Made by a program: the position numbers and the translations under genes | The notes under the pieces: model-generated | What the model was told of the DNA's origin: nothing | The model's database searches: none | Seen by the model: only the letters and a program-made list of their open reading frames with translations | IMG/VR virus record: IMGVR_UViG_2531839180_000007 | DNA: 40,019 bases | Direction: 5' to 3' (one strand) | Source of the DNA: a virus | Lineage: Duplodnaviria > Heunggongvirae > Uroviricota > Caudoviricetes | In this document: positions 1-40,019 of the stretch, piece by piece | Position numbering within the stretch: the stretch's first letter is position 1 | Layout: every line of letters starts with the position of its first letter

Positions 1-9923: not shown

Positions 9924-11831
9924 TTATCGTGGAAAACGAAAAGGGGAATACCCCACATCGTGCGTGATTTTCATCAGGGGATCGGCTTTGCCCGGTACAT
10001 CAATTATCTTCATACCTGGCGGAGCATTCTCGAACGTGACTTTCAGTTCGCTGTGCTGTGTCATGGAAGAAGATGGATTCAACAGCGGAACATTGGGTTT
10101 GTACTGGCTCAGGCTGGCCTGATACTGCTCGTACTCTTTACGATCAAAAAAAGGCGTCCAGTCTGAAGCCAGAAACAGCCCTTTATTATCCAGCCAGTTA
10201 ACCGTATCTTCAGGAACAACACTTTCCAGAGTATCTTTAACCGGCTCATACATCAGGGTTCCCAGAAAACCATATCCCCCGGCCTTCCCGATAAAGCCGC
10301 GGCCTTTCCCCATCAATCCCGTTTCTGCCGATACCTTCCCCAGCGTACGCATCTCTCTGGTCACTGCGGTAATGGATTTGGTAACGTCAGCAACCCATTT
10401 GGTTGCCATAAACAGGGCAATCGCTTTCAGAACAGTTTCCCATCCCCCCATCGCCTGCGCCGTTTCATCCACCACGTGCCAGACTTTTTTTATGACAGGG
10501 CCTACGGTTTCCCAGTTATCAATAATGAGGTAAGCGCCACCAACCAGAAGAGCAATCAGCCCCTTAGCTGGCGTCATATTCATCACACCGCCGAGAACTT
10601 TCATAATTCTGGACAAAGAGCCTGCAGCGGCTCCCACCGTCAGTAAGGCCAGACCGATTTTAGCAATGGTCTTAACGAGCTCCGGGTTTTCACGGACAAA
10701 CGTTCTCACTTCCTCAAGGAGCGGTTTTACCGCTTCAAGACCATCATTAACCTCAGGAAGAAACGTTTCCCCCAGCGTGGAAGAAATGGCATCAAGTTGA
10801 TTTTGCAGAAGTAAAAGCTGGTTTTCCGTCGTCGCTGCCCTCGAAGCATATTCCTTCTGCATCGAACTGCCATACTGCTGGGAATCCGCAACCCGCCTGA
10901 AGTTGGTACGCAACAAATCAAGGTTAGTCAGCAGAGGTGCTATCGCGCCCAGAGACTCTTTCCCGAACAGGGCATTCAGCACAGCGGCCCGTTTTTCTTT
11001 AGGCACTTTAGCCATCGCATCCAGTACAGACAGCATGGTGCCCCGGGCATCTTTCTGCATATCAGCAGCTAATTTCTTCGGATTGATCCGCAGAAAACGC
11101 AATGCCTGTTTCTGCGATTTTGTCGCAGAATTTCCCGCGGTCAGGGAAAGCATGAAGTTCTTGATCCCTGTGGCGGCAATTTCTGACTCCACGCCCATCC
11201 CGGCAATGGTTGCCCCCATTGCCGCAATTTCGCCGGAAGCCACACCTGCAACACCACCTAAAGGACCAATACGCGTAACAATATCGGAGATTTTCTTCGC
11301 ATTCGCCGGGCCGGTATTACCAAGGTAGTTGATTTTGTCAGCCAGCCCGGCCACTTCATCCTGCGTCATATTAAACGCAGTACGCCACTGGGCCATCATC
11401 TGCCCGGACTCTTCAGCCGTTGTATCAAAGGCCACGCCCATCTTCACCGCATCAGTGGCAAACTGCATCAGTTCATCACGTGCAATCCCGGCCTGACCGC
11501 CAGCCGCCACAATTTCCGCGATCCCGTCTGCAGACATGGGAAGCTCTGTAGACAAAGCGCGTACCTGCTCCGTCATGGCCTTAAATGCATCCGGCGTATC
11601 CAGACCGTCCACCACTTTGCGGACATCAGCCATCTTCGATTCAAGGGTGATGGCTGATTTTACAGGGAGTGCCAGTGCCCCCATTATTGCAGTACCCGCC
11701 CCGGCAGCACCCAGAGCAAGGCTGGAGACTTCTTTCTGAAATCCCTTAAGCTGACGCTGCATACCTTTAAGCGGGCCGGATAGCCTGTCAACGGCGGTGA
11801 TGATGGCTTTCAGCTGAAAATTATCAGCCAT
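9924..11831 (-). CDS. Tail tape measure protein
   Basis: 635 aa, Ala/Gly-rich and predicted helical; lies between the tail chaperone/tube genes and the baseplate genes. Confidence 0.75.
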   Translation of the reverse strand: MADNFQLKAIITAVDRLSGPLKGMQRQLKGFQKEVSSLALGAAGAGTAIMGALALPVKSAITLESKMADVRKVVDGLDTPDAFKAMTEQVRALSTELPMSADGIAEIVAAGGQAGIARDELMQFATDAVKMGVAFDTTAEESGQMMAQWRTAFNMTQDEVAGLADKINYLGNTGPANAKKISDIVTRIGPLGGVAGVASGEIAAMGATIAGMGVESEIAATGIKNFMLSLTAGNSATKSQKQALRFLRINPKKLAADMQKDARGTMLSVLDAMAKVPKEKRAAVLNALFGKESLGAIAPLLTNLDLLRTNFRRVADSQQYGSSMQKEYASRAATTENQLLLLQNQLDAISSTLGETFLPEVNDGLEAVKPLLEEVRTFVRENPELVKTIAKIGLALLTVGAAAGSLSRIMKVLGGVMNMTPAKGLIALLVGGAYLIIDNWETVGPVIKKVWHVVDETAQAMGGWETVLKAIALFMATKWVADVTKSITAVTREMRTLGKVSAETGLMGKGRGFIGKAGGYGFLGTLMYEPVKDTLESVVPEDTVNWLDNKGLFLASDWTPFFDRKEYEQYQASLSQYKPNVPLLNPSSSMTQHSELKVTFENAPPGMKIIDVPGKADPLMKITHDVGYSPFRFPR

Positions 11832-11915
11832 GCTTCATCTCCTCATTTATACGGACGGCCTCTGCCTCCAGATCAGCAAAGTGGGAAATAGCCGTCCGGC
11901 GAAGTTCAAGTGGGT

Positions 11916-12239
11916 TTAATTTCCAGAACCACGCGACATTGTAGAATCGCTTCCTGAGGTCTCTTCCGTCTCCAAGCCGGTAAAAAAACGCATTACAATC
12001 ATGCCTGCCTTGAAAATATCCAGCTTCGTCATCTGCGCTGCAGACGAGCGCGGGATCCCGGCCAGAAGCGGGATATATTTCAGCGCCACCTGACTGTCCA
12101 TTTTCATACCACCATCAGGCGAAACAGAGAAAGGGAACCCCAGCGCCTCAATCTCGTCATACGTAGGCTCACGTATTTCCAACACATGCAGTGTTTCTTT
12201 GTGGGCGATGATCGGTTTTTTAAGTACAAGCTCAATCAC
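11916..12239 (-). CDS. Tail assembly chaperone-like protein
   Basis: 107 aa; position between tail tube and tape measure. Confidence 0.4.
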   Translation of the reverse strand: MIELVLKKPIIAHKETLHVLEIREPTYDEIEALGFPFSVSPDGGMKMDSQVALKYIPLLAGIPRSSAAQMTKLDIFKAGMIVMRFFTGLETEETSGSDSTMSRGSGN

Positions 12240-12592
12240 TGGTAATCCCCTTCTTCACCGTGAAATTCAATATCGACCGTGCCTTCTTCGGCATTATGGT
12301 TCGCTTCGCCGTGCAGCCAGGCTGACGACAATACATAGACCTGACCGTTCGCCAGCTCGGCAGTGATGGTCATCTCATCAGACGAGGTGATTTTGCTCAC
12401 CGGAAAATTCTTCGGTACCTTGAAGGTCCCTTTGACATAAGGTGCACGGTGAGTTTCCTTGCGGTCCACTGAACCGTCCAGACCGATGATGTCATCATTA
12501 ACCGTTTTGTTCATGGGCACCTCAATGCCGCCGGTCAGCGATAGCTGCTGACCGTCAATCTTGAAATAACAGGTTCCCCCGATACGGGCCAT
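12236..12592 (-). CDS. Tail tube protein (Mu M-like)
   Basis: 118 aa; directly downstream of the sheath gene. Confidence 0.6.
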   Translation of the reverse strand: MARIGGTCYFKIDGQQLSLTGGIEVPMNKTVNDDIIGLDGSVDRKETHRAPYVKGTFKVPKNFPVSKITSSDEMTITAELANGQVYVLSSAWLHGEANHNAEEGTVDIEFHGEEGDYQ

Positions 12593-14088
12593 TATGCGGA
12601 CTCCTCTGAATACTGAAGACGGAACTGGTTAACCACGGCAAAGACACGCAGCTGGTTAACATAGTCAGGCGGGAACAGCGTGTTCAGGCGATTTGGATCG
12701 CTGGCATCACGCTCCACAACCAGGTACTGCTTAAACAGTTCGTAGTTTTCCACGATGCCCGCACGCTCGAGCTGACGGTAGGTTGCCAGCAGTTCCCCTT
12801 TGATCACCGCCGGGGTGACAATCGCCTGACCGGGACCAAAGCGGGTACCGTCGCTGGCAAGCTTGTGACGCCCGTACTTACTGGTAATGACGGATTTCAG
12901 TTTGCGCAGTACATACGCACTGGTATGCAGCGTCTCGCTGTCGAGGTAGCTGTTATCCGCAACCCCGTAAGCATTTTCCCTGTACGTGGTGACATCACGC
13001 TGAATGCGCAGCACCCCGCTTTCGACATACGCCGTTGCCACGCCATGAGACAGCAGGGTCTGTTGTTCTGTCATCGTGAACCGTTTCCCCTTCGGCGCAG
13101 GCAGCATACCCACCAGCTCACCGGTTTGCGTGGGACGTGCCGGATCGTTGCGAATAAACACCGCTGCGCGGGCGGTACGGCTTGCCGCCAGCTCGTCGGC
13201 AGGCGTCTGGGTGTCTTTTTCGTATCCCGCCAGGGTAATGTGCTGCTGGTTAAACTGGTCACCTGCGGTCACCAGTTCTGACAGCGTGCCGATCTTTGCC
13301 GTATACACATGACCATACAGCTGACGCGCATAGCTCCAGCGACCGCTGGTATCGTTCATCTCGGTCACCAGCGTGTTAACGGAGGCCGTGTCGTTGAACG
13401 GCAGGCCGATATAATCAAACGGCTCATCCGCCATTGCAGCCACCGCGCCGGTGAGAACCGGAGCGCCCGTTCCGGCGGTACCCGTCGCCACAGCAATCTG
13501 TACACCCGCTGGCAGCACTTCGCCACCACCAAAGCCGTAGTAATTGAGGCTGACAGGAATTTCATTCCCGCAAAGCCCCTTATGACGCGCGGTCAGCGTG
13601 ACCACGCCTGCCGAAGATGAGGCCGTAAACGGCAGGGTCGGAACGGCATTGATGGCATCCTGGATACTGCTGGCAATCGCCGTGACGTTATCGCCGTTGG
13701 TCACCGGTGCCTGCACGCGGGTACGTCCCACATAAACATTCACCGTGCCGCTTTCGGTTGCTGCTCCAGTCACCGTCAGCGTAACCGTTGCCGCCGCGCC
13801 CGTGGATTCAGGAACGGCAATCACATACAGCTCACCAAACGGGTCGGTCTGGCGATAAGCCTCGACCATACGCGCCAGCTGACTTCCCGCACCACAAATC
13901 TGGCATGCATAGTCTGCCGACGGCATCAGCACCAGACTGTTGGCAACAATCTCTGCACCGTTATTGGCATGACCAATCAGCAGCGATGCTCCGCTGTCCT
14001 GTGCAGTATTCGCAGCCTGGTTATCCATTTCCGCATAAAACAGCGGAACCAGCGTATTCGACGGAATGGTGTTAAAGCTTATCGTCAT
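12592..14088 (-). CDS. Contractile tail sheath protein (Mu L-like)
   Basis: 498 aa; size and position typical of a myovirus sheath, upstream of tube. Confidence 0.75.
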   Translation of the reverse strand: MTISFNTIPSNTLVPLFYAEMDNQAANTAQDSGASLLIGHANNGAEIVANSLVLMPSADYACQICGAGSQLARMVEAYRQTDPFGELYVIAVPESTGAAATVTLTVTGAATESGTVNVYVGRTRVQAPVTNGDNVTAIASSIQDAINAVPTLPFTASSSAGVVTLTARHKGLCGNEIPVSLNYYGFGGGEVLPAGVQIAVATGTAGTGAPVLTGAVAAMADEPFDYIGLPFNDTASVNTLVTEMNDTSGRWSYARQLYGHVYTAKIGTLSELVTAGDQFNQQHITLAGYEKDTQTPADELAASRTARAAVFIRNDPARPTQTGELVGMLPAPKGKRFTMTEQQTLLSHGVATAYVESGVLRIQRDVTTYRENAYGVADNSYLDSETLHTSAYVLRKLKSVITSKYGRHKLASDGTRFGPGQAIVTPAVIKGELLATYRQLERAGIVENYELFKQYLVVERDASDPNRLNTLFPPDYVNQLRVFAVVNQFRLQYSEESA

Positions 14089-14242
14089 CGGTATTCACCT
14101 TTTTATTCACGCGCCGGATATCACCCGCTGCTTCACGGCGCAGCCAGTAGTTGTTCTCGTCAACATTTCGCCCTTCGGCGGGCAAAAGGTCGCCGCGGGC
14201 AGGGTCAGGCACTGACCGCCCTTTAACAGGTTTCACAAACAT
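14072..14242 (-). CDS. Small conserved protein preceding the sheath gene (DUF2635-like), 56 aa
   Basis: ATG at 14242 to TAA at 14072, translating MFVKPVKGRSVPDPARGDLLPAEGRNVDENNYWLRREAAGDIRRVNKKVNTDDDKL. Below the 60-aa cut-off of the ORF track; overlaps the sheath start. Confidence 0.45.
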   Translation of the reverse strand: MFVKPVKGRSVPDPARGDLLPAEGRNVDENNYWLRREAAGDIRRVNKKVNTDDDKL

Positions 14243-14250
14243 GAGGATCC

Positions 14251-14811
14251 TCAGGAAGGAAGGGTTATTTCGGTGTGATGTTCGATATCGCCGTCAGGCC
14301 CGTTACCGGGATCGAGATAATCAACATCAATCGCCAGCGTTCGCAGTTCATCCAGACTGTTCAGGTCATCCTGCTGGCGGGTATCGTCTTCGGTCAGCTC
14401 GCTGATGACCGAAAAATCGAACTGATAAATCAGCTCATGACGATTCAGATCCAGCAGCGTGCCGCCGTCATAGGTAATCGGGTTACCGCACGCTTCCGGG
14501 TTCCAGCCCAGCAGAGCCTTAAAGAGCATCTGCCGGACATCGTCCACCACATCATACGAGGCAAACTGACCGCGCTCATCACGCCCGTTACTCAGTATGA
14601 CAACCACGGAGAAGCCCTCTTTCAGCTCCTGCCAGTAGTCGGTCTGGCTTTTGTTTTCTCCCGGAGAGTCATCACCCGGTACCACATACGCCGCCGGGAG
14701 TCTCAGCTTTCCGACCTCCGGCAGATTTTTGAACTGTGCCGCGCCTGCCACCCGGTTTTCAAAATACGGGCAGCGGGCACGCAGCGCAGCAATAACAGGC
14801 GTCAGTTTCAT
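14251..14811 (-). CDS. Putative neck/tail completion protein (Mu gp37-like)
   Basis: 186 aa; position between head-completion genes and the sheath. Confidence 0.4.
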   Translation of the reverse strand: MKLTPVIAALRARCPYFENRVAGAAQFKNLPEVGKLRLPAAYVVPGDDSPGENKSQTDYWQELKEGFSVVVILSNGRDERGQFASYDVVDDVRQMLFKALLGWNPEACGNPITYDGGTLLDLNRHELIYQFDFSVISELTEDDTRQQDDLNSLDELRTLAIDVDYLDPGNGPDGDIEHHTEITLPS

Positions 14812-15314
14812 CTGTGTCGTCGCTCCGGCTTCAGTGATTTACGCAATTCCCGCGCCAGAAAATAGCGTGTCCAGCTGCGGTTCTTTTCAAGAGTTTCCAC
14901 CATAAAGTTATTACGTGGAGCCAGCCGCCAGCCGCTGCCACCGGATGCACCACGATGATGGCTACGACGACGTTTTGCTCCTCCCCGGACACCAAAAAAC
15001 AGAAACGCCGGATAGAAGTCACCAGAGATCATCCGGTTCCCCTTCCCGTTGCGCTGGTTAGGGGCAATGCGTGTCATAAAACCGGCTCGCTTTTTACTGG
15101 CTCTCGGCACCATGTAACCAATCGAACGAGCCAGACGTCCGGTCTGATAACCGGGATTTTCACCCGGTGCCGACCGCGCACGGCGCATCACCAGCCGACG
15201 GGCATCACGCATATGACGCTGCCCAATCGTGACAAACGCCCGCCGGACACGGGCGCGGTTAAAGCGCATCTCCGCGGGCTGCTGAACATCAACGTGAAAA
15301 AAGGGAGTCGCCAT
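14808..15314 (-). CDS. Virion morphogenesis / tail completion protein (HK97 gp10-like)
   Basis: 168 aa basic protein; position in the head-tail joining block. Confidence 0.45.
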   Translation of the reverse strand: MATPFFHVDVQQPAEMRFNRARVRRAFVTIGQRHMRDARRLVMRRARSAPGENPGYQTGRLARSIGYMVPRASKKRAGFMTRIAPNQRNGKGNRMISGDFYPAFLFFGVRGGAKRRRSHHRGASGGSGWRLAPRNNFMVETLEKNRSWTRYFLARELRKSLKPERRHR

Positions 15315-15699
15315 TGCTGCCTCCGTGACTCTGCGTAAATTCGCCCAGTTCCGTACACTCCAGCAGCAGAAAGCGCCGCGCCCCGTTCAGATCGCGCTGA
15401 CGTTTCACCCGGTACACACTGTCACCGCAGACCACCTCATAATCAGCGGTGATCCCCCGGCGGTAGCGAATGGTGATGTAATGGGTGATGGCGTCTCCAG
15501 TCTGCGCGGTTTCCTGCCAGGTGGTGGCACTGGTCTGGATAACCTTCGCCCATGTCCGGAACGTAACCGGGTATTGATGCTCCACGCCAAAGTTATCCGC
15601 GGGCATATCCACCCGCTGGCGGATCAGGACGCGTTTATTCAGTTCACCGGGGTCCGGCAGAATGTAGGTTGCGCTGGTCTGCGCCTGACGAATTTTCAT
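15289..15699 (-). CDS. Head-tail adaptor / head closure protein
   Basis: 136 aa; position after the gp6-like connector. Confidence 0.45.
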   Translation of the reverse strand: MKIRQAQTSATYILPDPGELNKRVLIRQRVDMPADNFGVEHQYPVTFRTWAKVIQTSATTWQETAQTGDAITHYITIRYRRGITADYEVVCGDSVYRVKRQRDLNGARRFLLLECTELGEFTQSHGGSNGDSLFSR

Positions 15700-16019
15700 T
15701 GCGGAAAGTACCTGTACGGGCCGACAAGCCAGCCAAAACTCTGCGGCATGTCGAGTTTCTCCACTTCCGTAACCGACGAGCGGTTTTCGTAAAAATGGCT
15801 GATAAGCATCAGCATCCCCAGACGAATATCATCCGGCAGGTGCAGCCCGTCCGGATCGCTGTCCGGAATGGTTTCATCCGGTGCATAGAGCTTCCGGTTC
15901 AGATACGTTTCCGTCCGCTTTTGCGCCGCACAGGCCAGCAGTTGCAGATGGCGGTCATCAGCATCGAAATCCTCATCCAGCCGGAGTTGGGCTTTAATCT
16001 CTTCCATTGTCAGAAGCAT
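15696..16019 (-). CDS. Head-tail connector protein (gp6-like)
   Basis: 107 aa; MLLTMEEIKAQLRLDEDFDADD.. N-terminus is typical of gp6-like connector proteins. Confidence 0.55.
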   Translation of the reverse strand: MLLTMEEIKAQLRLDEDFDADDRHLQLLACAAQKRTETYLNRKLYAPDETIPDSDPDGLHLPDDIRLGMLMLISHFYENRSSVTEVEKLDMPQSFGWLVGPYRYFPQ

Positions 16020-16021
16020 AC

Positions 16022-16222
16022 TCAGCCCTCTTTACTGGTCGTGGCTTTTTTCTCTTTTGCCGCTTTACTGCTTTTTGTACTGATTCCGCGCTCTGCTAAC
16101 CCAGCCTGAAGTGCAATCTCCTGCACCCGGGCAGGAAGCGCCCCGTCGTCATACTCACCGGCCCGAATGACCTCAACACGCATACCGTCCGGTGACCATT
16201 TCAGATCTTGTTTCAGGATCAT
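16022..16222 (-). CDS. Small hypothetical head-associated protein
   Basis: 66-aa ORF immediately downstream of the major capsid gene; Lys/Ala-rich C-terminus. Confidence 0.3.
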   Translation of the reverse strand: MILKQDLKWSPDGMRVEVIRAGEYDDGALPARVQEIALQAGLAERGISTKSSKAAKEKKATTSKEG

Positions 16223-16270
16223 GATTCTTCACCCGTCAGAACAGGGGCGCGGTTCCGCGCCCCTGAGTGA

Positions 16271-17476
16271 TTACGCCGCTGCAATCTTCAGCAGTTTGAT
16301 GGCCTGCGAATCGACCAGCATCCCGCCGGTGCGCTTGGTGGTATAAAAACCGACAAACGGTTTATTGGTGTACGGGTCACGCAGAATGCGGGTGCCGATA
16401 CGGTCAACGATGGTGTAACCCCGTTTGAAGTTACCAAATGCAATGGCTTTCGCATCAGCGGCGATATCCGGCATCTGTTCGTTTTCAGCGATACCGTAAC
16501 CCGCCAGAGAGGACGGCTGCCCCAGTTCCAGCCCCGGACGCCACAGATAGTTACCCTCGGTGTCTTTCAGCAGACGGATGGCAAACAGGCTGTTGTTGTT
16601 CATCATGAACTTCGCGCCAGTGCGGTGTGCCTTACGCAGCGTGTAAATCAGTTTGATAATGGCGTCTGCGGTCACCGCCGTCGCTTCGCCGGATACAATA
16701 TGCTGAAGTTTGCCGAACGCCCTGACCTTATCGGTTTCATCAGTGGATTCATACGCCAGGAACCCTTTCGGCTTCTTGGTACCATCGCCGGTGGTAAAGG
16801 CAATTTCTTCCTGTTCGGCAAATTCGGTTGCCAGCTCGCTGTTGATCCATGCTTCCACGTTGAAAAAGGCATCATCCAGCATTTTCTGGGTAGCCTGCGG
16901 GTTACCGTAGATTTCCCCCATGAAAGGTTCAATCAGTCCCAGTTTTGAGGTGGCAGTCTGGGAGCGCGCGTCAGTCTCGCCAACCCATCCGGAAGCCGTG
17001 CCGCCCAGATTCACCAGTTTTTTGTAGTCGGAACCGCCAACGGTGATCACCGTGGCTTCCTGGCGCATCACCACTTCATCTTTCAGCAGGGTAAGAATGT
17101 TGCGATCCAGTGCTTCCGGCACGGCATAGCCGCCGTCTTCATCGGTGCCCACCTGTAATGCCTTGCGCTCCAGATCGCGCAGACCATCTTCACGGCCTTT
17201 ACGCAGGAAGCCCACAAACGCTTCTTTATGCTCGGTGGCCAGTTTATTTTGCGCACCACCTGCCGGACGTTTCAGCTCAAGAAGCTCTTTTTCAAGATCG
17301 CTTTTGAGGTTTTCCAGCTCGCTGAGTTTCCCGTTCAGGGTTTCCACCTGCCCGGCAAGTTTGCCTTTTTCCTGCTCAATCGCATCCACGCGCTTGTCGT
17401 TCTTTGCTTTGAAGTCGTCAAACTTCTGCTGCAGCTCCTGCGCGACCTGTTCGACATCTTTAATATCAACCGCCAT
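16271..17476 (-). CDS. Major capsid protein (HK97 fold) with N-terminal coiled-coil scaffold domain
   Basis: 401 aa; coiled-coil delta-domain-like N-terminus followed by a capsid domain; downstream of the prohead protease. Confidence 0.8.
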   Translation of the reverse strand: MAVDIKDVEQVAQELQQKFDDFKAKNDKRVDAIEQEKGKLAGQVETLNGKLSELENLKSDLEKELLELKRPAGGAQNKLATEHKEAFVGFLRKGREDGLRDLERKALQVGTDEDGGYAVPEALDRNILTLLKDEVVMRQEATVITVGGSDYKKLVNLGGTASGWVGETDARSQTATSKLGLIEPFMGEIYGNPQATQKMLDDAFFNVEAWINSELATEFAEQEEIAFTTGDGTKKPKGFLAYESTDETDKVRAFGKLQHIVSGEATAVTADAIIKLIYTLRKAHRTGAKFMMNNNSLFAIRLLKDTEGNYLWRPGLELGQPSSLAGYGIAENEQMPDIAADAKAIAFGNFKRGYTIVDRIGTRILRDPYTNKPFVGFYTTKRTGGMLVDSQAIKLLKIAAA

Positions 17477-17490
17477 CGTATTTCTCCTGA

Positions 17491-18177
17491 TTAGAAGTTC
17501 AGATTTTTCAGTGCATTCAGTGCAGAGCCCACATCCTCAGCGTCGCGCAGGGACAGTGCGCCATAGCCCCCGGCCATGAATGCTTTGGCCTGGGTACGGG
17601 AGAGTCCGACATCACGCAGGACTCTTTCGATTTTTTTCTGTTCGGGGATTTCCCCGCGGGCCAGTGCGTTCTTGACGTCGCTGATCCGCGCCTCGTCGTT
17701 AGACGGGAACGTCACCAGGCTGACTTCCCAGAGGTCGATTTCTTTCAGCAGAAAGGCTTCTTTGCTCCGGTCGTATTCCCAGTCTTTCAGGACATACCCA
17801 ATAGAAAGGCCGGTTAACGAACCGGCCTTCATGTGTGCATGTGCGCGTTTTGCGAGGGGATCATCATCAATAAGCAACCGTCCCCTGACGTAAAGCCCGA
17901 CATCGTCTTCCTTCATTTCGGTGTAAACACCGATGGGTTCATCCATGCGGTGCTGCCAGAGCAGCGCAGGTAACGCTTTTCTGTCACTCCACGCCCGCAG
18001 GGAAGCAGCAAATGCCCCGGACATCACCACATCATCGTGGCTGTCCTTTACACCAAAGACGGAGCCATACCCTTCAAACTCACCGGAGTCACTGACAGAT
18101 TTCAGACTCAGCGGTACATCAAGACGTTGTTTCGTCTGCATTGGCGTTATCCTTCTGCTTACCGGCTTTACTGCCAT
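17491..18177 (-). CDS. Prohead protease (HK97 family)
   Basis: 228 aa; FEGYGSVFGVKDSHDDVV motif region typical of HK97-type prohead proteases; lies between portal and capsid. The real start may be the internal Met near 18141. Confidence 0.75.
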   Translation of the reverse strand: MAVKPVSRRITPMQTKQRLDVPLSLKSVSDSGEFEGYGSVFGVKDSHDDVVMSGAFAASLRAWSDRKALPALLWQHRMDEPIGVYTEMKEDDVGLYVRGRLLIDDDPLAKRAHAHMKAGSLTGLSIGYVLKDWEYDRSKEAFLLKEIDLWEVSLVTFPSNDEARISDVKNALARGEIPEQKKIERVLRDVGLSRTQAKAFMAGGYGALSLRDAEDVGSALNALKNLNF

Positions 18178-19360
18178 CGGAGGGTTTCGTGGTCATGTTC
18201 ATCGGTGTGAGATAGACATCCCCACCGGGACGCGGATTCATATCTTCCAGGTCGCGGCAGTCATTGGGAGAGTAAATTCCCCAGTTGATCCCGGTGGCGT
18301 AGGCTTCAAAACGGGACTTCATATCCCCGCGCAGTAACGCCCCGGCGTTAAATTTGGCGTAATAAACGCCCTGCTTACTTTTTCGTACCAGTCCGGTGTT
18401 GATCCGCTGTTCGATGCGGGTCAGATACGGCACCAGTGAATAGTTGATAAATCCCAGCCCCAGCTCTTCGATATTGTTGAAGGTGGCGCGATCGGTGTTC
18501 TGCACCATGTGCAACGGCACCCGGAACAGACGACAGATTTCTTCAAGCTGAAACTTGCGGGTTTCCAGGAACTGGCTGTCCTCGGCGTTCAGCGCCATCG
18601 ACTTCCAGTCCAGCCCCATCTCAAGGATCATCGGGCGGTGAGCATTGCCAAGCCCGGTGTGACGCTCCTCAAAATCTTTCTTCAGGCGCTCATAAGCCTG
18701 ATCTGACAGCGTCTGCTCTGTACGCAACACCCCCGACGTCACCGCGCCATTGCTGAACAGTCTGGCCCCGTGCTCTTCGGTCGCTGCCGCCAGCGATATT
18801 GCCTCGCGGGCATAGGCGACGGGATTCAGCCCCACCAGTCCGTCCAGCGTCAGCGTGCGCACATGCCAGATATCCTCCTGGCTCAGTACATCCGTGGAGC
18901 CATCCGGGAATGTGACCTGATAGACCGGCTCCCAGCTACTGTTAAGCTTCGGTACCACACAACCGGGATCGACGGGCAGCAGTTCAGCCACTTCGCCAAA
19001 TGCTTTCACTTTGTAGGCGTAAAAATTTCCCCTCAGACACAGACAGGTGACCACCAGCTCCCAGAACTCCTGCGGCGTCATATAGCTATTGGGATGCGTG
19101 GAGATCAGTTTATGCAGACGTTCGCCGGTGGCTCTCTGCTTCAGGCTGCCGTTCAGGTGATACAGATTGCAGGGCAACATCCCGACCGACTCTGCCAGCA
19201 CTCTGACGCAGGAAAAAACCGCCGTCAGTCGCATGGCTCGCTGACTGCTGATCTGCTTTCCGGTATAGGTGTCGTAGGACAACCCGATGGCATCCGCCAG
19301 CTCTGCTGGCGTGGTCACCGGTGCGTCACTTTTTCGTTGAAATAATCCCGAAAAGAACAC
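18119..19360 (-). CDS. Portal protein (HK97 family)
   Basis: 413 aa; position after the large terminase and before the protease. Confidence 0.8.
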   Translation of the reverse strand: MFFSGLFQRKSDAPVTTPAELADAIGLSYDTYTGKQISSQRAMRLTAVFSCVRVLAESVGMLPCNLYHLNGSLKQRATGERLHKLISTHPNSYMTPQEFWELVVTCLCLRGNFYAYKVKAFGEVAELLPVDPGCVVPKLNSSWEPVYQVTFPDGSTDVLSQEDIWHVRTLTLDGLVGLNPVAYAREAISLAAATEEHGARLFSNGAVTSGVLRTEQTLSDQAYERLKKDFEERHTGLGNAHRPMILEMGLDWKSMALNAEDSQFLETRKFQLEEICRLFRVPLHMVQNTDRATFNNIEELGLGFINYSLVPYLTRIEQRINTGLVRKSKQGVYYAKFNAGALLRGDMKSRFEAYATGINWGIYSPNDCRDLEDMNPRPGGDVYLTPMNMTTKPSDGSKAGKQKDNANADETTS

Positions 19361-19542
19361 TATTTACCTCCACCAACAGACAGCTGTGTACGGTCGAGAT
19401 ATCGCGCCACCAGCCACGACCAGAACAGGCACAACGCCCCGGCAACAACAAACCCCGCCGGGGGATAAATCAGCCAGGCACCATACGCCAGCAAAAGCGC
19501 CCCCAGCACGCCCACCAGAGGCGCGAGAATCAGCATGATCAT
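19360..19542 (-). CDS. Small membrane protein (two predicted transmembrane segments)
   Basis: 60-aa hydrophobic ORF between large terminase and portal. Confidence 0.4.
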
Positions 19543-19553
19543 AATTACCTCAG

Positions 19554-21287
19554 TTAAAGCGAGCGGATCCCATAGGACTCAATGTGGTCAGACAGCGTGT
19601 CTTCTTTCTCGTACAGCATGGCTCTGCCAACCGCCATAATCAGCGCAACTGCACCATCGATTTTGTTTTCCGCCTGCTCTTTGACGGGCTTCACCACATC
19701 ATCGTTACCCGGAATGGTTTTGCCGACCACGTTGCCGATACACCAGGTCATGATGGGATTGCCATCATGATGAAAGCGCCCCGATTCAATTGCCGCTTCC
19801 AGCTCTTTCATCGGGTCGGACATGTTGGTGTAGTTCTGAATGATAGTGATGGGGTTCAGGTCTTCATCAGCAAGGTCATGTGAGAGCCCGGTCGCCCCGA
19901 AGGGGTCGATGGGTGACTCGCTGACCGGGCTGATTTTGTTCGCCGCTTTGGCCTCTTCGAGGATGTAGCGATAATCCACCTCCGCACCATCGGTAACGGT
20001 CAGAACGCCCATTTCCACCCATTTCTGAAAGCGTTCGGCTGTCCGGCGATCTTCATTTTTCTCGACGCTGTACACCGTGTCATACGGTACCCAGAAACGC
20101 GGGGCTACACTGTAGTAATGCGTTTTACCGTCAATCTCGCGGGTATAAAGTCGCGCCATGCTGTTCATATCCAGTTTACGCGCCAGGTCAAAGGCCAGAA
20201 TGCACGGCTGCCCCTCGAACTGCTCAAGGGACAGTGATTTATCCTCGCAGCTCTGCCAGCTCACCAGGTTGAAATACGCCGAACGCGCCGACACCCAGAT
20301 ATTGAGGTGTTTTGTTTTAAAGACGTTTGCCAGACGGGCGTTATTTTTCGCACGCTGCTGCTGACTTAACAAAAATTCGCGATAAACCGACACGCCAATA
20401 TTTGGATTGGCTTTTTCCAGCACCTGCGGGTCGGTCCAGTCGTCACCTTCATCAACGGTATAGATGATCCCGAACAGTTCATCGTTAGGCACCGAGCCGT
20501 TGAGCATCTCGATGACTTCCCGCCGTTTGTCGTAGCACGGCCCCTCAATGTTGTACCCGGCGGTAGTGATAGCCCACATCAGTGGCTGACGTCGCGCCCC
20601 CATCCCGGTAAGCATCGTGGTGTAAAGCGCATCTGTGGCGTGCTCGTGATATTCATCCACCACCGCACAGTGGGGTGATGAACCATCACCGGGGTTACCG
20701 ATCAGCGGTTCAAAACGCGCACCATCCTCCGGACGGTTCATGTTTGAGGCGTTAACCTCAATCCCGAACGCTTCCGTCAGCATGGGTGTGCGTTTACACA
20801 TCAGTCTTGCCGGGCGAAAGACTTCCCATGCCTGTTTCTCTGTCGTGGCACCGGAATACACTTCCGCGCCGAACTCGTTATCACAGGCAAAACAATACAG
20901 GGCGACACCGGCAGAGATTGCCGATTTGCCGTTCTTACGGGGGATTTCGGTATACACCTCACGGAAGCGGCGCAGCCGGGAGCCTTTATTGACCCAGCCA
21001 AACGCGCAGCAGATCACAAAGAGCTGCCACGGCTCCAGCGTGATGGGCATCCTCTTAAATGCCCACTCACCCTTGGTGTGCGGCAACAGCTGAATAAATT
21101 TGGCGGCCCGTTCAGCCAGGTCCTTGTCGAAGCGGTAACGAAACGACTTACTTTTTTCCGCCATCAGGTCATCAAGATGGCGCTGGCAGGCCTGAATCAC
21201 AAACTGGCAGGCCACAATCTTTCCGCGCACGACATCACGGGCATACTGATTGGCAGCATTTACGTTGGGGTAAGATTTCCGGCTCAT
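19554..21287 (-). CDS. Terminase large subunit
   Basis: 577 aa; ATPase and nuclease architecture; downstream of the small terminase. Confidence 0.85.
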
Positions 21288-21787
21288 GATTCGATGATTT
21301 TCAGAAACGGGTTAGTGGTTTTCTTCTGCCCCGCCAGGCCAATCAGACGCTGACGGCTGCTGGGGTCGAGTCCGAGCATTGCCCCCGTGCTGCTCATCTC
21401 GGACTCCTGTTCTTTTTTGGCGGTCAGCTCCGGATTTTTGACCATGCCGCCCATTGCACCGGTGATGGTGTTGCCCTGTCTGGCAATATTTTTCACGGCA
21501 CGTCGCCAGAACTCGTAGGCCACGCACCACCGCTCAAGCACCGCGAGGTCAGTCACGCACAGCAGGCCCTGACCGCAGAGTTCTTTAGTTGTCAGTTGCC
21601 ACATGATCGTAGCGAGAGGGAGATCTTCTTCAGCGAACCACTCCGGTGGCTCAACACCTTTGATGGGCGTAAAAACAGGTTCATCTTTATTCAGGGCTCG
21701 CTTGCCGGGGTTTCCGGCCAGCGCCTTGCGCGCCGTTGGCTTGGGGCGACGCCCGGAACGCCCCGCCGTTCCAGCCATATGCGGCAC
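21284..21787 (-). CDS. Terminase small subunit (P27-family-like)
   Basis: 167 aa; basic N-terminus; overlaps the large terminase start. Confidence 0.65.
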
Positions 21788-21903
21788 TCCTGGTTAAATT
21801 TCATTTTTCGCGGGTATAAAAAAACGATGGGGCGGGCAGTCCGGAAGACGTCAGGCCGCAGGGATTTGACCCGCCCCTCCCCTCAGGCAGTTGAGAATTA
21901 TTA

Positions 21904-22254
21904 TCACTTCAACCGTTCACGGGCCGTCTTCGCCTTATGACACGGCCAGCACAAACTCTGCAGATTACTGTCGACATCAGTGCCGCCATGCGATTTAGGG
22001 ATGATGTGGTCAACGGTCTTCGCCTCACGCACCACACCAGCACGCAGACATAACTGACACAGGCCTTTGTCACGCTTCAGGACACGCGCGCGAATACTGT
22101 CCCACTTCGAACCGTAGCCGCGCTGATGACGGGATTGTCCAGGTTTGTATTGCTTCCAGCCTTCGCTTTTGTGGCTTTCGCAGTAGCCTGAAGGGTCTGT
22201 GGTTGTAGAGCGGCAGCCGCGAACACGGCAGGCTTTTGGGGTTCGTGAGGGCAT
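21904..22254 (-). CDS. HNH endonuclease (packaging-associated)
   Basis: 116 aa; Cys/His motifs (CQLC..DHIIP..H..CWPCH); upstream of the terminase as in HK97-type cos phages. Confidence 0.8.
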   Translation of the reverse strand: MPSRTPKACRVRGCRSTTTDPSGYCESHKSEGWKQYKPGQSRHQRGYGSKWDSIRARVLKRDKGLCQLCLRAGVVREAKTVDHIIPKSHGGTDVDSNLQSLCWPCHKAKTARERLK

Positions 22255-22429
22255 TGCATAATACTCTTGGTTGGTTCACGTGCGATATGTGGCATCCTTT
22301 TCAGAATCGAAGCGTATTCCACTACGGTTTTGCCATAAAAACCTCAGGATTTTTTTGTTAGACAAATCGATAGTAAACGTTCAAATTTACAAGATATTAG
22401 CAACAAAATAGCCTCTACAAGGAATCAAT

Positions 22430-22978
22430 ATGTTTGATTTTACTCATTTTGAAGAGTTGACTTTAGCATCCCATCAACCCGATAGAATAATGACTATAGT
22501 TCGGTCCCAAGATGACATTGGTATCTATCTCCGCACTCACCTTTTGATTGAACAAATCTTGGAAGCTTGGATTATCTGTGCCTCTGGTAACAGGGATTTC
22601 TTCAGCGGTTTTGGCGAAAATATCAACATGGATTTTGCCATTAAAGCTCAGCTTGCGATGAACTATGGGATGAGCTCAGAGCTAAACAAATTTATTCGAA
22701 GGTTCAACAACTTCAGAAACAAACGTTCACATCAAATTAACAACTCTGACATCACTAACAGTGAGATTGACTCCTTAACAAGTCTAATGGAGCACGGTTA
22801 CCCTGATAGCTTGACCCCCATTAGAGATTTTAAGCTTGGGGTTTACGGAGCAGAAACTAGGGTTGTAAGTTTCACGGGATCCTCTACAAGCTTACGCGAT
22901 AAGCTCATTATGTTATTCGCTATGTTTTCCATGAGGGTACATTACGAAGCAAAATGCTTAAGCACGCCACAGAGCTAG
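22430..22978 (+). CDS. Hypothetical protein, first gene of the AT-rich accessory cassette (182 aa)
   Basis: ATG with an upstream aagga RBS; G+C visibly lower than flanking genes; opposite strand to the late operon; no motif recognised. Confidence 0.6.
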   Translation: MFDFTHFEELTLASHQPDRIMTIVRSQDDIGIYLRTHLLIEQILEAWIICASGNRDFFSGFGENINMDFAIKAQLAMNYGMSSELNKFIRRFNNFRNKRSHQINNSDITNSEIDSLTSLMEHGYPDSLTPIRDFKLGVYGAETRVVSFTGSSTSLRDKLIMLFAMFSMRVHYEAKCLSTPQS

Positions 22979-23056
22979 GCTCTACTTTGATGCTCTAATA
23001 ACATTCGATTATTTGCATTTCCTGTTGCATTAGCGACCTGCCATTGAGGAGTAAAA

Positions 23057-23617
23057 ATGATCCATACGGTACATTTTTTGACAGATGTTACAGTTGCCTC
23101 TGTAACTAATCTGATGGATGTCTGCTTAAAAGCAGTTTCAAATACTAATCAACCAGCAACAGAAATTAAGCTCTATATTTCCAGCAAAGGTGGAGATACA
23201 GTTTCAGGCTTTACTGCTTACAATTTTTTAAAGTCACTTGGTGTAAAGGTTACTACGCATAACCTCAGTAATGTTGAATCAATCGCAAACGTGATCTATA
23301 TGGCTGGAGAAGTGCGAACTGCCAACCCACTTTCTCGCTTCCTTCTTCACCCACTGCATTGGGGGTTCGCCGCACCCAGCGCAGATCACCTACGATTGAG
23401 AGAATGGGCTTCATGCCTCGATGACGATCTAAATCGATTTATTCAAATCATGGATATTGAAACAAAAAAGAAAAATCCAAGTGAGATTGCTGATTGGAAG
23501 GATTTGATCACTTCGGCAACCATCCTTCATCCCGGAAGGGCCTCCGAGTTGGGAATTGTTCATCAAGTCGAGGCTGCAACCATACCCACGGAATCGATCC
23601 GCTGGTGGGTACTTTAA
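23057..23617 (+). CDS. ClpP-family (S14) serine protease paralog, 186 aa
   Basis: Aligns by eye to E. coli ClpP: FLTD versus FLTG, IKLYISSKGG versus IYLYINSPGG, a Ser in ..VESIANV.. at the catalytic Ser position, LLHPLHWG versus MIHQPLGG (His), and WKDLI versus RDRFL (Asp). gaggag RBS upstream. Confidence 0.7.
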   Translation: MIHTVHFLTDVTVASVTNLMDVCLKAVSNTNQPATEIKLYISSKGGDTVSGFTAYNFLKSLGVKVTTHNLSNVESIANVIYMAGEVRTANPLSRFLLHPLHWGFAAPSADHLRLREWASCLDDDLNRFIQIMDIETKKKNPSEIADWKDLITSATILHPGRASELGIVHQVEAATIPTESIRWWVL

Positions 23618-23638
23618 AATCATAATATTCACCATAAT

Positions 23639-23667
23639 GCGGGCTTAGAAGCCCGCTCTTTTTTTCT
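23639..23667 (+). terminator. Intrinsic terminator of the accessory cassette
   Basis: gcgggc-ttagaa-gcccgc hairpin followed by tctttttttct. Confidence 0.7.
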
Positions 23668-23902
23668 CAGCCTGCCTGATATCAGCCTTATCCCGATTGC
23701 ACTGGCCAAGTGCCGATAGCAGACTGACATTTAAATTAAGACTATTACCCCATGTCATATTATCCGGAATGTCAGGATAAGGCGTTTCAGCCGTCAGGGT
23801 GGCTGGTAACGGAACCACCGGAATGCTCACGTAAACTGTTCGCGTACTTCCGCAACCGCTCAGCAGCGGCAGCAGGCACAAGGCCTGCAGCACAATCATC
23901 AT
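23645..23902 (-). CDS. o-spanin (Rz1-like outer-membrane lipoprotein)
   Basis: Lipobox LLPLLSGC and Pro-rich mature region; overlaps the 3' end of the i-spanin gene in another frame. The start is taken at an internal Met; the ORF extends to 23968. Confidence 0.6.
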   Translation of the reverse strand: MMIVLQALCLLPLLSGCGSTRTVYVSIPVVPLPATLTAETPYPDIPDNMTWGNSLNLNVSLLSALGQCNRDKADIRQAEKKRAGF

Positions 23903-24179
23903 CCGCAACAGCCACTTTGATATCTTTCTGGGTTCTCTGTGACTCCAGTGCGATCTGCTGTTTTGCATGCTGGTTAACCTCTATAACTGTATTGACGAGT
24001 TGCAGTGATTGCAGGACGTTACGGGTAATGGCTGTTGCAGATTCAGCATTTTGTACAGCCTCATCAGCACGTTTCTTTTCGTGCTGATATTTGCTGTAGT
24101 AGTGGTTGGCAGACCAGATGAAAGAACCAATGACAGTAAAGAAGAATGCAGCGATAACCAGCTTATAGCTCAACTTCAT
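23787..24179 (-). CDS. i-spanin (Rz-like)
   Basis: 130 aa; N-terminal transmembrane segment followed by predicted coiled coil; directly downstream of the endolysin. Confidence 0.65.
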   Translation of the reverse strand: MKLSYKLVIAAFFFTVIGSFIWSANHYYSKYQHEKKRADEAVQNAESATAITRNVLQSLQLVNTVIEVNQHAKQQIALESQRTQKDIKVAVADDDCAAGLVPAAAAERLRKYANSLREHSGGSVTSHPDG

Positions 24180-24639
24180 TTACCACCCCACCTGCCTCTT
24201 TAAACCGGGAAATCAGGTCACTGATTTTATGTTCATACTGACCGTAACCTGCACCAGGTAACGACGCCCAGATATTGCTGCAACGATCGATAGCCTGACG
24301 GATATCACCGCGATCAATCATCGGTAAAGCGCCACGCTCTTTAATCTGCTGCAATGCCACAGCATCCTGGCTTTTGGGAGAGAAGTCTTTCAGGCCAAGC
24401 TGCTTGCGGTAGGCATCCCACCAACGGGAAAGAAGTTGATAACGGCCTGCAGCTGTTGACTTGAGTTTCGGATTTAGCGTGACAAGTTTGCGAGGGTGAT
24501 CGGAGTAATCAGTGAATAGTTCACCACCAACAATAACGTCATAACCGTGGTTATGTGTCGGTTGTCGCCCGTTATCCGTTCCCTCTGACCATGCCACCAT
24601 ATCCAGGAAAGCTTTACGCTGGGAATTTAGTACCTGCAT
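24163..24639 (-). CDS. R: Endolysin, lambda R-type lytic transglycosylase
   Basis: 158 aa, near-identical by recall to lambda R (..NQRKAFLDM.AWSEGTDNGRQ.T.NHGYDVIVGGELFTDYSDHPRKLVTLNPKLKST..). Confidence 0.9.
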   Translation of the reverse strand: MQVLNSQRKAFLDMVAWSEGTDNGRQPTHNHGYDVIVGGELFTDYSDHPRKLVTLNPKLKSTAAGRYQLLSRWWDAYRKQLGLKDFSPKSQDAVALQQIKERGALPMIDRGDIRQAIDRCSNIWASLPGAGYGQYEHKISDLISRFKEAGGVVNEVEL

Positions 24640-24642
24640 AAA

Positions 24643-24924
24643 TTACTCCTTAGAGCCACCAAACTTGTTACCGATTACTCTCATTGCAGCCCCACGAATA
24701 GCATCAACACCGATCAGCCCCACCCCACCACCAATGGCAACAGATAGTGATTTAGGCCATCCGACATACTCAAGAGCGGATGCAAAAGTCAGCGTCAGAG
24801 CACCACAGAGCAAAATCTCGAGCGTTTTTCGCTTCCAGCCACCCCCCCGCCAAAATAGGCAATGCGCAAGCCAGCCATAACGATCGACATAATCACTGCA
24901 CCCAGCGGTGTGTCTCCACGCCAC
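24643..24924 (-). CDS. Holin-like membrane protein, C-terminal frame (two predicted transmembrane segments)
   Basis: 93-aa ORF with hydrophobic segments and a charged C-terminus ..IGNKFGGSKE immediately upstream of R. Overlaps the upstream ORF across a G7 tract. Confidence 0.5.
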   Translation of the reverse strand: MAWRHTAGCSDYVDRYGWLAHCLFWRGGGWKRKTLEILLCGALTLTFASALEYVGWPKSLSVAIGGGVGLIGVDAIRGAAMRVIGNKFGGSKE

Positions 24925-25064
24925 CAGCTCTGTAACAGTTCAAGTAAATCAGGCCAGGAATGAGGATCGTTGTGCATTTCATAATTCCCACCTCCGATTA
25001 CCGGAAGTGCCACAAGTAAAAGGGAAAGAAGCTGGTTATAACGCTGATTTGCAGAAGTGCGCAT
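24795..25064 (-). CDS. Holin-like membrane protein, N-terminal frame
   Basis: 89-aa ORF with two hydrophobic segments; its frame and the downstream holin-like frame overlap at the homopolymer 24842..24848. Confidence 0.45.
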   Translation of the reverse strand: MRTSANQRYNQLLSLLLVALPVIGGGNYEMHNDPHSWPDLLELLQSWWRGDTPLGAVIMSIVMAGLRIAYFGGGVAGSEKRSRFCSVVL

Positions 25065-25088
25065 AAAAAAGGCCGCCCGTAGGCGGCC
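25063..25088 (-). terminator. tR'-like intrinsic terminator between the Q-proximal small gene and the lysis genes
   Basis: Minus-strand hairpin ggccgcc-tacg-ggcggcc followed by TTTTTT. Confidence 0.65.
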
Positions 25089-25106
25089 TCAAAAATCTTA
25101 TTTTCA

Positions 25107-25310
25107 TCATCGCGAAGGATGGAGGGTTTTATGACGAGGTTTAATGTAAACCTCATAGGAATGAGACAGCTTGTCTACTTCTCTAATTGGTAATTCCCAA
25201 CCAGTATTCAACAGAATACTTTTCTGAGTAGCAGACACTAACACTGAGCCAATCTCAATATTATTTGCAATTGCCACGACCTTCTTGGTCGTGTGTTTAC
25301 TATTTTGCAT
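25107..25310 (-). CDS. Hypothetical small protein (67 aa) between Q and the tR'-like terminator
   Basis: Strong RBS aaaggagatcacc before the ATG; AT-rich; followed by an intrinsic terminator. Confidence 0.55.
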   Translation of the reverse strand: MQNSKHTTKKVVAIANNIEIGSVLVSATQKSILLNTGWELPIREVDKLSHSYEVYIKPRHKTLHPSR

Positions 25311-25502
25311 GGTGATCTCCTTTCAACCAGCATCACAAATGTGATGGAGATCACAATATCACTTGTTCAAAAAACATGCAACATAAAACCCACCTGAGCG
25401 GGTTTATAAAAGTTAGACATTCAATGCCCATCTTTACGTTAAGGCTAACCATATTTTTTGAAAATTGCAAGCATTGTGCGGAGAAAATCATTAAAAATGT
25501 AG

Positions 25503-26255
25503 CTATCGTGTCACTTTTTGCAACTGTAACTCTGCGAATGCTTCTTCCTGCCAGCACTTTGTTACCAGTTTATCAATGACGTCTGCATATCCTTTGTACC
25601 ACTGATAATCCGTCAGGTCTGGTACCAGCTTCTGGACATGAAGCCGCGCCAGTGTGGTTGGTAAACGGCTAAACCGGTTTCCATTGCAACGCCCACAAAT
25701 CTTATAAACAGGCGTGCCATGAAGCCGGGTTCTTTTTTCATCCAGGACAATACCTTTACCCTTACACCCTCTGCACGCGGTGCTGACTTCTCCCTTACCA
25801 TGGCAATGCTGACATAGTTCCTTCACCCACTCTTCCTTGATAACAGATTCCCCGCTTCTGGAGTGTTTCACCACTTCGCGCAATACATTATGAAATCCAG
25901 TACCAGCACAATGCTCACAGCGAGCCTTACTTGCCGCAGACCTGGAATAATCAGCAAAGGCAAAATTCACAAGGTAAGGGATGATCTGTAACCGGGTTTC
26001 TTCACTCAATTTGTTCAATGTCGGGTTATCCAGTGCCATCGCGTAATTGAGCAGACCTTCAATCGCAAACTGAGGATCCTGAACACCAACTTTTGCCAGG
26101 AATAAGGCAAACCCAAGCGGTGCTTTCGACTGCACCATCCCCTGCGCAGCCATCACATCCGTAATCGTTAAACCACCTGAGCCTGTCGCCGGTGCGTCAT
26201 CGCTCAATTTTGGAGATTTTGGGGAGTAATATTTTGGTAAGGCTTCAAGGTTCAT
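25503..26255 (-). CDS. Late-gene antiterminator Q (Zn-binding, lambdoid Q family)
   Basis: About 250 aa with Cys-rich motifs (CEHCAGTG, CQHCHGKG, CRGCKGKG, CGRCNG); ggaga RBS before the ATG at 26255; positioned upstream of the lysis module. Confidence 0.7.
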   Translation of the reverse strand: MNLEALPKYYSPKSPKLSDDAPATGSGGLTITDVMAAQGMVQSKAPLGFALFLAKVGVQDPQFAIEGLLNYAMALDNPTLNKLSEETRLQIIPYLVNFAFADYSRSAASKARCEHCAGTGFHNVLREVVKHSRSGESVIKEEWVKELCQHCHGKGEVSTACRGCKGKGIVLDEKRTRLHGTPVYKICGRCNGNRFSRLPTTLARLHVQKLVPDLTDYQWYKGYADVIDKLVTKCWQEEAFAELQLQKVTR

Positions 26256-26268
26256 GCTCGTTCTCCAC

Positions 26269-27264
26269 TTACGCCAGCACGCCAATTGCCAGCGCACGAT
26301 CGATAAAACGAAATATCAGCTCAAGCTGGGAGCCATACTTCTCTTCAAATGCCACGGTATCCGCATGCAGCTCGTCGTGATGCTTTCTGCACAAAGGCAA
26401 CACAAAGAGGTCATGCGCTTTTGTACCCATTCCGCCCTGACCGTGACCTGTCAGGTGGTGGGGATCATCAGCAGGTTTTCCACAACATGCGCACGGCTGC
26501 GTCTTAACCCATCGCGTGTACTTTTCATTAACCCAGCGGCGACGTTTGGGGCGTAACATAAAAGACTCCGGCGACTCCGGATCCACTTTCAGCGCCAGCA
26601 CCTTTTTCGCTTTATCCTGGATGATGCTGGTGGCAGGAACCGAAGGCACAAGGTCACTTTCCCGGGTAACAGACGGCACAACAGGCTTCGGTAATCTCAG
26701 TGCCTTACGGGCTGCACTTTCCGGTAAGGCATCCGCCAGGTCATTACGAATCAGCCACCAGCACAGTTCCGGCATTGTCACAACGTGACTGTCATCAAAA
26801 CCGAGATCCCGACGCACAACAGACAACACCCAGCGGGCACAGTTATCCGTTGCCATTGATTCCAGCCGTTCCGTGAACTGATCGCGCAGCTGGTTATCGC
26901 AGTGCCAGCACAGACGGATTGCACCCGGCGCGTGTCGCATTGTGGTCATGTTCTCGCTGTGCCAGTCGGAATGAGGCCACTGACAGCCCTTTTCACGAAG
27001 TAACCAGCTTTCAAGACATTCCACGCCACCAGCACGACGGATCACTGCCTCATTGCGGAACACGGCCCGAACGGCAGGATCATCCGCCAGCGGTTGTGAT
27101 GCCGCCGGAACGGCACCACTGGCGAAAGATGAATAACGTTCCGGCTCAGGCTCCAGCAGGACACGCCCCTGCATAAACAGGGGCATCAGCTCTGAACCTG
27201 GCCTGAACAATACGATCCCCATACGCGGGGCAATTTCAGGGGTCAGTAGTGCTCTCACGGTCAC
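26269..27264 (-). CDS. DUF968-family phage protein (nin-region, HNH-like C-terminal Cys/His motif)
   Basis: 331 aa; C-terminal ..CACCGKPADDPHHL..CRKHHDELH.. motif. Confidence 0.6.
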   Translation of the reverse strand: MTVRALLTPEIAPRMGIVLFRPGSELMPLFMQGRVLLEPEPERYSSFASGAVPAASQPLADDPAVRAVFRNEAVIRRAGGVECLESWLLREKGCQWPHSDWHSENMTTMRHAPGAIRLCWHCDNQLRDQFTERLESMATDNCARWVLSVVRRDLGFDDSHVVTMPELCWWLIRNDLADALPESAARKALRLPKPVVPSVTRESDLVPSVPATSIIQDKAKKVLALKVDPESPESFMLRPKRRRWVNEKYTRWVKTQPCACCGKPADDPHHLTGHGQGGMGTKAHDLFVLPLCRKHHDELHADTVAFEEKYGSQLELIFRFIDRALAIGVLA

Positions 27265-27265
27265 C

Positions 27266-28075
27266 TCAATGAACGGTATCGAGCAGCTTTAACAGCTCAG
27301 AGAATCGGGATTCGAAGAAGTGCGGCTGCGTCTCGCGCGGATTTGCAGGACTGGTGATGTTCTTGCCGAACATGCAGCCTTTCGCCGTCAGCGACCAGAA
27401 TTTTTTGATGTTGTTAATCGCGGTACGGCTGTATCGTTCGCGTTGTTCAACGATCCCCAGCTTCGCCATCTGGTGATATGCCTGATTAGCTGTCAGGCGG
27501 ATACCATACTGCTTCAGCAGTGCACTCAGTGACAGCGTGGGGCGGCTTGAGCCATCAGGCGCGTCAGCAGGAGCATCAATGGCATAGCGCGGTGCCAGAT
27601 TCGGTAAGCCAACAGCCTCCTGGAGTTTCTGACAGGCACCAAGCACTGAAGAGTTAGACAGGTTTAACTCCCGGCGCATAAAGTCCAGCAGGATCACGCC
27701 AGCCTGCATCTTGTCAGCAGCCTGCCCGGATAATTTTTCCAGTGTGCTGGTTATCATATCGAAAGTACGGATCACCTTCAGATGGAATGACGGGCTGATC
27801 CACATTGCATAGGCATACACCAGTTCCTTGCAGACATACGTTCCCCGTTCATTTCCCCCATGAATCACACTCACCGGGTCAACACCCAAATTCTGGGTGT
27901 TGGTCAATTCATGAACAAGCTCAACAGTTTGTTGGCTGGAAAGAAACTTTCCTGGCTCCTTGGTTCTGGCATTTGCACCAGATGCTACTGCTGCGCGATG
28001 CAGATCGTTCAGGCTGTAACGCCCATAAGCATCACGACGAACTTCAATACCATCAATGACCATCAGATTATTCAT
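27266..28075 (-). CDS. KilA-N domain protein
   Basis: N-terminus MNNLMVIDGIEVRRDAYGRYSLNDLHRA is typical of KilA-N; gaggag RBS before the ATG at 28075. Confidence 0.65.
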   Translation of the reverse strand: MNNLMVIDGIEVRRDAYGRYSLNDLHRAAVASGANARTKEPGKFLSSQQTVELVHELTNTQNLGVDPVSVIHGGNERGTYVCKELVYAYAMWISPSFHLKVIRTFDMITSTLEKLSGQAADKMQAGVILLDFMRRELNLSNSSVLGACQKLQEAVGLPNLAPRYAIDAPADAPDGSSRPTLSLSALLKQYGIRLTANQAYHQMAKLGIVEQRERYSRTAINNIKKFWSLTAKGCMFGKNITSPANPRETQPHFFESRFSELLKLLDTVH

Positions 28076-28094
28076 ACTTCGTTTCTCCTCTTGA

Positions 28095-28484
28095 TCAGGC
28101 GGCTGCACCCGCCGTTTTCTCGTACTTACTGATAGTGATCTCGACCTTCCCTTTCGGGATAACCGGTCCCCACTCAACCAGCATTCTTTTCACCTGGCTG
28201 TCGTCTTCCCACACACCCGCGTGGGTCAGGGCGTCAAACAGCGCCTTGTTATAGTTGTCCAGATCGCGGATCCGGTTATCCGGAGGAAACAACACGATCT
28301 CCACTGAAGCAGGTGCCGACGTTGGTTTCGGCAGACGACGTAACTGCTCAACTATTGCTGTGCACGCCGCACTCTGGAATTTTCGCCCCGCCGCGCTTAT
28401 CAGGCTCTTACCAGCAAATGCCCCTTTGTTGGGGTGTCGCCAGTAGGTGTTCACGCTGGGTGGAAAAGGCAGAATCAGCTTCAT
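28095..28484 (-). CDS. rusA: Holliday junction resolvase RusA
   Basis: 129 aa beginning MKLILPFPPSVNTYW with the conserved RusA Asp-rich region (..IRDLDNYNKALFDAL..). Confidence 0.85.
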   Translation of the reverse strand: MKLILPFPPSVNTYWRHPNKGAFAGKSLISAAGRKFQSAACTAIVEQLRRLPKPTSAPASVEIVLFPPDNRIRDLDNYNKALFDALTHAGVWEDDSQVKRMLVEWGPVIPKGKVEITISKYEKTAGAAA

Positions 28485-28807
28485 ACTTTCAGCCCCCTCT
28501 CATGTAACCAGTGGGCTGCACGCGGCCTGGCGTTTTCCTCACCAGCAAGCAGTGCGCGGATAATCCCGGCCGCCTCGCTATCGTCGTCCTTCACCGCGGT
28601 ATGAAGCGTGATGCCCCGGGCCACGCCACGCTTTATCGTGATGACGCCTTTTTTCTCCAGTGCGCGAAGATGCTCCACCGCTGCATTCACTGAACGGTAT
28701 CCCAGCATGGTAGCCACCTCCTGATTGGTTGGCGGGAAGCCACGTTCTTTCTGGTAAGAAATCAGCATATCCAGCACCTGCTGCTGGCATTGAGTTAACG
28801 TCGTCAT
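28481..28807 (-). CDS. Putative DNA-binding protein with a LexA-like winged-helix N-terminal domain
   Basis: About 108 aa from the ATG at 28807; ..LTQCQQQVLDMLISYQKERGFPPTNQEVATMLGYRSVNAAVEHLRALEKKGVI.. resembles the LexA DNA-binding domain. Confidence 0.5.
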   Translation of the reverse strand: MTTLTQCQQQVLDMLISYQKERGFPPTNQEVATMLGYRSVNAAVEHLRALEKKGVITIKRGVARGITLHTAVKDDDSEAAGIIRALLAGEENARPRAAHWLHERGLKV

Positions 28808-29295
28808 TAAGCCCCCACGTAATTCCCTGACAGATACCACTCTTCACCCGATGCAGCGCGCTTGCTGCTTTTCCGTAAGCACCGCTCACGACGCGCCAGA
28901 AAATTGTTTCGTTCTGGCTGGGAGTGGCTTTCACGGAATGCCTCCATCCACACCGTTGCAGCTCGACGGAATAAGCCCCTGGACTCCAGTTCTTCAGCCT
29001 GGCGGGTCAGGCACAAAATCACCCGGGGGTCGTTAGTGCCGACATAGAAATTGCGCACAGGTCTGGTTTCACAAACTGGTTCCGGCTCCTGCGATATCTC
29101 AGCCTGGCGCGGGAAATGTCTGCGTGTATCCTCTTCACAACGGTGAGCCACACGCCCACTCTGACGTAACTTGCTTGCTGACTGCAGAACTCGCTGCCGT
29201 GAGTAACCTGCAAAAGCATCCGCAATGTCTCCGGAAGTACACCCCGGATGGGCTTCAATGAATTTCTGAACGTCATTCAAAAGGCTCATGATCAC
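28807..29295 (-). CDS. Hypothetical protein of the replication/nin region
   Basis: 162-aa ORF directly downstream of the O-like initiator; function not recognised. Confidence 0.4.
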   Translation of the reverse strand: MIMSLLNDVQKFIEAHPGCTSGDIADAFAGYSRQRVLQSASKLRQSGRVAHRCEEDTRRHFPRQAEISQEPEPVCETRPVRNFYVGTNDPRVILCLTRQAEELESRGLFRRAATVWMEAFRESHSQPERNNFLARRERCLRKSSKRAASGEEWYLSGNYVGA

Positions 29296-30233
29296 CCCCT
29301 GAATCCTGCCGGGATCTGGCTGTAGTCCACATTGTCGTAACTGGCTTTGAAGTACGGGTCTTCGCGTTTTTCTGTGTACGTGCTGACGGACGGCGATAAG
29401 CGCAGGGAAAGTTCATCCCATTTTTCCCGCAGCTTCGACGGGCTGAGCACGTTACGGCACCAGAACGGGTCGCGGCTGACACGGTTGTACATCTCGCAGA
29501 TTTGTTTGTGGGTACGACCGTCCTGTACACACATCAGGCGAATTTCATTTGCCCAGGCTGTCCAGTTCGGTTCTTTCGGACGTACCGCCTCGCCGTCACA
29601 TTCGGCGGCCTGCTCGTACAGGGCGATGATTTTTTTCCAGAGCCACTGTGCGCAGGTCAAATCATCCTGCGTTCCCCACTGGCGCTTTTTAGGGCTGAAT
29701 ACAACCGCATCAGGATGGCGAGTTAAAAAATTCTGTTCAGCCGTCTGCGTGTCCGGTTGCGAAGCGTCCGGACGAGAAGGTTTTTTATCTGACGGATCAT
29801 GTTTTGATTTTACTGACGGATCCCCGCCAGATTCTGACGGGTGAAAACCCGCTTTTTTGCCAGATTTCGACGCATCAAATTTTGACGGGTCAGATTTTGA
29901 TGCGTCAGATTTTGACGGGTCAGAATCTGACAGTTGAGAAAATGCCGCTGCCTGAAGCTTCGCAACGTTAAGCTGATAAACATTCGACGCATTGCGGTTA
30001 CCCTGGCGACGCGCCTTACGCGTTAACCAGCCTTCTGCTTCCAGTCGTGCGATAGCCGTTCTGACGGTACTCATCCCCGCGCCAATCTGGCGGGCAATGG
30101 TTTCAATTGATGGCCAGCACACACCTTCGTCATTACTGAAATCAGCTAGGCGGGCCATAATTGCCACGCTGGATAACTTCATGCCTGACGCAGCGCAACC
30201 ATCCCATACATAGCCGGTTAATTTAGTGCTCAT
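29292..30233 (-). CDS. Replication initiator (lambda O-like organiser) with an internal iteron-encoded linker
   Basis: 313 aa; N-terminal HTH-like region; central SDPSKSDASKSDPSKFDASKSG repeats encoded by DNA iterons; position after the cro/cII-equivalent genes. Confidence 0.65.
   Translation of the reverse strand: MSTKLTGYVWDGCAASGMKLSSVAIMARLADFSNDEGVCWPSIETIARQIGAGMSTVRTAIARLEAEGWLTRKARRQGNRNASNVYQLNVAKLQAAAFSQLSDSDPSKSDASKSDPSKFDASKSGKKAGFHPSESGGDPSVKSKHDPSDKKPSRPDASQPDTQTAEQNFLTRHPDAVVFSPKKRQWGTQDDLTCAQWLWKKIIALYEQAAECDGEAVRPKEPNWTAWANEIRLMCVQDGRTHKQICEMYNRVSRDPFWCRNVLSPSKLREKWDELSLRLSPSVSTYTEKREDPYFKASYDNVDYSQIPAGFRG
29785..29935. repeat. Putative replication origin iterons (about 15-bp TTTTGACGGGTCAGA-type repeats, six to seven copies)
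   Basis: Tandem imperfect repeats at 29866..29924 (TTTCGACGCATCAAA, TTTTGACGGGTCAGA, TTTTGATGCGTCAGA, TTTTGACGGGTCAGA) with further degenerate copies upstream, inside the O-like gene as in ori-lambda. Confidence 0.6.
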
Positions 30234-30242
30234 GACCGACCT

Positions 30243-30581
30243 CTATTTCCCTGAATTTACGACGAAACTGTTCGAGCGGACTGAAGCATTCATGCTCATA
30301 GCCTTCGCGGAGGTAGATAACCCGTTGTGTTTCCGGTTCCCAACGAATGACTCTGACGGGCACTCCGTAGTGATCTTTGAACCAGCGGTTAACTTGTCGC
30401 AAAGGACTGTCTCCTTCTGCCGGTTGAAATCACCCACAGCCCACTCAGCAAAGCTGTGGGTTACAATTTCCCTGTCACCTGGTACATTCACTGCATAGCA
30501 ATATTCCACCTTCGCTTTTCCACCCGGTACAGGAAGCGCAATCAGTTGCGAGCGACGGTAGTGTGTTGTTAAACTGTTCAT
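30243..30581 (-). CDS. Hypothetical early protein (112-aa ORF; C-terminal half uncertain)
   Basis: ATG at 30581 with a ggaga RBS; the second half overlaps an alternative-frame ORF at 30223..30402. Confidence 0.4.
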
Positions 30582-31129
30582 GCGTTAGTTTCTCCACAGA
30601 CACAAAACGCCACGGCGCCCGGAGCTGCACACTCGCGGGCGTCACTCTTTTCTGGAGCGCAAAAGATTTTGTAGACCAGTGCTGCATGCTCCTGCAGCTT
30701 CGAAATTGACATGTACAGCTCGTCGTTAATTGCTGCCTGCTCGTGTGGTTCCACCACCCCGTCTTCAATTGCTGAACGAATCTGTTTTGAATAACTGCCG
30801 ATCTGTTCAATAACCTCCAACAGGCGCTGGTTGATATCGGCGTTCTCTACTTCCTCAATTTCAGGAAGTGATACAAACACCCCACCAGCAGACTGTGCGA
30901 CAGCATCCGCAATGTGGTGATTGCCAGCAGCACGCTGTAAAACCATTGCCCATCCCAACGGGAAAATCTGATCGCCATCTGCACGAAGGCGGTTGAATAA
31001 AGCGTTCTCTGTTACATCCAGCCAGTCAGCAGCTTCAGCGTAACCCCCTGGCAATGCCGCGATAGTTTTTCTGACAGCTTTCACGTACCACTCAGGTTGT
31101 TTTTCCACTTTCCAATGATGCTTACCCAC
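30578..31129 (-). CDS. Putative CII-like / YdaT-like early regulator
   Basis: 183 aa immediately downstream of the cro-like gene, the position of cII or ydaT in lambdoid and Rac-type phages. Family assignment is tentative. Confidence 0.35.
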
Positions 31130-31382
31130 GGCTTACCTCCTGTTCCTGTGGTTTAAACCCATTCTGGTTTTGGCTAGATTGAAAACGTGCCGGATAAAGA
31201 ATCTGCATTTCGCTGACTTCACCCTTAAAAAAATTGGCTAAACGTTCTGCAAGTTCGATAGATGGAATCTGCTCCAGCCTCTCAATACGACTCAACGTCG
31301 CTGGATTGACTTGAACACCCGCAGCAACATGCTGCAAAGTGAAACCATGCGCCTTACGCACATTTCGTAATGGTGATTGCAT
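31122..31382 (-). CDS. cro: Cro-like HTH (XRE-family) repressor
   Basis: 86 aa; HTH ..FTLQHVAAGVQVNPATLSRIE..; divergent from the CI-like gene. Confidence 0.7.
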   Translation of the reverse strand: MQSPLRNVRKAHGFTLQHVAAGVQVNPATLSRIERLEQIPSIELAERLANFFKGEVSEMQILYPARFQSSQNQNGFKPQEQEVSRG

Positions 31383-31396
31383 ATACCCTCCAAATA

Positions 31397-31460
31397 TTGC
31401 GCGTTATGCATGTTATTTCACGCAATTATTTTGCGCAAGTTGATTTGCTTATCACGCAAT
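31397..31460. promoter_or_regulatory. oR-like operator region with divergent promoters between cro and cI
   Basis: Three 15-bp TTGC-N7-GCAA-type sites: TTGCGCGTTATGCAT (31397..31411), TGTTATTTCACGCAA (31412..31426) and TTGCTTATCACGCAA (31446..31460). Confidence 0.45.
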
Positions 31461-31479
31461 AAAGAAATGTAATAAACGC

Positions 31480-32172
31480 ATGAACATAGGAAACCGAGTC
31501 AGACAACTTCGCCAAGCGAAGAACATGAAAATCGCCGATCTCGCTGAAGCAATAGGAGTAGATGCGGCGAACATCTCGCGCTTAGAAACGGGTAAGCAAA
31601 AACAATTTACCGAACAAACACTGAGTAATATTGCCAAGAGCTTAGGTGTTGATATTGCTGATCTCTTTACCTCTGCCCTCAAAAGTAATACTGTATATAA
31701 AAACAGTAATAATGAGGATGTTGCGCAGGTGAAGGATGTGTTCCGTATTGAAATGCTGGATATCAGTGCCAGTGCGGGAAATGGCCTTATCCAGGGCGGT
31801 GATGTCATTGATGTGATTCATGCCATCGAATACAGAACTGATAATGCTGTATCAATGTTCGGCGGACGACCAGCCAATCACATCAAAGTTATCAACGTTC
31901 GTGGGGACAGTATGTGTCCAACCATTGAGCCAGGAGATCTCATCTTCGTTGATGTCAGCATCAATCAGTTTGATGGTGATGGTATATATGTCTTTGGTTT
32001 TGATGACAAAATATACGTTAAAAGACTTCAAATGATTCCTGACAAACTGCTGGTGATTTCTGATAACCAGATTTACCGTGAATGGGGAATTACTAGCGAA
32101 AACGAACACCGATTTATGGTCTTTGGAAAGGTCTTAATCAGTCAGTCGCAAACCCTTAAGAGACATAATTAA
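31480..32172 (+). CDS. cI: CI-type prophage repressor (HTH plus S24 LexA-like autopeptidase)
   Basis: 230 aa; N-terminal HTH (..MKIADLAEAIGVDAANISRLETGKQ..); C-terminal S24 domain with an Ala-Gly cleavage site and GDSMCPT Ser and KRL Lys motifs. Confidence 0.85.
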   Translation: MNIGNRVRQLRQAKNMKIADLAEAIGVDAANISRLETGKQKQFTEQTLSNIAKSLGVDIADLFTSALKSNTVYKNSNNEDVAQVKDVFRIEMLDISASAGNGLIQGGDVIDVIHAIEYRTDNAVSMFGGRPANHIKVINVRGDSMCPTIEPGDLIFVDVSINQFDGDGIYVFGFDDKIYVKRLQMIPDKLLVISDNQIYREWGITSENEHRFMVFGKVLISQSQTLKRHN

Positions 32173-32191
32173 CCTCAATATCCCATCCATC

Positions 32192-32215
32192 GGCCACCGA
32201 AAGGTGGCTTTTTAT
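32192..32215 (+). terminator. Intrinsic terminator downstream of cI
   Basis: ggccacc-gaaa-ggtggc hairpin followed by ttttt. Confidence 0.6.
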
Positions 32216-32226
32216 TACCCACCATT

Positions 32227-32277
32227 TTGCATATTTCGCAAATATTACTTGCATATCTCGCAATTTAATTTTATCTT
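32227..32277 (+). promoter_or_regulatory. oL/pL-like operator-promoter region
   Basis: Two operator-type sites, TTGCATATTTCGCAA (32227..32241) and TTGCATATCTCGCAA (32249..32263), of the same family as the oR sites; a candidate -35 TTGCAT and -10 TATCTT overlap the second site. Confidence 0.45.
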
Positions 32278-32443
32278 TTGTTCCAGACCAACTACAGGAT
32301 TACAACAAAATCTGGTTGCAACACGGTGCACGGTGCATGTGTCGTAAGAGGTCAGTAAATGTCAAAAACGAACAGGCAGGACGCCCACGAAGTAGCCGCC
32401 GGTGGCGTATGAATGACCGGATGATTCGTTAGCAACAAAAAAA

Positions 32444-32474
32444 GCGCCCTATAGGACGCTTCGCTCTTTAACAA
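32444..32474 (+). promoter_or_regulatory. nut-like site: small hairpin followed by boxA-like CGCTCTTTAACAA
   Basis: cgctctttaacaa at 32462..32474 matches the boxA consensus as I recall it (lambda nut and rrn antiterminators); an imperfect hairpin gcgccctataggacgc lies just upstream. Confidence 0.45.
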
Positions 32475-32519
32475 TCTGGTCCCCATCAACAAGTAACTGA
32501 TAACTTGAGGAGGTGTGAA

Positions 32520-32726
32520 ATGCACAAAACAGAACCAAAAATCGTCGCGCCTGGCTACACAGATGAGGAAATTTATGAGTGGATGACAAAGAAGCTGGCA
32601 GCTATAAACCAGCTTCGTGAAGTGCTGTCTTATCGACAGGAAACAATAGACTCCTTAAAAAAACTGGATCAGGAAATCACGGTTTTATCACAGGATGTTA
32701 CTTTAGATATTGTGCAGACAAATTAG
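32520..32726 (+). CDS. Hypothetical acidic small protein (68 aa), first gene after the pL/nut-like region
   Basis: ATG at 32520 preceded by a gaggagg RBS at 6-nt spacing; sequence MHKTEPKIVAPGYTDEEIYEWMTKKLAAINQLREVL.. Confidence 0.55.
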   Translation: MHKTEPKIVAPGYTDEEIYEWMTKKLAAINQLREVLSYRQETIDSLKKLDQEITVLSQDVTLDIVQTN

Positions 32727-33132
32727 GATCCCATTCATTTTCGTCAAAATCATCAAAGTGATGAATTTGTGATCTCCAGTCTCGATAATCTAAAAATTTC
32801 TGGGCGGTTACACTTATTTTATCAAGCGTGAGTTCATCCTGAATTGAAAGAAGAAGTTCATCAAATTCCATCTCATTAATCTGTTTTGGCATCCAGTGAT
32901 GCTTCATCAGAATAAGGTGAACCAGAGCCTTTTTCCCATTCAACTGATTATAGGGTGTGCCGAATTTCTTCCGGTGCTCATTTAAGACAAGGTCCAGAAG
33001 AGTAAGTAATGTTGCCCTTGATTCAACTTTGCTTATTTCGACTGATGACACTACCCCACTGATTTCAATGCCCCGATACTTTCCAACATTTTCACAGTGG
33101 GATTTGTACAGCGTATAGATATTACCGGACAT
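32698..33132 (-). CDS. Hypothetical protein (144 aa), convergent with the early-left operon, AT-rich
   Basis: ATG at 33132 with an aagga RBS; 3' end overlaps the 68-aa gene by about 29 nt; two 18-19-bp direct repeats lie in its upstream region. Confidence 0.55.
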   Translation of the reverse strand: MSGNIYTLYKSHCENVGKYRGIEISGVVSSVEISKVESRATLLTLLDLVLNEHRKKFGTPYNQLNGKKALVHLILMKHHWMPKQINEMEFDELLLSIQDELTLDKISVTAQKFLDYRDWRSQIHHFDDFDENEWDPNLSAQYLK

Positions 33133-33416
33133 TTCTTTTCCTTTTGCGTTGTTGGGGATAACCAGATTAACCGAATCCTTGTTGTTGGGGAATAACCAGG
33201 TCCACCTCGCCTGATGTGGCTAAAAGCAGGCACATAACAGCTAAGTATTTTCAACCAGAGAGAATCCTTAGCGTTGTGGTGAATGCGGCTCAGCGCACGC
33301 GGGTTAAGGTTGAGGCTGACAGTCGACCTTCTGTGGATACCCACCCGCCTGGTGTGCAACCTTCGCCAGGCACCGGGAGGCACCCGGCACCACAACTTTA
33401 TGCTGTGTGTAGTCCT

Positions 33417-33464
33417 GGCGGTACCAGTTTGTACCCTTGCTTCCGGCTGGTACCGTCCTTTTTA
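33417..33464 (+). terminator. Terminator-like hairpin with T-run inside the GC-rich non-coding element
   Basis: ggtaccag (33420..33427) pairs with ctggtacc (33447..33454) around a 19-nt loop, followed by cttttta. Confidence 0.4.
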
Positions 33465-33552
33465 CAAAACAGAGAAGAGCATCACCGGACGACGGGCTCA
33501 TAACCCAATCCATCCGGGCGGCAGTCACCGCAGGTGTTCTTCTCTGTTTTGT
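33464..33552 (+). ncRNA. Long stem-loop (15-bp perfect stem, 59-nt loop), candidate structured RNA or cis element
   Basis: acaaaacagagaaga (33464..33478) is the exact reverse complement of tcttctctgttttgt (33538..33552). No plausible ORF covers it. Confidence 0.3.
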
Positions 33553-33600
33553 GGAGAAACTAACCGACCTTGCAGGGTCGATATGATGAGGAGCAGCAAA

Positions 33601-33963
33601 ATGGCTAGCGAACGCAGTACTGATGTGCAGGCATTTATCGGGGAGCTGGACGGCGGCGTATTTGAAACCAAAATCGGCGCAGTTCTCAGTGAAGTCGCTT
33701 CCGGTGTGATGAACACGAAAACCAAAGGTAAGGTCTCACTCAACCTGGAAATCGAACCATTTGATGAAAACCGTGTGAAAATCAAACACAAACTCTCATA
33801 TGTTCGCCCGACTAACCGCGGGAAAATTTCCGAAGAAGACACCACCGAAACGCCGATGTATGTCAATCGCGGTGGTCGCCTGACTATTCTGCAGGAAGAC
33901 CAGGGACAATTACTGACTCTTGCCGGTGAACCTGACGGAAAACTCCGCGCAGCAGGTCATTAA
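33601..33963 (+). CDS. Hypothetical early protein (about 120 aa)
   Basis: ATG at 33601 preceded by a gagga RBS; the upstream part of the longer track ORF is Pro/Arg-rich and non-coding-like. Confidence 0.5.
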   Translation: MASERSTDVQAFIGELDGGVFETKIGAVLSEVASGVMNTKTKGKVSLNLEIEPFDENRVKIKHKLSYVRPTNRGKISEEDTTETPMYVNRGGRLTILQEDQGQLLTLAGEPDGKLRAAGH

Positions 33964-34028
33964 TATCGTTCTTAATTAACCGATTATTTATCTCATCACT
34001 GAATATCTTAATATAGTGAGGACTTATT

Positions 34029-34853
34029 ATGTCTCAAAACTTAGACGCAACCGCATTTAATCAAATCCATGCCCTTATTTCTGCTCAGGGTGTTAATGAA
34101 ATTATCAGTAAGATTGGTGCCGATGCTGTGGCATTGCCTGAGAATTTCCGCATTCATGATCTGGAAAAATTTAATTTAAATCGCTTCCGTTTCCGTGGTG
34201 CGCTTTCCACTGCCAGCATCGATGACTTTACCCGTTATTCTAAAGATCTTGCAGATGAAGGCACCCGCTGCTTTATCGATGCTGATAATATGCGTGCCGT
34301 CAGTGTGCTTAACCTGGGTACTATTGATGAACCAGGTCACGCAGATAACACCGCCACTCTCAAACTGAAAAAGACAGCACCGTTCTCTGCTCTGTTGTCT
34401 GTTAATGGCGAGCGTAACTCCCAGAAATCACTGGCAGAATGGATTGAAGACTGGGCCGACTACCTTGTGGGCTTTGATGCTAATGGTGACGCCATTCAGG
34501 CAACCAAAGCGGCGGCGGCTATCCGTAAAATCACAATTGAAGCGAACCAGACCGCTGATTTTGAAGATAATGACTTCAGCGGCAAACGCTCCCTGATGGA
34601 GTCTGTCGAAGCGAAGACCAAAGACATTATGCCAGTGGCATTTGAATTTAAATGCGTTCCGTTTGAAGGCCTGAAAGAACGTCCATTTAAATTACGCCTC
34701 AGCATTATCACTGGCGATCGTCCTGTACTGGTTCTGCGCATTATTCAGCTGGAAGCGGTGCAGGAAGAAATGGCTAACGAATTTCGTGATCTGCTTGTTG
34801 AGAAATTCAAAGACAGCAAAGTAGAAACCTTTATTGGTACTTTCACCGCCTGA
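34029..34853 (+). CDS. DUF2303-like protein (YfdQ-like)
   Basis: 274 aa with a gagga RBS; resembles the CPS-53 prophage YfdQ family by recall. Confidence 0.5.
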
Positions 34854-34980
34854 TTTCATTACTGCAAATGCCCCTGCGGGGGAATTTATGGAAACATAAT
34901 TAACTCAATAATCGCCGGATGGTGAGGACTTCCTTTTACCAGAATTCAGCGCGGTGCAGCGCATATACGTGGAGAACAAA

Positions 34981-35517
34981 ATGTCATTTATTAAAACTTT
35001 TTCCGGGAAGCATTTTTATTATGACAAGATAAATCAAGACGACATCGTTATTAACGATATCGCGGTTTCCCTTTCAAATATCTGTCGCTTTGCAGGACAT
35101 CTTTCACATTTCTACAGCGTCGCCCAACATGCGGTGCTTTGCAGCCAACTGGTGCCGCAGGAATTTGCTTTTGAAGCGTTAATGCATGATGCAACAGAAG
35201 CGTATTGCCAGGACATCCCGGCGCCACTGAAACGCCTTCTTCCTGACTATAAACGGATGGAAGAAAAAATAGACGCCGTAATCCGTGAGAAATACGGGTT
35301 ACCCCCAGTTATGAGTACACCCGTGAAATATGCCGATCTCATCATGCTGGCAACTGAACGCCGCGATCTCGGGCTTGATGATGGCTCTTTCTGGCCAGTA
35401 CTGGAAGGTATCCCGGCAACAGAGATGTTCAAAGTTATTCCACTGGCACCGGGCCATGCCTACGGGATGTTTATGGAACGCTTCAACGAGTTATCGGAAT
35501 TACGCAAATGTGCATAA
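34981..35517 (+). CDS. HD-domain phosphohydrolase (YfdR-like 5'-deoxynucleotidase family)
   Basis: His in ..VAQHAVL.. and His-Asp in ..EALMHDATEAY..; ggaga RBS 5 nt before the ATG at 34981. Confidence 0.6.
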   Translation: MSFIKTFSGKHFYYDKINQDDIVINDIAVSLSNICRFAGHLSHFYSVAQHAVLCSQLVPQEFAFEALMHDATEAYCQDIPAPLKRLLPDYKRMEEKIDAVIREKYGLPPVMSTPVKYADLIMLATERRDLGLDDGSFWPVLEGIPATEMFKVIPLAPGHAYGMFMERFNELSELRKCA

Positions 35518-36386
35518 CTCATGTAGTTAGTTTTTCTGGCGGGAGAACATCCGCATATCTTGTTCACCTGATGGAAGAACAAAGAAAGGCTGGCAATAAC
35601 GTCTGCTACATCTTTATGGATACCGGTTGCGAACATCCGCTGACATACCGCTTTATCCGGGAGGTTGTGAAGTTCTGGGACATACCACTAACTGTGTTAC
35701 AGGTCGATATAAATCCTGAGCTTGGGCAGCCAAATGGTTATACAGAATGGGAGCCAACGGATATTCAGACACGAATGCCGGTGCTTAAACCGTTTATGGA
35801 CATGGTTAAAAAGTACGGCACGCCATACATCGGCGGCGCGTTCTGTACTGACAGGCTAAAACTCATCCCTTTCACGAAATACTGCGATAACCATTTCGGG
35901 CGAGGTAATTACATCACATGGCTGGGTATTCGTGCAGACGAACCCCGTAGGCTGAAACCGAAATCGGGCGTCCGGTATCTTGCCGAGCTGTCAGATTTTG
36001 ATAAGTCGGATGTTATCCGGTGGTGGCGAAAACAACCTTTTGATTTGCAAATCCCGGAGCATCTCGGGAACTGTGTTTTCTGCATCAAAAAGTCAACGCA
36101 AAAACTGGGGCTTGCATGTAAAGACGAACCAGGTCTGATGCGAGTTTTTAATGAGCTGGTTACAGGCAAACACGTCAGGGATGGTCATCGCAGAACAGGT
36201 AAAGACATTATGTACCGTGGTCACCTGACGCTTGACGGAATTGCCAGAATGTCTGCCAACAGCGACTACAGAAATTTGTATCAGGCGATGGTACAGGCCA
36301 GGCGATTCGATACCGGCTCGTGTTCAGAGTCATGTGAAATCTGGGGTGATCAATTGGAATTGGAATTCGAAGAGGTAGGGGTATGA
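35508..36386 (+). CDS. PAPS reductase-like / PP-loop ATP pyrophosphatase family protein
   Basis: N-terminal PP-loop-like motif ..VVSFSGGRTSAYL..; 292 aa; overlaps the HD gene stop. Confidence 0.6.
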   Translation: MCITHVVSFSGGRTSAYLVHLMEEQRKAGNNVCYIFMDTGCEHPLTYRFIREVVKFWDIPLTVLQVDINPELGQPNGYTEWEPTDIQTRMPVLKPFMDMVKKYGTPYIGGAFCTDRLKLIPFTKYCDNHFGRGNYITWLGIRADEPRRLKPKSGVRYLAELSDFDKSDVIRWWRKQPFDLQIPEHLGNCVFCIKKSTQKLGLACKDEPGLMRVFNELVTGKHVRDGHRRTGKDIMYRGHLTLDGIARMSANSDYRNLYQAMVQARRFDTGSCSESCEIWGDQLELEFEEVGV

Positions 36387-36727
36387 CAACCGAAATTAAC
36401 TACCATGCACTGCTTGAGCGCGCACGGAATAAAGTGCAGAGCATTGAGTTCGCCTTAACACAGAGTGCATTCGCTGAGATTCGCGCTGAGCTTGAAAATG
36501 ATTTAGAACTGGCACGGATTGCACTGGCATCTCTGGAAGTTGAGCCAGATGAACGCGCAGCCTATGAATTATTTATGGAAAAGCGTTTCGGTAAAACAGT
36601 CGATCGTCGGAGAGCAAAAAACGGCGATAACGAATACATGGCATGGGATATGACTCTCGGTTGGATCATCTGGCAGCAACGAGCTGGTATCCATTTTTCA
36701 ACAATGTCACAACAAGAGGTGAAATAA
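36383..36727 (+). CDS. Hypothetical early protein (114 aa)
   Basis: ATG overlaps the stop of the upstream gene (translational coupling); upstream of xis. Confidence 0.45.
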   Translation: MTTEINYHALLERARNKVQSIEFALTQSAFAEIRAELENDLELARIALASLEVEPDERAAYELFMEKRFGKTVDRRRAKNGDNEYMAWDMTLGWIIWQQRAGIHFSTMSQQEVK

Positions 36728-36841
36728 TAGAGCCATACAGCCTCACACTCGATGAGGCCTGTTCATTGCTCAATGATATCCAGACCTACCATCGCCGCAT
36801 CAATGCGGCTTTTTCTTGCGTGTAATTGCGGAGACTTTGCG

Positions 36842-40019: not shown

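Follow-up and report, generated by a model that had tools for sequence, protein, structure and literature searches.

Genes A and B, which lie side by side in an accessory slot of an E. coli prophage, are probably two unrelated, independently mobile single-gene prophage cargo cassettes ("morons") that were stacked by recombination. The two modules, the independence of A and B and their distribution as prophage cargo were read directly from DNA comparisons and from a neighbourhood census of A and B homologues covering more than 150 loci, as were the fold and motif assignments from alignments and structure searches. Both genes are new members of recently described kinds. By motif and model, gene A is a stand-alone HEPN-domain protein; sequence and structure comparisons make gene B a truncated ClpP paralogue of the PpClpP1 type.

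Two abutting modules occupy a bor/iss-type slot

The features below belong to the window, that is, the whole stretch of 40,019 nucleotides analysed here (IMG/VR record IMGVR_UViG_2531839180_000007, Caudoviricetes).

17491..18177: S78 (HK97-type) prohead protease, adjoining the capsid gene
21904..22254, minus strand: HNH endonuclease gene, left border of the cargo slot, upstream of a P27-family terS (ORF list and RefSeq annotation of the identical locus)
22319..22996, plus strand: module A, comprising a terS stub, the upstream region and gene A (DNA comparison)
22323..22337, minus strand: foreign terS start relic, ATG GCA AAA CCG TAG (M-A-K-P-stop), matching the starts of intact terS genes in A-only loci
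22338..22429, plus strand: upstream region of gene A, presumed location of its promoter, conserved in the group with 84-100% identity
22430..22978, plus strand: gene A, 182 aa, predicted stand-alone HEPN protein, HepS-like, phrog_5483 (motif, AF2, Foldseek, hhalign, PHROG)
22998..23056, plus strand: 59-nt leader at the 5' border of module B, also present in the B-only locus L086
23057..23617, plus strand: gene B, 186 aa, predicted N-terminally truncated ClpP-fold serine peptidase subunit of PpClpP1 type (Pfam, alignment, 9uxt profile, Foldseek)
23639..23667, plus strand: intrinsic terminator, ending the plus-strand transcript and overlapping the minus-strand Rz1/lysC gene at its 3' end
23645..23899, minus strand: Rz1/LysC spanin gene, right flank (annotation)
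23787..24179, minus strand: Rz spanin gene, right flank (annotation)

As a first-pass annotation had described, A and B are two plus-strand open reading frames, present in both the ORF list and the RefSeq annotation, and they run antisense to their late-operon neighbours, with HNH/terS/terL to their left and Rz1/Rz/lysozyme/holin to their right. The AT-richness and the private terminator reported there were also recovered. The GC content was 0.39 in module A and 0.42 in module B, the flanks having 0.555 and 0.495 and the window as a whole 0.506, and the terminator consists of a 7-bp stem with six G-C pairs followed by a T-run (-13.7 kcal/mol, z = -3.0). The slot is of the bor/iss type, as had been suggested from its position: sibling prophages of E. 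coli that share these flanks hold iss (a bor homologue), DUF6979, DUF2441 or other genes in it. Like the slot of lambda bor and E. coli iss, it lies after Rz/Rz1 and before the packaging genes, is antisense and AT-rich, and carries its own terminator. The cargo differs, being here two predicted cytoplasmic enzymes and there an outer-membrane lipoprotein. A near-identity DNA search of INPHARED gave no match to the cassette, and an Rfam scan of 22100-23800 returned sub-threshold chance matches only.

The same annotation had taken the insert for one self-contained cassette. DNA comparison split it into two separately mobile modules, 22319-22996 and 22998-23982, which abut at a junction at 22996/22998. 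The coordinates of module A were matched exactly by three A-only loci (L014, L051 and L011) at 84-88% nucleotide identity. On the other side of the junction, positions 22998-23982 matched the B-only locus L086 at 87%, and positions 23055-23981 matched Klebsiella loci at ~73%, so that the Rz1/LysC and Rz spanin genes travel with module B at the DNA level. In A-only loci, intact Terminase_2-type terS genes (MAKPDWG...) open with the same bases as the relic at 22323..22337; judging from these letters, the MAKP-stop relic is a trace of the A-terS neighbourhood in which module A used to lie.

The census gave the same picture. The cassette with A and B adjacent was found in 15 of 5426 complete E. 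coli genomes, at 98.7-100% identity and in varied hosts, and in 7 IMG/VR contigs, none of them outside one clonal E. coli prophage lineage. In the locus comparisons, the copies with adjacent genes were all 100% identical to the window. No B lay within 10 kb in 29 of the 36 A-anchored viral loci, and A was missing from 73 of 80 B-anchored viral loci and from all 19 B-anchored genomic loci. Outside the lineage, A homologues were 37-90% identical and B homologues 28-96% identical; all those checked lacked the other gene nearby, including A copies at 84% and 90% and a B copy at 96%. A second, independent co-occurrence was seen on a single IMG/VR contig, where A (59%) and B (69%) lie ~15 kb apart, and relatives of this B copy sit on contigs without A.

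As for expression signals, Shine-Dalgarno-like AAGGAA precedes gene A at 22419-22424 and a GAGGAG Shine-Dalgarno sequence precedes gene B at 23046-23051. A consensus scan found no sigma-70 promoter upstream of A or B, its sole weak site being located inside gene A. Candidates picked by eye, such as TTCAAA-N18-CAAAAT at 22380-22409, were unconvincing, their conservation being confounded by the terS coding sequence of the relatives. The two genes are spaced by 78 nt and no terminator was found between them; co-transcription of B with A is therefore likely in this lineage, a single transcript probably spanning both genes and stopping at 23639-23667, and some interplay between them is conceivable. 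The case for expression in the lysogen, which we consider plausible, consists of the orientation, the private terminator and, for the relatives of B, the coupling to mnt described below.

Gene A and HepS belong to sister families of HEPN proteins

Gene A had been listed as a protein of unknown function. Motif, fold and homology to HepS now point to a HEPN-domain protein. The residues R96-N97-x-R99-S100-H101 were invariant among 16 relatives, and R96-N97-K-R-S-H101 fits the Rx4-6H HEPN criterion, with a polar residue after the arginine. In a broader set of 66 remote relatives, N97 and H101 were again invariant and R96 was at least 90% conserved; R96, N97 and H101 are the predicted catalytic residues. 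Further conserved positions were E41, K72 and N93. The AF2 model (pLDDT 88) is predominantly helical, with a predicted beta-hairpin at 135-147 in the most variable region of the protein. In Foldseek searches, the four best PDB matches were all HepS structures (9oik/9oij; E 6.5e-4 to 2e-3, TM 0.55-0.59, ~199 columns), covering nearly the whole protein, followed by the HEPN-fold MtlR/YggD (E 0.03-0.1, TM ~0.5) and HEPN toxins. In Pfam, the family matched the Abi_2, RiboL-PSP, ApeA, HepT and Csm6 HEPN models weakly, all below the gathering thresholds, and gene A itself gave a faint match to Abi_2 (E 0.042). AbiD/AbiF-type (Abi_2) and other HEPN Abi proteins and toxins share with gene A the HEPN fold and the Rx4-6H motif. 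AbiD/F proteins are much longer than gene A, which is also not accompanied by an antitoxin of the MNT kind.

HepS (STM14_3211), published in 2026, is a solo HEPN tRNase that the Salmonella prophage Gifsy-1 encodes for abortive infection, and for which two structures (PDB 9OIJ and 9OIK) and a count of 393 homologues were reported (PMC13043305). It forms a tetramer, cuts tRNA anticodon loops on activation by the siphovirus tail-tip J protein, and acts without a partner gene (PMC13043305). R100, H105, I107 and F66 are functionally important, and N101 was modelled as touching the anticodon (PMC13043305). We compared gene A with the HepS sequence taken from IMG/VR. BLASTP gave 26% identity over 102 aa. 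With hhalign, a narrow 16-sequence profile of A reached a probability of 64% only, and the profile broadened to 66 sequences reached 97.7% (E 2.4e-12, 107 columns, A 14-126 with HepS 21-129). In this profile alignment, E41, K72, N93, R96, N97, H101, I103 and F57 of gene A correspond to E48, K76, N97, R100, N101, H105, I107 and F66 of HepS; the R-N-K-x-x-H motif of HepS (R100-H105) occupies nearly the same position as that of A (R96-H101).

The likeness is nevertheless remote and, by sequence, confined to the HEPN core; structural alignments gave 15-19% identity with TM below 0.6. The PHROG assignments were distinct: HepS belongs to phrog_5712 (E 8e-150), whereas gene A and gp52 of phage phi80 belong to phrog_5483 (E 5e-76 and 6e-81), with cross-hits between the two families at E 1e-8 and 5e-3 only. 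On these sequence and model comparisons, the gene A family, phi80 gp52 included, is a sister family of HepS and not the same sequence-defined family. The N- and C-terminal tails through which HepS binds its trigger (S13, D15, S202, T203) fall outside the A-HepS sequence alignment. Since these tails do not align with A, the trigger of gene A probably differs from the tail-tip J peptide that activates HepS.

The genomic setting also resembles that of HepS, which is small (210 aa, against 182 aa for A), solo, located in a prophage accessory slot and devoid of a conserved partner. The slots differ, that of HepS in Gifsy-1 lying between replication and antirepressor genes and that of A between lysis genes and terS. 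Homologues of A were found solo and antisense in prophage accessory slots at 29 non-clonal viral loci, at 13 contig loci, in phi80 and in FSL SP-016, and the family occurs in prophages of E. coli, Citrobacter and Enterobacter as well as in phi80. The first-pass annotation had recognised no described defence system here, and neither A nor B matched any PADLOC-DB 2.0 family at E values up to 1, in a library that predates HepS. Within the cassette, gene A is more likely than protease B to be a defence candidate.

Gene B is a truncated ClpP paralogue of the PpClpP1 type

The assignment of gene B to the ClpP family was upheld, with a PF00574 (CLP_protease) match of 47.7 bits (E 2.1e-12) against a gathering cutoff of 20.2. 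The claim that its Ser/His/Asp positions are apparently intact held for Ser and His and failed for Asp. Ser75 and His98 were invariant in the family alignment; the column equivalent to Asp171 of canonical ClpP, as defined by alignment to E. coli ClpP, is occupied by Ala154 in B and, among its relatives, by Ser, Ala or Pro. Gene B shares with canonical E. coli ClpP (MEROPS S14) and with ClpP1P2 the Clp/crotonase-type fold, the SxGG oxyanion motif (SSxGG at 42-46 in B), the Ser and His residues and the handle helix. Unlike canonical ClpP, to which it is ~20-24% identical, it lacks the propeptide, Asp171, and the gating loops and helix A used by ClpX/ClpA; the alignment puts its Met1 at around residue 39 of the precursor form of E. 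coli ClpP, leaving no N-terminal axial loops. The family also conserves D110, H111, D124, R127 and a C-terminal WWV. Scores on the NCBIfam ClpP models were at most 43 bits, against cutoffs of at least 228. In Foldseek, canonical ClpPs matched at TM 0.76 or below with 18-23% identity, and viral ClpP-like proteins, at TM 0.79 or below and ~20% identity, were no closer than the cellular ClpPs.

A much better match was PpClpP1 of the fish pathogen Pseudomonas plecoglossicida (PDB 9UXT). The profile match to 9uxt was full-length (residues 3-180, E 1.9e-48), and Foldseek gave E 1.2e-15, TM 0.87/0.88, an rmsd of 2.2 and 36% identity. PpClpP1 forms a homotetradecamer with a 42.7 A pore; alone, it shows a 13-fold lower peptidase activity, for which Ser and His are essential, and does not bind ClpX (PMC12900304). 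The third triad position is dispensable, ~60% of the activity being retained, and a heterotetradecamer with the canonical ClpP2 is more active and binds ClpX (PMC12900304). Gene B and PpClpP1 have in common the N-terminal truncation, a Ser-His pair without the catalytic Asp, a similar length (186 and 183 aa) and related C-terminal tails (WWVL and QWSV, respectively). They differ at the third triad position, which is Ala154 in B and Pro in PpClpP1, and in the partner, as B would need to pair with a host ClpP other than the Pseudomonas ClpP2. Co-assembly of B with host ClpP, which the first-pass annotation had raised as a possibility, has an experimental precedent in this closest characterised homologue.

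PpClpP1 was treated as a chromosomal paralogue and prophages were never mentioned (PMC12900304). We noticed that a prophage accessory region also houses the gene of a Pseudomonas relative with 45% identity to PpClpP1, and that in the Enterobacterales loci examined the B family is prophage cargo. B sits at the Rz/terS junction in ~30 loci. In ~44 others, its recurrent neighbour is a Mnt-type repressor gene of immI-like modules, to which it is translationally coupled, B starting no more than 3 nt from the stop of this ribbon-helix-helix gene. These Mnt-B pairs lie opposite Arc and a Bro-N/P22_AR_C antirepressor, and their Mnt variants are 36-100% identical to one another. Other B loci are beside N or within tail modules. 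Our literature search found no paper mentioning WP_000582030 or WP_000459434 and no description of prophage-encoded truncated ClpP paralogues.

Proposed functions and alternative readings

For the enzymatic activities, oligomeric states, lysogen expression and biological roles of A and B, we infer a scheme modelled on HepS and PpClpP1. By analogy with HepS, gene A would be made constitutively in the lysogen and held as an inactive oligomer until allosteric activation by some protein of an infecting phage. It would then cut RNA, most likely tRNA anticodon loops, through a composite R96/N97/H101 site, and the infection would be aborted. Gene B, if it behaves like PpClpP1, would form a wide-pore, weakly active tetradecamer unable to bind ClpX or ClpA by itself. 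It may then join the canonical ClpP ring of the host into a mixed tetradecamer, altering the output of ClpXP and ClpAP in the lysogen.

The first-pass annotation had proposed a protease with a dedicated partner, as a defence or toxin-antitoxin pair, and had named lack of conservation as a unit as what would count against it. Such a two-gene system, in which the protease might for instance activate or restrain a HEPN toxin, agrees with the arrangement of the genes, which share a strand and a terminator, have 78 nt and no further terminator between them, and probably form one transcript. It would also suit the persistence of the nearly identical cassette in 15 E. coli genomes with varied hosts, and the further contig carrying both genes, albeit unlinked. 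We nonetheless rejected the two-gene unit, which we hold to be very improbable, because A and B have not been kept together as a pair: they are adjacent in one clonal lineage only, against 29 A-only and 73 B-only viral and 19 B-only genomic loci. The sharp mosaic junction and the terS relic in module A argue in the same direction, as do the self-sufficiency of HepS and the presence of kin of the two-gene contig's B copy on contigs without A. A head-maturation (prohead) protease or a derivative thereof, with A as a scaffold-like partner, is suggested by the labels that B attracts: its best PHROG match (E 1.8e-25) is to phrog_94, "head maturation protease", its highest NCBIfam scores, though sub-threshold, are on head-maturation and ClpP-MCP fusion models, and GenBank labels one homologue in this way. 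This reading is extremely unlikely, and the earlier statement that B is not the head-maturation protease stands, because the phage already has the S78 protease beside its capsid gene and because B reaches 51.2 bits on the ClpP-related head-maturation model NF045542, against a cutoff of 120. Moreover, B is antisense and outside the head module here, and is found elsewhere in immI, beside N or among tail genes. It carries neither scaffold nor delta domain, PpClpP1 is much closer to it than are viral ClpP-like proteins, and gene A has the features of a HEPN protein, not of a scaffold.

Other readings concern one gene at a time. Gene A might be a non-catalytic HEPN-fold regulator of the MtlR/YggD kind, as MtlR/YggD come directly behind HepS among its structural matches, or an Abi_2-type protein with some other activity, in line with its faint Abi_2 match. 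We find this improbable, as HepS outperforms MtlR in both sequence and structure and the 66 remote relatives keep R-N-x3-H, the helix-1 Glu and the Lys equivalent to HepS K76, a combination characteristic of catalytic HEPN nucleases. Gene B, for its part, might act alone, as a compartmental protease that has no gate, needs no ATPase and acts on substrates of its own, perhaps removing Ant or other proteins of resident or superinfecting phages in immunity or exclusion. The tight coupling to mnt across divergent Mnt variants would fit such a role, as would the active, if weak, peptidase that PpClpP1 is by itself with its open pore, and the conservation of D110, H111, D124, R127 and WWV, which canonical ClpP function does not explain. 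Yet no mnt lies beside B in the window and in ~30 other loci, the best-documented gain in activity of PpClpP1 is the mixed ring with canonical ClpP, and mnt coupling may reflect merely a convenient slot expressed in the lysogen; we regard this possibility as unlikely. A broader reading would join several of these threads. B would represent a widespread, hitherto unrecognised class of prophage ClpP subunits, expressed in the lysogen, often from the mnt operon, whose open-pore or mixed rings commandeer or supplement host ClpP to control antirepressors, induction or superinfecting-phage proteins, the Pseudomonas "ClpP1" being a domesticated or resident example. The A family would then form a second HepS-like sensor clade that responds to new phage triggers, and the two co-occurrences of A and B would reflect real synergy. 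Taken as a whole, this is a speculative reading and unlikely to be right. We keep to the stacking of two independent cargo cassettes.

Significance

What appeared to be a mystery operon resolves into two concrete genes that can be tested separately, and for which the database labels "ATP-dependent Clp protease proteolytic subunit", "head maturation protease" and "hypothetical protein" are all misleading. Gene A would extend to a sister family the HepS paradigm, in which a single constitutive HEPN protein is at once the sensor of a phage protein and the agent that aborts the infection; other triggers are probable in the family of A, which hence offers new sensor-trigger pairs to discover. Gene B places the newly solved "ClpP1" in a family that, in the Enterobacterales loci examined and in at least one Pseudomonas relative, is prophage cargo, and that is often wired to the Mnt/Arc/antirepressor immunity switch; "ClpP1" would thereby be reframed as a phage-borne modifier of host proteolysis. 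If the broader reading of prophage ClpP subunits were true, phages would possess a further layer of immunity, or of host manipulation, that works through a protease. The question becomes whether temperate phages tune ClpXP and ClpAP to stabilise lysogeny or to exclude rivals.

Two antisense genes in the lysis–packaging interval of an E. coli prophage

The window is a complete E. coli prophage, laid out as follows.

Prophage features, in window order (positions in nt)
449-3211, plus strand: gtrA/gtrB/gtrC-like serotype-conversion genes gtrABC (GtrA_DPMS_TM, Glycos_transf_2, Glucos_trans_II)
After gtrABC: tail-fibre, baseplate and sheath genes
16271..17476: capsid gene of the HK97-type head, which has a portal gene too
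17491..18177: S78 prohead protease of the same head
Between head genes and A/B region: terL, P27-family terS and an HNH gene
22323-22337, minus strand: terS stub, ATG GCA AAA CCG TAG (MAKP-stop)
22430..22978, plus strand: gene A, 182 aa, antisense to all surrounding genes
23057..23617, plus strand: gene B, 186 aa, antisense to all surrounding genes
23639-23667: terminator, a 7-bp GC-rich hairpin followed by a T-run (-13.7 kcal/mol, z = -3.0 versus shuffles)
Beyond the A/B region: Rz1/Rz, lysozyme, holin and Q
Right part: replication genes, CI-like repressor, integrase, then host ybhC
37038-38108: lambda-type integrase with arm-binding domain
38243-39526: host ybhC-like pectinesterase-family gene, after the integrase

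Since the integrase is followed by the ybhC-like gene, the prophage appears, by gene identity only, to be seated in the classical att-lambda neighbourhood. The first-pass annotation had correctly placed and described the A/B stretch as two antisense plus-strand ORFs of low GC with a hairpin terminator. Indeed, GC dropped to 0.39-0.42 across this region, versus 0.555 to its left, 0.495 to its right and 0.506 in the whole window. No terminator was found in the 78-nt spacer between the two genes, and A and B are therefore probably a single transcript in the window's lineage. A promoter search of the A/B region returned no convincing candidate.

The same phage carries other accessory loci. The gtr trio at the left prophage end, an O-antigen glucosylation module for serotype conversion, is its third lysogenic-conversion locus. 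A second cargo hotspot was noticed on comparing window 24925-26297 with L001 9022-10752. The sibling genome NZ_CP063153, whose A+B cassette is identical, encodes a 443-aa KAP-family NTPase in the gap from holin to a short Q gene, whereas the window has a 264-aa Q (25503-26297) and an AT-rich interval of ~440 bp only.

Genes A and B are independent modules that abut in one lineage

The A+B cassette was found in 15 of 5426 complete E. coli genomes (98.7-100% identity, always chromosomal) and in seven IMG/VR contigs (100% identity). The close family of gene A is small, with 16 clusters at 46-99% identity. We fetched contigs for members at 90%, 84%, 66%, 57-59%, 53% and 46% identity, and gene A was solitary in every one of them; wherever the flanks were long enough, it was in antisense orientation in a lambdoid prophage, with the lysis genes to one side and the small-terminase gene to the other. 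The gene B family is larger (58 clusters), and its examined members were solitary too, but their slots varied. In Klebsiella the slot is the Rz-terS junction and in Proteus it adjoins the N gene; one member lies inside a tail module, and a P22-like prophage of Pectobacterium has its copy downstream of an Mnt-like gene. We then counted co-occurrence by tblastn across all fetched loci. Both genes were present in 7 of the 36 A-anchored viral loci, all 100% identical to the window, and in 7 of the 80 B-anchored viral loci, which were the same clonal set; none of the 19 genomic B loci had both. Locus L086, for instance, carries B at 96% identity without A.

It had been proposed that a protease and its dedicated partner form one self-contained cassette. 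The DNA comparison showed two abutting modules instead. Window 22319-22996 (module A) matched loci carrying A without B at 84-88% identity, and 22998-23982 (module B, spanning B, the terminator and Rz1/Rz) matched L086 at 87%, the two blocks abutting within ~1 nt. The Klebsiella loci matched the window at ~73% from position 23055. The terS stub in module A starts with the same bases as intact Terminase_2-type terS genes (MAKPDWG...) in the A-only loci; it is a fossil of the module's former neighbour and a footprint of the recombination that brought gene A. A two-gene pair was thus rejected, given the mosaic seam and an adjacency found only in loci identical to the window, and the dedicated-partner proposal fell with it; non-conservation was the very result that the first-pass annotation had named as refuting. 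In sibling E. coli prophages that share the terS-HNH and Rz-lysozyme flanks, the slot is occupied by iss (the bor homologue, antisense too), DUF6979, DUF2441 or another hypothetical gene. We conclude that A and B are almost certainly two independent morons stacked by recombination in a cargo hotspot.

Two further observations concern these families. In Citrobacter braakii A-only loci (L011/L012, 4441-4907) there are two MAKPDW... terS-like starts, an intact gene and an extra copy nearer gene A, which hints at repeated recombination at that junction. The 44.8-kb IMG/VR phage contig 3300011912_000003 (JGI Ga0121678_100150; loci L059/L102 and L005/L019) is a second, independent co-occurrence of the A and B families: its A homologue (59%) lies at the lysis-terS junction and its B homologue (69%) ~15 kb away, inside the tail module. 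Close relatives of this B copy were found on contigs without A.

Gene A belongs to a HEPN family related to HepS

Pfam gave only a faint Abi_2 match for A (E 0.042), PADLOC matched neither A nor B, and PHROGs assigned A to phrog_5483, a group without known function. In the alignment of the close family, R96-N97-K/x-R99-S100-H101 was invariant, which is the HEPN Rx4-6H signature. With a threshold of E 1e-3, an exhaustive profile search retrieved 191 representative clusters, almost all with lengths of 160-210 aa. In a 66-sequence alignment drawn from them, E41, N97 and H101 were invariant and L34, H37, K72, N93 and R96 at least 90% conserved. Family members matched the HEPN Pfam models RiboL-PSP, Abi_2, DUF4145, Cthe_2314, ApeA, HepT and Csm6. 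The four best PDB matches of the AlphaFold model (pLDDT 88) were two HepS crystal structures (E 6.5e-4 to 2e-3, TM 0.55-0.59, ~199 aligned columns), followed by HEPN-fold MtlR and YggD and then by HEPN toxins.

HepS, the abortive-infection tRNase of the Gifsy-1 prophage, is a constitutively expressed tetramer without a partner; direct binding of a 32-residue peptide from the siphovirus tail-tip protein J switches it on, after which it cuts tRNAs in their anticodon loops and infection is aborted (PMC13043305). Its activity needs each of R100, H105, I107 and F66, and N101 was modelled in contact with the anticodon (PMC13043305). A Gifsy-1-like contig of IMG/VR supplied the complete HepS sequence (210 aa). 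The 66-sequence A profile aligned with it at 97.7% probability (E 2.4e-12, A 14-126 with HepS 21-129), pairwise BLASTP giving 26% identity over 102 residues. Family-conserved A residues correspond to HepS E48, K76, N97, R100, N101 and H105, and A I103 and F57 to HepS I107 and F66. However, HepS falls in phrog_5712, with weak cross-matches only, and its trigger-binding tails could not be aligned with A. For these reasons we file A as a member of a HepS sister family, not as HepS, predicted to work in the same way.

By this analogy, A is probably a phage-triggered HEPN RNase. It would be made in the lysogen and kept inactive as an oligomer until a protein from an incoming phage switches it on; cleavage of tRNA or other RNA by the R96/N97/H101 site would then lead to abortive infection. 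Its trigger probably differs from that of HepS. The most variable segment of A surrounds a predicted beta-hairpin (135-147), from which we infer a candidate sensor surface.

Phage phi80 gp52, annotated "hypothetical protein" (NC_021190 44365-44979; L174 1172-1786), is a full-length member of the A family (hhalign 100%), antisense between rha and cos, and a convenient model for testing this HEPN family. Another, also solitary, occurs in Salmonella phage FSL SP-016.

Gene B encodes a truncated ClpP paralogue of the PpClpP1 type

Pfam CLP_protease matched B clearly, and every score of the NCBIfam ClpP and head-maturation models was far under cutoff. By far the best PDB sequence for the family profile was 9uxt, the "ClpP1" of Pseudomonas plecoglossicida (PpClpP1; E 1.9e-48, residues 3-180), versus 2e-9 or worse for canonical ClpPs. 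The AlphaFold model (pLDDT 88) superposed on 9uxt with TM 0.87, rmsd 2.2 Å and 36% identity, versus TM 0.76 or less and 18-23% identity for canonical ClpPs; viral ClpP-like proteins were no closer than these. Aligned with E. coli ClpP, B begins at about precursor residue 39, and so is without propeptide, axial loops and helix A, and the family has a C-terminal extension with a WWV end. The catalytic Ser75 and His98 are invariant in the family, but the Ser/His/Asp triad initially thought intact is not: in place of Asp171, B has Ala154, PpClpP1 has Pro, and the others have Ser or Ala.

PpClpP1 assembles into a homotetradecamer whose axial pore measures 42.7 Å, and its peptidase activity is 13-fold below that of canonical ClpP2; it needs Ser and His but not the third residue, and it does not bind ClpX (PMC12900304). 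With ClpP2 it yields a stable heterotetradecamer, which does bind ClpX and surpasses ClpP2 alone in substrate degradation; deletion of PpClpP1 causes growth and motility defects (PMC12900304). We lean, slightly less firmly than for A, towards B being biochemically similar. B would assemble either into a 14-mer with an open pore or, together with host ClpP, into a mixed ring, and would thereby alter ClpXP/ClpAP proteolysis; alternatively, it may work by itself on particular targets, antirepressors for example. Any specific biological role is tentative, and somewhat doubtful.

B-type genes are prophage cargo, often coupled to Mnt

All examined enterobacterial members of the B family were prophage cargo. 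We classified the slots of ~109 B loci, some contigs being counted twice. In ~44, B follows an Mnt-type ribbon-helix-helix gene, its start lying no more than 3 nt from the stop of that gene, and Arc and a Bro-N/P22_AR_C antirepressor are encoded opposite; these Mnt variants are only 36-100% identical to one another. Another ~30, the subgroup holding this window, lie at the Rz/terS junction, four are next to N, and the remainder are elsewhere or unclassified. In P22-type immI regions, Mnt maintains lysogeny by repressing the antirepressor, and its coupling to B is therefore the strongest hint so far that lysogens express B-type genes.

Examples of translationally coupled Mnt-B genes in immI-like modules are L149 9729-10537, L020 4747-5537 and L175 2753-3537, and a prophage porin gene is near in 6 of the ~44 loci. 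The B homologue of phage phiv205-1 is annotated "head maturation protease", a label that its position contradicts. In Pseudomonas guariconensis, a protein that shares 45% identity with PpClpP1 is encoded in the accessory region of a prophage (L030 2968-16780), flanked by P2-type tail and lysis genes and, on its other side, by Dam methylase, SRAP, UmuC-like polymerase and AAA_15/AbiEii-like ATPase genes. From this setting, the published "ClpP1" paralogue would itself seem to be cargo of a mobile element; the paper nowhere mentions prophages (PMC12900304).

A literature search found no study of either protein, and a distant homologue of each was characterised in 2026: HepS for A (PMC13043305) and PpClpP1 for B (PMC12900304). 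A and B belong to already known kinds, and their juxtaposition is ordinary mosaicism rather than a new system. Two matters are worth pursuing: the HepS sister family, including phi80 gp52, probably with new triggers, and "ClpP1"-type subunits, now recognised as prophage cargo often wired to an Mnt/Arc/Ant switch.

Follow-up and report, generated by a model that had tools for sequence, protein, structure and literature searches.

A G7 homopolymer splits the lambda-family holin gene of an SfV-like prophage of Escherichia coli TW10509: a probable undercall at a length-variable G tract

The S protein of phage lambda is a class I holin with three transmembrane domains (TMDs) and, like the S 'holin/anti-holin' of phage SfV (NP_599081.1), it belongs to the same Pfam family (PF05106) as the holin of the Escherichia coli TW10509 prophage described here. 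The lysis cassettes of lambda and SfV also have the same order as that of TW10509, i.e. Q, terminator, S, R and Rz/Rz1. Lysis by a lambda-type endolysin depends on the holin, and lambda S nulls (e.g. Sam7) are lysis-defective, with endolysin and virions accumulating inside the cell. The TW10509 holin is about 90% identical to SfV S at the nucleotide level over the aligned region and, in a weak alignment (E 2e-6) for which the lambda S query was a sequence without accession, about 25% identical to lambda S; this alignment places a run of five glycines (Gly5) in the TMD1-TMD2 loop. Unlike in lambda S, the TW10509 loop consists of this Gly5 run, there is no in-frame dual start, and the deposited record has a frame break at the G run. 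If the broken frame were real, the predicted phenotype would be that of the Sam7-type nulls, with a truncated holin next to an intact cytoplasmic endolysin and intact spanins. Sam7 is an amber point mutation, whereas the TW10509 lesion is a 1-nt homopolymer contraction which could revert by slippage, and its phenotype is a prediction only.

A base missing from the longest homopolymer of a region, with one gene split into two CDSs, is typical of 454 and Ion Torrent undercalls. Pyrosequencing accuracy drops with homopolymer length, which results in consensus frameshifts (PMC5822529, PMC3277595). Unlike a plain artefact of this kind, the tract discussed here is of variable length in clean short-read assemblies as well, which forbids taking an artefact for granted. 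The locus also resembles the poly-G contingency loci of Campylobacter, Neisseria and Haemophilus, in which an intragenic tract of at least 8 Gs switches an ORF by +/-1 changes and occurs in several lengths among near-identical strains. Unlike those loci, the TW10509-type tract is recent, rare and derived from synonymous changes, and selection for mutability is not in evidence. To our knowledge, E. coli is not noted for simple-sequence phase variation, and we know of no mechanism for phase variation of a holin in E. coli prophages; no direct precedent was found in the literature on homopolymer frameshifts in holins. A further parallel is the thymidine kinase gene of herpes simplex virus (HSV), for which +/-1 'savior indels' in a G7 string and low-level compensatory frameshifting have been described (PMC5009743). 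There too, the G-string lies in coding sequence, most of the product is lost through +/-1 indels, and slippage of the ribosome on the string could bring back a small amount. The HSV case differs in being a eukaryotic, drug-selected system, and compensatory frameshifting is not needed for the TW10509 holin. A trace of full-length holin might be produced by ribosomal slippage on the G run, but since a holin must reach a threshold concentration, this would probably not be enough for lysis.

The prophage and its lysis cassette

The window, i.e. the whole stretch of 40,019 nt that was analysed (IMG/VR record IMGVR_UViG_2531839180_000007), is 100% identical to E. coli TW10509 (GCA_000190995.1, scaffold GL872204.1), a cryptic clade I strain from human faeces (PMC7716201). 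It contains an SfV-like prophage with an HK97-type head and a contractile tail, which adjoins ybhC. Compared to the prophage of KK19-02, its nearest complete-genome relative, the window shows 98.95% identity over 34.9 kb with two indels, and the G run is the only 1-nt indel in this alignment. Of the 50 annotated CDSs of the KK19-02 prophage, 49 are full-length and stop-free in the window, the holin being the sole broken gene. A prophage decayed by many lesions was rejected on the basis of these intact CDSs, and a generally error-ridden assembly was rejected based on the presence of just two indels.

The lysis cassette lies on the minus strand. It is preceded by the gene of the late antiterminator Q (25503..26255; 250 aa, intact) and by an intrinsic terminator at 25069..25090, a stem-loop of 9 bp (7 GC) with a T-tail, which separates the holin from the Q-controlled late promoter region and is in the same position as the annotated terminator of phage SfV. 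Next come S, R and Rz/Rz1, which gives S the position of a class I holin. Directly downstream of the holin is the endolysin R (24163..24639; 158 aa, intact), which is 100% identical to the KK19-02 protein and matches the lambda lysozyme structure 1AM7 (E 8.6e-96), in agreement with the earlier note, which had called this gene a lambda-type R endolysin from the letters alone; the Pfam search gave no match for it at E <= 0.01. R carries no signal sequence and, given this lack of an export signal and the match to lambda lysozyme, needs a holin. The cassette is completed by an Rz-like inner-membrane spanin with a DUF2570 domain (23787..24179; 130 aa) and, embedded in it, an Rz1/LysC-like outer-membrane lipoprotein spanin (23645..23902; PF23793, 66.8 bits), both on the minus strand and intact.

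Several other features of the region were observed. Between Q and the pre-holin terminator, a conserved 67-aa ORF (25107-25310, minus strand) is 100% identical in KK19-02; it has no Pfam match in the contig tables, and the protein collection wrongly groups its homolog P0008 with the holins. The opposite (plus) strand carries a moron-like insert at 22430-23617, flanked by Rz/Rz1 and the HNH/terminase genes and made up of a 182-aa ORF and the gene of a ClpP-family protease (23057..23617). Relatives are referred to below as type A when they share the window's own 3' haplotype and as type B when they carry a second 3' haplotype; in the type-B relatives YZ3E2001 and L184, an unrelated 124-aa gene takes the place of the ClpP-family insert. 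The other indel relative to KK19-02 is a 7-bp tandem duplication (ACGGTGC ACGGTGC, around 32325-32338), located in the intergenic region between a cI-like repressor gene (31480..32169) and a 68-aa ORF (32520..32723). Adjoining yfdP, RefSeq lists a 'frameshifted' hypothetical pseudogene in both KK19-02 (L005, 11532-11842) and YZ3E2001 (L189, 14016-14326), corresponding to about 33.2-33.6 kb of the window. The TW10509 gene call near yfdP is a 203-aa YfdP-family ORF (L186, 1102-1713), compared to 120 aa in relatives.

The split holin gene

Two minus-strand ORFs are found upstream of R. The first (24795..25064) has 89 aa, starts with the ATG at 25064 and corresponds to GenBank EGB71967.1. The second (24643..24924) has 93 aa, a GTG start and the -1 frame, and is represented in GenBank by a 56-aa piece with a TTG start (EGB71966.1). 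Their overlap of 130 nt (24795..24924), which the two ORFs read in different frames, contains a G7 homopolymer on the minus strand (24842..24848; C7 on the plus strand), located in the Gly5 loop codons between TMD1 and TMD2. This run is the frameshift site and the sole G/C homopolymer of at least 7 in the 40-kb window. The upstream frame reads TAT TTT GGC GGG GGG GTG GCT... across it and the downstream frame ...GGT GGC TGG AAG. Adding one G joins the two as ...TAT TTT GGC GGG GGG GGT GGC TGG AAG..., encoding Y F G G G G G W K. The sequence therefore bears out what the earlier note had described, namely two ORFs overlapping by about 130 nt around a C7/G7 run, which one added G would fuse. The fused product, on the other hand, is shorter than the roughly 145 aa then estimated, with 140 aa when counted from the ATG at 25064 and 111 aa from the start used by relatives (24977).

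The two ORFs are complementary halves of a single lambda-family class I holin gene. The 5' fragment matches positions 1-41 of PF05106 (Phage_holin_3_1, 'lysis protein S') with 31.3 bits, and residues 22-87 of the ORF at 24643..24924 match profile positions 34-99 with 62.9 bits, both above the cut-off of 23.8 bits. The intact KK19-02 holin, which is identical outside the run, matches positions 1-99 in a single stretch with 97.8 bits. The whole gene S spans 24643..24977 on the minus strand, with its ATG at 24977-24975 and its stop codon at 24645-24643; it measures 335 nt in the window and 336 nt (111 aa) when intact. A 336-nt CDS annotated as 'phage holin, lambda family' is present in the relatives KK19-02, GN25, FDAARGOS_497, YZ3E2001 and SfV, and in relatives the holin CDS begins at the MHNDPHSW codon corresponding to the window's ATG at 24977. 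As encoded with G7, the frame shifts after codon 45, and the 5' fragment (24795..24977, minus strand) has 60 aa, i.e. the N-terminus, TMD1 and GGG, followed by 15 out-of-frame residues (VAGSEKRSRFCSVVL) and a stop. Conversely, the ORF at 24643..24924 contains real holin sequence only 3' of the G run (TMD2, TMD3 and the C-terminal tail); its first ~25 codons (VAWRHTAGCSDYV...) are TMD1 DNA read out of frame, and no Shine-Dalgarno sequence is present upstream of it. These Pfam halves, together with the G8 of near-identical relatives, support the core idea of the earlier note, i.e. a single holin split by a 1-nt homopolymer shortfall which one G repairs.

The repaired 111-aa protein shows Kyte-Doolittle peaks at about residues 25-42, 54-69 and 78-98, based on the hydropathy profile only, and thus has the three TMDs and the small size (about 105-115 aa) of a class I holin; what the gene lacks in the record is an uninterrupted frame, with G7 where G8 is required. 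Three to four hydrophobic segments had been proposed before. The repaired protein has three, and the supposed fourth is part of a 29-codon N-terminal extension of the 89-aa ORF (24978..25064, minus strand), which covers the spacer from the terminator to the holin ribosome-binding site. The ATG at 25064 has no Shine-Dalgarno sequence and sits within the T-tail of the intrinsic terminator. Because of this position and the start at 24977 in relatives, the extension and its hydrophobic stretch are spurious; the region upstream of the holin start is not conserved in SfV.

The start used by relatives is preceded by a Shine-Dalgarno sequence, GGAGG (24991..24995, minus strand), which was read from the sequence and is conserved in these relatives. 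The ATG nearest to it (24980..24982, minus strand), which precedes the holin ATG by 5 nt, is out of frame with the latter here (ATGAAATG, A3). The Met-Lys-Met dual-start motif is therefore absent from this allele, which reads ATGAAATGCAC. In A4 alleles, the upstream ATG is in frame and gives a 113-aa dual-start form (MKM...). A dual start defines the regulation of lambda S rather than membership of the family. A second length polymorphism is observed at the holin start (24975-24995, minus strand; compare L115, P0004 and P0009). A3 (GGAGGTGGGAATTATGAAATGCAC) is found in the window, in KK19-02 and in others, and in such alleles the ATG nearest to the Shine-Dalgarno sequence opens a 32-codon ORF. 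Sixteen fetched loci carry A4 (...ATGAAAATGCA), with both ATGs in frame in a lambda S107/S105-like dual start. In SfV-type alleles, the upstream ATG is out of frame (GAGATGACGAAATG) or absent. A single A thus decides on the presence of a putative antiholin isoform.

Origin and length variation of the G tract

A megablast search of 5,426 complete E. coli genomes yielded 56 full-length matches, all of 512 nt against the 511-nt query and all with a single 336-nt CDS annotated 'phage holin, lambda family'. In the alignment, the common Gly5 allele is GGC GGT GGT GGT GGC, with FDAARGOS_497 and SfV reading GGTGGTGGT, while KK19-02 has GGC GGG GGG GGT GGC, i.e. G8. Comparison of these alleles traces the G8 tract of a small sublineage to two GGT>GGG changes, both synonymous. 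In the complete genome of GN25 (L002, around 1752-1780), a third synonymous T>G change has produced an in-frame G11 (GGC GGG GGG GGG GGC), which is presumably even less stable than G8.

The tract is found in three strains (KK19-02, YZ3E2001 and GN25) of approximately 800 complete E. coli genomes with the site, in all three in frame. A sample of 166 loci from IMG/VR and metagenomes comprises 155 with GGTGGTGGT, 8 with GGAGGTGGT, 2 with other substitutions and 1 (L053) with G8; interrupted Gly codons (GGT or GGA) are thus present in 163 of the 166. A scan of GTDB representative genomes for the G-run site found nothing, and no off-frame alleles were seen in the IMG/VR and JGI metagenome scans. 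Only when the larger Logan/ENA/NCBI collection was queried with exact proteins did off-frame alleles surface. The same kind of look-up returned the intact 111-aa holin on 69 contigs for type A and on at least 1000 for type B, for which the G8 protein is identical to that of the common GGT allele, so that a product look-up cannot separate the two. Taken together, these counts mark the G tract as rare and recently derived. It is a hotspot of mutation and not a switch that has been conserved.

Within this small group, the tract varies in length, and the run lengths of the recorded products were confirmed in the DNA. The exact 89-aa product of TW10509 (G7) is recorded on 9 contigs. Type-B G7 was found in contigs from SRR3931205, SRR7271453 and SRR25644104. 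In the first two of these, none of 37 6- and 7-mers is miscalled, and over 20.3 kb and 11.6 kb, respectively, they differ from YZ3E2001 (G8) at this homopolymer only. L184, L187 and L188 are the G7 loci from clean assemblies. For the G9 product, the records name 9 contigs (13 read on retrieval), on both haplotypes and in SPAdes, MEGAHIT and Logan assemblies. G10 was recorded on one contig (two read; L199 and L200), G6 on one (L201), and an in-frame G11+T allele of 112 aa with six Gly on two (L202). A G5 product was not found by exact-product look-up. On type A, G7, G8, G9, G10 and G11 occur in a 3.1-kb region with about 6 SNP columns; on type B, G7, G7, G8, G9 and G9 occur in a 10.75-kb region with 2 SNP columns. 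Lengths from G6 to G11 are thus found on nearly SNP-free backgrounds, i.e. several lengths among close relatives, as in phase-variable genes, and length changes are about as frequent as all substitutions in several kb of flank. By-product as it is, this variation marks the G8 tract in related prophages as a true hotspot of length change.

Integrases and attachment sites differ between the window (36842-38105) and YZ3E2001 (L189, 10037-11155), although their late and lysis modules are near-identical. The prophages of TW10509 and KK19-02 sit beside ybhC, in the neighbourhood of lambda attB, and that of YZ3E2001 sits at tRNA-Thr, next to proA. Near-identical modules on different backbones indicate that the G-tract holin allele has moved between prophages by recombination, which also explains why G8 is found on two 3' haplotypes.

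Cause and consequences of the missing G

Two GGT>GGG changes have turned the Gly5 loop of the prophage S holin, normally GGC GGT GGT GGT GGC, into an uninterrupted G8. Read as G7 in the record, the run shifts the frame and leaves a 60-aa stub with TMD1 only and a 3' part that cannot be translated; with the frame shifted at G7, ORF finders report two overlapping ORFs. The missing G is most likely an undercall in the flow-chemistry (454-type) reads of a 2010-era draft. The real TW10509 prophage would then have G8, an intact holin and normal holin-endolysin-spanin lysis.

The earlier note had listed a sequencing error in a homopolymer among the possible causes, and we consider this the most likely one, with the balance of the evidence leaning towards an undercall, because TW10509's own read set undercalls long homopolymers. 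One of the 9 contigs with the 89-aa product is the Logan assembly of SRR031804, which shows 0 substitutions in 20,270 nt compared to the TW10509 assembly and represents the same strain. It contains five single-base gaps, all undercalls of A/T 6- or 7-mers. Miscalls increase with length, from 0 of 292 4- and 5-mers (0%) to 2 of 19 6-mers (11%) and 3 of 8 7-mers (38%). Such length dependence is most likely flow-chemistry (454-type) behaviour, the platform being deduced here from the error profile of SRR031804. No other homopolymer of the region would be as long as a true G8, and in KK19-02, too, G8 is the longest of the locus. Furthermore, type-A relatives encoding the intact protein have G8 at all four sampled places (24 contigs read), as does IMG/VR locus L053 with 0 mismatches in 10,960 nt, and among the sampled relatives type-A G7 is restricted to TW10509 and its own run. 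Among the matches listed, early data account for four of the seven G7 places (9 contigs read), namely the TW10509 assembly, SRR031804, SRR031075 and SRR030604, and for none of the nine G9 places (13 contigs read).

Against an artefact stands the quality of the deposited TW10509 assembly. It is correct at all five homopolymers that SRR031804 missed, which makes the deposited consensus better than the raw run, and it agrees with KK19-02 at every A/T 7-mer in the 34.9 kb shared. A genuine slipped-strand deletion from G8 to G7 in the TW10509 prophage, i.e. neutral decay without adaptation at a hotspot made by synonymous changes, is therefore a serious contender, though short of an even chance. The accuracy of this consensus at all checkable homopolymers up to 7 speaks for it. 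So do the clean assemblies with G7, G9 (13 contigs, both haplotypes), G10, G6 and in-frame G11+T, and given that lengths from G6 to G11 occur on backgrounds which hardly differ (for type A about 6 SNP columns in 3.1 kb, for type B 2 in 10.75 kb), it is entirely plausible that TW10509 has undergone a real -1 slip. In that case, the holin would be truncated after TMD1, the endolysin, which lacks an export signal and matches lambda lysozyme, could not reach the wall, and the prophage would be lysis-defective like Sam7 until a +1 slip. However, this explanation has to account for a type-A G7 confined to TW10509 and its own run with G8 in all sampled relatives, for reads which systematically undercall long homopolymers and for the over-representation of early-era data among G7 calls. 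The frameshift-inactivated holin of the earlier note holds for other strains, where real slippage does occur, and is a possibility in TW10509 itself.

Tracts of at least 8 Gs are a classic phase-variation substrate in Campylobacter, Neisseria and Haemophilus, and slipped-strand phase variation had also been suggested for this locus. The variation itself was found: many independent samples show lengths from G6 to G11, some in frame and others not, on backgrounds that are nearly the same. An evolved switch, on the other hand, is not supported. It is improbable, though conceivable, that a sizeable minority of G-tract lysogens are holin-off (G7, G9 or G10) and able to slip back to G8 as a reversible mutational switch. 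That the poly-G is kept as an evolved contingency locus, because reversible holin on/off benefits the prophage or the host, is more improbable still. The tract is rare and derived (G8 at 1 of 166 sampled loci, and 3 strains of about 800 complete genomes) and, with 163 of the 166 loci interrupted, is not maintained across the gene family, while length changes about equal in number to the SNPs in the flank are, given known homopolymer indel rates, as expected of a neutral G8 hotspot.

Programmed -1 ribosomal frameshifting or transcriptional slippage, by which a regulatory split would yield full-length holin from G7, has hardly any probability left. A -1 slip of tRNA-Gly in G7 would indeed re-pair perfectly and give the exact wild-type Gly5 protein. 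However, the zero-frame C GGG GGG is no canonical X XXY YYZ heptamer, and the predicted fold of the 72 nt downstream does not surpass that of shuffled sequence (z = +0.36). Nor is there conservation of the off-frame state, since homologs are overwhelmingly single in-frame ORFs, and off-frame alleles of both the -1 and the +1 kind exist, which no single recoding mechanism could serve. For lack of a canonical heptamer, downstream structure and conservation, this mechanism was rejected. The genuine two-gene holin/antiholin pair in overlapping frames, which the earlier note had also considered, is just as improbable and was rejected: two ORFs of about 90 codons with hydrophobic segments do lie upstream of the endolysin and GenBank lists two CDSs, but they are complementary halves of one Pfam domain, the first starting within a terminator tail and the second on out-of-frame TMD1 codons without a Shine-Dalgarno sequence, and relatives 99.9-100% identical outside the run have one 111-aa ORF, with none of more than 1000 contigs showing two conserved genes. 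The alignment to intact homologous holins, proposed in that note as a check, accordingly gave G8 and a single 111-aa ORF in near-identical relatives.

As it stands in the record, the TW10509 gene is a disrupted member of a known family, an ordinary lambda-family holin. EGB71967.1 and EGB71966.1 should be annotated as a single gene, or as a pseudogene if G7 is confirmed, and the draft alone is no basis for calling the otherwise complete TW10509 prophage lysis-defective. Two synonymous GGT>GGG changes have made the longest homopolymer of the prophage, a site which both misleads sequencers and mutates. If G7 is true, induction would, by analogy with lambda S nulls, yield particles without lysis until a +1 slip restores G8. 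If holin-off alleles are common and reversible, estimates of prophage inducibility and phage release would be affected in the E. coli lineages bearing the tract, and if the tract does act as a switch, phage release would be silenced in a heritable but reversible way.

Follow-up and report, generated by a model that had tools for sequence, protein, structure and literature searches.

The small gene between the Q antiterminator gene and the holin gene of the window, which denotes the whole 40,019-nt stretch of viral DNA analyzed here, is best read as an autonomous moron that is insulated by one terminator on each side, t1 and t2. The Q-to-holin interval is probably organized as two tandem transcription units. 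Transcription of the first would start at the late promoter pR' and yield a constitutive leader, about 50 nt long and terminated at t1, as a counterpart of the 6S RNA and tR' of phage lambda. Directly past t1 an accessory unit would follow, which comprises a weak, extended -10 type sigma-70 promoter (P2), a 5' hairpin, a ribosome binding site, an ORF of 67 amino acids and t2. All features of the interval, i.e. the ORF, the promoters and the terminators, are located on the minus strand.

Organization of the Q-to-holin interval

The Q gene (26258..25503) encodes a QuuQ/YdfT-like antiterminator of 251 amino acids that matches PF03589 with an E-value of 1.2e-52. RefSeq relatives of this protein are annotated as 'antitermination protein Q', and PF03589 represents the Q-lambda family (Yin et al., PMC9388147). 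The Q gene is separated from the 67-aa ORF (25310..25107) by a spacer of 192 bp. On the other side of the ORF lies a lambda-family holin gene (24977..24643; PF05106), followed by a gene for a GH104 endolysin (24639..24163) and by Rz-like genes. The holin gene is frameshifted in the window, with one base lost from a run of G (C7 at 24842..24848 on the plus strand), and intact in strain GN25, where it encodes 111 amino acids. The first-pass annotation had described the interval as AT-rich, which agrees with a G+C content of 36% in the spacer between Q and the ORF and of 39% in the ORF, compared to 50.6% in the whole window. Over positions 25063..25381 the G+C content is 39%, versus 48% in Q and 50% in the lysis genes.

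Directly behind Q, the candidate late promoter pR' was located by its lambda-like layout. It consists of a -35 element TTGCAA (25470..25465) and, after a 17-nt spacer, a -10 element TAGCCT (25447..25442), with a predicted start at position 25435. Six nucleotides after the -10 element follows the putative pause element AAAGAT-GGG (AAAGATGGG; 25435..25427), with AAAGAT at +1..+6. The arrangement TTGCAA-17-TAGCCT-6-AAAGATGGG of the window corresponds to TTGACT-17-TAAATT-6-AACGATGGG in lambda, where the 6-nt gap reads tgactc. At the pause position, AACGATGGG was present in every relative read (Citrobacter, mEp460 and the prophage loci L031 and L034). The sigma-dependent pause element of lambda is the site where Q loads (PMC9388147), and by homology we infer a sigma-dependent pause function for AAAGATGGG. 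The position of pR' is conserved as well; its -10 hexamer reads TAGTAT or TAGCAT in Citrobacter, TAAGAT in mEp460 and TAGGAT in other E. coli prophages. The pR' of the window scores below the 9/12 threshold of the promoter scan and was placed by layout and conservation. The 70 bp after Q are common to phages mEp460, Ayreon and SfV, to Stx2c phages and to about 800 E. coli prophages. With a Q protein of the PF03589 family, the matching promoter layout and t1 behind it, the Q/pR' region appears on sequence grounds to be a late regulatory cassette of the lambda type.

A cargo slot behind the probable leader terminator

Several related prophages carry other genes at the place of the 67-aa ORF. Strain LP-26-E1-261 (L031) harbors the same Q, pR' and t1, followed by an unannotated ORF for a cysteine-rich protein of 80 amino acids and a t2-like terminator. 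The occurrence of this terminator behind different cargo means that t2 is not specific to the 67-aa gene. Strain HB-Coli0 (L034), again with the same Q, pR' and t1, contains an ORF of 85 amino acids that lies 17 nt after t1 and possesses neither a promoter nor a terminator of its own; occupancy of the slot alone therefore does not imply autonomy. The slot of mEp460, Ayreon and L032 is occupied by an annotated gene for 138-141 amino acids, a terminator, an unrelated 67-aa ORF and a methylase gene, and mEp460 and L032 share the window-type Q, pR' and t1 despite this different cargo. Strain 23CRST009 (L033) has a related holin and a Q protein of 144 amino acids annotated as 'antiterminator Q family'; its slot is empty but for a terminator.

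A review covers the concept of morons and their expression in lysogens (PMC7067206). The 67-aa gene shows several of the traits by which such elements are recognized: it separates genes that are direct neighbors in related phages, it is followed by its own factor-independent terminator, t2, and its G+C content of 39% differs from that of its neighbors. Among elements of this well-known type it is a rare one, and it is regarded as a routine accessory gene.

The cassette of the 67-aa gene

The genomic context of ten lineages carrying the gene was compared, and the 80 nt before the ATG were aligned. The Q proteins of these lineages belong to different families, namely PF03589 in the window, L004, L010 and L028, PF06323 in L013, PF06530 in L017 and L030, and DUF1133 in L019; two of the ten lineages have no Q family match on record. 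The gene was located between Q and the holin gene in every lineage with enough flanking sequence. A reverse-strand gene is positioned between Q and the ORF in L017, L019 and L030, and the Citrobacter-type loci L004, L010 and L028 contain a DNA methylase gene between the 67-aa-family gene and the holin gene. The gene appears to move into the Q-to-holin slot as a complete cassette of promoter, operator, hairpin, gene and terminator.

The candidate promoter P2 comprises a -35 element TTGCAT (25381..25376) with the conserved TTG and, at a spacing of 17 nt, a -10 element TATTGT (25358..25353) that is preceded by TG at 25361..25360. Its predicted start is at about 25346/25345. The pattern TTG-17 nt-TA...T is kept in all ten lineages, with an invariant TA and an almost invariant last T. 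The -10 consensus is TAnTGT, often with a TGn ahead that resembles an extended -10, and the sequence of the 17-nt spacer is divergent. By comparison with the sigma-70 consensus P2 is weak (7/12 plus TGn), and it was not called by the promoter scan in any lineage tried. However, the conserved positions are those that sigma-70 reads, i.e. the TTG of the -35 element and T-12, A-11 and T-7 of the -10 element. Synonymous sites are saturated between the lineages, which indicates that the conserved non-coding positions are under selection. Based on this phylogenetic footprint, which comprises ten lineages only, P2 is considered somewhat more likely than not to be a functional promoter of the small gene.

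A palindrome that conforms to the CRP consensus, TGTGATCTCCATCACA, is located at 25355..25340. It overlaps the last three bases of the -10 hexamer and the predicted P2 start, with its center about 2 bp upstream of this start. TGTGA-N6-TCACA occurs as an exact match only here in the 40-kb window, in which 0.08 matches are expected by chance. The palindrome matches the core at 10/10 positions and the textbook 22-bp CRP consensus at 18 of 22 positions (counted by hand). Eight of the ten lineages share the form TGTGA-N6-TC(A/G)C(A/G); in another lineage the left half reads GGTGA, and in L022 it is missing. As the right half is also the 5' arm of a hairpin, part of the conservation of the palindrome is explained otherwise. 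Repression of P2 by cAMP-CRP via the predicted site is therefore proposed tentatively, at somewhat less than even odds, and the palindrome could serve another regulator of similar specificity. It is unusual for a CRP site to be centered close to the start point. A role of CRP as activator was considered and rejected: in a class II arrangement transcription would begin only about 3-4 nt behind the ATG, within the ORF, and no convincing antisense promoter was found. LexA, Fur and other operator consensus sequences were compared by eye and were likewise rejected. When 185,579 species genomes were scanned for the palindrome combined with t2 at ORF distance, 73 matches were obtained, one of which is a true module, in Citrobacter youngae. 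We take the other 72 to be chance matches, since their record titles show unrelated taxa, many of them of high G+C content.

The hairpin AUCACA-UU-UGUGAU (25345..25332) has its foot at the 5' end of the predicted P2 mRNA. It is present in all ten lineages, and 91.7% of the alignment cells are paired, whereas sliding of the partner gives 57.6% at most. Both sides have changed in three pairs, and the covariation score was reached by none of 500 shuffles. Variants of the stem change TCACA/TGTGA to TCGCA/TGCGG and to TCACGAA/TTCGTGA. The hairpin is also present in the minimum free energy fold. A further RNA structure, in which GUGAUCUCC (25354..25346) pairs with GGAGAUCAC (25320..25312) as an anti-Shine-Dalgarno element and silences translation only in read-through RNA from pR', was rejected as a general mechanism, as other lineages lack this pairing and it is broken in the majority E. 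coli variant.

The downstream end of the cassette is formed by t2 (25090..25063), which was identified by the terminator scan and by folding. It has a 9-bp stem GAGGCCGCC/GGCGGCCUU (25090..25082/25077..25069) and a run of six U; the first two U still belong to the stem. Its fold has an energy of -19.7 kcal/mol, and none of 200 shuffles folded as well. It ends about 85 nt before the holin start. The motif (A)GGCYGCC-N4-GGYGGCC-T-run follows the gene in every family member examined, though the ORFs are only 36-50% identical; t2 is thus much better conserved than the coding sequence. Read-through would lead to expression of the lysis genes, which may explain this strong conservation. A search of Rfam gave only sub-threshold matches, which were driven by the terminator.

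The same locus could be read as one in which the ORF is the first Q-dependent late gene and the conserved block acts as an RNA or DNA element, e.g. as a stabilizing or translational hairpin or as the site of a protein that modulates read-through. Such a dependence would fit the constant position of the gene at the start of the late operon with every type of Q, the poor consensus match of P2, which escaped the scan, and the cargo of L034, which is placed right behind t1 without a promoter or terminator of its own. However, L019 and L022, in which t1 is not found next to the cassette, still share the main sigma-70 determinants TTG, 17-nt spacing and TA...T, and the hairpin begins exactly at the expected start of the P2 transcript. 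Furthermore, a conserved strong terminator before the holin gene would have no evident role if all transcripts were antiterminated. Dependence on Q alone is therefore regarded as rather unlikely compared with an autonomous, P2-driven unit.

The probable leader terminator

The tR' analogue t1 (25405..25381) was identified by folding and conservation. It consists of a hairpin (25405..25386) with the stem AAACCCGC/GUGGGUUU and the loop UCAG, and of a U-rich tail, UUUUAUGU, that extends to 25381. The fold has an energy of -10.8 kcal/mol, which was equaled by none of 200 shuffles. The terminator is located about 30 nt past the pause element, between the pR' start (about 25435) and the start of the ORF (25310). 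All relatives, i.e. mEp460, Ayreon, Citrobacter and other E. coli prophages, likewise have a hairpin with a U tract at this distance from pR'. Its orthologue is recognized as a terminator by the scan in Citrobacter and is annotated as 'terminator' in phage Ayreon. The homology of the window with the approximately 800 E. coli prophages stops at t1. We consider it probable that t1 is the leader terminator.

This assignment changes the map of the locus. The first-pass annotation had placed the ORF in the position of the lambda 6S transcript, upstream of tR', and had deduced that it is transcribed constitutively from pR'. Neither claim is supported, since t1, which that annotation had overlooked, lies between pR' and the ORF, about 50 nt after pR', and is conserved there. 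As the tR' analogue is located upstream of the ORF, the ORF is outside the 6S-like transcript. The terminator that had been noted before the lysis genes is real and strong, and it is t2; its identification with tR' has to be given up, as t2 is the second terminator of the interval. The tR' analogue is instead the small hairpin about 50 nt from pR'. Expression independent of Q, decoupling from lysis and acquisition of the gene, which had also been suggested, are still plausible in view of the gene's own cassette, t2 and the cargo slot, although not for the reason given, transcription from pR'.

The earlier map could be maintained if t1 were ineffective, so that the constitutive leader from pR' would run through the ORF to t2 as the real tR'. 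In the t1 of the window, which was missed by the terminator scan, the stem includes a G.U pair and the U tract is interrupted, and t2 is far stronger (-19.7 versus -10.8 kcal/mol). With this G.U pair and the UUUUAUGUU tail, some read-through from pR' into the ORF is possible in the window. However, the hairpin is kept at the same distance in all relatives with pR', in most of them with a perfect stem and 6-7 U, and the majority E. coli variant of the same prophage has a perfect t1 stem. In L034, moreover, t1 is the only terminator before unrelated late cargo. An ineffective t1 is therefore improbable, and t1 is retained as the end of the leader.

The 67-aa ORF and its protein family

The first-pass annotation had described an ORF of 67 amino acids with a strong ribosome binding site downstream of Q, and this description is correct. 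The ORF starts with the ATG at 25310, and a Shine-Dalgarno sequence AAGGAG (25321..25316) is positioned 6 nt upstream of it. The encoded protein, WP_001181554.1, belongs to phrog_25981. Homologues were searched with a word index over 5.8 billion proteins and, by HMMER, in all of 1.84 billion cluster representatives. Eleven other protein clusters with 36-78% identity and lengths of 61-70 amino acids were found, which gives 12 clusters including the protein of the window. Frame, length and motifs are kept across these clusters, and all 12 sequences match one PHROG, phrog_25981, a family of proteins without assigned function. The ORF is thus conserved in related prophages, which the first-pass annotation had named as a condition for its reading, though it is rare. 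Among 5426 complete E. coli genomes 32 carry the ORF, and about 800 of the same genomes contain the pR' segment and 1259 the holin. Two synonymous substitutions distinguish the common E. coli variant from the window, and the encoded proteins are identical. The diverged family members L013 and L019, which are types from metagenomes or draft genomes, gave no match in complete E. coli genomes. A tblastn search of 50,697 deposited phage genomes found no copy of the family, and no sequenced free phage in this set therefore carries it. The family phrog_25981 is small, unannotated and confined to lambdoid prophages from Escherichia, Citrobacter and their relatives.

The ORF is almost certainly a real, coding gene, as judged from its homologues, the pairwise dN/dS values and the Shine-Dalgarno sequence. 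The alternative of a spurious reading frame within a non-coding leader, for which its shortness, its very small family and the lack of a Pfam, NCBIfam or PADLOC family could be cited, is effectively refuted by the 12 clusters that extend down to 36% identity, by dN/dS values of 0.2-0.5 where measurable with synonymous sites saturated between the deeper lineages, by good Shine-Dalgarno sequences in all lineages compared, by a mean AlphaFold2 pLDDT of 81 and by variation within E. coli that consists mostly of synonymous changes.

The 67-aa protein gave no significant match in Pfam, NCBIfam, PADLOC, PDB or BFVD, and a profile search of the PDB was also without a match. No Pfam, NCBIfam or PADLOC model matched any of the 12 sequences of the family. 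Lambda orf-64 was considered as a relative of the protein and rejected (hhalign probability 0.3%). An AlphaFold2 model based on the alignment of the 12 sequences is all-beta with five beta strands (mean pLDDT 81, pTM 0.62). The protein is hydrophilic and basic, with a pI of about 10 in most members, and its GRAVY scores do not indicate a hydrophobic segment. According to these predictions it is a small, basic, soluble, all-beta protein. The C-terminal tail is conserved as P-(R/H)-H-(K/N)-x-x-(H/N)-P-S-x-W and has low model confidence; it probably represents a flexible interaction motif. We take it that the protein acts on a host or phage partner.

A more specific proposal is that the protein, made in the lysogen under catabolite control, acts on the late switch itself; targets could be, for instance, the holin, or polymerase or RNA at one of the sites pR', t1 and t2. 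Such an action would account for the finding that the gene, with its cassette and terminator, always stands first in the late operon, no matter which of three unrelated Q families is present. It would also link the nutrient state, via cAMP-CRP, to the leakiness or timing of late-gene and lysis expression. We consider this proposal very improbable.

Proposed mode of expression

In the lysogen, t1 would bar transcripts from pR' from reaching the gene, so that P2 alone would set the level of expression. The P2 mRNA would have a length of about 280 nt and may be stabilized by its 5' hairpin. In turn, t2 would bar transcripts from P2 from entering the lethal holin and endolysin genes. Binding of cAMP-CRP to the -10 element and start of P2 would occlude RNA polymerase, and the gene would then be made mainly at low cAMP. 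After induction, Q-modified polymerase from pR' would pass t1, the ORF and t2, and the protein would then be the first product of the late operon as well. Provided that P2 and the CRP site function as predicted, the locus provides a compact example of how a prophage gene can be expressed safely beside a lysis cassette, with insulation by one terminator on each side and a level of expression that is tied to the carbon status of the host. The biological pay-off of this arrangement depends on the activity of the 67-aa protein.

Comparison with known systems

The region resembles the late leader of lambda in several respects. In both, a promoter is positioned directly behind a Q gene of the PF03589 family, and a -10-like pause element of the form A-A-x-G-A-T-G-G-G follows 6 nt after the -10 element. 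A short constitutive transcript that ends at an intrinsic terminator, which is read through by Q-modified polymerase, is known for lambda and predicted here. The two systems differ in the length of the leader, which is 194 nt in lambda (6S) and is predicted at about 50 nt in the window. Furthermore, the window contains an additional putative unit of promoter, gene and terminator before the holin gene, and its late transcript would have to pass two terminators. Lambda orf-64, which is located in the same interval, is unrelated.

CRP-repressed promoters form a class in which the CRP site overlaps the -10 element or the start point. The palindrome of the window, a predicted site, resembles them in its 10/10 core match at a position where bound CRP would compete with RNA polymerase. 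It differs in that its right half doubles as the arm of an RNA hairpin.

Morons are accessory loci of lambdoid phages, as defined for HK97 and HK022 (PMC7067206). The locus described here shares with them a single small gene with a putative promoter of its own, a strong terminator and a lower G+C content than the neighboring genes. It also shares their placement between genes that are adjacent in relatives, and the slot between Q and S is a known site for cargo. Examples of morons are bor and lom of lambda and stx, which lies between Q and S in Stx phages; cspB and cspF are located between quuQ and essQ in the Qin prophage of E. coli K-12. In contrast to these, the family of the window has no known function or fold, and the whole cassette of promoter, CRP-like palindrome, 5' hairpin and terminator travels with the gene across several Q families.

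Alternative cargo in the slot of the small gene

The slot that holds the 67-aa small gene, bounded by the tR'-analogue terminator t1 on the upstream side and by the strong terminator t2 ahead of the holin gene, carries different cargo in related prophages. In E. coli HB-Coli0 (locus L034) a hypothetical 85-aa ORF (2249..2506) starts 17 nt past t1. At this locus the promoter-like block is absent, and so is a terminator ahead of the holins. The 85-aa ORF is cargo of the same slot and is Q-dependent, which contrasts with the insulated unit of the window. In E. coli LP-26-E1-261 (NZ_CM144251.1) the same t1-to-t2 slot contains an 80-aa ORF (2240..2482 of locus L031) that lacks an annotation and carries paired CxxC motifs; a terminator resembling t2 comes after it. 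Searches of this ORF against Pfam and PADLOC returned no match.

The interval between Q and the small gene

In three lineages that carry the small gene, a reverse-strand gene is inserted between Q and the small gene. It encodes a methyltransferase-like protein in L017 (3005..3796), a 159-aa protein in L019 (3285..3764) and a DUF6650 protein in L030 (2481..2780). In L017 and L030 a block resembling pR' and a hairpin resembling t1 are located downstream of the reverse gene. In L019 no t1 lies next to P2, the candidate promoter of the small gene. The upstream block that is the putative late promoter of L017 (~3840..3880), L030 and a further locus, L023 (~800..840), contains a second copy of a GATAGTGTGAT...GTCACAAAG-like motif, which resembles the palindrome at P2. 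Among these loci, a Q of the Q21 family (PF06530) was recorded in L017 and L030 and is presumed in L023, a short contig that does not include Q.

The Shine-Dalgarno region of the small gene (25312..25320, minus strand; GGAGAUCAC) has a perfect 9-nt complement at 25346..25354 (GUGAUCUCC). The complement is positioned directly 5' of the predicted P2 start and would be carried solely by RNA reading through from the late promoter pR'. It is not conserved among the other small-gene lineages compared, and the common E. coli variant carries a disrupted version, GUGAUCUUC.

A probable accessory locus and a nin-region gene elsewhere in the window

Two genes are oriented antisense to the late operon, with the lysis cassette on one side and the HNH and terminase genes on the other. 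The first (22430..22978, plus strand) encodes a ClpP-like protease of 186 aa (PF00574, E 2e-12), the second (23057..23617, plus strand) a 182-aa protein without an assigned family. Neither of the two matched PADLOC. This pair is probably another accessory locus of the window. In the nin region, upstream of RusA, a gene at 28481..28840 (minus strand) encodes a 119-aa protein whose sole domain is a LexA-type DNA-binding domain; it occurs in most, not all, prophages bearing the small gene.

State of the late control region and the holin gene

The -10 element of pR' in the window (25442..25447) is poor, reading TAGCCT compared to TAGGAT, TAAGAT or TAGTAT among relatives. The pause element (25430..25435) is AAAGAT, not AACGAT, and the hairpin of t1 contains a G.U pair at 25392, a position that is G-C in the majority E. 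coli variant. The lambda-family holin gene (24977..24643, minus strand) is frameshifted in comparison with E. coli GN25 and LP-26-E1-261: its reading frame is broken after ~43 codons because one base is missing from a G/C homopolymer (C run 24842..24848, plus strand). This indicates either a prophage in decay or a sequencing error in the homopolymer. The late control region of the window may be degenerating along with the holin. At the holin start (24975..24982, minus strand) the window reads ATGAAATGCAC versus ATGAAAATGCAT in LP-26-E1-261; one A is missing from the window and from GN25, each of which retains just one start codon in frame, whereas the holin of LP-26-E1-261 possesses a dual-start motif, M-K-M, like that of lambda S.

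Follow-up and report, generated by a model that had tools for sequence, protein, structure and literature searches.

The DNA downstream of the repressor gene in this E. coli lambdoid prophage, which is of the SfV/SfIV/SfII/ST64B type, is an allele of a cargo slot that lambdoid prophages of the SfV/SfIV/ST64B type carry in their pL leader. This slot is flanked by oL/pL on one side and by an STnc100-like RNA and yfdP on the other (positions refer to the window, i.e. the whole 40,019-nucleotide stretch of DNA that was analysed), and the allele contains two convergent open reading frames, ORF68 and ORF144. ORF144 is a genuine and strongly constrained gene of the ECs1072 family, and our best guess is that the lysogen expresses it as an exclusion or accessory gene, which would be silenced by pL read-through at induction. 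Databases already list the sequence, both ORFs and the family as hypothetical proteins, and the kind of element, a moron at a sieB-type site, is likewise known; the cassette is a new, uncharacterised example of it.

An exchangeable cargo slot between oL/pL and yfdP

As a first description of this DNA, a first-pass annotation had placed a cI terminator and an oL/pL-like region directly after the repressor gene, and both are there: a hairpin followed by a T-run is succeeded by a pair of TTGC-N7-GCAA palindromes that match a copy between cI and cro (Table 1). Because the 40-kb window contains only three exact copies of this palindrome and the third (31445-31459) is confined to the cI-cro intergenic region, we consider the pair to be the genuine oL; it follows that pL, the hexamers of which were picked by eye, reads rightward on the plus strand. 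The genes downstream of the slot are yfdP, a DUF2303/YfdQ gene and yfdR. Phages Kati and SfIV match the segment 32173-33600 at 97-98% identity over 87% of its length, and many E. coli chromosomes match it at 99.9%.

Table 1. Features of the immunity region and the cargo slot, in window coordinates.
Feature	Position	Strand	Remarks
CII/CP76-type gene	30578-31129	-	Leftward
cro	31122-31382	-	Leftward
cI-type repressor gene	31480-32172	+	Pfam Peptidase_S24 and HTH; named cI in the SfII and SfIV annotation
cI intrinsic terminator	32192-32209	+	GC-rich hairpin, then T-run
oL operators	32227-32241, 32249-32263		Palindromes TTGC-N7-GCAA
Inferred pL	TTGCAT 32250-32255, N17, TATCTT 32273-32278	+	Hexamers picked by eye
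Conserved 60-nt pL-leader element	32369-32428	+	Left boundary of the variable slot
Variable cargo cassette	32431-33201	.	Replaced by other DNA in SfII and SfV
Predicted intrinsic terminator of the cargo (ORF144) transcript	32434-32462 (hairpin 32441-32462)	-	9-bp GC-rich stem, UUUUUUU
boxA-consensus sequence CGCTCTTTAACAA	32462-32474	+	In the pL transcript
Left inverted-repeat arm AATCTGGTCCCCATCAACAAG	32473-32493	+	Complementary to 33149-33168 and 33178-33191
ORF68 with SD	32507-32726	+	GAGGAGG 32507-32513; ATG 32520; stop ends 32726; 68 aa
Second terminator-like hairpin	32591-32616	-	Inside ORF68, ~80 nt past the ORF144 stop
ORF144, ECs1072 family, with SD	32698-33143	-	AAGGA 33139-33143; ATG 33132-33130; 144 aa
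ORF144 5' region	33146-33201	-	Proximal repeat/right arm 33146-33168; distal repeat 33178-33201
STnc100-like prophage sRNA	33243-33465	+	Rfam RF02076; right flank of the slot
yfdP	33601-33963	+	phrog_204; YfdP in RefSeq; first conserved gene of the early-left operon

The two ORFs were found where they had been described (ORF68, 32520-32726, plus strand; ORF144, 32698-33132, minus strand), with good ribosome-binding sites 6 nt before the respective ATG (GAGGAGG and AAGGA) and convergent 3' ends that overlap by 29 nt. The assignment of the cassette to a position equivalent to that of rexAB had to be abandoned. The lambda record lists, in this order, cI, rexA, rexB, oL, nutL, N and sieB, with rexA and rexB reading in the same direction as cI and sieB on the opposite strand, where it abuts N tail to tail. 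Because the cassette lies beyond oL/pL, it does not occupy the rexAB position; instead, ORF68 corresponds to N in position and ORF144 to sieB in both position and orientation. The idea of a two-gene, rexAB-equivalent exclusion system that is co-expressed with cI has in its favour that the cassette is close to cI and that exclusion genes are known at such sites. Like rexAB, the two ORFs are immunity-adjacent accessory genes of a lambdoid prophage. However, the cI terminator and oL/pL separate cI from the cassette, lambda rexAB lies on the cI side of oL and reads in the cI direction while the two ORFs here are on opposite strands past oL/pL, and neither ORF has RexA or RexB homology (Pfam, PADLOC). 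This reading is already contradicted by the gene map, and we give it almost no credence.

Homology to SfII and SfV stops at 32430 and resumes at 33202 (blastn), and SfIV carries the same cassette as the window. The full cassette is present in 408 of 5426 complete E. coli genomes (~7.5%). Its left boundary is marked by the 60-nt pL-leader element, which is 97% identical to that of Salmonella phage ST64B amid diverged neighbouring sequence and is kept with every cargo type. Two anchors, the conserved leader sequence CCCACGAAGTAGCCGCC and the right-flank sequence GCTAAAAGCAGGCAC..., delimited 113 phage and prophage loci; these and the window itself contained at least ten cargo types between the anchors, in agreement with the earlier proposal of an immunity-adjacent hotspot for accessory genes (morons). 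Eight of the cargo types have a common left flank, consisting of the hairpin, CGCTCTTTAACAA and AATCTGG, and a common right flank, CCAGATTAACCGAATCCTTGTTGTTGGGGAATAACCAGG, and in all eight the main ORF is on the minus strand. Among the other cargos are a lipoprotein-like protein of 170 aa in UTI89 that weakly matches LprI, coiled-coil proteins of 171 and 173 aa, membrane proteins of 159 and 164 aa, a 167-aa protein and zinc-ribbon-like proteins; no PADLOC-DB v2 model was matched by ORF68, ORF144 or these alternative cargos. Because two other cargo types (L099 and L150) have a plus-strand ORF with an SD sequence right after the left arm, the pairing of a small pL-proximal ORF with an antisense cargo gene may recur.

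Phage morons were first defined in HK97 and HK022. Like those elements, the cassette is an AT-rich insert between conserved genes (40% GC versus 50.6% for the whole window; AT-richness had been noted before for the 144-aa gene) and has its own predicted terminator. It reads in the direction opposite to the operon around it, close relatives may have or lack it, and it is passed between phage lineages. It differs from them in that a consensus scan found no promoter for the cassette and in that the slot consists of shared flanks (terminator and repeats) that take different ORFs, the cargo being bounded by co-varying inverted repeats. The STnc100-like sRNA in the right flank, which scored 43.1 bits against an Rfam gathering score of 47 (E 3e-7) and is 77% identical to ST64B, was not part of the first-pass annotation.

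ORF144 and the ECs1072 family

ORF144 matched the NCBIfam model NF033230 (ECs1072 family) with 156.2 bits against a cutoff of 70 (E 5e-46, residues 4-144) and phrog_5286 with an E value of 1e-89, and PGAP names the identical gene ECs1072 family phage-associated protein. Among the 43 haplotypes analysed, 27 of 33 SNPs in ORF144 were synonymous, corresponding to a dN/dS, crudely estimated, of 0.09 (p 1.6e-10). The literature search returned no mention of WP_000016392. As stated earlier for both proteins, neither ORF68 nor ORF144 matched a characterised family.

The AlphaFold (AF2) model of ORF144 was confident (pLDDT 84.5) and predicts an all-helical, soluble bundle with no match to a known fold or defence family. 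The protein is predicted to be soluble and mildly acidic, with an acidic-aromatic C-terminal tail (FDDFDENEWDP), no signal peptide and no transmembrane segment (top Kyte-Doolittle value 0.84 in a 19-residue window). The lack of a transmembrane segment rules out an action like that of SieB or RexB. Because neither a minus-strand consensus scan nor inspection by eye revealed a sigma-70-like promoter upstream of ORF144, an independent promoter for this gene has to be presumed.

A word-indexed search with ORF144 returned close relatives only, whereas exhaustive HMMER searches gave 73 family clusters at 50% identity. We aligned 42 full-length members (143-175 aa, mostly 145-155 aa); the residues conserved in the family (L50, R54, L64, G66, A69, H72, W80 and W134) are all present in the window protein, and neither ORF144 nor any of the 42 members had a Pfam match, PF14163 included. 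In E. albertii, an unrelated E. coli phage, Yersinia mollaretii, Yersinia enterocolitica and Pectobacterium, the homologue lies between the repressor gene and the first early-left gene (yfdP or rdgC) and on the opposite strand. In one Yersinia prophage, the family member is in tandem with a true SieB (PF14163) gene. In prophage Sp4 of strain Sakai, ECs1072 itself lies between a cII-like gene and replication genes, antisense to the pR operon; it was rejected as a close homologue of ORF144 and is a remote family member only (BLASTP negative, hhalign 97.9%). The Erwinia homologue is located among chromosomal genes with no recognisable prophage around it.

ORF144 resembles sieB of lambda and P22 in that it follows pL and the first pL gene, reads against the early-left operon and converges on a pL-proximal gene, and in the tandem arrangement seen in Yersinia. 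It is unlike sieB in lacking both a membrane segment and sequence similarity to PF14163, the profile of which does detect the neighbouring true SieB in Yersinia. sieB is known to be a prophage-expressed gene, and P22 protects itself by means of Esc and the antisense RNA sas. The latter is mentioned in PMC7067206.

As an alternative to an anti-phage function, ORF144 could be a lysogenic-conversion factor that alters host physiology (stress, metabolism or colonisation). The heterogeneity of the other cargo alleles, from lipoprotein-like (with the weak LprI match), coiled-coil and zinc-ribbon-like to membrane proteins, would fit such a function, as would the chromosomal setting of the Erwinia homologue and the growth-phase response of the Sakai homologue, which was detected in uninduced cultures and dropped 4-fold at stationary-phase entry in a microarray study (PMC2241611). 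By contrast, the immunity-adjacent placement and the tandem with sieB are more typical of exclusion genes, and ORF144 has no signal peptide or membrane segment. We consider a pure conversion factor unlikely.

Two further leads on expression were dropped. STMMW_20121, a lysogen-expressed antisense gene of ST64B (PMC7067206), was considered as direct evidence; however, because its tag is ~13 genes from the cI-downstream genes in that paper, it is probably a different locus. svsR of prophage NC-SV was considered as a transcript of the cassette and is located at the 3' end of cI, outside the cassette.

ORF68 and the shared flanks of the slot

ORF68 matched phrog_1744 (E 6e-35) and is annotated by PGAP as WP_000549623.1. 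It is acidic (pI 4.78; 12 Asp/Glu versus 8 Lys/Arg, no Arg cluster) and is predicted to be helical or coiled-coil; its PDB matches are generic coiled coils only, and it has no Pfam match. As the first ORF after pL and downstream of a boxA-consensus sequence, it is comparable to lambda N; it is unlike N in being acidic, lacking an arginine-rich motif and a Pfam match, and missing from sister phages with the same pL leader. The first-pass annotation had named as its own counter-case that ORF68 might be an N-type antiterminator and ORF144 a housekeeping phage gene, and the two turned out to be neither.

Whether ORF68 is a gene was weighed separately. All of its homologues are from Escherichia or Shigella and at least 91% identical. 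Candidates for more distant homologues were discarded, as all lower-identity matches were frameshift variants and an apparent relative in Parasutterella came from a word match by chance within an MgtE-like gene. In E. albertii, the ORF68 DNA is kept and the C-terminus is frameshifted, and ORF68 was absent beside all distant ORF144 homologues examined. In the same 43 haplotypes, the crude dN/dS of ORF68 was 0.58 (p 0.10) for all SNPs and 0.26 (p 0.033) for SNPs present in at least two haplotypes. Given its restriction to Escherichia and Shigella, its weak constraint and the lack of diverged homologues, we regard ORF68 as probably, not certainly, translated; we would put this at a moderately confident level. 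The opposite reading, i.e. that the ORF is fortuitous and that the 236 nt from the ORF144 stop to the terminator serve as a 3' UTR or as an antisense target of the pL transcript, is a possibility that we hold doubtful. It would explain the frameshifts in all "distant" homologues and in E. albertii, where the DNA is conserved, the higher SNP density (0.18 per nt versus 0.08 in ORF144) together with an all-SNP dN/dS not significantly below 1, the minus-strand hairpin inside ORF68 and the ORF144 homologues without ORF68. On the other hand, it leaves aside the perfect GAGGAGG 6 nt before the ATG, the fact that the ORF spans nearly the whole unique spacer, its frame having the lowest dN/dS of the six (0.26, p 0.033, for recurrent SNPs) and its intactness in 42 of 43 haplotypes.

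The same data bear on the notion of a toxin-antitoxin or abortive-infection pair, made up of ORF68 and ORF144 and controlled by way of their convergent overlap. The 29-nt overlap, a small acidic protein beside a larger one and the constant association of the two ORFs within Escherichia would be expected of such a pair; however, ORF144 homologues stand alone in five other contexts, there is no toxin-antitoxin, Pfam or PADLOC match, and the two genes are expected to be expressed in opposite regulatory states (pL versus lysogen). We find such a pair improbable. Nor are the two ORFs an obligate pair, since ORF144 homologues occur in other phages without ORF68.

In the flanks of the slot, a minus-strand terminator is common to the eight cargo types. 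Read on the plus strand, the hairpin 32441-32462 has a C-A mismatch in place of one pair and a tail poor in U; from its sequence, the cargo terminator is predicted to be directional and stronger on the minus strand, and the hairpin looks designed to stop transcription of the cargo and to be leaky towards transcription from pL. GCTCTTTAACAA occurs exactly once in the window, at the boxA-like site, and CGCTCTTTAACAA corresponds to the rrn/lambda boxA consensus.

The two direct repeats described upstream of ORF144 were recovered at 33148-33165 (GTTGTTGGGGATAACCAG) and 33181-33199 (GTTGTTGGGGAATAACCAG). Because a third copy is present in inverted orientation at 32473-32493, the repeats bracket ORF68 and ORF144. 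Each of the eight cargo types is bracketed by inverted repeats, and the cargo-proximal parts of the arms vary between types and match within a type, i.e. they co-vary: the motif is CCCCAACAAC in the window, C51 and VTB types, GATGACT... in the UTI89 type and GTAACCCTC in L099. The mean predicted duplex energy was -23.5 kcal/mol for cognate arms versus -18.0 kcal/mol for non-cognate arms (permutation p 0.007), in a comparison that reflects only ~3 independent motif families. An unrelated phage (L004) with a 55%-identical ORF144 homologue keeps both upstream repeat copies and the downstream inverted arm. Because flanking inverted repeats were not found around the Yersinia, Pectobacterium and Erwinia homologues, the repeats belong to the E. 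coli slot (and L004) and not to the gene family. The minus-strand terminator, the boxA-like site and the third repeat copy were all absent from the first-pass annotation.

An invertible DNA switch at the inverted repeats was considered and rejected: of the 184 cassette alignments to fetched loci, 174 were full-length and colinear from ORF68 through ORF144, and no inverted cassette was seen among these. The repeats may pair the 5' and 3' UTRs of the cargo mRNA, form a long-range stem within the pL transcript or provide both convergent genes with a common cis-element ahead of their start sites. Together with the shared expression flanks, the co-varying inverted repeats are what was least expected of the slot.

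The location of ORF144 in this leader also invites the reading that it serves the cycle of the phage itself, for instance by influencing the lysis-lysogeny decision, pL read-through or, soon after infection, a host factor, and is not a lysogen-expressed moron. ORF144 sits inside a regulatory leader beside the boxA-like site and the STnc100-like RNA, it has no recognisable upstream promoter, and its family is widespread in lambdoid phages. Against this, SfII, SfV and at least eight further alleles do without ORF144, which marks the slot as dispensable and exchangeable, and an orientation antisense to the early operon, an own terminator and AT-richness are hallmarks of morons. We therefore think a role in the phage's own cycle rather unlikely.

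Possible function of the cassette

Taken together, our preferred explanation is that the cassette is an allele of the slot in which ORF144 is a lysogen-expressed exclusion gene, shut off by antisense transcription from pL, and ORF68 its neutraliser; as a whole, this explanation is tentative and we hold it with a little less than even confidence. Specifically, the repressed prophage would express ORF144 as an autonomous accessory gene. The soluble, all-helical protein would most likely bind a phage or host protein and thereby exclude or abort superinfecting phages; alternatively, it may benefit the host in another way. Upon induction, transcription from pL would run antisense through ORF144 and turn it off. 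The same transcription would express ORF68, a small acidic helical protein found only with this cargo, and ORF68 may neutralise ORF144 and so spare the lytic growth of the prophage itself, by analogy to SieB/Esc/sas of P22 and to BstA/aba. The analogies have limits. ORF68 is a separate convergent ORF, while Esc of P22 is an in-frame internal product. BstA/aba of Salmonella BTP1 and others is a conceptual parallel only, as a repressor-adjacent prophage defence gene with built-in sparing of its own lytic cycle; BstA, which is about twice the size of ORF144, has no homology to it (PADLOC).

The argument for an anti-phage role of ORF144 draws on its position, on the sieB neighbour and on analogy, and we consider such a role possible but short of probable. 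In favour of the preferred explanation are, besides the slot with its cargo types, the constraint on ORF144, the repeated occurrence of its family beside immunity regions and antisense to early operons, the directional terminator, the AT-richness of the cassette and, for ORF68, the strong SD, the intact frame in 42 of 43 haplotypes and the lowest dN/dS of the six frames. The detection of the remote family member ECs1072 in uninduced cultures also counts in its favour and is the sole, indirect piece of expression evidence. Several features count against this explanation, namely that no ORF144 promoter was found, that a transmembrane segment is lacking, that ORF68 has no diverged homologues, has frameshifted variants and shows marginal constraint (p 0.03-0.10), and that the Erwinia homologue is outside a recognisable prophage. 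In a bolder version, the ECs1072 family would be a new determinant of superinfection exclusion or abortive infection that acts as a single protein, has a fold not seen before and is carried in a plug-in expression slot of the pL leader. The co-varying repeats would pair the two ends of the cargo mRNA or place the cargo in a looped-out part of the pL transcript, and self-immunity on induction would come from pL-driven ORF68 and antisense read-through; we regard this version as quite unlikely.

The cassette is best seen as a phage moron of an ordinary kind, and as an anti-phage candidate it is a reasonable one. If ORF144 has no exclusion role, it would be one more uncharacterised moron. If it does exclude phages, it would be a small, widespread single-gene addition to the prophage defence repertoire, with a family that reaches across Enterobacterales in 73 clusters and an allele in ~7.5% of complete E. 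coli genomes. The lambdoid sieB-type slot would then be a general defence hotspot with interchangeable cargo, and its shared flanks, i.e. the directional terminator, the boxA-like site and the co-varying inverted repeats, could explain how the cargo is expressed and exchanged.

Repeats and an STnc100-like RNA at the edges of the cargo

Every cargo in the slot, the variable cassette beyond cI and oL/pL, is bracketed by inverted repeats of ~14-24 nt (window and comparison loci L004, L006-L008, L099, L112, L150 and L196), and the arms co-vary across cargo types (permutation p 0.007). In the window, a third, degenerate copy of the direct repeat, GAATCCTTAGCGTTGTGGTGAAT, sits at the right flank within the conserved 5' part of an STnc100-like prophage sRNA; because it holds this copy, the RNA is partly complementary to the CCCCAACAACGC stretch of the cargo 5' UTR. 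The RNA matches Rfam RF02076 with 43.1 bits (E 3e-7), slightly below the gathering score of 47, and is 77% identical to its ST64B counterpart. In RefSeq genomes, PGAP calls a 'frameshifted hypothetical protein' pseudogene across it. STnc100 has been linked to PasD sRNAs (2026 preprint).

Features of the slot and its flanks, with coordinates in the window unless marked as cargo positions
Feature	Position	Strand	Remark
pL-leader element	32369-32428	+	60 nt
boxA-like site CGCTCTTTAACAA	32462-32474	+	sole exact copy in window
Cargo-bracketing inverted repeats	32473-32493 paired with 33146-33201		~14-24 nt
Second terminator-like hairpin	32591-32616	-	within ORF68, ~80 nt past ORF144 stop
STnc100-like prophage sRNA	33243-33465	+
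Third direct repeat copy (degenerate)	33262-33290	+
Plus-strand ORF, L099	cargo 115-426	+
Plus-strand ORF, L150	cargo 105-398	+

Cargo genes in the window and in other prophages

Two other cargo alleles, L099 and L150, each carry a plus-strand ORF that has a strong SD and starts just 3' of the left repeat arm. Both ORFs converge on the cargo gene of the minus strand and overlap it over a long stretch; that of L099 opens with a signal-peptide-like sequence. In the window, the second terminator-like hairpin, which lies inside the small convergent ORF68, may be the true 3' end of the mRNA of the cargo gene ORF144. A decayed copy of the window prophage in E. coli Ecol_224 (L098) has a deletion reaching from just upstream of the ORF68 start to yfdT. 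Its left flank, kept as far as the SD of ORF68, now abuts a truncated ORF that lies just ahead of yfdT.

Genes of the ECs1072 family, to which ORF144 belongs, are also found elsewhere. In a Yersinia mollaretii prophage (L091 5827-6321), one stands in tandem with a SieB (PF14163) gene between cI and yfdP. The namesake ECs1072 locus of Sakai Sp4 (L222 9361-9816, ECs_5703) holds no more than a remote member of the family (21% identity; hhalign 97.9%); the gene there is flanked by the cII-like gene and O and runs antisense to the pR operon.

The pL leader and its boxA-like site

The 60-nt pL-leader element is 97% identical between the E. coli phages and Salmonella ST64B, and its flanking sequence has diverged. 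A hairpin inside it shows a compensatory change between variants (CCGGT...ACCGG versus CCTGG...CCAGG); overall folding energy is not unusual (z 0.15). Further along the pL transcript, immediately 3' of the hairpin of the cargo terminator, lies the boxA-like site, which we take to be identical to the rrn/lambda boxA consensus; no counterpart of it was found downstream of cro. Such a site suggests that read-through of the cargo terminator depends on Nus factors in this group of phages, which has no recognisable N.

Follow-up and report, generated by a model that had tools for sequence, protein, structure and literature searches.

A conserved structured RNA and an rRNA-type boxA in the early-left leader of an N-less lambdoid prophage: a possible composite antitermination signal

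What role could a boxA-like sequence have in the early-left leader of a lambdoid prophage with no recognisable N antiterminator? The question arose from an initial annotation of the IMG/VR virus record IMGVR_UViG_2531839180_000007 (Caudoviricetes), which placed a boxA-like nut site and a 17-codon leader ORF downstream of pL, and suggested that antitermination of the early-left operon may use a put-like mechanism or an unrecognised antiterminator. The window, i.e., the whole stretch of 40,019 nucleotides that we analysed, holds a lambdoid prophage of the SfII/SfIV/SfV/ST64B type. Its immunity region and its right end comprise the following features:

31382..31122, minus strand: cro-like gene of the immunity region
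31480-32172, plus strand: cI-type repressor gene, directly upstream of OL/pL
32192-32209, plus strand: cI terminator, between cI and OL/pL
32227-32241 and 32249-32263: two OL operator repeats of the type TTGCATATYTCGCAA, reading TTGCATATTTCGCAA and TTGCATATCTCGCAA, respectively
32249-32277, plus strand: probable pL promoter (-35 TTGCAT, 17-nt spacer, -10 TATCTT)
32285-32520, plus strand: untranslated pL leader of about 235 nt
36752-37060: xis, near the right prophage end
37038-38108: int, at the right prophage end, with host DNA beyond
39595-39665: REP/naRNA4 element in the host DNA to the right of the prophage

The host DNA also contains what we take, from its translation, to be a ybhC-like gene (38243-39526). 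The operator repeats are related to TTGCTTATCACGCAA, found at 31445 in the cI/cro intergenic region, and they overlap the plausible pL promoter, which was called by eye and lies below the reach of a consensus promoter scan. Transcription from this promoter would start near 32284. The operator type and the layout of ST64B are the same as those of the window. The region under study is thus downstream of cI, of the cI terminator and of two operator repeats, as originally proposed, and the position of OL and pL directly on its 5' side puts the signals described below in the leader of the early-left transcript. A 15-nt repeat, TGTGGAGAAACTAAC, is common to the pL and pR operons. We considered it as the mark of a paired element and rejected this: the repeat seems to be a ribosome-binding or junction sequence that belongs to no larger repeat.

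The main feature of this leader had been missed by the initial annotation: it is a conserved structured RNA of about 65 nt. Positions 32362-32432 of the window were conserved at 81-98% in 58 phage records matched by BLAST, with otherwise unrelated flanks. We modelled the element with a covariance model, R1, and delimited its parts as follows:

32366-32432, plus strand: the whole conserved structured RNA (R1, 94.3 bits)
32368-32372 paired with 32425-32429: P1 helix, showing compensatory change
32375-32377 paired with 32383-32385: small GGC/GCC hairpin with the loop AGGAC (AGGA(C) across the family)
32386-32395: conserved single-stranded core CACGAAGUAG
32398-32403 paired with 32416-32420 and 32422: P2 helix, with A32421 bulged
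32404-32415: conserved 12-nt loop of P2, GGCGUAUGAAUG (family pattern GGCRUAYGAA)
32395-32397 (GCC) with 32404-32406 (GGC): tentative pseudoknot

We aligned 89 distinct copies found in viral contigs and applied RNAalifold, which returned two helices with abundant compensatory change, P1 and a P2 that paired 32399-32403 with 32416-32420. Covariation was also visible in a structure-blind MAFFT alignment. The covariation statistics were computed on 100 copies, taken from one genome per species: the share of paired cells was 96.7%, compared with 75% for shuffles and 23-39% for slid partners, and double-change cells numbered 326 where 104 were expected. G.U pairs were frequent on the pL-sense (plus) strand, hence the RNA of this strand is the folded species. 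Judged by its covariation, the element is a real structured RNA. The GCC/GGC pseudoknot within it is possible and weakly supported: one of its three pairs varies (GC twice, UA twice), the other two being fixed by the search pattern. The apparent invariance of the core is partly a matter of design, since the scans of the collection fixed part of it; in members derived from BLAST (PSTCR5, Minorna, pAEv1818) the core varies a little. Folding of the single window sequence did not recover the structure supported by covariation, nor did it reveal an unusual stability (z -0.11). With its filters off, R1 hit the window just once; nothing turned up downstream of pR, and a second copy at that place was therefore rejected.

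This compact three-helix junction of a 5' leader, whose junction and loop nucleotides are conserved, could belong to a riboswitch-like aptamer. Such an aptamer would sense a host metabolite or signal and gate early-left expression, possibly in a "tug-of-war" with the hairpin located 10 nt downstream. In the window a hairpin with a U-rich tail does directly follow the element, and intrinsic termination can be inhibited by a stable structure located upstream (bioRxiv 10.64898/2026.06.17.733018), both of which speak for this reading. However, there is no conserved expression platform, most relatives lacking both a terminator and a sequestered ribosome-binding site downstream of P1, and no riboswitch of Rfam is matched. 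More generally, Rfam 15 gave no family match over 32363-32439, either at the gathering threshold or at E ≤ 10, and none for six relatives at E ≤ 0.001. We therefore regard a riboswitch as quite improbable.

The 17-codon ORF (MSKTNRQDAHEVAAGGV, plus strand) runs from the ATG at 32359 to the TGA at 32410-32412, over the RNA element. The ORF is present as the initial annotation had indicated, with a GAGG 7 nt upstream of its ATG, but the proposal of a coding leader did not survive the comparison with relatives. An in-frame ATG is missing in 142 of 181 distinct relatives, and where there is one it falls in most cases within the -10 hexamer of the promoter. Even the closest subfamily does not keep the GAGG of the window, reading AAGCAG or AAGCGG instead. 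Finally, the variation over the ORF is compensatory base-pair change and is not codon-like. From these comparisons, the ORF is an accidental reading frame across a structured RNA and not a conserved gene. A translated leader peptide controlling downstream expression by attenuation, for which one could cite the GAGG ahead of the ATG and the presence of a hairpin downstream, was rejected, given that start, ribosome-binding site and frame are all unconserved while the stems vary in a compensatory manner; we find it barely credible.

The RNA family is widespread. We found it in at least 112 places of species-representative genomes, almost all from Enterobacterales (more than 100 species), in genera that include Escherichia, Citrobacter, Klebsiella, Enterobacter, Yersinia, Serratia, Xenorhabdus, Photorhabdus and Erwinia. 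At least 1,426 of 5,426 complete Escherichia coli genomes carry the element, and in 998 complete E. coli genomes the match spans at least 80% of the element, the hairpin and the boxA. One of them, E. coli CFSAN061770, is identical to the window over 32363-32480. Among the 25 matches listed, none of the E. coli copies lies under any annotation. The only copy in E. coli K-12 is a decayed one, located between racR and ydaG of prophage Rac. In every annotated record the early-left operon begins with the element, which directly follows the repressor gene; this position, behind cI and a strong promoter, was seen in ST64B, SfV, mEp237, ZF40, SPN3UB, SEN34, PHB10 and the Aeromonas phage pAEv1818. Virulent phages also encode it in the early regions transcribed by the host polymerase, i.e., T5-like Providencia phages, where it directly follows a promoter within the terminal repeat, and the T7-like Autographiviridae phage Minorna. 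It was always located at the beginning of the early-left or early transcript, pR operons having none. The gene that comes next varies independently of the element, and a mosaic boundary immediately follows P1. Such a level of conservation suggests that the RNA has a partner in the host.

A sigma70 promoter (at least 9 of 12 positions) was present within 80 nt in 84 of the 175 distinct upstream contexts, against 16 of 175 in shuffles. The -10 box most often ends 8-11 nt before the R1 model, which in most relatives puts the start of P1 roughly at +6 to +10 of the transcript. The window is an exception, its element being about 85 nt from the presumed transcription start. A helix so close to the 5' end, in operons that all have long untranslated leaders, might be a stabiliser or processing signal that counteracts decay by RppH and RNase E, which would leave the boxA as the only transcription signal of the leader. 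Yet a simple 5' hairpin would suffice for this function, which has no need of a near-invariant core of about 25 nt kept from Aeromonas to Escherichia phages, and the element of the window is not at the 5' end. We consider this explanation improbable.

Downstream of the element, the leader contains the second conserved unit:

32442-32461: hairpin AAGCGCCCTATAGGACGCTT, abutting the boxA on its 5' side
32462-32474, plus strand: rrn-type boxA CGCTCTTTAACAA, with the conserved extension TCTGG, the unit ending at 32479

Both parts of this unit had been recognised in the initial annotation, and we recovered them: the match to CGCTCTTTAACAA is exact, and a small imperfect hairpin precedes it. Allowing at most one mismatch, the 12-mer GCTCTTTAACAA occurs once in the window, where 0.18 occurrences were expected from shuffles. 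The hairpin can be drawn with seven Watson-Crick pairs and one C.A mismatch, or with five G-C pairs and a bulged A. In about a fifth of the contexts the sequence after the element follows the pattern AAAAAAGCGCC...GGACGCTT[A/C/T]GCTCTTTAA[C/A]AATCTGG, and the hairpin and boxA are kept ahead of at least six different cargo sequences that begin after ATCTGG. We then classed 100 species-level loci by their boxA. The hairpin and boxA were present in 11 loci (window included), never with a divergent second boxA. Six had a boxA without that hairpin, always with a divergent second boxA, and 72 lacked a boxA in the vicinity of the element. In the T5-like phage PSTCR5, GCTCTTTAAAAAT lies 9 nt after P1, with no hairpin; here the element is associated with a boxA independently.

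Is the boxA part of a nut site? The window encodes no N-like protein that could be detected with PHROGs or Pfam, even though the same searches detected the N-like proteins of three control loci (L208, L209, L210). Applied to the small early proteins, they identified a CII-like protein and a Q-like late antiterminator (26297..25506). The first gene of the pL operon, acidic and 68 aa long, was matched to phrog_1744. The initial annotation was thus right that no N is recognisable and that this gene product is not N-like; the close relatives SfII, SfIV and SfV also lack N, as stated in the description of SfIV (PMC3851460). There is no second boxA in the window, and a search of the minus strand from cro to Q gave no GCTCTTWA. 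The absence of a second boxA on the rightward operon had been named beforehand as a refuting observation, and it leaves a lambda-type pair of nutL and nutR unsupported.

The comparison with the nut sites of lambda and P22 points in the same direction. As in these phages, the boxA of the window is close to the consensus CGCTCTT(T)A and lies within the pL leader, but in lambda nutL it is 5' of boxB, whereas in the window the hairpin is 5' of the boxA. No conserved hairpin follows ATCTGG in the window unit, where the sequence is variable cargo. A lambda-type nut site was therefore rejected: the order of the hairpin is wrong, and both N and nutR are absent. A nutL used by an unrecognised N-like protein of the prophage would fit with a boxA in the pL leader that has a hairpin nearby, and with the genuine nutL sites that lie behind members of this RNA family in other prophages. 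On the other hand, the hairpin is on the wrong side and its loop varies, the 3' side of the boxA is cargo, the second boxA is missing from the window and from every other of the 11 loci of its class (0 of 11, versus 6 of 6 in the N-type class), and searches able to find control N proteins found none here. We hold this alternative to be very unlikely.

The six loci with divergent boxA sequences are prophages of Xenorhabdus, Photorhabdus and Kluyvera. The Xenorhabdus and Photorhabdus ones that we examined are true N-type prophages, in which the element is followed by a boxA, a spacer and a boxB (e.g., the nutL GCTCTTTAACAGATAGCGCTGAAAAAGCGC) and then by the gene of an N-like protein (motif ARRYERRAAFLAKK, match to phrog_271 with E = 3e-6 to 1e-3). 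Their nutR is in the other operon, and they carry no second copy of the element. The element coexists in these prophages with a complete N, nutL and nutR system. Hence, it is not simply a substitute for N, and its role may be unrelated to termination.

This coexistence is one of the points in favour of an RNA that is its own product: an early sRNA, decoy or sponge that would titrate a host factor (e.g., CsrA, Hfq or a nuclease) or block a defence. The element is the first thing transcribed from the early promoters of temperate and virulent phages, in regions rich in host-takeover functions, and its independence from the downstream gene, with the mosaic boundary after P1, is also as such a product would have it. 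The AGGA of the hairpin loop and a GGAUGA resemble CsrA sites, and in the window the A-rich tract, hairpin and U-rich tail after the element are like the 3' module of an sRNA. However, most relatives have no conserved 3' end or terminator after P1, there are just two GGA motifs, and motifs for CsrA or Hfq leave most of the conserved core unexplained. Moreover, the element always heads a long operon, in cis, and does not occur as a gene by itself. We view this possibility as unlikely, if worth keeping in mind.

In rRNA operons, CRISPR arrays and the suhB leader, a boxA provides Nus-dependent, N-independent protection of untranslated RNA. The unit of the window resembles the first of these systems in several ways. 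In the leader and in the 16S-23S spacer of E. coli rRNA operons the order is hairpin (boxB) then boxA, as it is in the window. The rrnH leader of E. coli reads hairpin-AAC-TGCTCTTTAACAATTT, and the boxA of the window matches it at 12 of 13 positions (consensus TGCTCTTTAACAA). The 16S-23S spacer reads TTTTGCTCTTTAAAAATCTGGATC, and GCTCTTTAACAATCTGG in the window is identical to the spacer sequence TGCTCTTTAAAAATCTGGAT at 16 of 17 positions; some relatives, including loci L144 and L137, are identical to the rrn spacer over about 21 nt. As for the rrn signals, no phage protein would be required. Unlike rRNA operons, the window has no GU-rich boxC, its boxA being followed by TCTGGTCCCCATCAAC and not by a run resembling UGUGUGGG; its hairpin is unrelated in sequence to the rrn boxB; and the unit lies in the leader of a phage mRNA, where the binding of NusB-S10 and SuhB is putative. 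The binding of NusB-NusE to boxA is itself established (PMC2800207). CRISPR arrays and the suhB leader share with the window a lone consensus boxA near the start of a long, poorly translated transcript, and a presumed role of this boxA in protection from Rho. They differ from it in being chromosomal and in having no accompanying conserved structured RNA.

The hairpin may have another explanation. Read on the minus strand, it is followed by a run of seven T (32440-32434) and makes a strong intrinsic terminator (32462..32441) for leftward transcripts. The T-run is conserved. The hairpin is at least as well explained by such an opposite-strand terminator. If so, the whole unit could be without function in the pL transcript, with a terminator shielding cI and pL from leftward transcription of the cargo next to a captured fragment of an rRNA operon. 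The strength of the terminator with its conserved T-run, the frequent location of the cargo after ATCTGG on the opposite strand, the abundance of antisense terminators in relatives (33 of 87) and the near identity with the rrn spacer are all in line with this. A terminator, however, has no need of GCTCTTTAA(C/A)AATCTGG, which is kept across genera and cargoes, and in the T5-like phage the boxA follows the element without any hairpin. A unit without function in pL transcription is, in our view, rather improbable.

The put RNA of HK022 promotes readthrough of terminators in cis without protein factors, and mutations in the zinc-binding domain encoded by rpoC block it. The element occupies the position of putL in HK022, and like put it is a structured RNA of about 65-70 nt just after pL in lambdoid phages. 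Both have a strongly conserved sequence, as expected for RNAs that bind a host machine. There the likeness ends: put folds into two side-by-side stem-loops and the element into a closed three-helix junction with a possible pseudoknot, they have no similarity of sequence or structure, and put needs neither boxA nor Nus factors, whereas the element is often linked to a boxA and sometimes to N and nut. To compare the families we built a second model, R2, from six put RNAs (putL and putR of HK022, and those of HK639, phiEt88, CobraSix and S9-5). R2 detects the divergent putR of phiEt88 with 53 bits, yet found nothing in the pL and pR leaders of the window or in ten loci bearing the element. Conversely, R1 found nothing in HK022, HK639, phiEt88, CobraSix, S9-5, lambda or an rrn operon. 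An alignment of the element with the put RNAs showed no correspondence, and put phages and element phages are disjoint sets. From this comparison with HK022, which had been proposed at the outset, we rejected membership in the put family on the models in both directions and on the alignment. In HK639 and CobraSix, put is found only at pL, which is a precedent for a single copy restricted to this promoter.

The need for antitermination depends on what lies downstream in the pL operon:

32520-32726, plus strand: first pL gene (68 aa, acidic; phrog_1744, no assigned function), part of the variable cargo
32616..32591, minus strand: further terminator, placed to stop transcripts of the 144-aa gene
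32698-33132, minus strand: convergent gene of 144 aa (phrog_5286, no assigned function), inside the pL operon
33243-33465, plus strand: STnc100-like non-coding RNA (43.1 bits, below the Rfam gathering score of 47)

Transcription from pL has to cover about 1.3 kb with only one ORF, of 68 codons, before it reaches the recombination, xis and int genes. The rest of this path consists of the 235-nt leader, a stretch antisense to the convergent gene and a non-coding STnc100-like region of 470 nt. The 3' part of the STnc100-like RNA (33405-33465) is homologous to the 3' end of KilS, an sRNA of the K-12 prophage Rac, and it contains an intrinsic terminator in the path of pL transcripts, made of a 13-bp hairpin (33417-33457) followed by CCUUUUU (to 33464). 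Folding here gave a dG of -28.6 and a z of -3.5. In relatives, 22 of 87 loci have a strong sense-strand terminator within 800 nt of the element, against 3 of 87 shuffles, under a strict criterion that missed the KilS-type terminator of the window itself. The enrichment is real but modest. The pR operon is tightly packed with abutting or overlapping genes and has no boxA, which fits with a requirement for antitermination at pL only.

Early transcription in this N-less prophage is probably controlled by RNA signals and host factors, and a mechanism based on RNA and independent of phage proteins is plausible from the arrangement of the leader. The reading that we favour, and hold only tentatively, is that a composite cis-acting leader makes pL transcription resistant to termination. 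The leader would carry two cis-acting signals, the folded RNA of about 65 nt and then the hairpin with the rRNA-type boxA. As in rRNA operons, the boxA would load NusB-S10, with NusA, NusG and SuhB, on the elongating polymerase, which would become resistant to Rho across the 1.3 kb of mostly untranslated RNA. The 5' RNA would bind a conserved host component, which may be the polymerase, a Nus factor or Rho, and add processivity. This would allow the polymerase to read through the KilS-type intrinsic terminator and on into the recombination genes, xis and int. The hairpin might double as an insulator, ending leftward transcripts that come from the convergent 144-aa gene. Sequence, position, conservation, covariation and the absence of N and of nutR were observed, whereas all of the binding partners, and the antitermination activity, are inferred.

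We favour the composite leader because of the position of the element at the start of early transcripts, its independence from the cargo, its conservation and its recurrent joining to a boxA. Several observations were counted against it: the element coexists with complete N and nut systems in other prophages, 72 of the 100 loci have no boxA, only about a quarter of the relatives have a strong terminator nearby, and the element lies farther from the transcript start in the window than the approximately +10 of most relatives. The unremarkable folding energy of the single sequence, the opposite-strand reading of the hairpin and the share of the search patterns in the invariance of the core were counted in the same way. 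A broader proposition, which we consider doubtful, is that the RNA represents a new class of nascent-RNA effectors that bind the host elongation machinery (RNA polymerase, a Nus factor or Rho) on emerging from early phage promoters. Temperate and virulent enterobacterial phages would both use this system, the second of its kind, which would have no relation to put and a far broader distribution, and together with the rrn-type boxA it would give N-less lambdoid phages antitermination without a phage protein. Antitermination that depends on boxA and antitermination based on RNA are each already known kinds of system. In the literature searchable, we found no paper on this RNA family, by sequence or by topic, and neither the family nor its combination with an rrn-type boxA in the early leaders of phages seems to have been described.

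In ST64B, SfII, SfIV, SfV, Rac-like and other lambdoid phages without N, the mode of expression of the early-left operon has been unexplained, and the question can now be tested. Should the RNA turn out to act on the transcription complex, HK022 put would be its sole predecessor among phage RNAs, and the new RNA would be much more widely distributed, reaching into virulent T5-like and T7-like phages. As a decoy or an anti-host RNA it would be no less new. Either way, it belongs in the databases of RNA families, as it will otherwise continue to be mistaken for a small ORF or for intergenic DNA without content.

The conserved RNA element of the pL leader was found beside N-dependent antitermination systems in prophages of Xenorhabdus and Photorhabdus (loci L208, L226, L210, L207, L149 and L152). 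In these prophages nutL and nutR form canonical pairs with the order boxA-spacer-boxB, and in some of them the loop is GAAAA, similar to that of lambda. They also encode N-like genes with an Arg-rich motif. In all of them the element lies upstream of nutL only. We also identified this new RNA family in the early regions of virulent phages, namely the T5-like Providencia phage PSTCR5 (L126 1498-1589) and the Autographiviridae Escherichia phage Minorna (L130 1161-1239). The PSTCR5 copy is located directly 3' of a promoter, and GCTCTTTAAAAAT follows the element after 9 nt.

The Rac-like subfamily of the element, which lacks boxA, carries a second conserved leader module about 10-60 nt 3' of the element (L004, L127, L129, L131 and many genome loci). 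It consists of GCGCAGCAGGT..ACGTTCCGC followed by a covarying hairpin, e.g., CAGCCGG/CGGCG or GCTGGCCGGCG. In the Rac prophage of E. coli K-12 (L132), the element survives as a decayed copy that lies between racR and ydaG (7514-7553, minus strand). The same prophage has, 5' of KilS, a stem resembling the closing helix P1, ACCACC...GGTGGT, with the interior absent (6572-6606, minus strand). In lambda, the part of the pL leader that lies 5' of nutL, ATCAGCAGGACGCACTGACCACCATGAAGGTGA (L251 541-600, minus strand), shares CAGGACGC and ATGAAG..GTGA with the core of the element. Because our covariance model of the element (R1) had no significant match in this leader, the sequence likeness may be a remnant or may be due to chance.

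We found the following further features in the window:

32616..32591 and 32462..32441, minus strand: two terminators downstream of the 144-aa gene
32698-33132, minus strand: convergent 144-aa gene (phrog_5286) within the pL operon
33243-33465, plus strand: STnc100-like RNA, 43.1 bits, just under the Rfam threshold of 47
33464-33488 / 33528-33552, plus strand: inverted repeat of 25 nt, 84% complementary, with a 39-nt loop, directly 5' of the gene starting at 33601
29789-29940: iteron-like repeats with 15-nt spacing, CAGATTTTGACGGGT and variants, within the O-like replication gene
39595-39665, minus strand: REP/naRNA4 element, 71.9 bits, in the host flank

The first terminator past the convergent gene is antisense and lies inside the 68-aa gene. 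The 3' part of the STnc100-like RNA (33405-33465) shares homology with KilS, an sRNA of the K-12 prophage Rac, shows a weak likeness to DicF, and ends in a 13-bp hairpin with a U-run (z -3.5). SfV and ST64B have comparable STnc100 matches, likewise below the threshold, in their pL operons.

The prophage adjoins a ybhC-like gene, in what is probably the region of the lambda attachment site. The pL operon (33550-33564, plus strand) and the pR operon (30598-30584, minus strand) each contain one exact copy of the 15-mer TGTGGAGAAACTAAC, in both cases immediately preceding a start codon; chance alone would give about 0.03 such matches in the 5-kb region concerned. It may be a ribosome-binding or mosaic-junction sequence common to both operons. 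The iteron-like repeats are probably the phage origin.

Follow-up and report, generated by a model that had tools for sequence, protein, structure and literature searches.

A conserved structured leader RNA with likeness to DicF and STnc100 in the early-left operon of an SfIV/SfV-like prophage

The prophage sRNA DicF derives from a DicA-repressed dicBp transcript and exists as a 190-nt form, which involves RNase III, and a 53-nt form, which involves RNase E (bioRxiv 10.1101/2023.04.14.536235). A second group of RNAs, the STnc100 family, has been described as related to the PasD sRNAs. STnc100 copies in EHEC are transcribed, one of them confirmed by northern blotting, and the Hfq-bound sRNA EcOnc27 partly overlaps an STnc100 copy downstream of stx2 (PMC5331693, PMC12711010). 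In this study, we analyzed a noncoding interval of a 40,019-nt stretch of viral DNA (IMG/VR record IMGVR_UViG_2531839180_000007, called the window here), an SfIV/SfV-like prophage (identity 98-99.6%). Positions 33202-33600 form a GC-rich, strongly folded element that, complete or as its 3' half, is present in 2781 of 5426 complete E. coli genomes; its homologue in the K-12 prophage e14 is annotated as a protein, YmfH. The element contains two modules, module 1 at 33243-33463 and module 2 at 33464-33552. We propose that it is the distal untranslated part of the early-left operon leader RNA, read on the + strand towards yfdP-yfdQ-yfdR, where it probably serves as a generator of a DicF-like sRNA and as an attenuator.

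A folded, untranslated leader ahead of yfdP

The GC content of the window is 0.54-0.56 over 33150-33600 and 0.37-0.44 in the flanks. RNA folding of 33200-33600 gives -172 kcal/mol (z = -6.2 against dinucleotide shuffles), and none of 100 shuffles folds as well. The initial annotation had placed a GC-rich, structured, noncoding element at 33133-33600. Our analyses uphold this description for 33202-33600, the part that begins where similarity to SfV and e14 begins, and withdraw it for the first ~70 nt (33133-33201), which lie outside the conserved RNA. The conserved part opens with a hairpin on the + strand (CCACCTCGCCTGATGTGGCTAAAAGCAGGCAC, 33202..33233) that is kept in e14 and in the related loci L014, L088, L133, and L142; in phage LLS, this hairpin begins ~10 nt downstream of the -10 element of PL. 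At the other end, module 2 is directly followed on the + strand by a conserved single-stranded segment (GGAGAAACTAAC, 33553-33564), the hairpin CGACC-TTGCAG-GGTCG (33565-33580), and the Shine-Dalgarno sequence GAGGAG (33588-33593) ahead of the yfdP start codon (ATG, 33601), with an in-frame ATGATG at 33583. The ribosome-binding site given earlier for the gene at 33601 is thus in place. In most early-left relatives, module 2 is likewise followed by GGAGA(A/T)A and then by a hairpin of variable sequence.

The element is noncoding. The interval holds five ORFs, and none of them had a match to a Pfam or NCBIfam model. Compared with e14, the window carries two 1-nt indels that break the ymfH frame, and the substitutions that separate the two copies are spread 9/9/12 over the codon positions, with no third-position bias. 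In a genome that matches 33200-33600 at 100% identity, PGAP lists a "frameshifted" pseudogene over the interval. These results agree with the earlier statement that no credible ORF covers the region; we looked for a coding frame conserved across homologs and found the indels relative to e14 instead. It is therefore highly improbable that the interval encodes a small YmfH-type protein, the annotation given to it in K-12 and several phage records, even though ymfH or "hypothetical protein" CDS features stand over the homologous DNA and a screen found that a ymfH clone set off the toxin of retron-Sen2 (bioRxiv 10.1101/2020.06.22.160242). The distant homologues carry many indels yet keep the RNA helices, and of the three RNA 3' ends that map to the e14 leader or a little upstream of it, two fall within the ymfH ORF. 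An RNA is thus listed in K-12 as the y-gene ymfH and in phage records under protein features, and the result obtained with the "ymfH" clone in the retron screen may need to be read again, possibly as an RNA effect.

The position of the element points to a role as the leader of the early-left operon. The OL operators (TTGCATATTTCGCAA, TTGCATATCTCGCAA) and the likely PL (TTGCAT-17-TATCTT) lie on the + strand at 32227..32277, outside the 33133-33600 interval, and the cI operator motif TTGC-N7-GCAA is present at OR and at 32227-32263 and absent from 33133-33600. In phage mEp460, whose operators and PL are those of the window and whose sequence is collinear with it as far as 32353 and then from 33416 onward, a repressor-controlled PL of this type drives the same leader uninterrupted. 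In LLS, in phiNP, and in a Mixta prophage (L137), PL likewise immediately precedes these RNA modules and a yfdP-like first gene. The operator-controlled PL that directly precedes the modules in these four elements bears out the suggestion that the interval is the entry point of the early-left operon. By the same comparison, a repressor-controlled promoter would also serve the leader in the present prophage. Here, ~900 bp lie between PL and the leader and contain a gene of opposite orientation as well as a hairpin that resembles a terminator. An rrn-type boxA occurs at 32462-32474, upstream of the leader. A scan of 33100-33300 with the sigma-70 consensus returned no promoter, and inspection by eye gave weak candidates only. 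Two direct repeats of GTTGTTGGGGA(A)TAACCAG (33148-33165 and 33181-33199, not assigned to a strand) are situated in the gap that separates the leader from the divergent ECs1072-family gene, and they may be a promoter or a regulator site for it. The same repeats stand ahead of the leader in Enterobacter, in Mixta, and in the viral contigs L133, L142, L088, and L101, where the upstream sequence is otherwise unlike that of the window.

Module 1 and its DicF-like 3' end

Judged by its sequence and predicted structure, module 1 is most likely a diverged member of the group of prophage sRNAs that includes STnc100, PasD, and DicF. Its multi-stem core (33243..33400, + strand) is closed by a helix between GTTGTGGTG (33273-33281) and CACCACAAC (33388-33396) and contains the hairpins TGCG/CGCA (33284-33297) and CCGGG-AGGCA-CCCGG (33373-33387). 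Both hairpins remain paired in relatives with other stems (GCGCA/TGCGC, GCCCA/TGGGC, and GGTGG/CCACC, with CCTGG/CCAGG in Qin). The covariation sought in the initial annotation is seen alongside the strong fold: stems of the leader keep pairing through compensatory changes. The Rfam STnc100 model (RF02076) aligned with module 1 over positions 1-206 of 206, taking in the closing helix, the AGGCA hairpin, and the terminator, with 43.1 bits and an E value of 4.2e-7 in a 5-kb search. The gathering score of 47 is reached neither by the window nor by SfV (39.5 bits), SfIV (38.4 bits), or e14 (29.2 bits). A scan of the whole window at the gathering threshold did not report module 1, and a standard scan of this kind misses it because 43.1 falls short of 47. 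The Rfam search envisaged earlier accordingly gave a divided answer, as module 1 was matched end to end below the gathering score and module 2 was left without any family. The leader variant of mEp460 had no Rfam match at all. In a larger scan over 61 kb of several loci, which applied stricter filters, the matches below threshold dropped out. The core is missing from the leaders of L142, L133, L088, and L014, and it therefore behaves as an optional module.

The 3' end of module 1 (33401..33463, + strand) resembles the short form of DicF in that a single-stranded 5' part (TGCTGTGTGTAGTCC) is followed by an intrinsic terminator. The hairpin with a T-run noted previously at 33417..33464 is this terminator: GGCGGTACCAG (33417-33427) pairs with CTGGTACCGTC (33447-33457), and a C and the U-tract TTTTT (33459-33463) follow. 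A simple terminator scan missed it only because its loop has 19 nt. Global alignment of DicF with 33398-33463 scored 58, whereas shuffled sequences scored 22 +/- 5.7 and none of 1000 reached 58. In a Qin-type prophage, the spacer between dicF and dicB also matches two segments of the core, one of 28 nt (93%, E 3.5e-8) and one of 24 nt (87.5%). The Rfam DicF model (RF00039, gathering score 48 bits) gave no match at an E value of 1 or below in the window; on the e14 copy it scored 28.5 bits (E 3.4e-4), which is below the gathering score. For ftsZ, the classic target of DicF, the predicted duplex between its ribosome-binding region and the short form had an energy of -32.8 kcal/mol, and 211 of 300 shuffles did as well; ftsZ thus gains no support as a target, in a comparison of low power in which DicF itself was equaled by 37 of 300.

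Discrete 3' ends have been mapped in the homologous leader of e14, which is 90% identical, and are listed in the Term-seq supplements of PMC7815308. In K-12 coordinates, the end at 1201195 is the last U of the tract, that at 1201257 lies 62 nt upstream, and that at 1201423 matches the position after the 5' hairpin of the leader. The two ends that are 62 nt apart are compatible with long and short forms of the DicF type (190 nt and 53 nt). The 3'-end mapping that had been suggested as a check is thereby answered from published data for the e14 homologue. Together, the STnc100 match, the homology to DicF, the covariation, and these ends support the earlier proposal of a structured RNA or sRNA. 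Our literature search for an sRNA at ymfH/xisE found no description.

We suggest the following model, which draws on the dicF and dicB operon. Transcripts from the repressor-controlled promoter would mostly stop at the terminator, at the end of the U-tract (33463), which would yield a long RNA of ~220-260 nt. A cut after ~33400 would then release a short, DicF-like RNA of ~63 nt. RNase E and RNase III are the candidate enzymes for this processing, and the short RNA, perhaps with the help of Hfq, would base-pair with putative targets in trans, for which the conserved GCUGUGUGUAGUC is a candidate seed. The terminator could also be an attenuator, such that only transcripts that read through or are antiterminated would reach module 2 and the early-left genes. 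Under this model, the short RNA would resemble DicF but carry a new seed, and the model joins STnc100, PasD, and DicF in one modular leader architecture of a repressor-controlled early operon.

Module 2, a three-way-junction RNA

Module 2 (33464..33552, + strand) folds as a three-way junction, as defined by a 32-sequence alignment and by the covariance model R1 built for it. P1 pairs 33464-33483 with 33533-33552 over 20 bp. It takes in the perfect 15-bp inverted repeat that had been pointed out earlier (33464-33478 with 33538-33552, loop of 59 nt), and the arms extend as inverted repeats of 25 nt (33464-33488 and 33528-33552) that are 84% complementary. P2 spans 33485-33517, with an apical GGG-CTCATAA-CCC at 33494-33506, and P3 spans 33518-33531. 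In the alignment, 83% of cells pair, compared with 35-51% when the partners are slid, a result that runs counter to any suspicion that the stems might not be conserved. Changes on both sides were seen for ten pairs of P1 and four pairs of P2, P3 folds in 30 of the 32 sequences despite their differing sequence, and the compensatory changes span 14 enterobacterial genera. The tip and the internal loop of P2 are the most conserved part across genera, and the stems covary. The e14 copy has the apical loop UUAAUAA and no P3 hairpin.

The initial annotation had also allowed for a recombination or origin-like site, and long inverted repeats could indeed belong to a site that works at the level of DNA, whether for recombination, replication origin, or protein binding. 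The locus is, moreover, a mosaic junction, with relatives that are alike only from 33202 or only from 33416. Against such a site, it is the pairing that is conserved rather than the sequence, G-U pairs included. The covariance model found a single copy in the window, which scored 95.9 bits for the + strand against 28.8 for the - strand; this strand specificity, the compensatory base-pair changes, the transcript ends that map to the region in e14, and the distance to int/attP make a DNA site scarcely credible, and we have abandoned that suggestion.

Matches to a DNA pattern of module 2 in contigs from Alphaproteobacteria, Pirellulales, and Cytophagales were judged to be chance, as the covariance model did not confirm them. 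Rfam searches at E values up to 10 with two copies of module 2, one from the window and one from a Klebsiella phage, returned no family, RF00005 included, and literature searches for a module 2-like element found no description. Module 2 is thus an uncatalogued and well-supported structured RNA of 14 genera. It is a separate conserved RNA in the operon leaders of many enterobacterial temperate phages, and we provisionally take it to be a tRNA-derived module that would function in recognition or processing of the read-through mRNA.

Comparison with put, tRNA-like RNAs, STnc100, and DicF

The put elements of phage HK022 are structured RNAs of about 70-90 nt with two hairpins (PMC9378689), and they resemble module 2, which has two hairpins and about 75-90 nt, in this respect, in their location in phage operon leaders, and in their occurrence in more than one operon per genome. 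On this basis, module 2 or the whole leader could be a cis-acting processive antiterminator that modifies RNA polymerase to pass downstream terminators. Module 2 does sit in operon leaders downstream of regulated promoters. Contig L101 has one copy in the early-left leader and one downstream of a candidate Q-like ORF, beside a tRNA remnant, an arrangement that recalls putL and putR; in Klebsiella phages, a strong terminator follows ~100 nt after module 2, ahead of the lysis genes. We nevertheless consider this reading improbable. When the HK022 putL region, located by a published primer, was compared with 32200-33700 by blastn (word size 7), matches were at chance level only. The initial idea of an antitermination element is not sustained for the put type, and for module 2 it keeps a low probability. 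Unlike module 2, put has no closing helix; it forms a V of two stems immediately after the promoter and precedes the first terminator, whereas module 2 comes after the terminator of the leader in most phages, and nothing ties it to RNA polymerase. Moreover, protein-based antitermination is already available, given the boxA of the window and the gene annotated as antitermination protein Q that precedes the late-leader copy of Klebsiella phages.

The likeness of module 2 to tRNAs is of another kind. The P2 tip (CGGGCTCATAACCC, 33493-33506) has 14 nt that are identical to the anticodon stem-loop of E. coli tRNA-fMet (GGG/CUCAUAA/CCC), including three G-C pairs typical of initiators; the reference sequence of this tRNA was confirmed at 100% in all 5426 genomes. 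In Klebsiella phages, module 2 is the last member of a tRNA array and is followed by NCCA, and the copies of Klebsiella and Raoultella phages combine this place with tRNA-like spacing and an acceptor-like P1 of 6-7 bp. Enteric VapC reportedly cleaves tRNA-fMet, as Winther and Gerdes are said to have found in 2011. Module 2 could accordingly mimic the initiator-tRNA anticodon arm as a decoy or recruiter for a tRNA-fMet-cleaving PIN toxin (VapC), for MetRS, or for the 30S P site. Such an RNA, produced soon after induction, would protect or favor phage development, while module 1 stays an sRNA. The conservation of the P2 tip and internal loop against covarying stems would suit such a mimic. We hold this reading to be unlikely. 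Neither ARAGORN, its mitochondrial mode included, nor the Rfam tRNA model recognizes module 2, only three of the five anticodon-stem pairs are kept, and our searches of papers did not find an element of this kind described. The e14 loop departs from that of the initiator, and the GGG/CCC stem of type C copies contains a G-U, these copies being equally like tRNA-Ile2. Doubtful, too, is the wider view that module 2 is an undescribed class of phage RNA, compact and similar to a D-arm-less tRNA, that bears an initiator-arm mimic at its tip and occurs in temperate phages across Enterobacterales, where the leaders of both early-left and late operons contain it. If it were true, module 2 might be a decoy for tRNA-fMet nucleases of the VapC type, or it might offer a handle to tRNA-processing enzymes, MetRS, or the 30S P site, hence an RNA-based device for counter-defense or host takeover. 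The likeness to the initiator anticodon arm could matter for the conflict between phage and host over tRNAs.

A tRNA or tmRNA proper was considered and rejected. ARAGORN did not recognize the element in the window or in six related loci, its mitochondrial mode returned only spurious calls on module 2, none of which fit the predicted fold, its low-threshold mode did not recognize module 2 either, and the T-arm motif GGTTCRANTCC occurs in the window at chance level only. The RNase P-processed precursors of the P4 CI and P1 c4 RNAs, together with D-arm-less tRNAs, are the cases with which a tRNA-like RNA can be compared. Module 2 shares with tRNA-like RNAs the anticodon stem-loop identity and, in Klebsiella phages, the array position and the acceptor-like stem with NCCA; it differs from them in that it has neither a D arm nor a T-loop and that, in the window, P1 has 20 bp and no CCA follows.

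For module 1, the closest described RNAs are STnc100 and DicF. Like STnc100, module 1 is prophage-borne, and its match to the consensus structure is full-length, with the GGUG...CACC closing helix, internal hairpins, and terminator all present. It differs in that its central stems are replaced and in where it lies: the described copies of STnc100 and PasD occupy the late region, close to Q, stx2, and lysis genes, whereas the present clade is in the early-left leader. Compared with DicF, the 5' single-stranded "seed" is UGCUGUGUGUAGUC in the window and UUUCUGGUGACGU in DicF, and the loop of the terminator also differs. The modules are ordered differently, as Qin has one core before dicF and a core of the window type after it, and the downstream gene is yfdP in the window and dicB in Qin. 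DicF nevertheless shares with 33401-33463 a homologous GGCGGTAYCAG terminator module, and the adjoining multi-stem domain has sequence in common with 33275-33302 and 33371-33394. As in the dicBF operon of Qin, the putative sRNA of the window is placed inside a repressor-controlled early operon of a lambdoid prophage, just past the immunity region.

Coding potential and setting of the early-left leader

The interval at 33133-33600 belongs to an SfIV/SfV-like lambdoid prophage, and phages Kati, vB_EcoM-689R6 and SfIV are 98-99.6% identical to it. GC content is 0.54-0.56 over 33150-33600 versus 0.37-0.44 in the flanks, and the predicted RNA fold of 33200-33600 reaches -172 kcal/mol (z = -6.2). 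Both the T-run hairpin and the perfect 15-bp inverted repeat around 59 nt lie exactly where the initial annotation placed them. Its view that no credible ORF is present also held. The homologous DNA of the Escherichia coli K-12 prophage e14 (90% identity) is annotated as protein YmfH. We conclude that the interval is non-coding because none of its ORFs matches Pfam or NCBIfam, two 1-nt indels within the ymfH ORF separate the window from e14, substitutions between the two fall 9/9/12 by codon position, and PGAP calls a "frameshifted" pseudogene on this stretch in a genome 100% identical over 33200-33600. Conservation with SfV and e14 begins at 33202; the first ~70 nt of the interval, which hold two direct repeats, fall outside the conserved RNA. 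In e14 (3001-3388 of extracted locus L129), the K-12 y-gene ymfH overlies the leader RNA, with two Term-seq 3' ends inside its ORF. An ymfH overexpression clone is a reported trigger of the retron-Sen2 toxin RcaT (bioRxiv 10.1101/2020.06.22.160242), and the RNA could be its active agent.

Upstream, a cI-type repressor gene (31480-32172, + strand) and cro (31122-31382, - strand) are separated by a spacer containing TTGC-N7-GCAA operators. Two exact operator copies, TTGCATATTTCGCAA and TTGCATATCTCGCAA (32227-32263, just past the cI terminator), overlap a plausible PL promoter, TTGCAT-17-TATCTT, which is followed by a 68-aa ORF on the + strand and an ECs1072-family gene in the opposite orientation (32698-33132; NCBIfam NF033230). 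On the 3' side of the interval lie yfdP, a YfdQ/DUF2303 gene, yfdR and a PAPS-reductase-like gene. The yfdP start may be an in-frame ATGATG at 33583 rather than 33601, for which GAGGAG (33588-33593) is correctly spaced. Elsewhere, naRNA4 (RF02564, 71.9 bits; 39595-39665, - strand) is the sole Rfam match in the window above its gathering score. The early-right region of SfV (L002, 1226-1414, - strand) has clear matches to C4 antisense RNA (82 bits) and isrK (64 bits), neither of which a whole-window scan at gathering thresholds reported here, so the prophage differs from SfV there.

The proposal that the interval is the entry to the early-left operon is borne out by relatives in which PL lies upstream of the same RNA modules. 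Phage mEp460 shares the operators and PL and is collinear with the window over 31408-32353 (90%) and 33416-34100 (98%); these blocks are joined by ~350 nt of unbroken non-coding sequence that contains a further STnc100-like core. Phage LLS carries the operators and PL immediately 5' of the leader's 5' hairpin (93% to 33202-33231), phiNP has a ~880-nt leader without annotated CDS from PL to a yfdP-like gene, and a Mixta prophage has the order cI, PL, module 2, yfdP, yfdQ, yfdR. Judged from these arrangements, the window looks like the same leader interrupted by inserted accessory genes. Its distal part could be fed by PL read-through across those genes or by a promoter in 33148-33199. In the latter segment, which contains no sigma-70 consensus, GTTGTTGGGGA(A)TAACCAG occurs twice as a direct repeat at a distance of 33 bp, and TTAACCGAATCC lies in the gap. 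The same arrangement lies 5' of the leader in Enterobacter and Mixta loci (L133, L142) and viral contigs L088 and L101, whose upstream sequence is otherwise unlike that of the window, and the repeats may bind a regulator or act as an unconventional promoter.

Just downstream of PL, a ~70-nt element (32362-32434) recurs at the equivalent position, with 86-88% conservation, in phiNP, SfV, e14 (between ymfK and ymfJ) and L101. An Arg-rich 38-aa TTG ORF (32316-32432) overlaps it; phiNP has no start codon in that frame, and one hairpin changes in a compensatory manner (CGGU/ACCG versus CCGG/CCGG). A peptide gene is less likely here than an RNA site, which might be nut-like. Next come a hairpin with terminator-like features on both strands (32437-32459) and, directly after it, CGCTCTTTAACAA (32462-32474), which resembles an rrn-type boxA. 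This boxA suggests that the early-left operon uses N/Nus-type, protein-mediated antitermination.

The conserved three-way junction of module 2

Ahead of the first gene lies a second conserved RNA fold, module 2 (33464-33552). BLAST of 33460-33600 gave matches in phages of Salmonella, Klebsiella, Citrobacter and Pantoea, more than 120 loci emerged from viral contigs scanned with an exact pattern, and a degenerate pattern, with one genome per species, found 25 enterobacterial loci in 14 genera (Escherichia, Shigella, Citrobacter, Enterobacter, Kosakonia, Mixta, Buttiauxella, Leclercia, Phytobacter, Pseudescherichia, Raoultella, Pseudocitrobacter, Erwinia and Pantoea). Three further degenerate-pattern matches were rejected by the covariance model as chance. 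The structure, derived from a 32-sequence alignment, comprises P1 as the outer helix, P2 as a helix that holds an internal loop and ends in an apical 3-bp stem with a 7-nt loop, and P3, a hairpin that varies in sequence and length and folds in 30 of the 32 sequences. Pairing occurs in 83% of alignment cells versus 35-51% with partners slid. Covariation across related prophages, named as a check in the initial annotation, is evident: ten pairs in P1 and four in P2 change on both sides, exceeding every shuffle control. In the window, the covariance model detects a single, strand-specific copy (95.9 bits on the + strand versus 28.8 on the - strand). Module 2 has no Rfam match even at E <= 10, and we found no description of it in the literature searched; it is uncatalogued and is the part worth experiments.

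The 14 nt of the P2 tip, CGGGCUCAUAACCC (33493-33506), recur unchanged in the anticodon stem-loop of E. coli initiator tRNA (the tRNA sequence was verified at 100% in 5426/5426 genomes). In the late leader of Klebsiella and Raoultella phages, module 2 comes after genes for tRNA-Asn and tRNA-Arg, spaced as a tRNA would be, and these copies have a 6-7 bp P1 and then NCCA. Still, the resemblance is a lead rather than a classification, since module 2 is rejected by tRNA detectors, keeps just three of five anticodon-stem pairs, has no CCA in the window and carries a different loop in e14. Viral contig L101 carries two same-strand copies (6047-6137 and 14600-14695): the one in its early-left leader (loop CUCAUUA) precedes a yfdP-like gene, and the other is of the tRNA-array type, beside a tRNA remnant and downstream of a candidate Q-like ORF. 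Hairpins with the canonical tRNA T-loop sequence GTCYGGTTCGATTCCAGAC occur in the longer leaders of phiNP (L127, 882-900) and L101 (5738-5756), where ARAGORN reports no tRNA or tmRNA; those leaders seem to hold several tRNA-derived pieces, and none is present in the leader of the window. Candidate roles for module 2 are a tRNA-derived processing or stability handle and a mimic of the initiator-tRNA anticodon arm; a cis antiterminator is less likely.

Module 1 and its relation to STnc100 and DicF

The suggestion that the interval could encode a structured RNA or sRNA is supported by an Rfam search of 31000-36000, whose one match was STnc100 (RF02076) at 33243-33465 on the + strand (E 4.2e-7, model positions 1-206), at 43.1 bits, below the gathering score of 47; a whole-window scan at gathering thresholds did not report it. 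Scores in relatives are 39.5 (SfV), 38.4 (SfIV) and 29.2 (e14). Across genera, the closing helix of module 1 (33243-33463), GUUGUGGUG with CACCACAAC, is kept, as are its first hairpin (stems UGCG/CGCA, GCGCA/UGCGC, GCCCA/UGGGC) and an AGGCA-loop hairpin (CCGGG/CCCGG, GGUGG/CCACC, GCCGG/CCGGC) with changed stems, and the central stems are replaced. In EHEC, STnc100 copies are transcribed and one was confirmed by northern blot (PMC5331693). EcOnc27, an experimentally identified Hfq-binding sRNA, partly overlaps an STnc100 copy downstream of stx2 (PMC12711010), and late-region PasD sRNAs are relatives of the family (bioRxiv 10.64898/2026.05.13.724894). Module 1 is a new addition, below threshold, to the known families of prophage sRNAs: a diverged STnc100/DicF-type domain that ends in an intrinsic terminator.

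The dicBp transcript, which DicA represses, gives rise to two forms of DicF, one of 190 nt with an RNase III 5' end and one of 53 nt with an RNase E 5' end (bioRxiv 10.1101/2023.04.14.536235); the title of Faubladier et al. 1990, as cited there, also names transcription termination. The closest characterised homologue of the leader, the e14 copy, has discrete 3' ends. For K-12, the supplementary Term-seq tables of Adams et al. (PMC7815308) give three: at 1201195, the last U of the terminator tract; at 1201257, 62 nt upstream and directly after CACCACAACUUUA; and at 1201423, after the 5' hairpin. The first two fit what is expected of a DicF-type pathway, and they predict for the window a long RNA ending at 33463 and a short one of ~63 nt (33401-33463). 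In our model, transcripts from the repressor-controlled early-left promoter would mostly terminate at 33463 and be cut near 33400, giving long and short sRNAs that would act on their targets by base pairing. The terminator would hold the early-left genes low unless polymerase reads through, and only read-through RNA would carry module 2.

Several comparisons tie module 1 to DicF and to the Qin-type ydfABC-dicF-dicB locus (L162). The terminator module of e14 has a weak Rfam DicF match (28.5 bits, E 3e-4), and global alignment of DicF with 33398-33463 scores 58, a value that none of 1000 shuffles reached (22 +/- 5.7). The single-stranded 5' stretch of the predicted short form, UGCUGUGUGUAGUC, is conserved among many leaders, whereas DicF differs there; predicted pairing with the ftsZ ribosome-binding region was no better than shuffles, in a test that is weak even for DicF itself. 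STnc100-like cores lie on both sides of dicF (1290-1500 and 1565-1700). The sequence 5' of dicF shares 85% identity over 107 nt with an Erwinia prophage leader core, and this upstream core together with dicF is plausibly the published 190-nt form. The downstream core, in the dicF-dicB spacer, is of the window's type: the spacer matches 33275-33302 (93%, E 3.5e-8) and 33371-33394 (87.5%), with CCUGG/CCAGG as the stem of its AGGCA hairpin. A modest unifying point is that one leader architecture includes both STnc100-like cores and DicF-like terminators as its modules.

Follow-up and report, generated by a model that had tools for sequence, protein, structure and literature searches.

What does the early-left block of this prophage do, and do the HD-domain hydrolase and the PP-loop enzyme encoded side by side within it work as a pair? 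The first-pass annotation had read the two as partners in nucleotide or nucleic-acid modification, or in the degradation of host signalling nucleotides, with an anti-defence role. In the window (the whole 40,019-nucleotide stretch that was analysed), the block consists of five co-directional plus-strand genes at 33601..36727, with positions and overlaps as first annotated. It lies, also as annotated, between the immunity region, marked by a cI-type repressor gene (31480..32172; HTH and Peptidase_S24 domains), and xis/int (36842..38108). The latter comprise xis (36842..37060, +; Exc domain, E 1.2e-40) and a lambda-type int (37038..38108, +; Phage_integrase and lambda Arm-binding domains), which bound the block and are followed by host ybhC; the RefSeq annotation of an identical locus agrees with this assignment.

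Domain searches confirmed the DUF2303, HD and PP-loop (PAPS_reduct) genes. In order, the block encodes YfdP (33601..33963; 120 aa; phrog_204 match), YfdQ (34029..34853; 274 aa; DUF2303, PF10065, E 1.7e-92), YfdR (34981..35517; 178 aa; HD; phrog_318, E 4.5e-111), a homologue of lambda NinC (35508..36386; 292 aa; PF01507, PAPS_reduct, E 1.6e-8; phrog_424, E 9.5e-91) and a hybrid YfdT-like protein (36383..36727; 114 aa; phrog_660 match). The genes yfdR and ninC overlap by 10 nt, and ninC and the 114-aa gene by 4 nt (ATGA). The first three products, adjoining on one strand in this order, are 98-99% identical to those of K-12 CPS-53 (YfdP 99%, and 100% to SfV orf32; YfdQ 99%; YfdR 98%), and the three genes are also neighbours in Klebsiella-type and Yersinia loci that have diverged. 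The yfdPQR region was matched in 4227 of 5426 E. coli genomes. Since the whole region is 100% identical in annotated E. coli chromosomes (e.g. NZ_CP139196), the resemblance is far beyond chance. The gtr-like genes mentioned in the comparison with CPS-53 are likewise present, as gtrA, gtrB and a GtrII-type gene at the prophage end (449..3211). On these alignments, the block is the common early-left yfdP-yfdQ-yfdR module of SfV/CPS-53/ST64B-type lambdoid prophages, ordinary and widespread.

The proposed likeness to yfdP-yfdT thus stands for the near-identical YfdP, YfdQ and YfdR and for the C-terminus of YfdT, but not for yfdS. Homology to K-12 and SfV ends at 35515 and restarts at 36518, and a cassette of ~1 kb (35516..36517, +), in frame at both ends, stands in place of yfdS and the initial ~45 codons of yfdT. 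Its interior is 74.5% identical to lambda ninC at the nucleotide level, and the PP-loop product shares 79% identity with lambda NinC over 285 of its 292 aa; this homology, and the fact that the gene sits in a swapped-in cassette, had been missed. The cassette is present in 429 of the 5426 E. coli genomes. K-12 YfdS carries DUF551; no YfdS homologue was found in the block, the slot being taken by NinC. The 114-aa protein is a hybrid of a new N-terminal part (~45 aa) and a YfdT C-terminal part (~70-80 aa), with 84% identity to K-12 YfdT over residues 36-114 and 93% to SfV orf28 over residues 46-114.

The left joint of the cassette falls in the start codon region common to yfdS and ninC, and K-12 yfdS uses the same coupling and start codon, so the coupling between yfdR and ninC is inherited from the slot. 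Of 78 IMG/VR loci encoding a near-identical YfdR, 49 have yfdS as the following gene, 17 have ninC and 12 have another gene. Judged from the aligned sequences, the yfdR/ninC junction is a mosaic recombination joint at a shared start codon. The HD and PP-loop enzymes are therefore neighbours by recombination and not demonstrated partners, and the functional pairing first proposed for them is not supported, given this joint, the 49 to 17 split and the occurrence of NinC without an HD gene.

The only experimental evidence on the block concerns DnaA and replication. YfdR binds domain I of DnaA, and overproduced YfdQ and YfdR together with either YfdS or YfdT block initiation at oriC (PMC4776307; proteins 98-99% identical to those here). 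In K-12, YfdQ is necessary for this inhibition and YfdP is dispensable (PMC4776307). The effect appears only on multicopy overexpression, the authors conceding a possible artefact, and deletion of yfdQRST gives no initiation phenotype (PMC4776307). As to structure, a sequence comparison with the PDB gave no relative for YfdP, and a precomputed Pfam family, PF27127 'YfdP', picks out diverged proteins encoded next to YfdQ. A YfdQ-family structure is available (9o7m, an entry with 36 chains), and the AlphaFold model of YfdQ matches none of the other solved folds significantly.

YfdR itself keeps the His/Asp motifs of its fold (AQH48-50, MHD68-70, YAD117-119). Among solved structures the HD protein Atu1052 (2gz4, E 1.9e-13) comes closest, and H50, H69-D70 and D119 align with it. 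Its PHROG is annotated as 'deoxyribonucleoside 5' monophosphate phosphatase', and its scores against the YfbR-like families are 24.1 bits for Pfam PF12917, under the 25.9 cut-off, and 19.9 for the NCBIfam equivalog NF003009, with a cut-off of 122. The nucleotide affinities reported for YfdR are far lower than those of YfbR (PMC4776307). Given the intact HD residues, YfdR may act catalytically on some nucleotide.

Taken together, we lean towards a reading in which the conserved yfdPQR module damps host initiation, with NinC an independent single-gene cassette and not the partner of the HD protein. This damping of host chromosome initiation, on induction or infection, would be a form of host takeover. 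The minimal set kept here would be YfdQ, YfdR and the YfdT-like C-terminus, with the YfdT-like protein, despite its different N-terminus, as a putative substitute for YfdS/YfdT. NinC, for its part, would bind ATP at its SGG PP-loop and catalyse an adenylation-dependent reaction with cysteine- or Fe-S-based chemistry, by analogy with sulfur transferases of the DndC/SspD type; it probably acts on nucleic acid and would not reduce PAPS for cysteine synthesis.

The whole module sits downstream of cI-type operators and a conserved structured leader RNA. A terminator-like hairpin (32192..32209, +; GGCCACCGAAAGGTGGCT followed by a T-run) lies directly 3' of the cI-type gene. It is followed at 32227..32263 by two operator-like 15-mers, TTGCATATTTCGCAA and TTGCATATCTCGCAA, which probably represent OL/pL and form a direct-repeat family (D2) with a copy in the OR region, TTGCTTATCACGCAA (31445-31459). 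A sigma-70 scan gave fewer matches than shuffled sequences, leaving the pL hexamers without a confident assignment, and no strong plus-strand terminator was found within the block.

A chance find beside the main question is a conserved, covarying RNA hairpin just 5' of yfdP (33452..33560, +). This leader combines a long hairpin, built on a 25-nt inverted repeat, with an invariant TGGAGWAAC box, and its predicted fold has an energy of -67.8 kcal/mol (z -5.4). At least 120 copies are present in IMG/VR. In the alignment of leader variants 94.8% of cells are paired, with 5 compensatory pairs, against 34-67% in slid controls. A search of Rfam assigned the leader to no family, with weak matches to DicF, STnc100 and THF at chance level.

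To characterize the PP-loop protein, we aligned 26 NinC homologues, down to 51% identity. Invariant among them are the PP-loop and six cysteines, in the elements S8xS10GGR13xS15, D38TG, C113, C126, C189xxC192 and C272SESC276, and lambda NinC, at 290 aa against 292 here, has all conserved motifs in common with the present copy. The predicted model has a pLDDT of 85 with a disordered Cys-bearing tail; its nearest folds are APS/PAPS reductases (2goy, 6vpu, 1sur; TM 0.35-0.47), followed by LarE/NcsA/TtuA. The PF01507 match covers the N-terminal part only. In CysH-type PAPS reductases, the C-terminal catalytic cysteine lies in an E-C-G-[LI]-H motif. The C-terminus of NinC reads TGSCSESCEIWG, with no ECGLH, and its PP-loop is SGGRTS, against SGAE or SFG in the aligned APS/PAPS reductases. 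Identification of NinC as a CysH-type reductase was rejected on these two features and on its score against the CysH equivalog NF002537 (20.1 bits; cut-off 154). The literature located on NinC is confined to annotation and to its listing as non-essential (PMC10695390).

The genomic surroundings of NinC were followed by an IMG/VR scan with the NinC alignment, in which all relatives had at least 92% identity, and by per-protein contig look-ups for the distant contexts. In six or more other contexts homologues stand without any HD gene, and no conserved HD partner emerged across the contexts examined. In lambda the gene follows ninB in the early-right nin region; it also comes after NinB in E. 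coli and Salmonella prophages, and is found in phage-plasmids, a P2-like prophage, a conjugative plasmid and an ICE-like island. In the Stx2a phage PA2, NinC is accompanied by YfdP-like and YfdQ-like proteins and a 147-aa unknown, with no HD/YfdR. The closest alleles (93% aa identity) come from early-left regions of Stx2a phages and from phage-plasmids, and at ~73 of 80 IMG/VR loci close NinC alleles follow yfdPQ-type genes. This association may reflect shared ancestry, and there may be some functional link of NinC to YfdP/YfdQ.

The alternative that survives best is that NinC alone modifies DNA or RNA, shielding mobile elements from restriction or defence, with YfdPQR an unrelated neighbour; we regard it as possible though unlikely. 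It would transfer sulfur or adenylate in the manner of DndC/SspD, fed by sulfur from a host IscS-type enzyme, and phosphorothioation (PT) systems can indeed use housekeeping desulfurases (PMC12839542). Several observations point this way. The best PADLOC match of NinC is SspD (E 1.2e-14), with weak matches to BrxP and DndC (E ~0.006 for the latter), and NinC sits among the early or establishment genes of phages and of a conjugative plasmid. NinC-Dam methyltransferase fusions were found (P0078, P0090), NinC directly follows and overlaps two DNA methyltransferase genes in the P2-like prophage, and a C5 methylase lies near it in the ICE-like island. This fusion and adjacency mildly favour the view that NinC alone modifies nucleic acid or counters restriction. 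However, the SspD match spans only NinC residues 5-152 and positions 2-125 of the 277-position profile, roughly its first half, and neither dndA/B/D/E nor sspA/B/C partner genes were found in the block or in eleven other NinC contexts. The non-essentiality of ninC also counts against such a role, as do the viable nin deletions in lambda; and no such modification is known in lambda DNA, which is made with NinC present.

A wider form of this idea takes the whole NinC family, lambda's included, as stand-alone PP-loop/Fe-S enzymes of phages, phage-plasmids and conjugative elements. They would modify nucleic acid covalently, through adenylation-dependent sulfur transfer or a related reaction, DndC/SspD-like but without partner proteins, and so aid establishment of the element against restriction. 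Here, such a modifier would have been recruited into a pL operon headed by a previously undescribed leader RNA of the early-left operons of this phage group. We consider the combined reading unlikely.

The pairing from which this analysis started, in which the HD and PP-loop proteins act jointly on nucleotides or nucleic acid, or the HD protein degrades CBASS, Thoeris or Pycsar signals as part of an anti-defence operon, has become improbable. The translational coupling through the 10-nt overlap, the intact HD catalytic residues and the early-operon location all speak for it. So does a Klebsiella-type phage with a second, distant PAPS_reduct gene and a ParB-like neighbour four genes past YfdPQR, which shows that PP-loop genes recur in such operons. 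The coupling and start codon are nevertheless those of K-12 yfdS, the slot after yfdR is polymorphic, and NinC does without an HD gene in many contexts, PA2 combining it with YfdP/Q-like proteins in the absence of YfdR. Moreover, the nearest families of YfdR are 5'-deoxynucleotidases, with weak reported activity, and not cyclic-nucleotide phosphodiesterases. The anti-defence role suggested for the pair found no backing in the libraries searched: PADLOC gave no system match in the block and none for YfdR, only the partial SspD match to NinC, and PHROGs and Pfam hold no anti-defence annotation for the block proteins. A full-text literature search returned no paper joining 'PAPS reductase' and 'anti-defense' among the 25 top matches listed.

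We also considered, and rejected as very improbable, that YfdP-YfdQ(-YfdR) is a hidden recombination or anti-RecBCD module replacing exo/bet/gam. The block does occupy the position of a Rec module, between the operators and xis there is neither a RecT, Erf or Red-beta gene nor a Sak4 gene, and DUF2303 genes adjoin RecT/YqaJ/SSB-like genes in PA2 and phage JC1. The 36 chains in the YfdQ-family entry and the weak sensitivity to MMS and H2O2 reported for a yfdQ deletion (Noguchi and Katayama) fit the same idea. Against it, the yfdPQR-type cluster is common in early-left operons, has been judged an unlikely recombination module and is also carried by phages whose Rec module is complete, such as ArgO145 (PMC12315714). 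PA2 likewise combines cluster genes with a Rec module, none of the known recombinase folds matches the YfdQ model, and the richness of the window in Chi sites (9 against 1.5 expected) fits reliance on host RecBCD.

Highly improbable, finally, is a true auxiliary metabolic gene, with NinC as a PAPS/APS reductase boosting host sulfate assimilation: the PF01507 match, the PHROG category 'auxiliary metabolic gene', the APS/PAPS reductase folds and a conserved cysteine in a flexible C-terminal tail, as in CysH, agree with it, but the CysH equivalog score is far below cut-off with only the first ~70-100 residues aligning, the tail (SCSESCE) and PP-loop differ from those of CysH, and the NinC contexts are DNA-metabolism or early-gene arrays in which no sulfur-pathway genes were found. 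In papers that call phage PAPS reductases sulfur auxiliary metabolic genes, we found no experimental evidence for that role.

Recognition of the recombination joint keeps an anti-defence story that is plausible but unsupported from being passed on, and it splits the question in two: whether YfdQ/YfdR damp replication at native expression, and what the substrate of the NinC PP-loop is. Both concern familiar genes, as ninC has been on the lambda map for decades and some four in five complete E. coli genomes match yfdPQR. Concrete leads come from the covarying leader RNA and from the repeated association of NinC with DNA methyltransferases.

Compared with known systems, the block is closest to yfdP-T of CPS-53 (KpLE1) and orf32-orf28 of SfV, which have the same order and the same position from immunity region to xis/int. 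YfdP, YfdQ and YfdR of K-12 and SfV are 97-100% identical to those here, the YfdT C-terminus is conserved, the yfdR stop likewise overlaps the next start, and gtr genes stand at the prophage end. The present prophage differs in carrying the ninC cassette where yfdS and the first third of yfdT stand, and in its lambda attB next to ybhC with lambda-type int/xis, whereas CPS-53 uses argW; K-12 CPS-53 also lacks the structured leader save its last 19 nt.

Lambda NinC is, like the copy here, a single gene without a dedicated partner, although it lies in an early-right rather than an early-left position, after ninB rather than yfdR. DndC, SspD and BrxP share with NinC the PP-loop core of the PAPS_reduct superfamily and conserved cysteines, and PAPS-reductase-like proteins of the Dnd/Ssp/Brx type pass sulfur to the DNA backbone (PMC12839542). 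NinC falls well short of the lengths of the DndC (468-481) and BrxP (779) profiles and ends in a C-terminal SCSESCE tail of its own. With CysH/APS reductases it has DTG, CxxC and a flexible C-terminal Cys tail in common, but the sequence likeness is limited to ~70-100 N-terminal residues. YfdR shares the HD fold and its His...His-Asp...Asp residues with the YfbR-type HD 5'-deoxynucleotidases, to which Dmp of phage T5 is a similar phage enzyme; it differs from them in falling under the family cut-offs and in its separate, documented binding to DnaA.

Five co-directional genes occupy 33601..36727 of the window, all on the + strand, as the first-pass annotation had described. They are yfdP (33601..33963), yfdQ (34029..34853; DUF2303, E = 1.7e-92), yfdR, which encodes an HD protein (34981..35517; phrog_318, E = 4.5e-111), a PAPS_reduct-family PP-loop gene (35508..36386; PF01507, E = 1.6e-8, limited to residues 5-71; phrog_424, E = 9.5e-91) and a yfdT-like gene for a 114-aa protein (36383..36727). 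The coupled starts were confirmed: yfdR extends 10 nt past the start of the next gene, and an ATGA is common to the final two genes. The proposed likeness to yfdP-yfdT of the CPS-53 prophage also held: against K-12, identity was 99% for YfdP, 99% for YfdQ and 98% for YfdR, and against the proteins of SfV orf32-30 it was 97-100%. Over its last ~80 residues the 114-aa protein is YfdT-like (84% identity to K-12 YfdT), and its last 69 residues are 93% identical to SfV orf28.

The likeness is interrupted by a cassette. Both K-12 and SfV DNA homology ends at 35515 and restarts at 36518, and the 1002 bases between these joints are 74.5% identical to ninC of phage lambda. A point absent from the first-pass annotation is that the PP-loop protein is a homologue of lambda NinC (79% identity over 285 residues). 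The cassette (35516..36517) codes for NinC and for the opening ~45 codons of the gene that follows, giving the order yfdP-yfdQ-yfdR-ninC-yfdT', in which ninC and a new 5' end stand in place of yfdS and the 5' part of yfdT. Because the left joint falls inside the opening codons (compare ATGTGCAT in the window with ATGCGCAT in K-12 yfdS), both the yfdR overlap and the ribosome-binding region belong to the resident slot. The GC content of the cassette is no different (0.46 versus 0.48).

The HD and PP-loop genes had been read as functional partners, with a possible anti-defence mechanism; neither proposal was supported by the comparative evidence, since the slot after yfdR is polymorphic and NinC occurs elsewhere without an HD gene. 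Of 5426 complete E. coli genomes, 4227 matched the region, only 178 had the whole arrangement and 429 had the cassette; among 40 rows sampled evenly, 26 listed yfdR at the cassette's left edge. At 78 IMG/VR loci with YfdR of at least 98% identity, the next gene encoded YfdS (49/78), NinC (17/78) or a protein with only a ~35-residue YfdS N-terminus and a different C-terminus (12/78). This N-terminus (MRMNVFEMEGFLRGKCVPRDLKVNETNAEYLVRKF) is joined to unrelated C-terminal parts and thus acts as a modular adaptor. Some of these C-terminal parts (loci within L100-L178; slot corresponding to window 35508 onward) end like ead/Ea22-type proteins. One NinC homologue, P0021, is an in-frame NinC/DUF551 chimera. 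The slot after yfdR is a mosaic hot spot, and the full arrangement was absent from all phage records of the INPHARED collection. Close NinC alleles (≥92%) do lie mostly after yfdPQ-type genes (~73 of 80 loci), which we count as shared ancestry and not as independent association because the sample represents a single lineage.

Other settings of NinC are diverse. In lambda, ninC follows ninB in the nin region, and in E. coli/Salmonella prophages a 54% identical homologue follows NinB or an HNH gene. The early-left operon of Stx2a phage PA2 encodes RecT, an exonuclease, an SSB-like protein, YfdP-like (59%) and YfdQ-like (52%) proteins, a 147-aa protein of unknown function and NinC (93%); this operon lacks an HD gene. 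NinC was also found amid ead/Ea22, DUF968 and metallophosphoesterase genes in ~95-kb phage-plasmids, in a Photorhabdus prophage downstream of AAA_24, SSB and Rv2179c-like genes, and in a Photobacterium conjugative element downstream of a UvrD helicase gene; an ICE-like island carries it together with RadC, DUF987 and a C5 methylase. The sole HD_5 gene in these loci, in a Moritella island, stands at the locus edge on the opposite strand. Immediately 5' of NinC in a Gilliamella P2-like prophage are two DNA methyltransferase genes, and Vibrio phage 44E38.1 encodes a NinC-Dam domain fusion; these adjacencies and fusions give slight reason to suspect that NinC acts on DNA, possibly against restriction. 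No Dnd or Ssp partner genes stood beside NinC in any context examined.

Down to 51% identity, NinC homologues retain an invariant PP-loop (S8-x-S10-G-G-R13-x-S15), as well as D38-T-G, E42-H43, C113, K118, C126, R142-x-D-E, C189-x-x-C192, K194-K195 and C272-S-E-S-C276-E. The Ser-Gly-Gly of this loop differs from the SGAE or SFG of aligned APS/PAPS reductases. The predicted structure (pLDDT 85) has a PAPS/APS-reductase-like core of ~180 columns with a TM of only 0.35-0.47, and the sulfur transferases LarE, NcsA and TtuA rank next among its fold matches. In the model, the tail bearing the SCSESCE motif is disordered. Assignment as CysH was rejected (20 bits versus an equivalog cut-off of 154; no ECGLH motif). 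The best match in the defence library was SspD (E = 1.2e-14, partial), with weak matches to BrxP and DndC. In Dnd/Ssp-type systems, DNA receives sulfur from a PAPS-reductase-like protein, for which housekeeping desulfurases can act as the source (PMC12839542). From the motifs, the fold, the SspD match and this role of related proteins, we infer that NinC may be an ATP-dependent adenylating enzyme using Fe-S or cysteine persulfide chemistry, probably on nucleic acid. No functional characterization of lambda NinC was found within the searchable literature.

The conserved core is YfdP-YfdQ-YfdR. YfdP-YfdQ adjacency is kept in diverged Klebsiella-type, Yersinia and Xenorhabdus prophages; next comes a 66% identical YfdR homologue in the Klebsiella-type prophage and, in the Yersinia prophage, a 178-aa gene whose YfbR-like match is weak. 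In the former (locus L179, 5672..7732), a ParB-HTH protein and a second, only remotely related PAPS_reduct gene (26% identity to NinC over 129 aligned positions; SGGKD loop) are encoded downstream of YfdP-YfdQ-YfdR, an arrangement resembling IbrA/IbrB, in which a PAPS-reductase-like protein is paired with a ParB-like one. A 2025 survey describes the yfdR-yfdQ-yfdP cluster as "fairly common" in lambdoid early-left operons, with no known function, and considers a hidden recombination module unlikely because the cluster is found alongside complete Rec modules (PMC12315714). The sole experiments on the module are those of Noguchi and Katayama, in which multicopy yfdQ and yfdR together with yfdS or yfdT suppressed over-initiation and inhibited normal oriC initiation, yfdP being dispensable for the effect (PMC4776307). 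In that work, YfdR bound DnaA in a Phe46-dependent manner and competed moderately with DiaA and DnaB, and its nucleotidase affinities were reported to be much below those of YfbR; deletion gave no initiation phenotype, and the authors propose a lambda-P-like host-takeover role in the ancestral phage while conceding a possible overexpression artefact (PMC4776307). The His/Asp residues of YfdR are intact here, but its score does not reach the curated cut-offs for YfbR. For YfdQ, a relative has been solved, PDB 9o7m ('YfdQ Protein'; ~40% identical by eye from the alignment). The 36 chains in this entry suggest either a large assembly or crowding of the asymmetric unit, and the structure could soon clarify DUF2303; the predicted YfdQ structure matched no other known fold.

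Just upstream of yfdP, a long hairpin at ~33452..33560 (+) forms a conserved structured leader of ~100 nt (RNA fold of -67.8 kcal/mol, z = -5.4) with an invariant TGGAGWAAC box. It is present once in the window and missing from K-12. A degenerate pattern search recovered at least 120 copies (40 variants) in IMG/VR; the leader stands at loci L002, L179 and L182-L184 and at more than 100 IMG/VR loci from L185 onward. In the Klebsiella-type phage the leader is 87% identical at the nucleotide level, although the YfdP, YfdQ and YfdR proteins are only 57-66% identical. Over 14 variants, 17 stem pairs were 94.8% paired, versus 34-67% when slid, with compensatory changes at five pairs and several U-G pairs feasible only in + strand RNA. 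The first gene after the leader is yfdP in 89 of 114 cases and otherwise yfdR, an RdgC-like gene (by N-terminal sequence), a Xis-like gene or yfdS. The leader thus belongs to the early-left operon and not to yfdP in particular. No Rfam family matched it. Attenuation, processing or N-independent antitermination are possible roles. Since the leader overlaps a frameshifted RefSeq pseudogene (33276..33586), the latter is probably not a gene.

The prophage is an E. coli lambdoid element integrated at the lambda attB site, where xis (36842..37060) and a lambda-type int (37038..38108) precede host ybhC; a 3.9-kb stretch around the block matches the annotated chromosome NZ_CP139196 at 100% identity. 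A terminator-like hairpin (32192..32209) lies just 3' of the cI-type gene, which ends at 32172, followed by two operator-like 15-mers (32227..32263) that match one in the cro-cI intergenic region and, judged from this repeat, likely mark OL/pL. Between these and yfdP are, besides the pseudogene, a small ORF of 73 aa (68 aa per RefSeq; phrog_1744; 32505..32726, +) and an ECs1072-family phage-associated gene (32698..33132, -), a moron-like insertion across which early-left transcription would need to pass in antisense. The two are convergent, with a 29-nt overlap. No strong + strand terminator was found inside 33601..36727; one lies ahead of xis (36794..36809, +). At the opposite prophage end, gtrA, gtrB and a GtrII-type glucosyltransferase gene (449..3211, +) form an O-antigen glucosylation cassette with a GC content of 0.30-0.42, markedly below the rest of the prophage. 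Host DNA past ybhC contains a match to Rfam naRNA4 (nucleoid-associated noncoding RNA 4, CssrE; 71.9 bits; 39595..39665, -).

The block is a mosaic form of a module that is very common and already annotated, with a lambda-NinC cassette in a polymorphic slot. The window contains nine Chi sequences (GCTGGTGG; 13110, 19051, 19407, 23601, 24921, 26626, 26755, 27026 and 30882), seven of them on the minus strand, versus 1.5 expected from shuffles. These Chi sites, and the lack of a recognizable recombination module in the early-left operon, agree with the Chi-rich 'no Rec module' class described among lambdoid phages (PMC12315714).
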